Assembly (NCBI GenBank): GCA_044352465.1
Contig: JBILDU010000066.1
Location: 1-17,715, forward strand
From: Bdellovibrionota bacterium
GTDB lineage: Bacteria > Bdellovibrionota_C > UBA2361
Direction: 5' to 3'
DNA: 17,715 nucleotides
Each line of letters begins with the position of its first letter. Position 1 is the first letter of the stretch. The translations under genes and the position numbers were made by a program. Under the pieces are notes generated by a model. The model was not told where the DNA came from and ran no database searches. It saw nothing but the letters and a program-made list of their open reading frames with translations. Positions 1-17,715 of the stretch are shown here, in pieces.

Positions 1-813
1 TATGGGACGCCCATCGTCGCCGATTCGGTCGGTGAGCTGTATGCGCGGACCGAAGCGGATGCGGTTATCGTCGCGGTGCCCGAGCTGGCGGCGCGAGACA
101 TCACCCTCGCCGCATTCGATTATCCGTGGACGGCGCTGCTTGAGAAGCCCCCAGGGTATCTTCCCGCAGTGGCCGGGGAACTCCTCGAGGCTGCCGAGCG
201 GCGGCAGCGATCGGCGTTCGTCGCGCTGAACCGTCGTTTCTACGGAAGCACCACTGCAGCGCTGGCGGAGGTGGCTGGGACCGTGGGACCACGCTCCGTC
301 ATCATTCAAGATGCTGAGGACCAACACGCAGCTCTCGCAGCGGGCCAGCCGAAGCAGGTTGTTGACGCATGGATGTACGCCAACTCGATCCATCTAATCG
401 ACTACGCCGATTTGTTTTGCCGCGGGACGGTCGTCGACGTTTCGACGCCGCAGCCTTTCAAGCCGTATGAGCCGTGTCTTGTAGAGTCGATCATACGCTA
501 TTCCTCCGGGGACACGGCGACGTACCTCGGACTGTGGCAAAAGCCGGGTCCGTGGTCGGTACAGGTGTGTACAGCCGAGGCTCGGGTTGAGCTCAAGCCC
601 CTTGAGCAAGCGGGGATTCAGCGTAAGGGGGAGCGTCGCGTGACCACCGTGCCGCAAACCGAGTGGGATACGGAATGTAAGCCCGGTATCCGCGCGCTGG
701 TAGAGGAGCTGGGTAAGGTGCTCCGTGGCGAGCCGCATCGATTGCCGACGCTGGCAGCGGGCGTCGATTGTATGCGAGTCATCGAGTCGATGTTCAAGCC
801 ACAGCGAGTATGA
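1..813 (+). CDS. Gfo/Idh/MocA family NAD(P)-dependent oxidoreductase, 5'-truncated by the window edge
   Basis: Frame is open from base 1 (YGTPIVADSVGELYARTEADAVIVAVPE...), upstream of the ORF-track start at 76. Contains DAVIVAVP, the family EKP motif (LLEKPPG), VALNRRF and NSIHLID. Confidence 0.85.
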   Translation, partial: YGTPIVADSVGELYARTEADAVIVAVPELAARDITLAAFDYPWTALLEKPPGYLPAVAGELLEAAERRQRSAFVALNRRFYGSTTAALAEVAGTVGPRSVIIQDAEDQHAALAAGQPKQVVDAWMYANSIHLIDYADLFCRGTVVDVSTPQPFKPYEPCLVESIIRYSSGDTATYLGLWQKPGPWSVQVCTAEARVELKPLEQAGIQRKGERRVTTVPQTEWDTECKPGIRALVEELGKVLRGEPHRLPTLAAGVDCMRVIESMFKPQRV

Positions 814-2318
814 CGAATCCTTCTCGTACCCCTCCATGGTTGCTGGGTGATACGCGGGATCGGCGGATCGAGTCGGCCCGACCGCTCTTGTTCCTCTGTC
901 AAGAACTCGGTCATCTCGCTGAGCTCAAGCGCGTCATGCATCATCTCGAAGCGGTTTTCCCGCGAATCGTCTTGGCGGTTGATGTCGCGCCGAGCAATAG
1001 CCATCGCGCGGGGCTCATCGCTGGATTAAGCGAGTGCCGCGCTCGGGGGGTACACTGTGTCGATCTGGCGGGTCAAAGTTTGGGGCCGGATGGTATCCCG
1101 CTGGGTGATGCTCCGCCTCCGATGCTCGACCCTCGAGTCTTTGAGGCGGCTGGAGCGGCGTTTGCTCCGCTGAGGCGCTCTATTCCCCCCGAGGTCTTTG
1201 CGCATTTGGAGGGTTGTGTCCAAACGATTCTTCAGTGGCAAGCGGTCGCGACGGCGCTCGCGGAGCGGGTCGAACCGGGACTCGTGGTCATGGCCGAGGA
1301 TAGCCTCGAGCATCAGAGTGCTGCTTTCATAAAAGTGTTCCGTGAGCGCGGGGTGCGGACGATCATCGTTCCATTCACGCTACCCTCCCCGATCGAGGTG
1401 GCCGAAGCGAGTTCGCCGATAGTCGTGGGGGATCCGCTGACCTCCTTCATTGCGACTCGATATCCGCATTGGGTGTTTGAGTATAAGGGGGCCAAGCATC
1501 TTCGACTTGGCGTGATAGAGATCTTGGCGCGCGAGTTTCTCGGAGTCGCGCCGCCCCAGCCGTGGGTTTATAACAGCGGGAACGCGGCAGCGATTGCGCT
1601 CGAGAGCCCCGCTATGGGGAGTCTCTACACCGCCTTCGGCTTTCCCCCAGACCAGCTGGCGGTGGTGGGGAGTTCGGTGGATGATATCATGTCTGAGGGG
1701 CTGAAAGAGAAGGCTCCATGGAAGCGGCTCTTATGTGAGGAATTAGGCGCCGATCCGCGGAAGCCGTTGCTTGTTTGGGCGGTGCCCCCCGATCAGTTTC
1801 ATCAGCGCCACCGTTCGGTCCCAGAGTATAGGAGCCACTGTGAAGTGGTTGACTACATCGCGGGAGTGCTCGCCCTATTGTCCTCGACGTATACCGTTGT
1901 GGCGCGTCTCCATCCCCGAACTGCCGAGGCGGAACTTGCTCCGATCTTGGCGGCGCGTGGGGTGTTGCACTCGCGGTGGCCGACTGAACGGTTGGTGCCG
2001 CTGAGCGAACTCTACGTCGCCACAAGTTCAGCGACGTTACGGTGGGCGATTGCGTGTGGAGTGCCGGCGATCAACTACGACCTTTATCAGTATGACTTCA
2101 TGGAGAATCTTAATCAGGTGAGGGGGGTCGTGCGAGTGACTTCGAAACGGGGCTTCACAGAGACGGTACATCGCTTTACCCACGATTCGGAATATCGACG
2201 TAGCCTGGAGAATGCACAGCGCGGCGCTGCTCCTGAGTGGGGGGTGTTGGATGGTCGGAGCGGGGAGCGTCTCAGACAACTCTGCCTCGAACACGCTCGC
2301 GCAGCTCCGCCCAGATAG
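810..2318 (+). CDS. Uncharacterised 502-aa protein with a GT-B-like C-terminal half; candidate CMP-sugar (nonulosonate) transferase
   Basis: ATG at 810 overlaps the upstream TGA (ATGA), so it is preferred over 768. C-terminal motifs VARLHPR, ELYVATSSATLRWAIACGVPAINYD and LDGRSGERL resemble GT-B nucleotide-binding domains of TagF/KpsS/sialyltransferase-like proteins. The function is inferred. Confidence 0.6.
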   Translation: MTNPSRTPPWLLGDTRDRRIESARPLLFLCQELGHLAELKRVMHHLEAVFPRIVLAVDVAPSNSHRAGLIAGLSECRARGVHCVDLAGQSLGPDGIPLGDAPPPMLDPRVFEAAGAAFAPLRRSIPPEVFAHLEGCVQTILQWQAVATALAERVEPGLVVMAEDSLEHQSAAFIKVFRERGVRTIIVPFTLPSPIEVAEASSPIVVGDPLTSFIATRYPHWVFEYKGAKHLRLGVIEILAREFLGVAPPQPWVYNSGNAAAIALESPAMGSLYTAFGFPPDQLAVVGSSVDDIMSEGLKEKAPWKRLLCEELGADPRKPLLVWAVPPDQFHQRHRSVPEYRSHCEVVDYIAGVLALLSSTYTVVARLHPRTAEAELAPILAARGVLHSRWPTERLVPLSELYVATSSATLRWAIACGVPAINYDLYQYDFMENLNQVRGVVRVTSKRGFTETVHRFTHDSEYRRSLENAQRGAAPEWGVLDGRSGERLRQLCLEHARAAPPR

Positions 2319-2389
2319 ATTTTGTCTCCCCCACCGGCTGGGCGGTAGCTATCGGCGTGGACGCTCCTCAAATACCGACTGAGAGGTGA

Positions 2390-2724
2390 CCCCCGCTTGA
2401 CGATGTCGACATGGTGTTACTCAGTGTAGAGTTCGCCCAAGATGATCTCCGCCGCTCGGTGAGCGGAACCGCCATAGAGGATATCCTCGAAACTGACATA
2501 CTCGAGCTCGAGCCACAAATATAGAGCAATGTGCGACTCAACGAGGAGGACGAAAGCGGAGGCACCGTAAGGTTCGAATGTAAGGGTTCGCGCCCCGAGT
2601 CCATGGTACCCGCCTCGCCGGCAGCGCGTCGTAGCAGCTATTCGAGTTTTGGGGCAGAGTTCGTGATAGCGGCCCAGACCCCCCAACAAACGACTAAGAT
2701 ATGGCGCGCTAATGGATGAGGCAT
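2390..2724 (-). pseudogene. speD: S-adenosylmethionine decarboxylase proenzyme (SpeD/SpeH type) pseudogene
   Basis: From ATG 2724: MPHPLARHILVVCWGVWAAITNSAPKLE*LLRRAAGEAGT (TAG 2638-2640). After a frameshift near 2601: LGARTLTFEPYGASAFVLLVESHIALYLWLELEYVSFEDILYGG...YTE*HHVDIVKRG (TAA 2417-2419). Matches the LGRH..., FxPxGxS..ESH...W.E and terminal RG pattern of the family. Confidence 0.8.
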
Positions 2725-2822
2725 AGACACAGGGTGTTCAAAAAGCGCTGAGGTCTCCCCGATAAGCGCGGCGGCTCACCAAACAAGCCCAACAACCGGC
2801 ACGATTGCGGAAAGGAGCCCAG

Positions 2823-3128
2823 TTAAAAAAAGGATCCCAGTTGCGAGTAAGGGCCAAGCTTCGAAAAGTCGATACCCGGGGATACCAACCGACACCGCTG
2901 ACATTCGAGGAGATGCTACCCTCGATCGGAGAGGTAAGGGGGACTGTTTGAGCTCCGGCACAGGGGGCACCGGAATCGCTGCGGTGATTTCTGCACGGCC
3001 CGAAACTTTCGCATGGCTCGGTGGCGATAGCTAAGGCTGTTCTTGAAGAAATCAGGACCCCGCAGTTTTCCGGGATCGAGTCTAAATATCTTTCCGCCTT
3101 TGAAGATGTCTCGCATGGTCGATCTCAT
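2823..3128 (-). pseudogene. N-terminal zinc-ribbon fragment, probably of a class I SAM-dependent methyltransferase
   Basis: Reading through TAG 2916-2918 gives RFRCPLCRSSNSPPYLSDRG*HLLECQRCRLVSP, i.e. CxxC...G(Y)xLxxCxxCxLV, typical of methyltransferase N-termini in glycan loci. The frame ends at TAA 2823-2825 with no SAM-binding motif. Confidence 0.55.
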
Positions 3129-3197
3129 CGTCTCTCGAAGGTTGCCCCGTGTACCGCGGCCCGCGATGTCAGGAGGCCTCCGGATTGCTCTGAAACC

Positions 3198-4421
3198 CTA
3201 GCGTTTATCCGAGTCGGATGCCCAGATCGGGTGCCGTAGTTGCCAGCCGCTCTCCCGCCGTTCCCACAGGTGGGGCGAGCGGAATTGATCGATCCGCGCA
3301 TGAAAATCCGCCTCGCTCGTGTCGATATACTCAAGGAATTCCCGGAAATACTTTTGGGGGAACTCAAGGTCGTATTTACGCACCAGGGCAACGCCTTCTT
3401 CGCGGGAGATCTTACCGTTCCTTATCTCTTGCGCTGCATCATACGAGGCTCGACCGAGGCCGAATTTTATGAGCGTTGTATAGTAATGAAAGGGGTCGAT
3501 TTTATCATCGATGCTGCTGTATTTTGAGTAGCTTCCCTCGGTGCGCTCGGGGTTGGCCTGGAAACCTGTGTGTTCGACGGCGTAGTAGTAGCACTCCTGG
3601 GGATCCCACTTAAGGTAGAATCCGAGGTAGTGAACCTCGATGCCGCATGCCGTGGTATCATCGACCTGCATAGGTAGATACGGCTCGAAATCGGCGAGCC
3701 GCAGACGGTGGTTCGAGATAAGCTCCGGGATCGGCCGTCCCCCGAGTCGCACGTCTTTGGCGCCGTCCACCGCGAAGAATTCCGCGCGCATCCGCGGATC
3801 CTGGTTCTCTTCGACGCGGTTGCCGTACTCTGCTTGATTCTCGCCATACATTACGAGCTTCACGCCGTAACGCGCTGCGAATTTCGGTCCAATCATACGC
3901 TGACCGACGATGAAGGGCTGGAAGGGGTGGAGGAGGTTGTGAAACGCTTCTTTTGTGAGAAGTCGGTGGACCCGGCCGTTGGGGGTGAAGAGGATGTTAT
4001 CGAGTCCTCCCACGTGGATCCAGTTTTGAAAGTTCCGCCAGCCAATATCGGTGTAGAGATGGGGTGCCCACGTCACGGTGAGCGGATTCATTCCGTATTT
4101 GTATTTGAGGACGTGCGCGGTAAAGGCGCTGTCTTTGCCGCCGCTTCCCGGCACGATGACGTCGTACCCGCCGTCGGTACGGCGGAATCGGTCAAGGAGT
4201 CGGAGAAGGTGTTCCTCACGCCCTCGCCAATCGATCGCCTGGTCTTTCTGCTCAGCGTACCGGCACGCTTCACACAGATTCGAATCGTCGAATCGGATGA
4301 CCGATTTCGTATCGGCAGCCGCAGATCTGAACTCAACGGTGGACGAGGGGCGTTGATTGGAGATGACGCACTGACGACAAAATCGGACCTCTGCGGGTAA
4401 GCCGAAATACGTCTCTGTCAT
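3198..4421 (-). CDS. N-acetyl sugar amidotransferase (WbuX/PseA/WbpG-like, PP-loop ATPase)
   Basis: N-terminal FCRQCVISNQRP and CEAC cysteines, PP-loop PGSGGKDS, MYGENQAEYG, YSSIDDKIDPFHYY, KFGLGRASYDAAQEIRNGKISREEG. Adjacent to HisH/HisF paralogues. Confidence 0.92.
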   Translation of the reverse strand: MTETYFGLPAEVRFCRQCVISNQRPSSTVEFRSAAADTKSVIRFDDSNLCEACRYAEQKDQAIDWRGREEHLLRLLDRFRRTDGGYDVIVPGSGGKDSAFTAHVLKYKYGMNPLTVTWAPHLYTDIGWRNFQNWIHVGGLDNILFTPNGRVHRLLTKEAFHNLLHPFQPFIVGQRMIGPKFAARYGVKLVMYGENQAEYGNRVEENQDPRMRAEFFAVDGAKDVRLGGRPIPELISNHRLRLADFEPYLPMQVDDTTACGIEVHYLGFYLKWDPQECYYYAVEHTGFQANPERTEGSYSKYSSIDDKIDPFHYYTTLIKFGLGRASYDAAQEIRNGKISREEGVALVRKYDLEFPQKYFREFLEYIDTSEADFHARIDQFRSPHLWERRESGWQLRHPIWASDSDKR

Positions 4422-4424
4422 AGT

Positions 4425-5045
4425 TCACTCCTGACACCAGTGGTAGAAGTTCCGCAATAAAGCCAACCCCCGAGCGCCGCTCTTCTCGGGATGAAACTGG
4501 ACGCCGACAGCGTGCTCATGCGCCACGGCGGCGACGATCGATTGACGTCCGTACCCTGTTCGCGCGAGCACGATATCTTCGGACCGGGGGACGCATCGAT
4601 ACGAGTGGCAGAAGTAAAATGTAGCATCTACAGCGAGCCCTGCGAAGAGTGGATGTGAGCGCACCGGCTCAATCGGCCGCCAGCCCATGTTGGGGAGCCG
4701 TTGGCCCGGCTCTGGAGAGATCGGCTCGACCGTTCCGGCGCACACGCCGAGGCCGGGGGAGCGTTCACCCTCCAGGCCCCATTCGAAGAGGACTTGCATC
4801 CCGAGGCATATTCCGAGGCTTTTGCCCCCCCGACTCCAAAAACGCTTGAGCGCGTCGATCGTGCTGGGGTGACAGAGTTGCTGACTCGCCACTGAGAACG
4901 CCCCCACTCCCGGTATTACGAGTCCCTGAAATCGCTCGAACGGGTCGTCGGGGCCGATCAGCTCGAGCGATTCGATTCCAGCGGCCGAAAGCGCCGCCAT
5001 GACGCTCCGTAGATTGCCCACTCCGTAGTTAACAACACCTAACAT
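4425..5045 (-). CDS. hisH: HisH-like class I glutamine amidotransferase (glycan-locus paralogue, WbuY-like)
   Basis: NYGVGNLRSV, IPGVGAF, nucleophile motif GICLGMQ, FYFCHSY and QFHPEKS (Cys-His-Glu triad intact). Confidence 0.92.
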   Translation of the reverse strand: MLGVVNYGVGNLRSVMAALSAAGIESLELIGPDDPFERFQGLVIPGVGAFSVASQQLCHPSTIDALKRFWSRGGKSLGICLGMQVLFEWGLEGERSPGLGVCAGTVEPISPEPGQRLPNMGWRPIEPVRSHPLFAGLAVDATFYFCHSYRCVPRSEDIVLARTGYGRQSIVAAVAHEHAVGVQFHPEKSGARGLALLRNFYHWCQE

Positions 5046-5779
5046 GCGCGTTGCTCGTCCCCAACGTGTTGTTTCAAGGCAGCGATCGAGAAGGCGTTGT
5101 AGTGGAGGGCTGAAGCGAGGGCGACGGCCATCGAAGTCGATTCGGCCTGAGCTGCCCTCACGTGATCAATGGTGCCGGCACCGCCGCTTAGCACGACCGG
5201 CACATCGACGGTTGACTCAACGGCGCGCAGGAGATCTAGATCAAAGCCGCGGCGGGTGCCGTCGCGGTCAACGCTCGTGAGGAGTACTTCGCCAGCCCCC
5301 CGCTCCCGTGCCTCACGGCACCATTCGATGACATCTCGTCCCGTTGGGTTCCGACCGTTTTCGATGTATGCTTCCCATGAGCTCTGCCGGCGCTTGGCTT
5401 CGACCGATATGACGCAACATTGGGCTCCGAATCGGCGCGCGACCTCGGAAATGAACTCCGGCCGGCGGATGGCTTCAGAGTTTATGGCCACTTTATCGGC
5501 ACCACACGCGAGGGCTTGCTCGACGTCACCCATCGACCGAATGCCACCACCGACCGTAATCGGAATAAAGACCCCGCGGCAAGCTCGACTGATGATCTCA
5601 AATACGCTGCGGCGGCCGTAGAGTGTAGCTACGGTATCGATCATGAGTAACTCGTCCGCACCGGCGGCGTAGTACTTGATTGCCAGCTCATTCGGGTCGC
5701 CGATCTTGCGTAGTCCTTCGAAGGCGATACCTTTGATGACCGATTCCCCCTTGATATCAAGTCGGGCGATGATGCGCAT
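5039..5779 (-). CDS. hisF: HisF-like cyclase-fold subunit (glycan-locus paralogue, WbuZ-like)
   Basis: RIIARLDIK, PITVGGGIRS, GADKVAINS, GAGEVLLTSVDRDGT, SGGAG. Overlaps the hisH-like start. No other his genes are nearby. Confidence 0.92.
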   Translation of the reverse strand: MRIIARLDIKGESVIKGIAFEGLRKIGDPNELAIKYYAAGADELLMIDTVATLYGRRSVFEIISRACRGVFIPITVGGGIRSMGDVEQALACGADKVAINSEAIRRPEFISEVARRFGAQCCVISVEAKRRQSSWEAYIENGRNPTGRDVIEWCREARERGAGEVLLTSVDRDGTRRGFDLDLLRAVESTVDVPVVLSGGAGTIDHVRAAQAESTSMAVALASALHYNAFSIAALKQHVGDEQRAC

Positions 5780-5794
5780 GTCACCTCCGTCGTC

Positions 5795-6838
5795 CTACCA
5801 GGTAACGTCGGTCCGCGCGAGGTGGGCGCCTTTGGGGATATGTGCGGTGGCCCGACACCCACAGACGCGCTCAAGCTCAGCTGCCGGGATCTCGCCGGTG
5901 CCTGGTCGCATCGGGGCTACATTTTTTTCGGAAAATGGTTGGCCCGGGGCGATATCCTCGAGGGCGACGAGGGTCGCAAAGGCGAATCGAATGGTGGGGG
6001 CCTCCTCTGCCGCCGCCACCTTACGGCCGCCCCGCATCTGGGCGATGAGCGCTGAGCCTTCGATCAATTGGGACAACTCCGTTGGATCCATCGAGCAACT
6101 GACGTCTGGGCCGACGCGGGTCTTGGTATCGACGAAATGACGCTCCAGGATCGATGCTCCGAGCGCGGTTGCCGCCAAGCAGGCGTGATTTGAGGTCGTA
6201 TGGTCGGACAATCCAACGACAAGGTTAGGGAAGGTGTCGCGGAGCTCCTCCATGGCGCCGAGGCGGACCAGATGGAAGGGGGTGGGATAGATATTCGTCG
6301 TATGTAAGAGCGCCAGCGGAACACCATACGCCGAGATCGCTGCAACCGAGGCACGCACGGAGGCTAGGTCGTTCATCCCGGTACTCAAGATCATCGGCTT
6401 TCCCTTGGAGGCGATGTATTTGAGTAAGGGGATATTATTGCACTCTCCGGAGCCGACCTTGTAGGCTTCGACGCCCATGCGCTCCAAACGATCGACCGCT
6501 GAGCGAGAGAACGGCGTACTGAGGAATATCAGTCCGAGGCTCTCAGCGTATGTTTTCATCTCAAATTCGTCGTCCTCGCTAAGCGCCGCATTCGAAATAA
6601 CGTCGTAGATCGAGATATCGGCGTTCCCGGGGAGAACCTTTTTGGCGGCGTCGCTCATCTCGTCGGTGATTGCGTGGGTCTGATGTTTTACCAGCTCAGC
6701 GCCGGCGCGCCAGGCAGCTTCAACCATCGCCTTGGCGACGCTTAGGTTGCCACCGTGATTAATGCCGATCTCCGGGATAACGAGCGGGGGAAATTCGGGG
6801 CCGATTTCTCGAGTGCCGATTGAGAAGCGCGGGGCCAT
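5795..6838 (-). CDS. neuB: N-acetylneuraminate synthase with C-terminal SAF/antifreeze-like domain
   Basis: EIGINHGG, VKHQTH, EMSDAAKKVLPGNADISIY, STPFSR, GSGECNN, STGMN, TNIYPTP, GLSDHT, LERHF, RPGTG, all closely resembling Neisseria SiaC. ATG 6838 is chosen because AGAGGA precedes it. Confidence 0.93.
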   Translation of the reverse strand: MAPRFSIGTREIGPEFPPLVIPEIGINHGGNLSVAKAMVEAAWRAGAELVKHQTHAITDEMSDAAKKVLPGNADISIYDVISNAALSEDDEFEMKTYAESLGLIFLSTPFSRSAVDRLERMGVEAYKVGSGECNNIPLLKYIASKGKPMILSTGMNDLASVRASVAAISAYGVPLALLHTTNIYPTPFHLVRLGAMEELRDTFPNLVVGLSDHTTSNHACLAATALGASILERHFVDTKTRVGPDVSCSMDPTELSQLIEGSALIAQMRGGRKVAAAEEAPTIRFAFATLVALEDIAPGQPFSEKNVAPMRPGTGEIPAAELERVCGCRATAHIPKGAHLARTDVTW

Positions 6839-7074
6839 GAGTTCCTCTCTAGACAATACATTTTCCGATCAACGATACAGCAAAAGAAATTACAGCCGCA
6901 TAAACTCAAATTGAATCCGCCGGCCACGGTTGTCGGACGATTCTTGCGTCACGACACCTAGTCACCCAAGAATCGCCGCGTTGACTCTGGGAGCGCTTTT
7001 TGGGGGCGCAGTTGCGCGGGCGAAAACTCGGAACCTCTCAGTTCATCGTAGCTTTAAACCAGCGGATCACACAA

Positions 7075-7803
7075 TCACACATCGAGCGCGTGTGGCGCTT
7101 CGTGGCGCTCGATCGGCACGAACGCTTCGTTCCCGGGCGCCCCCAAAATCGCCTCAGCATGTCGGATATCATCGTGGTTGTCGATATCGACACTGTCTCG
7201 CTCGGTCATTACATAGGCGCGACTTGGCTCAACAACAAAGCGCCGCTCGCGTTCAAAGGCGACAACATCGCAGATATAGATGGCACCGTTTTGTCGAACA
7301 CACAGGGGGAGCCGTTGCCGTGGCATCGAGAGGTAGTCGGAGCCGAACGCGGGAGAGAGCATGTCCCCGGCTAGGGTGAGGCTTTTGTAGGGGTGATGTG
7401 AGAGCTCACAGACGCTGACCACCGAACCGACTGGGCGCTCTCGAAACAGAGTCCATGCCTCGGTAATGTGGTGGCTTGTTCGGAGGGGTGAGGTGGGCTG
7501 AAGGAGAACGAAGGCAGTGGAATCACGAGCACCACGGAGCACATCGACCACGACATCTTCCAAGCGCGCGTCATCGGTTGCGAGTGTGACGGGTCGCTCG
7601 ATGACGCGGACGGGAAAATGGGCGGCGATGCGAGCGACCGCCGGTGAGTCAGTGGTCACCACTATCTCGTCGAAGATGGCGGCAGAGCAGGCAGCTGCAA
7701 GGGTGTACTGTACGAGTGGTACGCCACCGACAGGGGTGGTATTTTTGTGCGGAATACCCTTCGAACCAGCGCGAGCAGGAATGATGCCGAGGAGCTTCGT
7801 CAT
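7075..7803 (-). CDS. neuA: Acylneuraminate cytidylyltransferase (CMP-Neu5Ac synthetase)
   Basis: IIPARAGSKGIPHKN, LLQPTSPLR, RQRLP, QNGAIY, SVDID. The start overlaps the neuC stop. Confidence 0.93.
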   Translation of the reverse strand: MTKLLGIIPARAGSKGIPHKNTTPVGGVPLVQYTLAAACSAAIFDEIVVTTDSPAVARIAAHFPVRVIERPVTLATDDARLEDVVVDVLRGARDSTAFVLLQPTSPLRTSHHITEAWTLFRERPVGSVVSVCELSHHPYKSLTLAGDMLSPAFGSDYLSMPRQRLPLCVRQNGAIYICDVVAFERERRFVVEPSRAYVMTERDSVDIDNHDDIRHAEAILGAPGNEAFVPIERHEAPHALDV

Positions 7804-8996
7804 TGTAACCTTGAGATGTCGATGAACGCTTTCTCCGTTTTGATATTCCAGAGCTCTTGACGTCGGAGAACCTCCATAAATCGCCTCGCACTATTTCCCT
7901 CGCCGAAATGGAGGGTTTTCTGCACGGTCGGCCGGCGCATGGCTGTGTCGATCGCGTTTTGAATTGCGATTGCATTGGGTGAGCAATGGGTAATCGAGGA
8001 GTGATGGAAGCGGCCGGCTTGGCGGTTGCCGATATCGACGCTCGGGACGCCGTACACTGGCGCTTCACGGATTCCCGCGCTGGAGTTTCCGACGAGGAGG
8101 TCCGCGTGCCGGAGGAGGGTCAGAAAGTACTCGAAGCGAATCGACGCAAAAACTCTGAAATTCCTGTTTCCCTCGAAGCGCCGATAGGCGGTGAAGATAT
8201 GCTCTGAGCCTTCGTCGTTGTTGGGGTAAATCACGACGAAACGTCGGCCCGAGGCGATACAGGCATCGACAACAGCCTGAGCGTGTTCGTACGCGTGTTC
8301 GATGTCGGTCGTGACCGGGTGGAAGAGGAGGATTGTGTAGCGGTCAAAGTCGATTGCGTAGTGTCGTTTTACTTCGGCGATGTGCGGAAGCTTATCTGAC
8401 AACATGACATCGATGTCTGGCGAACCGATTTCGAAGACGGAATCAGCTGATTCACCCAGCTGAAGGAGCCGGTCATATGCCTCGGTGTTAGCGACGAAGT
8501 GGAGATGAGACATCTTGCTTACCGCGTGACGAATTGCTCCATCGATCGTACCGGACAGCTCGCCGCCCTCAATGTGGGCGGTGGGAATATTACGGATACT
8601 CCCGACGATCGCGCCGGCGAGTGCCTCGACCCGATCTCCGTGGACGACGAGGAGGTCGGGCGGTAGCTCAGAGATATGTCGGGCGAGGCAAGCGATGGTG
8701 TTTGCAAGGGTCAAGTCCATCGGCTCGGAGAGGTATTGATTGTTGACGACGTGGATATCTTGTACCCCCGATCGGAACACCTCCTCGACGGTGTAGCCGT
8801 ACCGTTTCAGAGTGTGCATGCCGGTGACGAAGATGCGGCAATGAAACCCGGGGTCGGCGTCGACGGCCTGAATGAGGGGCAGGAGCTTCCCGTAGTCTGC
8901 GCGTGTTCCGGTGAGAAAGAGGACGGTGCGTTTGGGCGATTTGTCCGGCATGAGCGTCGGAACAGCTCCTAACCCATGCTTGTGGCTCGCAGTCAT
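7800..8996 (-). CDS. neuC: UDP-N-acetylglucosamine 2-epimerase (hydrolysing)
   Basis: TGTRADYGKL, VTGMH, VHGDRVEALAGA, HIEGGELSGTID, FHPVTT, IYPNND, SIRFEYFLTLL, GNSSAGIREAP, resembling Neisseria SiaA. An alternative start is ATG 8951. Confidence 0.93.
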   Translation of the reverse strand: MTASHKHGLGAVPTLMPDKSPKRTVLFLTGTRADYGKLLPLIQAVDADPGFHCRIFVTGMHTLKRYGYTVEEVFRSGVQDIHVVNNQYLSEPMDLTLANTIACLARHISELPPDLLVVHGDRVEALAGAIVGSIRNIPTAHIEGGELSGTIDGAIRHAVSKMSHLHFVANTEAYDRLLQLGESADSVFEIGSPDIDVMLSDKLPHIAEVKRHYAIDFDRYTILLFHPVTTDIEHAYEHAQAVVDACIASGRRFVVIYPNNDEGSEHIFTAYRRFEGNRNFRVFASIRFEYFLTLLRHADLLVGNSSAGIREAPVYGVPSVDIGNRQAGRFHHSSITHCSPNAIAIQNAIDTAMRRPTVQKTLHFGEGNSARRFMEVLRRQELWNIKTEKAFIDISRLQ

Positions 8997-9292
8997 CGAT
9001 AACCCCCTATCGGCAAACTAGGTTTTTATTAGATGGCCGCTACTCAGCGAGGGATTCCGCTAAATCCCCCCTCCCGCTTTGCCGCTGTACCGGGGCTACT
9101 TTCCCGCTGTTACGAGGCCTCTGTCACTGCACCGAGGCTACGGTTTCACGCGTCGTGCCTGGCAGGCCAGTCCAACTTTGGGCAGAACCAATCATTGCAG
9201 CGGTTTAACCCGCGCTTGTTTCGTAAGCAGAGTCGCCTGATACACCTGTGCGTCGTGAGTGCGAAATCACAACGAGAATGTGGGTATCCGTT

Positions 9293-9736
9293 CTAGCAAC
9301 CCCAAGCGTTTGCGAGCTTCGGCATTGAGGGCGGAAATAACCCCGGGGGAGGGAAACGGTCTTATCCCCCATCCTCCACCGAGCTCAAACCAGGCGATCC
9401 GTATCCATGAGCACTATTAAAGATTCGATGAAGGCGACCCGCACTTGGCGTTTCTGAGAGAGACGCCATGTCCGGCTCCCTTTTCGCTAAGGGCGTTAAA
9501 AAAAATCGAATACCTGTGTGCGGAGCTGGTCCCGACCTAAATACCGGTTTCTTATCACGATGTCTTCGCTCTGCCGCAGGACGCTCGGGGAGTCTGATAC
9601 GCCTGACCAGCCCCTCGTGGACTCTCTGCTGCTCCTCAGGCGATGAGAATCCAAATGCCTCAAGCCATGCATTTGGCTCGAGGGTGAATGCTTGCTATCC
9701 AGTCGATCACTCCAAAATGTCTATGGCTTGCCTGGA
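9293..9736 (-). pseudogene. Degenerate C-terminal half of a probable Y1/RAYT-like tyrosine transposase
   Basis: Stitched translation across about 2 frameshifts and several stops: FTLEPNAWLEAFGFSSPEEQQRVHEGLVRRIR...KKPV/LGRDQLRTQVFDFF*RP*RKGSRTWRLS...RVAFIESL...RWRMGDKTV/PGLFPPSMPKLAN. The family assignment is from recalled similarity only; no HUH motif remains. Confidence 0.5.
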
Positions 9737-9976
9737 TTATCCGGTATCCGTCCCGCAAGCCCGAGCCTTGCCCCCCGGTACCCAGCGACCGGGTAGGAGC
9801 GTCTTGGGAGCCTCGTCTCGAGCGAGCCGTGGCAGGAACTCATTTAGATGGAGCCAAATGTTGACTTTATTGAGCCTGCACGAATTGAGGATGGAGAGGA
9901 AGATCGCGGCGCGCAAGGCACTCTCGTGGGAGCCAGCAAACATCCAGTGTTTTCACCCGACCGCGACGTGAGGATG
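9737..9976 (-). pseudogene. tnpC: IS66 TnpC transposase, extreme C-terminal fragment only
   Basis: HPHVAVG*KHWMFAGSHESALRAAIFLSILNSCRLNKVNIWLHL...LLPGRW matches the GRKNWLFAGS...A..YSL..TC+LN...LLPW pattern. TGA at 9953-9955 replaces the Arg. Confidence 0.85.
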
Positions 9977-10000
9977 TAAGAGAACGAGCGTCACCGCCTC

Positions 10001-10341
10001 TCACTGCGTGAGTGCGAAGTTTTTACGAAGAATAATCTGCGAAATATCGATCCCAGAGAGGAGTTGTTCGAGATCGATGCCAATGATCTTTTCCCTCCCG
10101 TCAGCGACCGAAACTCGAAGCGTACAAGCTTCGAGACGCTTGTAGCCACGCATGTAGCCGTCGTTGTCCGAAGAGTGAATCTTTATCCGTTTTCGACACC
10201 GGAAAAAAACGCATAGTCCGCCACTTGTAACTGACCGGCTCGTCCGCTCATGCACCACGGCACTTAATCGCTCAAATCCGGCGCGCATATCGGTCACCCC
10301 AAGCAGAGGTATACCGGTGTCGTAAGTAAAATACCTTTCAT
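10001..10341 (-). pseudogene. tnpB: IS66 accessory protein TnpB, frameshifted
   Basis: ATG 10341 gives MKGILLTTPVYLCLG. After a 1-nt frameshift at about 10298 it continues VTDMRAGFERLSAVV...LCVFFRCRKRIKI...GYKRLEACT (TDMR.GF and KRLE motifs). Confidence 0.88.
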
Positions 10342-10445
10342 TGGAGCACTGGGAGCACCGCTTTTATTTCGTGTTTCCCCACTTTGAGGCGGATACCGCC
10401 CTCAAGTTCAAGACGAGCCCTTTCGATCTCTTTCATACTCCTCAT
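10338..10445 (-). pseudogene. IS66 TnpA C-terminal remnant
   Basis: MRSMKEIERARLELEGGIRLKVGKHEIKAVLPVLQ* has the E.P/GG.RL+V-like tail of TnpA. Its TGA overlaps the tnpB ATG (ATGA). The N-terminal HTH is missing. Confidence 0.55.
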
Positions 10446-10555
10446 GGGTGCCCCATTGCTGAAACGATGGGGCGGTTCTAGCGGCTACAAATGGTGGGCG
10501 TTACCTGGGGGTTGGGGGGACGGATGCGGTATATCATCTTGACTTAGCCGATGTT

Positions 10556-11764
10556 TTAGGTGCCTTCAGCAGTCCGAAGATCGCCTTTCTTTGCCTGAAT
10601 CTGCGAACGGGATGCCCAGTTGGTAAGGACGGTGGGATATATGGATATGGCCCGGGGCCTTACGGCCTGGTCGGAGAGTCGGGATAAGACGATCTGGGCG
10701 TTAGCCGTTGCCGCCCGATCAACCAGGTCATCATCTACGACTGCTTGGCGAATCGCTCGGCTTAGCCCAGCGATGTCATCAACATCCAAAAGGAACCCAT
10801 TCGAGCCGTTCGATATCCATTCGGCGATTGGTTCAAGCCGAGAATGAATCGGAAAAGCCCCAAGTGACATAGCTTCGACCAGGCTTCCCGGTAAACCATC
10901 ATTCACGGTCATAGCGATAAACGCTCGCGACTGACGGACAAGGTCGAGAATTTGAGAATGCTGTGGGAGTCGCGGAACGCTTTCTATGTCGAGCCCGGAA
11001 AGATCACGTAACCGGTGGAGCCATGCCTCTAATTCAGGCCCTACCTGCAAAGCACGAATACGATAACCCTTGAGGATATCTGCACACCCGAGCAGGGCAT
11101 AGATGATGTGCAAAGCTCTCCCTACTGGATCTCCATCGGAAATGTCCCTCCCTTTGAGGAGGAGCATACGCCGTTGAGACGGCATGGCAAAGTCGTTCTC
11201 GCCTGGCCATGTCACACCTCCGAATGCGGGAAGTCGCTCCAGTGTGGTCCCCTGAAACCCAAAACGCCGAGCTAGGAGTTCGTCGCGAGCACATTCCGAG
11301 ATATGGAAGTCGACTTGCGAGAGGACCGCTGAAACCTCAGGAGCATGGAGTGGGTCTCTCCCGTAGAAATCGAGGTCAGCCCCCCAGCTCGAGTAGATCC
11401 AAGGACTGCTAACACGAGTTCCCAAAATCTGTTTAGCGAGCGCAACCGGTAAAGCCCGATTCTCCCAGTTCACGCACAGTCCCAATGAATGAACGATATC
11501 AGGTTTGACACTATCGAGGATCGCCGCAGTGAGTGTGGCGAGCTCTTCCATCGTTGAGGCGGGGGGAAGTCTCACAAAATGCATTCCGGCTGGCACGACG
11601 ACATCGCCGCAGGCATAGAGTGTCCCAAAATTAAGATCGGGGGCTGGTGTGCCGCAGCTCTTCGAGGCGGAGAAGATGTGAATATCCCATCCCTGGTCCT
11701 GAAACTGTTTGATCCATCGGACCGCATGAACACTTCCTGGTTCGGCGATGAAGAGAATTCTCAT
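10556..11764 (-). CDS. GT4-family (group 1) glycosyltransferase
   Basis: MRILFIAEPGSVHAVRW, KPDIVHS, WGADL, DGLPGSLVEAMSLGAFPI, SNGSNGFLL. Confidence 0.88.
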   Translation of the reverse strand: MRILFIAEPGSVHAVRWIKQFQDQGWDIHIFSASKSCGTPAPDLNFGTLYACGDVVVPAGMHFVRLPPASTMEELATLTAAILDSVKPDIVHSLGLCVNWENRALPVALAKQILGTRVSSPWIYSSWGADLDFYGRDPLHAPEVSAVLSQVDFHISECARDELLARRFGFQGTTLERLPAFGGVTWPGENDFAMPSQRRMLLLKGRDISDGDPVGRALHIIYALLGCADILKGYRIRALQVGPELEAWLHRLRDLSGLDIESVPRLPQHSQILDLVRQSRAFIAMTVNDGLPGSLVEAMSLGAFPIHSRLEPIAEWISNGSNGFLLDVDDIAGLSRAIRQAVVDDDLVDRAATANAQIVLSRLSDQAVRPRAISIYPTVLTNWASRSQIQAKKGDLRTAEGT

Positions 11765-12738
11765 AGGGGGGGCTCCCGGTGATTGAACCAGGCGACGACC
11801 TCAGACAACCCGTCTCCAAGATTGAACTGCGGTCGGTACCCGAGTTGTTTGAGCTTGTCGATACTGACCGCCCAATACTGAGCGTCCCCGGCCCAGCTAT
11901 CCCCCGAATATCGAAGTTTCGTCTGTTGGCTCAGATCGAGAATCGCCAGCAATTGATGCGCAAGGTCAGTCACCGAATGAGAGCTACCAGAGGCGATATT
12001 GTATGCCTCTCCGCGAATACCCTGCTGTCCCAGAGTAAGCAAGCCAGCGACGGTGTCGAGGACATAGGTGAAATCGCGGGTTTGCATGCCCGTACCCAAA
12101 ATCTCAAGGACGTCTTGCCTGTCGGAGAGCTTACGAAGGAAATCGAGGACGACGAACCGGGGCATACGTGGCCCGAATGAATTAAAGATTCGACCGATAA
12201 CGACATCAGTGGAGAAGAGCTCAGCATAGAGTCGACATTCAATCTCGCCGCCGAGCTTGCTTGCTCCATAAGGAGAGATCGGACAGAGTCGAGTTTCCTC
12301 TGTCATCAGCTCTCGCCCCGGTTCGCCGTAGACTGCGGCCGAAGAGGCAAAAACCAAACGTGCATTCTGACGAGCTTGGCGGGCGCCCTCGAGGACGTTA
12401 AATGTTCCGACGGTGTTCGTCTCAAAGTCGTGCCGCGGATCCTCGACTGAATACGGAACGCTGGCATTGGCAGCGAGATGGAATATCACCGTTGGCTTGG
12501 CAAACTCGAGCGCACCCTTGACACTCGAGGGATCGCGCACATCTCCCTCGATCCGAATATATTCGCCCTCGATGTGTCGTAAGTTTGGCCAAGGCGCGTC
12601 GGTGCAATTGTCAAACACAGTCGCTCGCGCGCCTGATTTGGTCAGAGCAGTGACGAGATGGGAGCCGATGAACCCCGCTCCGCCGGTGACAAGTACAGAG
12701 TGGCCACGATACCAGGGAAAAATTAGTGGGGGCTTCAT
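11761..12738 (-). CDS. NAD-dependent nucleotide-sugar epimerase/dehydratase (extended SDR)
   Basis: VTGGAGFIGSHL, FHLAA, ASSAAVYG, catalytic YGASK, FNSFGPR, QTRDFTYV. Confidence 0.92.
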   Translation of the reverse strand: MKPPLIFPWYRGHSVLVTGGAGFIGSHLVTALTKSGARATVFDNCTDAPWPNLRHIEGEYIRIEGDVRDPSSVKGALEFAKPTVIFHLAANASVPYSVEDPRHDFETNTVGTFNVLEGARQARQNARLVFASSAAVYGEPGRELMTEETRLCPISPYGASKLGGEIECRLYAELFSTDVVIGRIFNSFGPRMPRFVVLDFLRKLSDRQDVLEILGTGMQTRDFTYVLDTVAGLLTLGQQGIRGEAYNIASGSSHSVTDLAHQLLAILDLSQQTKLRYSGDSWAGDAQYWAVSIDKLKQLGYRPQFNLGDGLSEVVAWFNHREPPL

Positions 12739-12739
12739 T

Positions 12740-13684
12740 CTATCGTTCTTTCTTCGAAAGCTCGCTTTTGATCGCGGCAGGATTTCCCCCCACCACGGTA
12801 TAAGCTGGTACGTCCCGAATTACATGGCTACCAGGAAGGACAACAGCACCCTCTCCGATTGTAACCCCCTTGAGAATGGTCGAATTAAAGCCGATCCAAG
12901 CACGATCCTGCACTTTGATCGCGCCTACTCGGACATTACTCCAATCTTTATTCCTGATAAAATCGGTGGGGTGGGCGATCCAATCACGCCCGCACTGAAG
13001 CACGTCATCACAACGTTCTTCCCATACGACTGAGTGGGAGTCGTTATCCATGAATGTAACACTAGCATCAATCACGACATCGTCTCCGATATCGATAGAG
13101 TCAGCAGCGATCAGCAATGCGGCGTCGAGTAATGAGCCCTTGCCGATGCGGATCTGTGCCCCCCGACGAAGAATTGATAAAGCACCAAAAATTCGGCTGT
13201 TATCCCCAATCCTAACGCAGATCGCGGACTGGTGAGGCCGATAGCGCACCTCGCAACTCGATTGCGGAGCAAGATAAACACCACTGCCGATCTCGAGGTA
13301 ATCGGAACACTCGGCCCAGCTGCCACTTAACTCTGGACGATGCGAAGTTGGTTTGCTGGTTCGGGGGCTTGCGGAGAGTAGTGAGCGAATTGCTCGCTCG
13401 GATGCTACGTCGCCGACTGCCGCATATAGAGCGGCAAGGTGAGCTATCGCCTGATCGTTTCGCGGTTCAAGAAGACTCGCGCGACTGCAAAATTGAATTG
13501 CCTCACGTGGATACCCAAGCTCCCTCAGGAGAACTCCGATATTCAGATTAAGTTCGGGATGATAGGGGTCGAGTTGCAGGGCCTGCTGGAGAGCCGAGAG
13601 AGCTGCCTCTGCCTCCCCGGCGGTAAGCAGTTGAACGGCCTTCTCGTGTAGGGCGACGAATTGTTCCCCAGGATCTGCGTTCAT
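12740..13684 (-). CDS. TPR-repeat / hexapeptide (LbH, MAT-like) O-acyltransferase fusion, paralogue A
   Basis: N-terminal TPR helices (ALQQALQLDPYHPELNLNIGVLLRELG; ASLLEPRNDQAIAHLA). C-terminal DNDSHS, AWIGFNSTILKGVTIGEGAVV, DVPAYTVVGGNPA. Confidence 0.85.
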   Translation of the reverse strand: MNADPGEQFVALHEKAVQLLTAGEAEAALSALQQALQLDPYHPELNLNIGVLLRELGYPREAIQFCSRASLLEPRNDQAIAHLAALYAAVGDVASERAIRSLLSASPRTSKPTSHRPELSGSWAECSDYLEIGSGVYLAPQSSCEVRYRPHQSAICVRIGDNSRIFGALSILRRGAQIRIGKGSLLDAALLIAADSIDIGDDVVIDASVTFMDNDSHSVVWEERCDDVLQCGRDWIAHPTDFIRNKDWSNVRVGAIKVQDRAWIGFNSTILKGVTIGEGAVVLPGSHVIRDVPAYTVVGGNPAAIKSELSKKER

Positions 13685-13867
13685 ACGTCCGTGAGCCTCC
13701 GCAAGATGTTTCGATGCATGGAGAGGGCGGGAGGTCTCATATATTGATGGGGGTAATTCCCCGAATATCCTGAAGAGCTTAGCTTTTGGCCGGCATCCTA
13801 CCTATCAGCACGACGGGGCTATCCGGAGCGCGGGGTATCAAAGGAAACGGTTTTTATCGGGGGTTCG

Positions 13868-14890
13868 GTGTCTGAGCTAAATCACACGGTGGGCTCTTCG
13901 ATCGCTGAGATCAACCAAAAAGCGGTGGCTGCCATGCAGCGTGGGGACCCTTCGACAGCCATAGTGCTTCTTGAAGAGGCGATTACCCTTGATGGTAGTA
14001 ATCCAACCCTCTTGAACAACTTGGCGGTCGTTCTGATTCAAACTAAAAATATTGAGGAAGCATTCAAGGTGCTCGCTCGGGCATATCAGGTGACGCCGGG
14101 TGATCGGACTGTCGCGCTCAATCTCGCCCGTGTGGCGGAGGCTCTTGGGCAGATCGAAGTGGCACACTCGGTAAGTCGAGATTCACTCCATCGATTTCCG
14201 GGGGATCCTGAATTTCTCGGTATTATTGGAGGTGGTGGGGCTGCCGTCAATGCAATCTCCGAACAGCATAAAACCCAACTATCGGGAAGTTGGGCTGCTC
14301 AAGCGGCATATGTTGCTGTCGGACGGAATGTCATTCTTGGTTCGGGCTCCTCGGTCGACATTCGATTCCGTCCTGAGAGTCCGGGGGTGCGAGTCGTTGT
14401 TGGAGATGAATCTCAGATATTTGGAGCGTGCACGGTCCTTAGACCATGTGCGCATATTTCTTTGGGAGCCCGGACTCAATTTGGTGCGAGTAGGATACTC
14501 GCGGCTGAATCAGTTGAAATCGGCGACGATGTTTTGATGGCTTGGAACATCACTATCGTTGATAGCGATCTGCGATCCTTTGATTGGGAGGAGCGTCGGG
14601 CGGACATAGCTCGAGGTGCTCAAACCTTATATTCCCATCCGCATGATCTCGACCGAGGACGTAACTGGGAACGGGTGGGGATCGCCCCGGTGCGAATCGA
14701 AAACAGGGCGTGGATCGGGTTCAATGTGGTGATTTGTAAGGGGGTCACCATCGGCGAAGGGGCAATTATTGGAGCTGGAAGCGTTGTCACCGAGAGTGTC
14801 CCACCATATTGCTTGGCGGCGGGTAATCAGGCCAAGGTGATTAGACAGCTTCCGGTTGCGCTTGATGCCCGCAGTGTCGCGGGGGGGTAG
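13868..14890 (+). CDS. TPR-repeat / hexapeptide (LbH, MAT-like) O-acyltransferase fusion, paralogue B
   Basis: GTG start. TPR helices (EEAITLDGSNPTLLNNLAVVL; RAYQVTPGDRTVALNLA), Gly-rich linker, AWIGFNVVICKGVTIGEGAIIGAGSVV, VPPYCLAAGNQA. Confidence 0.85.
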   Translation: MSELNHTVGSSIAEINQKAVAAMQRGDPSTAIVLLEEAITLDGSNPTLLNNLAVVLIQTKNIEEAFKVLARAYQVTPGDRTVALNLARVAEALGQIEVAHSVSRDSLHRFPGDPEFLGIIGGGGAAVNAISEQHKTQLSGSWAAQAAYVAVGRNVILGSGSSVDIRFRPESPGVRVVVGDESQIFGACTVLRPCAHISLGARTQFGASRILAAESVEIGDDVLMAWNITIVDSDLRSFDWEERRADIARGAQTLYSHPHDLDRGRNWERVGIAPVRIENRAWIGFNVVICKGVTIGEGAIIGAGSVVTESVPPYCLAAGNQAKVIRQLPVALDARSVAGG

Positions 14891-14951
14891 CAGGTACGGT
14901 TCAAGCTGGACACAGCGGGTCCTCTGGTGAGGTGGAGTCGGCAAGACCTGG

Positions 14952-15326
14952 TCAGATTCGGCTGGCCACGAGATGCGCGCTGCTTGGAATATTCACGACG
15001 GTTTGTTCGAGCCGTTGAGCGATAGTCAGGGGCATCGCTGGGCACTCGGTATACATGGGGAGTTCGTTCATCAGCCGCCATACGGGCCGACAAAATAGGT
15101 TCGCTTCGTGGCAGCGCTGCAGTATCGGATCGCGGAGTCCGGCCGGAACAAGGATAGCATTCAGCTAGGCGTTACTCATGCTATATTCTGGCTCAGTAAC
15201 GAATCTTACGTCCGCCATATCGGCGAAGGCGTCCCGGTAACGGCAGGCAAGTTGCCTCTTCCGCTGAACTAGCTCATCGAGTTTTTCCAGTTGGGCCACA
15301 CCAAGAGCGGCGGTAAGGTTGGGCAT
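14952..15326 (-). pseudogene. C-terminal fragment of a LegC-like DegT/DnrJ/EryC1/StrS aminotransferase
   Basis: 125 codons absent from the ORF track: MPNLTAALGVAQLEKLDELVQRKRQLACRYRDAF...EPEYSMSNA*LNAIL...RPVWRLMNELPMYTECPAMPLTIAQRLEQTVVNIPSS. TAG 15165-15167 sits at the Trp of SNxWLN. The PLP-binding N-terminal two thirds are missing. Confidence 0.85.
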
Positions 15327-15392
15327 GTGCTGTCAGTTCCATGCGGGGAAGAGTGGACCTATTGGCTTGGCTTGGCTCTGCTCAGGCAGTTT

Positions 15393-16455
15393 CTACGGAT
15401 GTAATCCCGGATGGGAAGCGCCGACCCACTCAAGGGCATTTGAAAGAATGCCCGATGCTTGGAGTTTAGAGATTTTTTCAAGCCGGATGACGTCAACTAT
15501 ACGATCTTGGAGCTCCTTAAAATTACGCGGCCGTGTCGGAATCTGACTCAGAATCTGGTCCAGCCCGCCTGCCAGATCTTCAATAGCGGCGGGAAGAGAG
15601 ACGAGCGGACGATATCGTTCCGCGGCAAGTTCATTGAAAAGATCAAATCCTACTCGATACGAGCGCTTGTCAGGAGGGGCCTCCTTATTGACCGAGATAG
15701 AGACACCAGGAATCCCCCGAGCCACGGCCTCTGCGAGCTCGATCACTCGGTAATTCCATTCATTTGAACCGACGTTGGCTACGACATATGGCATCGCGGG
15801 ATCTCGATGGAGACTCCATTCAAGCGCTCGCGCCATATCGGATACGTGAATGAGCGGGCGCCATGGGGTCCCGTCACTCAGAATAGTGATCTTTTGTTCA
15901 AGCATGGCACGGGTTACAAAGTCGTTGAGGACCAGATCTAATCGCAACCCTGGGGAAGAGCCGCACGCTGTCGCAAAACGTAAACATGAAATCGTAAATT
16001 CGGGTGCCGCGACCCGTTGCAGGGCGCATTCCGTATCATATTTCGAGCGGGCGTAGGCGGTCAGTGGGTTTACAGGTGAAGTCTCGGAGGCAATGCCTTC
16101 AGATTGTCCATAGACACTGCAACTGGAAGCGAATGTGAATCGGGTACATCCTGCCTGCTTTGCAAGCTGTGCCAGTTTCACCGAAGCGCGGTGATTTATC
16201 TCGTCAGTTAAAGTCTCAAATCGATTGCTGATAGGGTCATTCGAGAGCGCAGCCAAATGAATGACGGCATCGAAGCCTCGCAAATCATCCACCGTTATGG
16301 CGCGTACGTCTCCGCCGAGCTTCGGTATCAGAGGAGCGCTCTCCGATGTGGGAACGAAAAGCTCAAGGTCCAATCCTAGAAGACTGAGGTCAGGGGAACA
16401 TCGACGGAGATGAGGGACCCACGTATCTACGGTGGCCGGTGATAAGAACCTTCAC
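15393..16455 (-). pseudogene. NAD-dependent epimerase/dehydratase with a 5' frameshift
   Basis: GTG 16455 overlaps the rfbF stop and reads MKVLITGHRRYVGP, then goes out of frame at about 16413. The body continues HLRRCSPDLSLLGLDLELF...HLAALSNDP, ASSCSVYG, YARSK, LRFATACG, SDGTPWRPLIHV. Confidence 0.78.
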
Positions 16456-17300
16456 TCTTCAACCTTTTGAGTAGTGACGACAGCGGCTTGAATTAACTCA
16501 ACCAACGTTGCTTCGATCGCGGAGAGCGCATCATTCCAAATCTTCCAAGGGGCCTTCCCACTATCCCAGAGGGACTCCAAATACCGTTTATCCCTTAGGG
16601 TATCCATAGGATGCCAAAATCCGGAATGGGTATAAGCTGAGAGGTGCGCCCCTTTTGCGAGTTCAGGCATAACTTGATTCTCAAACGAACAGTCTACTTT
16701 GAGAAAGTCAAAAACCCTTGGGGAGAGGACGATATAGCCACCGTTTATCGTTCCTTGCTCTCCTTGGGGCTTCTCCATGAATTCAGTGACAAGCCGTCCC
16801 TCCATCTTAAGTGCACCAAAGCGCCCTGGGGGTGTGACTGCCGTGAGAGTTGCGATTGTTCCTGAAGTGGAATGAAAGCGGGTGAGGGCCGCGATATCGA
16901 CGTTCGATACTCCGTCTCCGTATGTAAAGTGAAACGGTTCAGTTGGGTCGAGGTATTGCCGAACTTTGAGGAGGCGGCCACCAGTTTCGGTTGTCGAACC
17001 GGTATCGACGAGAGTCACCTTCCATGGTTCCGATCGAACGCGATGGACCATCATCCGATTCGAGCTCAAATCGAAGGTAACATCGCTGGTGTGCATGAAG
17101 TAGTCAGCGAAATACTGCTTGATGACATGACCTTTGTAGCCGCAGCAAATAATGAAGTCATTGACCCCGTAATAGGAGTAGATCTTCATGATATGCCAAA
17201 GGATCGGCTGCCCACCGATCTCAACCATCGGCTTCGGTTTAAGCTCCGTCTCTTCGCTCAAACGTGAACCGAGGCCACCAGCAAGAATGACCGCTTTCAT
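16452..17300 (-). CDS. rfbF: Glucose-1-phosphate cytidylyltransferase
   Basis: MKAVILAGGLGSRLSEET..KPKPMVEIGGQPILWHIMK, VDTG...TGGRL, TYGDGVS, FWHPMDTLRDK, APWKIW. GGAG precedes the ATG. Confidence 0.95.
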   Translation of the reverse strand: MKAVILAGGLGSRLSEETELKPKPMVEIGGQPILWHIMKIYSYYGVNDFIICCGYKGHVIKQYFADYFMHTSDVTFDLSSNRMMVHRVRSEPWKVTLVDTGSTTETGGRLLKVRQYLDPTEPFHFTYGDGVSNVDIAALTRFHSTSGTIATLTAVTPPGRFGALKMEGRLVTEFMEKPQGEQGTINGGYIVLSPRVFDFLKVDCSFENQVMPELAKGAHLSAYTHSGFWHPMDTLRDKRYLESLWDSGKAPWKIWNDALSAIEATLVELIQAAVVTTQKVEE

Positions 17301-17441
17301 CGGGCTCCATCGAGAAGCTAAAGCACCCTCTCACCCGGTTTTGATGAGGCAACTGTGCCTAGCGCTTCGTTGTAACGAAATAAACTTTATCAACTAAAGA
17401 CCCGAACCGAAACGCTTTTTTCGGCAGCTGGCGTAATCAAC

Positions 17442-17715
17442 TCAAGGAACGATTTTAGACTCTTCCCCAAGAAGCGTAATGACATATCGACTTAAGCTGT
17501 AGATCTGTGCGGCATTTGCATTATCGAGCCAGGCATATCCATCGTATTCCAACGGGGTGCCGGTGGCCATAAACTCGATCGAGCCATACCGGTGCGCGCA
17601 GGTTGAGGCTTTCGCAAGAATACGCTCCCATTTATCGCTTGGAACAGCACTCCAGCCCCACCGCATCCAGTCGGCAAGCCACGTGAATACGGAGAAAGTC
17701 AAAGTACAATCGCCG
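17442..17715 (-). CDS. Hypothetical protein, 3' end only (runs off the window)
   Basis: Frame is open from the window edge (GDCTLTFSVFTWLADWMRWGW...) to TGA 17442-17444. No recognisable motif. Confidence 0.45.
   Translation of the reverse strand, partial: GDCTLTFSVFTWLADWMRWGWSAVPSDKWERILAKASTCAHRYGSIEFMATGTPLEYDGYAWLDNANAAQIYSLSRYVITLLGEESKIVP

Follow-up and report, generated by a model that had tools for sequence, protein, structure and literature searches.

The locus described here raises the question of which sugar is made where genes of a sialic acid pathway stand directly beside those of an enzyme that converts N-acetyl to acetamidino groups. In the window (the whole stretch of DNA analysed, 17,715 nucleotides of contig JBILDU010000066.1 in the Bdellovibrionota bacterium assembly GCA_044352465.1), open reading frames and profile searches define six intact, tightly packed genes on the minus strand: neuC (7800-8996), neuA (7075-7803), neuB (5795-6838), a hisF-like gene (5039-5779), a hisH-like gene (4425-5045) and the gene for a WbuX/NASAT-type N-acetyl sugar amidotransferase (3198-4421). 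The overlap is 4 bases for neuC and neuA and 7 for the hisF-like and hisH-like genes, while 3 bases separate hisH from wbuX. The preliminary description had reported intact, closely spaced genes with a 15-base spacer from the neuB stop to the hisF start, and the ORF coordinates and profiles bear this out. The neuB frame spans 5795-6856, but translation probably begins at 6838; the resulting protein of 347 aa is as long as an identical database entry. Because of this start, 236 bases (6839-7074) lie between neuA and neuB and possibly hold a putative internal promoter; a consensus scan of 2300-9600 found no sigma-70-like site. The best reading of the six genes, to which we would give an even chance, is that they make CMP-activated 5-acetamidino-neuraminic acid (Neu5Am) from CMP-Neu5Ac.

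NeuC is a hydrolysing UDP-HexNAc 2-epimerase by profile (TIGR03568, 397 bits with a cut-off of 236; PF02350, 244 bits). Its best relatives among solved structures are human GNE (200 bits) and Acinetobacter LegG (184 bits), far above the 36 bits reached by Neisseria SiaA, so that the likeness to SiaA claimed earlier does not hold. The NeuC tree places the window protein in one clade of 61 members (support 96), while E. coli K1 NeuC and the LegG proteins from complete Leg clusters branch elsewhere. NeuA, a CMP-nonulosonate synthetase of 242 aa (CTP_transf_3, PF02348, 73 bits), has as its best solved relative the CMP-Neu5Ac synthetase SiaB of N. meningitidis (166 bits); identity with E. coli K1 NeuA is 36%, and the C-terminal esterase domain of the K1 enzyme is absent. 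NeuB has the PF03102 (232 bits) and SAF domains, scores 346 bits against the NCBIfam equivalog TIGR03569, under the cut-off of 400, and matches N. meningitidis SiaC with 401 bits and ~56% identity, in agreement with the earlier assignment. The window NeuB and 69 cassette NeuBs form a single clade (SH-aLRT 97), to which LegI, PseI and E. coli K1 NeuB do not belong. The members of the cassette clade are known from genes alone. Legionella NeuB and NeuC may belong within the cassette clades.

The sugar-contact stretch of NeuB, VLPGNADISIYDVISN, matches SiaC positions 70-85, the C4-C6 specificity region, and Asn at position 184, which marks the Neu rather than the Leg state (PMC7371886), is found in the window protein and in 66 of the 70 cassette NeuBs. 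The stretch is identical in loci with a LegB-like dehydratase and is therefore uninformative on the C9 hydroxyl. LegI and LegF enzymes are reported to take ManNAc and Neu5Ac in vitro (PMC6137143), so the natural substrate is not fixed by sequence similarity.

The remaining three genes encode the amidotransferase and its two probable partners. The HisF-like protein (WbuZ-type) scores 261 bits with TIGR03572 and 272 bits with the hisF model, both under their cut-offs, and is the sole HisF/HisA-like gene detected in the assembly. The HisH-like protein (WbuY-type glutaminase subunit; TIGR01855, 183 bits, cut-off 105) has the GICLG and HPE motifs, and the WbuX-type enzyme (TIGR03573, 345 bits, cut-off 203) retains the PP-loop SGGKDS and two CxxC pairs. 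With substrates and products read from sequence, NeuC would hydrolyse and epimerise UDP-GlcNAc to ManNAc, the SiaC-type NeuB would condense ManNAc with PEP to Neu5Ac, and NeuA would convert this to CMP-Neu5Ac. The PP-loop amidotransferase would then use ATP to activate the carbonyl of the 5-N-acetyl group, and glutamine-derived ammonia, relayed by the HisH-like/HisF-like pair, would displace the oxygen to give the amidine. Amidation could take place on the CMP-sugar, the free sugar or a UDP-sugar.

Known systems resemble parts of this scheme. The SiaA/SiaB/SiaC pathway to CMP-Neu5Ac of N. meningitidis shares the SiaC-type synthase with its sugar-contact stretch and the nearest NeuA, but its SiaA is of a type unrelated to the window NeuC. 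To our knowledge, Neisseria has no amidotransferase trio. The NeuD/NeuB/NeuA/NeuC system of the E. coli K1 polysialic acid capsule has the same three enzyme types, acting in the same order to yield CMP-Neu5Ac; however, identity is only 32-36%, the K1 NeuB and NeuC fall with LegI and LegG rather than with the cassette proteins, and an amidotransferase is absent. In Campylobacter jejuni, PtmG (for Leg5Am7Ac) and PseA (for Pse5Ac7Am) are WbuX-family enzymes that turn an N-acetyl group on CMP-nonulosonates into acetamidino (PMC3766260; 10.64898/2026.04.20.719630), but they act on 5,7-diamino-9-deoxy sugars from the LegB/LegC/LegH or PseB/PseC/PseH routes, and LegI and LegG from clusters of this kind fall outside the clades of the window NeuB and NeuC. 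In Legionella pneumophila, the LPS locus (ORF 21-28) encodes an aminotransferase, NeuD, NeuC, NeuB, NeuA and a PtmG-like NASAT for Leg5Am7Ac (PMC3766260). As in the window, NeuC/NeuB/NeuA and the NASAT share one operon, and the sugar, of sialic-acid configuration, bears its acetamidino group at C5, as predicted for the cassette product. The L. pneumophila amidotransferase (8WEX; 526 bits, ~60% identity, same PP-loop and cysteine motifs) is the closest solved or characterised relative of the window enzyme. The L. pneumophila NeuC, NeuB and NeuA homologues use UDP-diNAcBac, with the dehydratase gene outside the LPS locus (PMC3766260). Since this operon makes Leg5Am7Ac, a Neisseria-like NeuB alone cannot separate Neu from Leg. 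The preliminary description had proposed that (CMP-)Neu5Ac is converted to a 5-acetamidino neuraminic acid; this is still the best-supported reading, even though part of its reasoning was unsound, as it overlooked the Legionella locus and relied on a SiaA-like NeuC. Neither of two counter-indications that it named, a NeuB grouping with LegI or PseI and a FucNAc, Leg or Pse pathway nearby, turned up in the tree and the genome searches.

The case for Neu5Am is based instead on the absence of precursor genes, here and in other cassette genomes. The adjacent aminotransferase and NeuD and the dehydratase that L. pneumophila has for UDP-diNAcBac were found neither here nor in several cassette genomes. 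In the window's own assembly (94.9% complete, 170 contigs, ~5% of marker genes missing), the best scores were 162 bits for LegB (cut-off 475), 139 bits for LegC (cut-off 420) and 81 bits for Polysacc_synt_2 (PglF/PseB/FnlA type); a full-length NeuD/PglD of the LegH/PglD type was not found, and the only intact DegT protein is a WecE-type dTDP-sugar enzyme. The genes for a 2,4-diamino precursor are thus missing from it. The window holds no fnl, pse or intact leg genes, as had been observed, and searches of it and of the rest of the assembly did not turn up a precursor pathway for FucNAc, Leg or Pse.

The same gene set is found in bacteria of many phyla. Of the 80 public loci whose amidotransferases come closest to that of the window (64-71% identity), drawn from 11 phyla, 70 have all six genes together, 62 of them with the window-type NeuC, and hisF-like and hisH-like genes each adjoin wbuX in 78 of the 80. 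A DegT-family sugar aminotransferase lies within 10 kb in the fetched flanks of only 16 of the 80 loci, and a PglD/NeuD-type acetyltransferase in only 2; the flanks of 49 of the 62 loci with window-type NeuC have no DegT aminotransferase. Non-cassette neighbours vary freely, and the trio stays beside neuB and neuC in 70 of 80. Among 40 searched relatives, only 1 yielded an amidotransferase of the window's subfamily, and the 4 belonging to the same family yielded none. On the preferred reading, the six genes form a self-contained, horizontally mobile cassette.

Three other readings have to be weighed. The product may be CMP-5-acetamidino-7-acetamido-legionaminic acid, as in Legionella, or another 5,7-diamino nonulosonic acid, with UDP-diNAcBac genes unassembled, unrecognised or scattered. 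The Legionella operon with its dehydratase elsewhere, the match of its amidotransferase and the missing ~5% of the genome are consistent with this, as is a PglF/PseB-type dehydratase somewhere in 34 of 50 cassette genomes. In the other 16 of the 50, no Polysacc_synt_2 was found at 1e-40 and, in 15 of these 16, no LegB at 1e-55. At least five cassette genomes (G002, G006, G007, G019, G039) have neither such a dehydratase nor a real DegT aminotransferase (best 91 bits, partial; others <=36), which argues against the reading; one of them (G039, locus L090) is a Rhizorhabdus strain by its record title, not a MAG. Complete Leg clusters adjoining the cassette carry their own synthase and epimerase; in four loci (L062, L096, L029, L083), a complete Leg or Pse set has its own synthase and the trio belongs to the SiaC-type cassette. 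A LegC-family remnant in the window, 6 kb from the cassette, also speaks for the Legionella-type reading, with 45.6% identity across 125 residues to LegC from a complete Leg cluster, but it is a C-terminal piece (14955-15332) with an in-frame stop and adjoins a CDP-glucose gene, so that it does not belong to a GlcNAc pathway. With window NeuB and NeuC outside the clades that contain LegI and LegG from complete Leg clusters, and with profile searches of the assembly negative for LegB/PglF, LegC/PglE and PglD types, a legionaminic acid-type product appears unlikely.

Alternatively, the neu genes could make plain CMP-Neu5Ac while the trio modifies a different N-acetylated component of the same glycan, such as a uronic HexNAc or a 6-deoxy amino sugar from a pathway encoded elsewhere. 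WbuX-family enzymes are reported to use several sugars (PMC10607449). Other contigs of the genome encode UDP-GalNAcA-type genes (TviB, TviC), the WecE-type aminotransferase and two WecB epimerases. E. coli O145, where WbuXYZ presumably acts for L-FucNAm beside Neu5Ac genes, would be a precedent. Against this, the trio is fixed beside neuB and neuC amid variable neighbours, the assembly has no Fnl gene, the genes for candidate sugars are on different contigs, and the Legionella member of the subfamily serves a nonulosonic acid that shares the C4-C6 configuration of Neu5Ac; such a division of labour is decidedly unlikely. That the cassette is unused, an island newly gained or left over in a decaying locus, would fit its rarity among relatives and three remnants in the window (2871-3116, the LegC-family piece, and an SDR short at its N-terminus, 15393-16373), but six full-length frames, spaced as in an operon and with their catalytic motifs preserved, make it highly improbable.

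If CMP-Neu5Am is the product, a positively charged amidine would replace the N-acetyl group in a sugar that has had no proper description so far, and Neu5Am, unlike Neu5Ac, would be net neutral because the protonated amidine lies beside the carboxylate. The 2026 SugarBase preprint gives mass peaks 'consistent with' CMP-Neu5Am, the molecule proposed here, and conversion of the amidine to Neu5Ac upon acid hydrolysis and DMB labelling; the peaks, however, stand in its Campylobacter jejuni part, with no gene assigned (10.64898/2026.04.20.719630). Fusaminic acid of Fusobacterium nucleatum ATCC 25586 (5-acetimidoylamino-3,5,9-trideoxy-non-2-ulosonic acid) is a natural nonulosonic acid that, like Neu5Am, has a single nitrogen with an acetimidoyl group at C5, but it is 9-deoxy and tentatively of L-glycero-L-gluco configuration (PMC13014188); no description of its genes was found, and the comparison is by structure.

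Convergent with the cassette, an unnamed GT-B-fold protein (810-2318, plus strand) may be a candidate for passing the activated sugar to a surface glycan. It had no match in Pfam or NCBIfam searches. Among its 22 homologues, His368-Pro369 is invariant and Glu163-Asp164 near-invariant. Its AlphaFold model (pLDDT 89.7) gives generic fold matches (Z ~21 to WecB-type epimerases, 18.5 to TagF and TarL), Foldseek places the polysialyltransferase 5wcn at rank 50, and minorities of its Atlas neighbours carry Glyphos_transf, Capsule_synth or DUF6716.

The cassette consists of six genes, all on the minus strand and in head-to-tail order, that occupy 3198-8996. From its upstream end these are neuC (7800-8996; 397 bits on TIGR03568, cut-off 236, a model that also takes in LegG-type enzymes, so that the match leaves the substrate unfixed), neuA (7075-7803), neuB (open reading frame 5795-6856; PF03102 and SAF domains, 346 bits on TIGR03569, cut-off 399.65), a hisF-like gene (5039-5779; 261 bits on the WbuZ model, cut-off 299.7, 272 bits on the hisF model, also below its cut-off, and 185 bits on the AglZ/HisF2 model, cut-off 310), a hisH-like gene (4425-5045; 183 bits on TIGR01855, cut-off 105) and wbuX, encoding a WbuX-type N-acetyl sugar amidotransferase (3198-4421; 345 bits on TIGR03573, cut-off 203). 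Fifteen bases separate neuB from the hisF-like gene, which overlaps the hisH-like gene by 7 bases, and 3 bases lie between the latter and wbuX; reading-frame coordinates and profiles thus confirm the order, place and spacing of the genes in the preliminary description. An identical 347-residue database protein places the neuB start at 6838, and a gap of 236 bases then separates neuA and neuB. A promoter scan of 2300-9600 found no consensus site, and terminator-like sites occur at chance level (6 found, 6.2 expected).

The three genes after neuB resemble an acetamidino-forming amidotransferase set, with functional motifs preserved in WbuX and the HisH-like protein. The WbuX family is defined, according to the available text of PMC10607449, by a PP-loop and a four-cysteine motif, and the enzyme in the window retains the PP-loop (SGGKDS at residue 93) and both cysteine pairs (CRQC at 15 and CEAC at 50). 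The HisH-like glutaminase subunit keeps its nucleophile and His/Glu motifs (GICLG and HPE), and the HisF-like gene adjoins wbuX in 78 of 80 related loci. The alternative that HisF and HisH are housekeeping histidine genes was rejected because both lie inside the cassette in those 78 loci and because the assembly shows neither hisD nor another HisA/HisF-like gene. The window is one entire contig of 17,715 bases and belongs to a 3.13-Mb assembly of 170 contigs rated 94.9% complete, in which the cassette's two genes are also the only HisA/HisF-like or HisH-like ones; the absent his genes are either in the missing 5% or the organism is unable to make histidine.

Comparison with characterised proteins places the synthase close to sialic acid enzymes. 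NeuB matches Neisseria meningitidis SiaC, the meningococcal counterpart of NeuB, with 401 bits and ~56% identity, and reaches only 224 bits on the PseI model (cut-off 340). The best solved relative of NeuA is the meningococcal CMP-Neu5Ac synthetase (166 bits), while NeuC comes closest, among solved proteins, to human GNE (200 bits) and Acinetobacter LegG (184 bits). The resemblance of NeuB to SiaC that was read from the sequence at the outset therefore stands, and the contact residues match as well; the parallel claim that NeuC looks like Neisseria SiaA is wrong, since the match to SiaA is only 36 bits and GNE and LegG are far closer. Against the true Neu5Ac references, NeuB, NeuC, NeuA and NeuD of E. 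coli K1 taken from strain UTI89, the window's NeuB, NeuC and NeuA are only 32-36% identical. The amidotransferase is ~60% identical (526 bits) to the Legionella pneumophila enzyme 8WEX.

The trees, which took in no L. pneumophila NeuB or NeuC, set the cassette enzymes apart. The NeuB of the window and 69 other cassette NeuBs form one clade (SH-aLRT 97), separate from the PseI clade and from a group joining K1 NeuB with the LegI of two complete legionaminic acid (Leg) clusters. In the NeuC tree the window belongs to a clade of 61 members (support 96). A separate group of 12 unites K1 NeuC with the LegG of complete Leg clusters and with NeuCs tied to PtmE-like genes. NeuB and NeuC of the window thus lie outside the clades to which complete Leg clusters contribute their LegI and LegG, and the grouping of NeuB with LegI or PseI that would have told against a sialic acid product was not seen. 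The trees imply that the cassette enzymes are neither K1-type nor Campylobacter-type; the only characterised anchor in the comparison, as judged from sequence, appears to be meningococcal SiaC. Neu, Leg and pseudaminic acid (Pse) synthases differ at SiaC positions 70-85 and 184, as described in the accessible part of PMC7371886. The NeuB of the window has VLPGNADISIYDVISN at 70-85 and Asn at 184; the stretch is identical to that of SiaC in 5 cassette NeuBs, and Asn184 is present in 66 of 70. The contact stretch is also common to NeuBs of loci with a LegB-like dehydratase, and it is therefore silent on the C9 hydroxyl. NeuB identity alone was rejected as a discriminator between Neu and Leg products because the NeuBs of those loci are nested in the same clade with the same stretch.

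The genes that would supply a 5,7-diamino sugar are not recognised in this genome. In the window and the 94.9%-complete assembly, no 4,6-dehydratase, no C4 aminotransferase and no N-acetyltransferase that could feed the synthase was found: the best LegB match in the assembly is 162 bits (cut-off 475), the best LegC match 139 bits (cut-off 420), and the NeuD/PglD model TIGR03570 finds only C-terminal repeat matches of at most 63 bits. The Polysacc_synt_2 profile (PglF, PseB and FnlA family) has no strong match in the assembly (best 81 bits), which leaves it without a PseB-type dehydratase and, as far as this family profile shows, without the FnlA-type dehydratase/epimerase of the L-FucNAm route of the E. 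coli O145 type. Only one DegT-family aminotransferase is intact; it lies at the end of another contig (C19) and scores 436 bits as a WecE-type dTDP-sugar transaminase. Besides it, the genome's sugar genes encode RmlB, RmlD, Gmd, mannose-1-phosphate guanylyltransferase, TviB, TviC and two WecB-type epimerases. An intact FucNAc, Leg or Pse pathway, which the preliminary description had named as evidence against its reading, is thus not recognised by profile searches of the window and assembly.

The same gene set is widespread. A survey of one genome per prokaryote species gave 268 relatives of the amidotransferase; of these the best 80, which are 64-71% identical, were retrieved together with flanks of up to 10 kb. 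All six genes occur together in 70 of these 80 loci. Among the ten exceptions, six loci are shorter than 8 kb, a contig end truncates a gene in two, and two are truly without neu genes. The NeuC of the 70 loci is of the window type in 62 (41-55% identity) and LegG-like in 8 (~32%). The 80 loci span 11 phyla, and the cassette's neighbours vary, including flagellar genes with Maf glycosyltransferases, ABC exporters, Wzx-type flippases and methyltransferases. An amidotransferase of the same subfamily was found in one of 40 relatives of the window's genome (55% identity) and in none of four in the same family, a patchy distribution suggesting that the cassette probably moves horizontally. In the fetched flanks, a DegT-family aminotransferase is found in 16 of 80 loci (ORF clustering and tblastn agree) and a PglD/NeuD-type acetyltransferase in 2; among the 62 loci whose NeuC is of the window type, 49 have no DegT there. 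Full Leg sets adjoining the cassette (loci L062 and L096) and Pse sets (L029 and L083; partial in L039, L052 and L080) carry their own synthase, and wherever a full Leg or Pse set adjoins, the amidotransferase and its two partners remain within the SiaC-type cassette.

A PglF/PseB-type dehydratase is present in 34 of 50 other cassette genomes and absent from 16 (threshold 1e-40), which are mostly metagenome bins of unstated completeness; loci L090 (genome G039, Rhizorhabdus) and L101 (G047, Sphingomonas), from carriers without dehydratase matches, are titled as strains rather than MAGs. A LegB-type enzyme (1e-55) is also missing from 15 of these 16 genomes, and 7 of the 16 have no DegT at 1e-30. 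At loose thresholds in five carrier genomes (G002, G006, G007, G019 and G039), the best DegT is a 91-bit partial match with the rest at most 36 bits, and the best Polysacc_synt_2 match is 75 bits.

The most economical reading is that UDP-GlcNAc would be converted by way of ManNAc and Neu5Ac to CMP-Neu5Ac, whose 5-N-acetyl group would then become an acetamidino group in an ATP- and glutamine-dependent step, each substrate being putative. Whether the product is 5-acetamidino-neuraminic acid (Neu5Am) we regard as evenly balanced. An amidinated sialic acid, as proposed at the outset, remains the favoured and unproven reading, minus its premise of a SiaA-like NeuC. The closest precedent is L. pneumophila, where, in the available text of PMC3766260, NeuC, NeuB, NeuA and a PtmG-like amidotransferase are co-transcribed and the product is 5-acetamidino-legionaminic acid; the route starts at UDP-diNAcBac, with an aminotransferase and NeuD adjacent and the dehydratase elsewhere. 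In both cases neuC, neuB, neuA and an amidotransferase gene are grouped together, and the amidotransferases are ~60% identical; the gene arrangement is therefore known in principle, and the question is which sugar feeds the window's cassette. The difference is that the precursor aminotransferase, NeuD and dehydratase present there are not recognised in the window's genome. No Legionella record is found among the best 80 of the 268 amidotransferase relatives, among the named matches in the best 120 NeuB relatives or among the named NeuC relatives.

This precedent weighs against Neu5Am, as do the in vitro promiscuity of LegI and LegF (reported in the portion of PMC6137143 available), the dehydratase in 34 of the 50 carrier genomes and the roughly 5% of the assembly that is missing. 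A Leg-type product is nevertheless unlikely given the lack of recognised precursor genes and the position of NeuB and NeuC outside the clades of complete Leg clusters. That another sugar is the amidation target is more doubtful still; the genome has other sugar genes, and the trio is joined to neuB and neuC in 70 of the 80 loci. Decay of the locus, to which gene remnants elsewhere in the window could point, is very improbable for a cassette with its amidotransferase motifs preserved.

What would be new is that the known acetamidino modification of nonulosonic acids is placed on the sialic acid backbone, which is favoured but unproven. A literature search for Neu5Am and its spelled-out variants returned only a 2026 preprint (10.64898/2026.04.20.719630), which, in its available portion, describes peaks consistent with CMP-Neu5Am that revert to Neu5Ac on acid hydrolysis and DMB labelling. 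Among the matches listed for acetimidoyl with sialic or neuraminic acid, none gave a structure for a neuraminic acid that bears an amidine. More broadly and tentatively, with belief falling a little short of even, a mobile six-gene cassette over at least 11 phyla would make CMP-Neu5Am, the activated form of a charge-neutral sialic acid, some reported environmental or commensal 'Neu5Ac' would be Neu5Am, and a sister form of the cassette would make a 9-deoxy product of the fusaminic acid kind. The negative charge of sialic acid underlies much biology, including complement control, Siglec binding and recognition by phages and lectins, and a C5 amidine would neutralise this charge while the shape is retained. 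If the reading is true, a new natural sialic acid would be defined together with its genes, enzymes for making Neu5Am would be supplied, and standard acid and DMB assays would report Neu5Am as Neu5Ac. The sugar would also become predictable from sequence by a genomic rule: a SiaC-type neuB in an operon with hisF, hisH and wbuX and without an aminotransferase.

The sister form is seen in loci L033, L038, L070, L072 and L085 (also L052 and L062) and comprises genes for a PtmE-like nucleotidyltransferase, a LegB-like dehydratase (in L085, 449 bits on TIGR04180), a short SDR resembling reductases, a LegG-like NeuC, a SiaC-type NeuB, NeuA and the trio. The first five of these loci have no aminotransferase within 10 kb. 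Such a set of genes would suit the synthesis of a 5-acetamidino-3,5,9-trideoxy nonulosonic acid. This is the composition reported for fusaminic acid, which the accessible text of PMC13014188 gives as a nonulosonic acid that has a single nitrogen and bears a 5-acetimidoylamino group; fusaminic acid is a chemical precedent for Neu5Am as well. In several gammaproteobacterial and other loci (L028, L030, L054, L055, L075, L099, L037 and L045) the cassette has flagellar genes (FliD, FliK-like) on one side and Maf-type flagellin glycosyltransferases on the other, and there its sugar probably goes onto flagellin. In 27 of the 80 loci, wbuX or neuA has as its immediate downstream neighbour a gene for a protein of 365-410 residues from the polysaccharide pyruvyl transferase family (PF04230, 46 bits; for example L028:11218-12369); the window has none. 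One Halarcobacter chromosome carries two cassette copies ~1 Mb apart (L084 and L086) with identical NeuBs and different surroundings.

In its right half the window encodes, besides gene remnants, a GT4 glycosyltransferase, an SDR, two TPR-acetyltransferase fusions and a glucose-1-phosphate cytidylyltransferase. The two fusions are divergent (12740-13684, minus strand, and 13868-14890, plus strand), each with N-terminal TPR repeats and a C-terminal hexapeptide-repeat acetyltransferase; none of the 80 related loci encodes a protein that matches either of them over half its length or more. Of a LegC-family aminotransferase only the C-terminal third survives (14955-15332, minus strand), split by an in-frame stop into two pieces that score 52 and 47.5 bits on TIGR04181; over 125 residues the remnant shares 45.6% identity with the LegC of L096. 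The SDR (15393-16373, minus strand) lies immediately upstream of it, in a frame without room for the usual N-terminal NAD-binding part, and the intact cytidylyltransferase gene (16452-17300) precedes both. This stretch looks like a decayed CDP-sugar pathway; the LegC-like remnant was discounted as evidence for a Leg pathway still in use, being a stop-containing C-terminal third beside a CDP-glucose gene. On the left, the protein encoded at 810-2318 (plus strand) has no family match; 22 homologues share an invariant His-Pro and a near-invariant Glu-Asp, and its model (pLDDT 89.7) has a generic GT-B fold, making it a candidate transferase. Naming its family was dropped because Foldseek and VIA-align matches are to generic GT-B proteins only. 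Just downstream of wbuX, 2871-3116 (minus strand) resembles, at 39% identity, no more than the first 82 residues of a 327-residue protein beside neuB in L095 and is probably another gene remnant; it is followed by a small AdoMet-decarboxylase-like open reading frame at 2417-2689.
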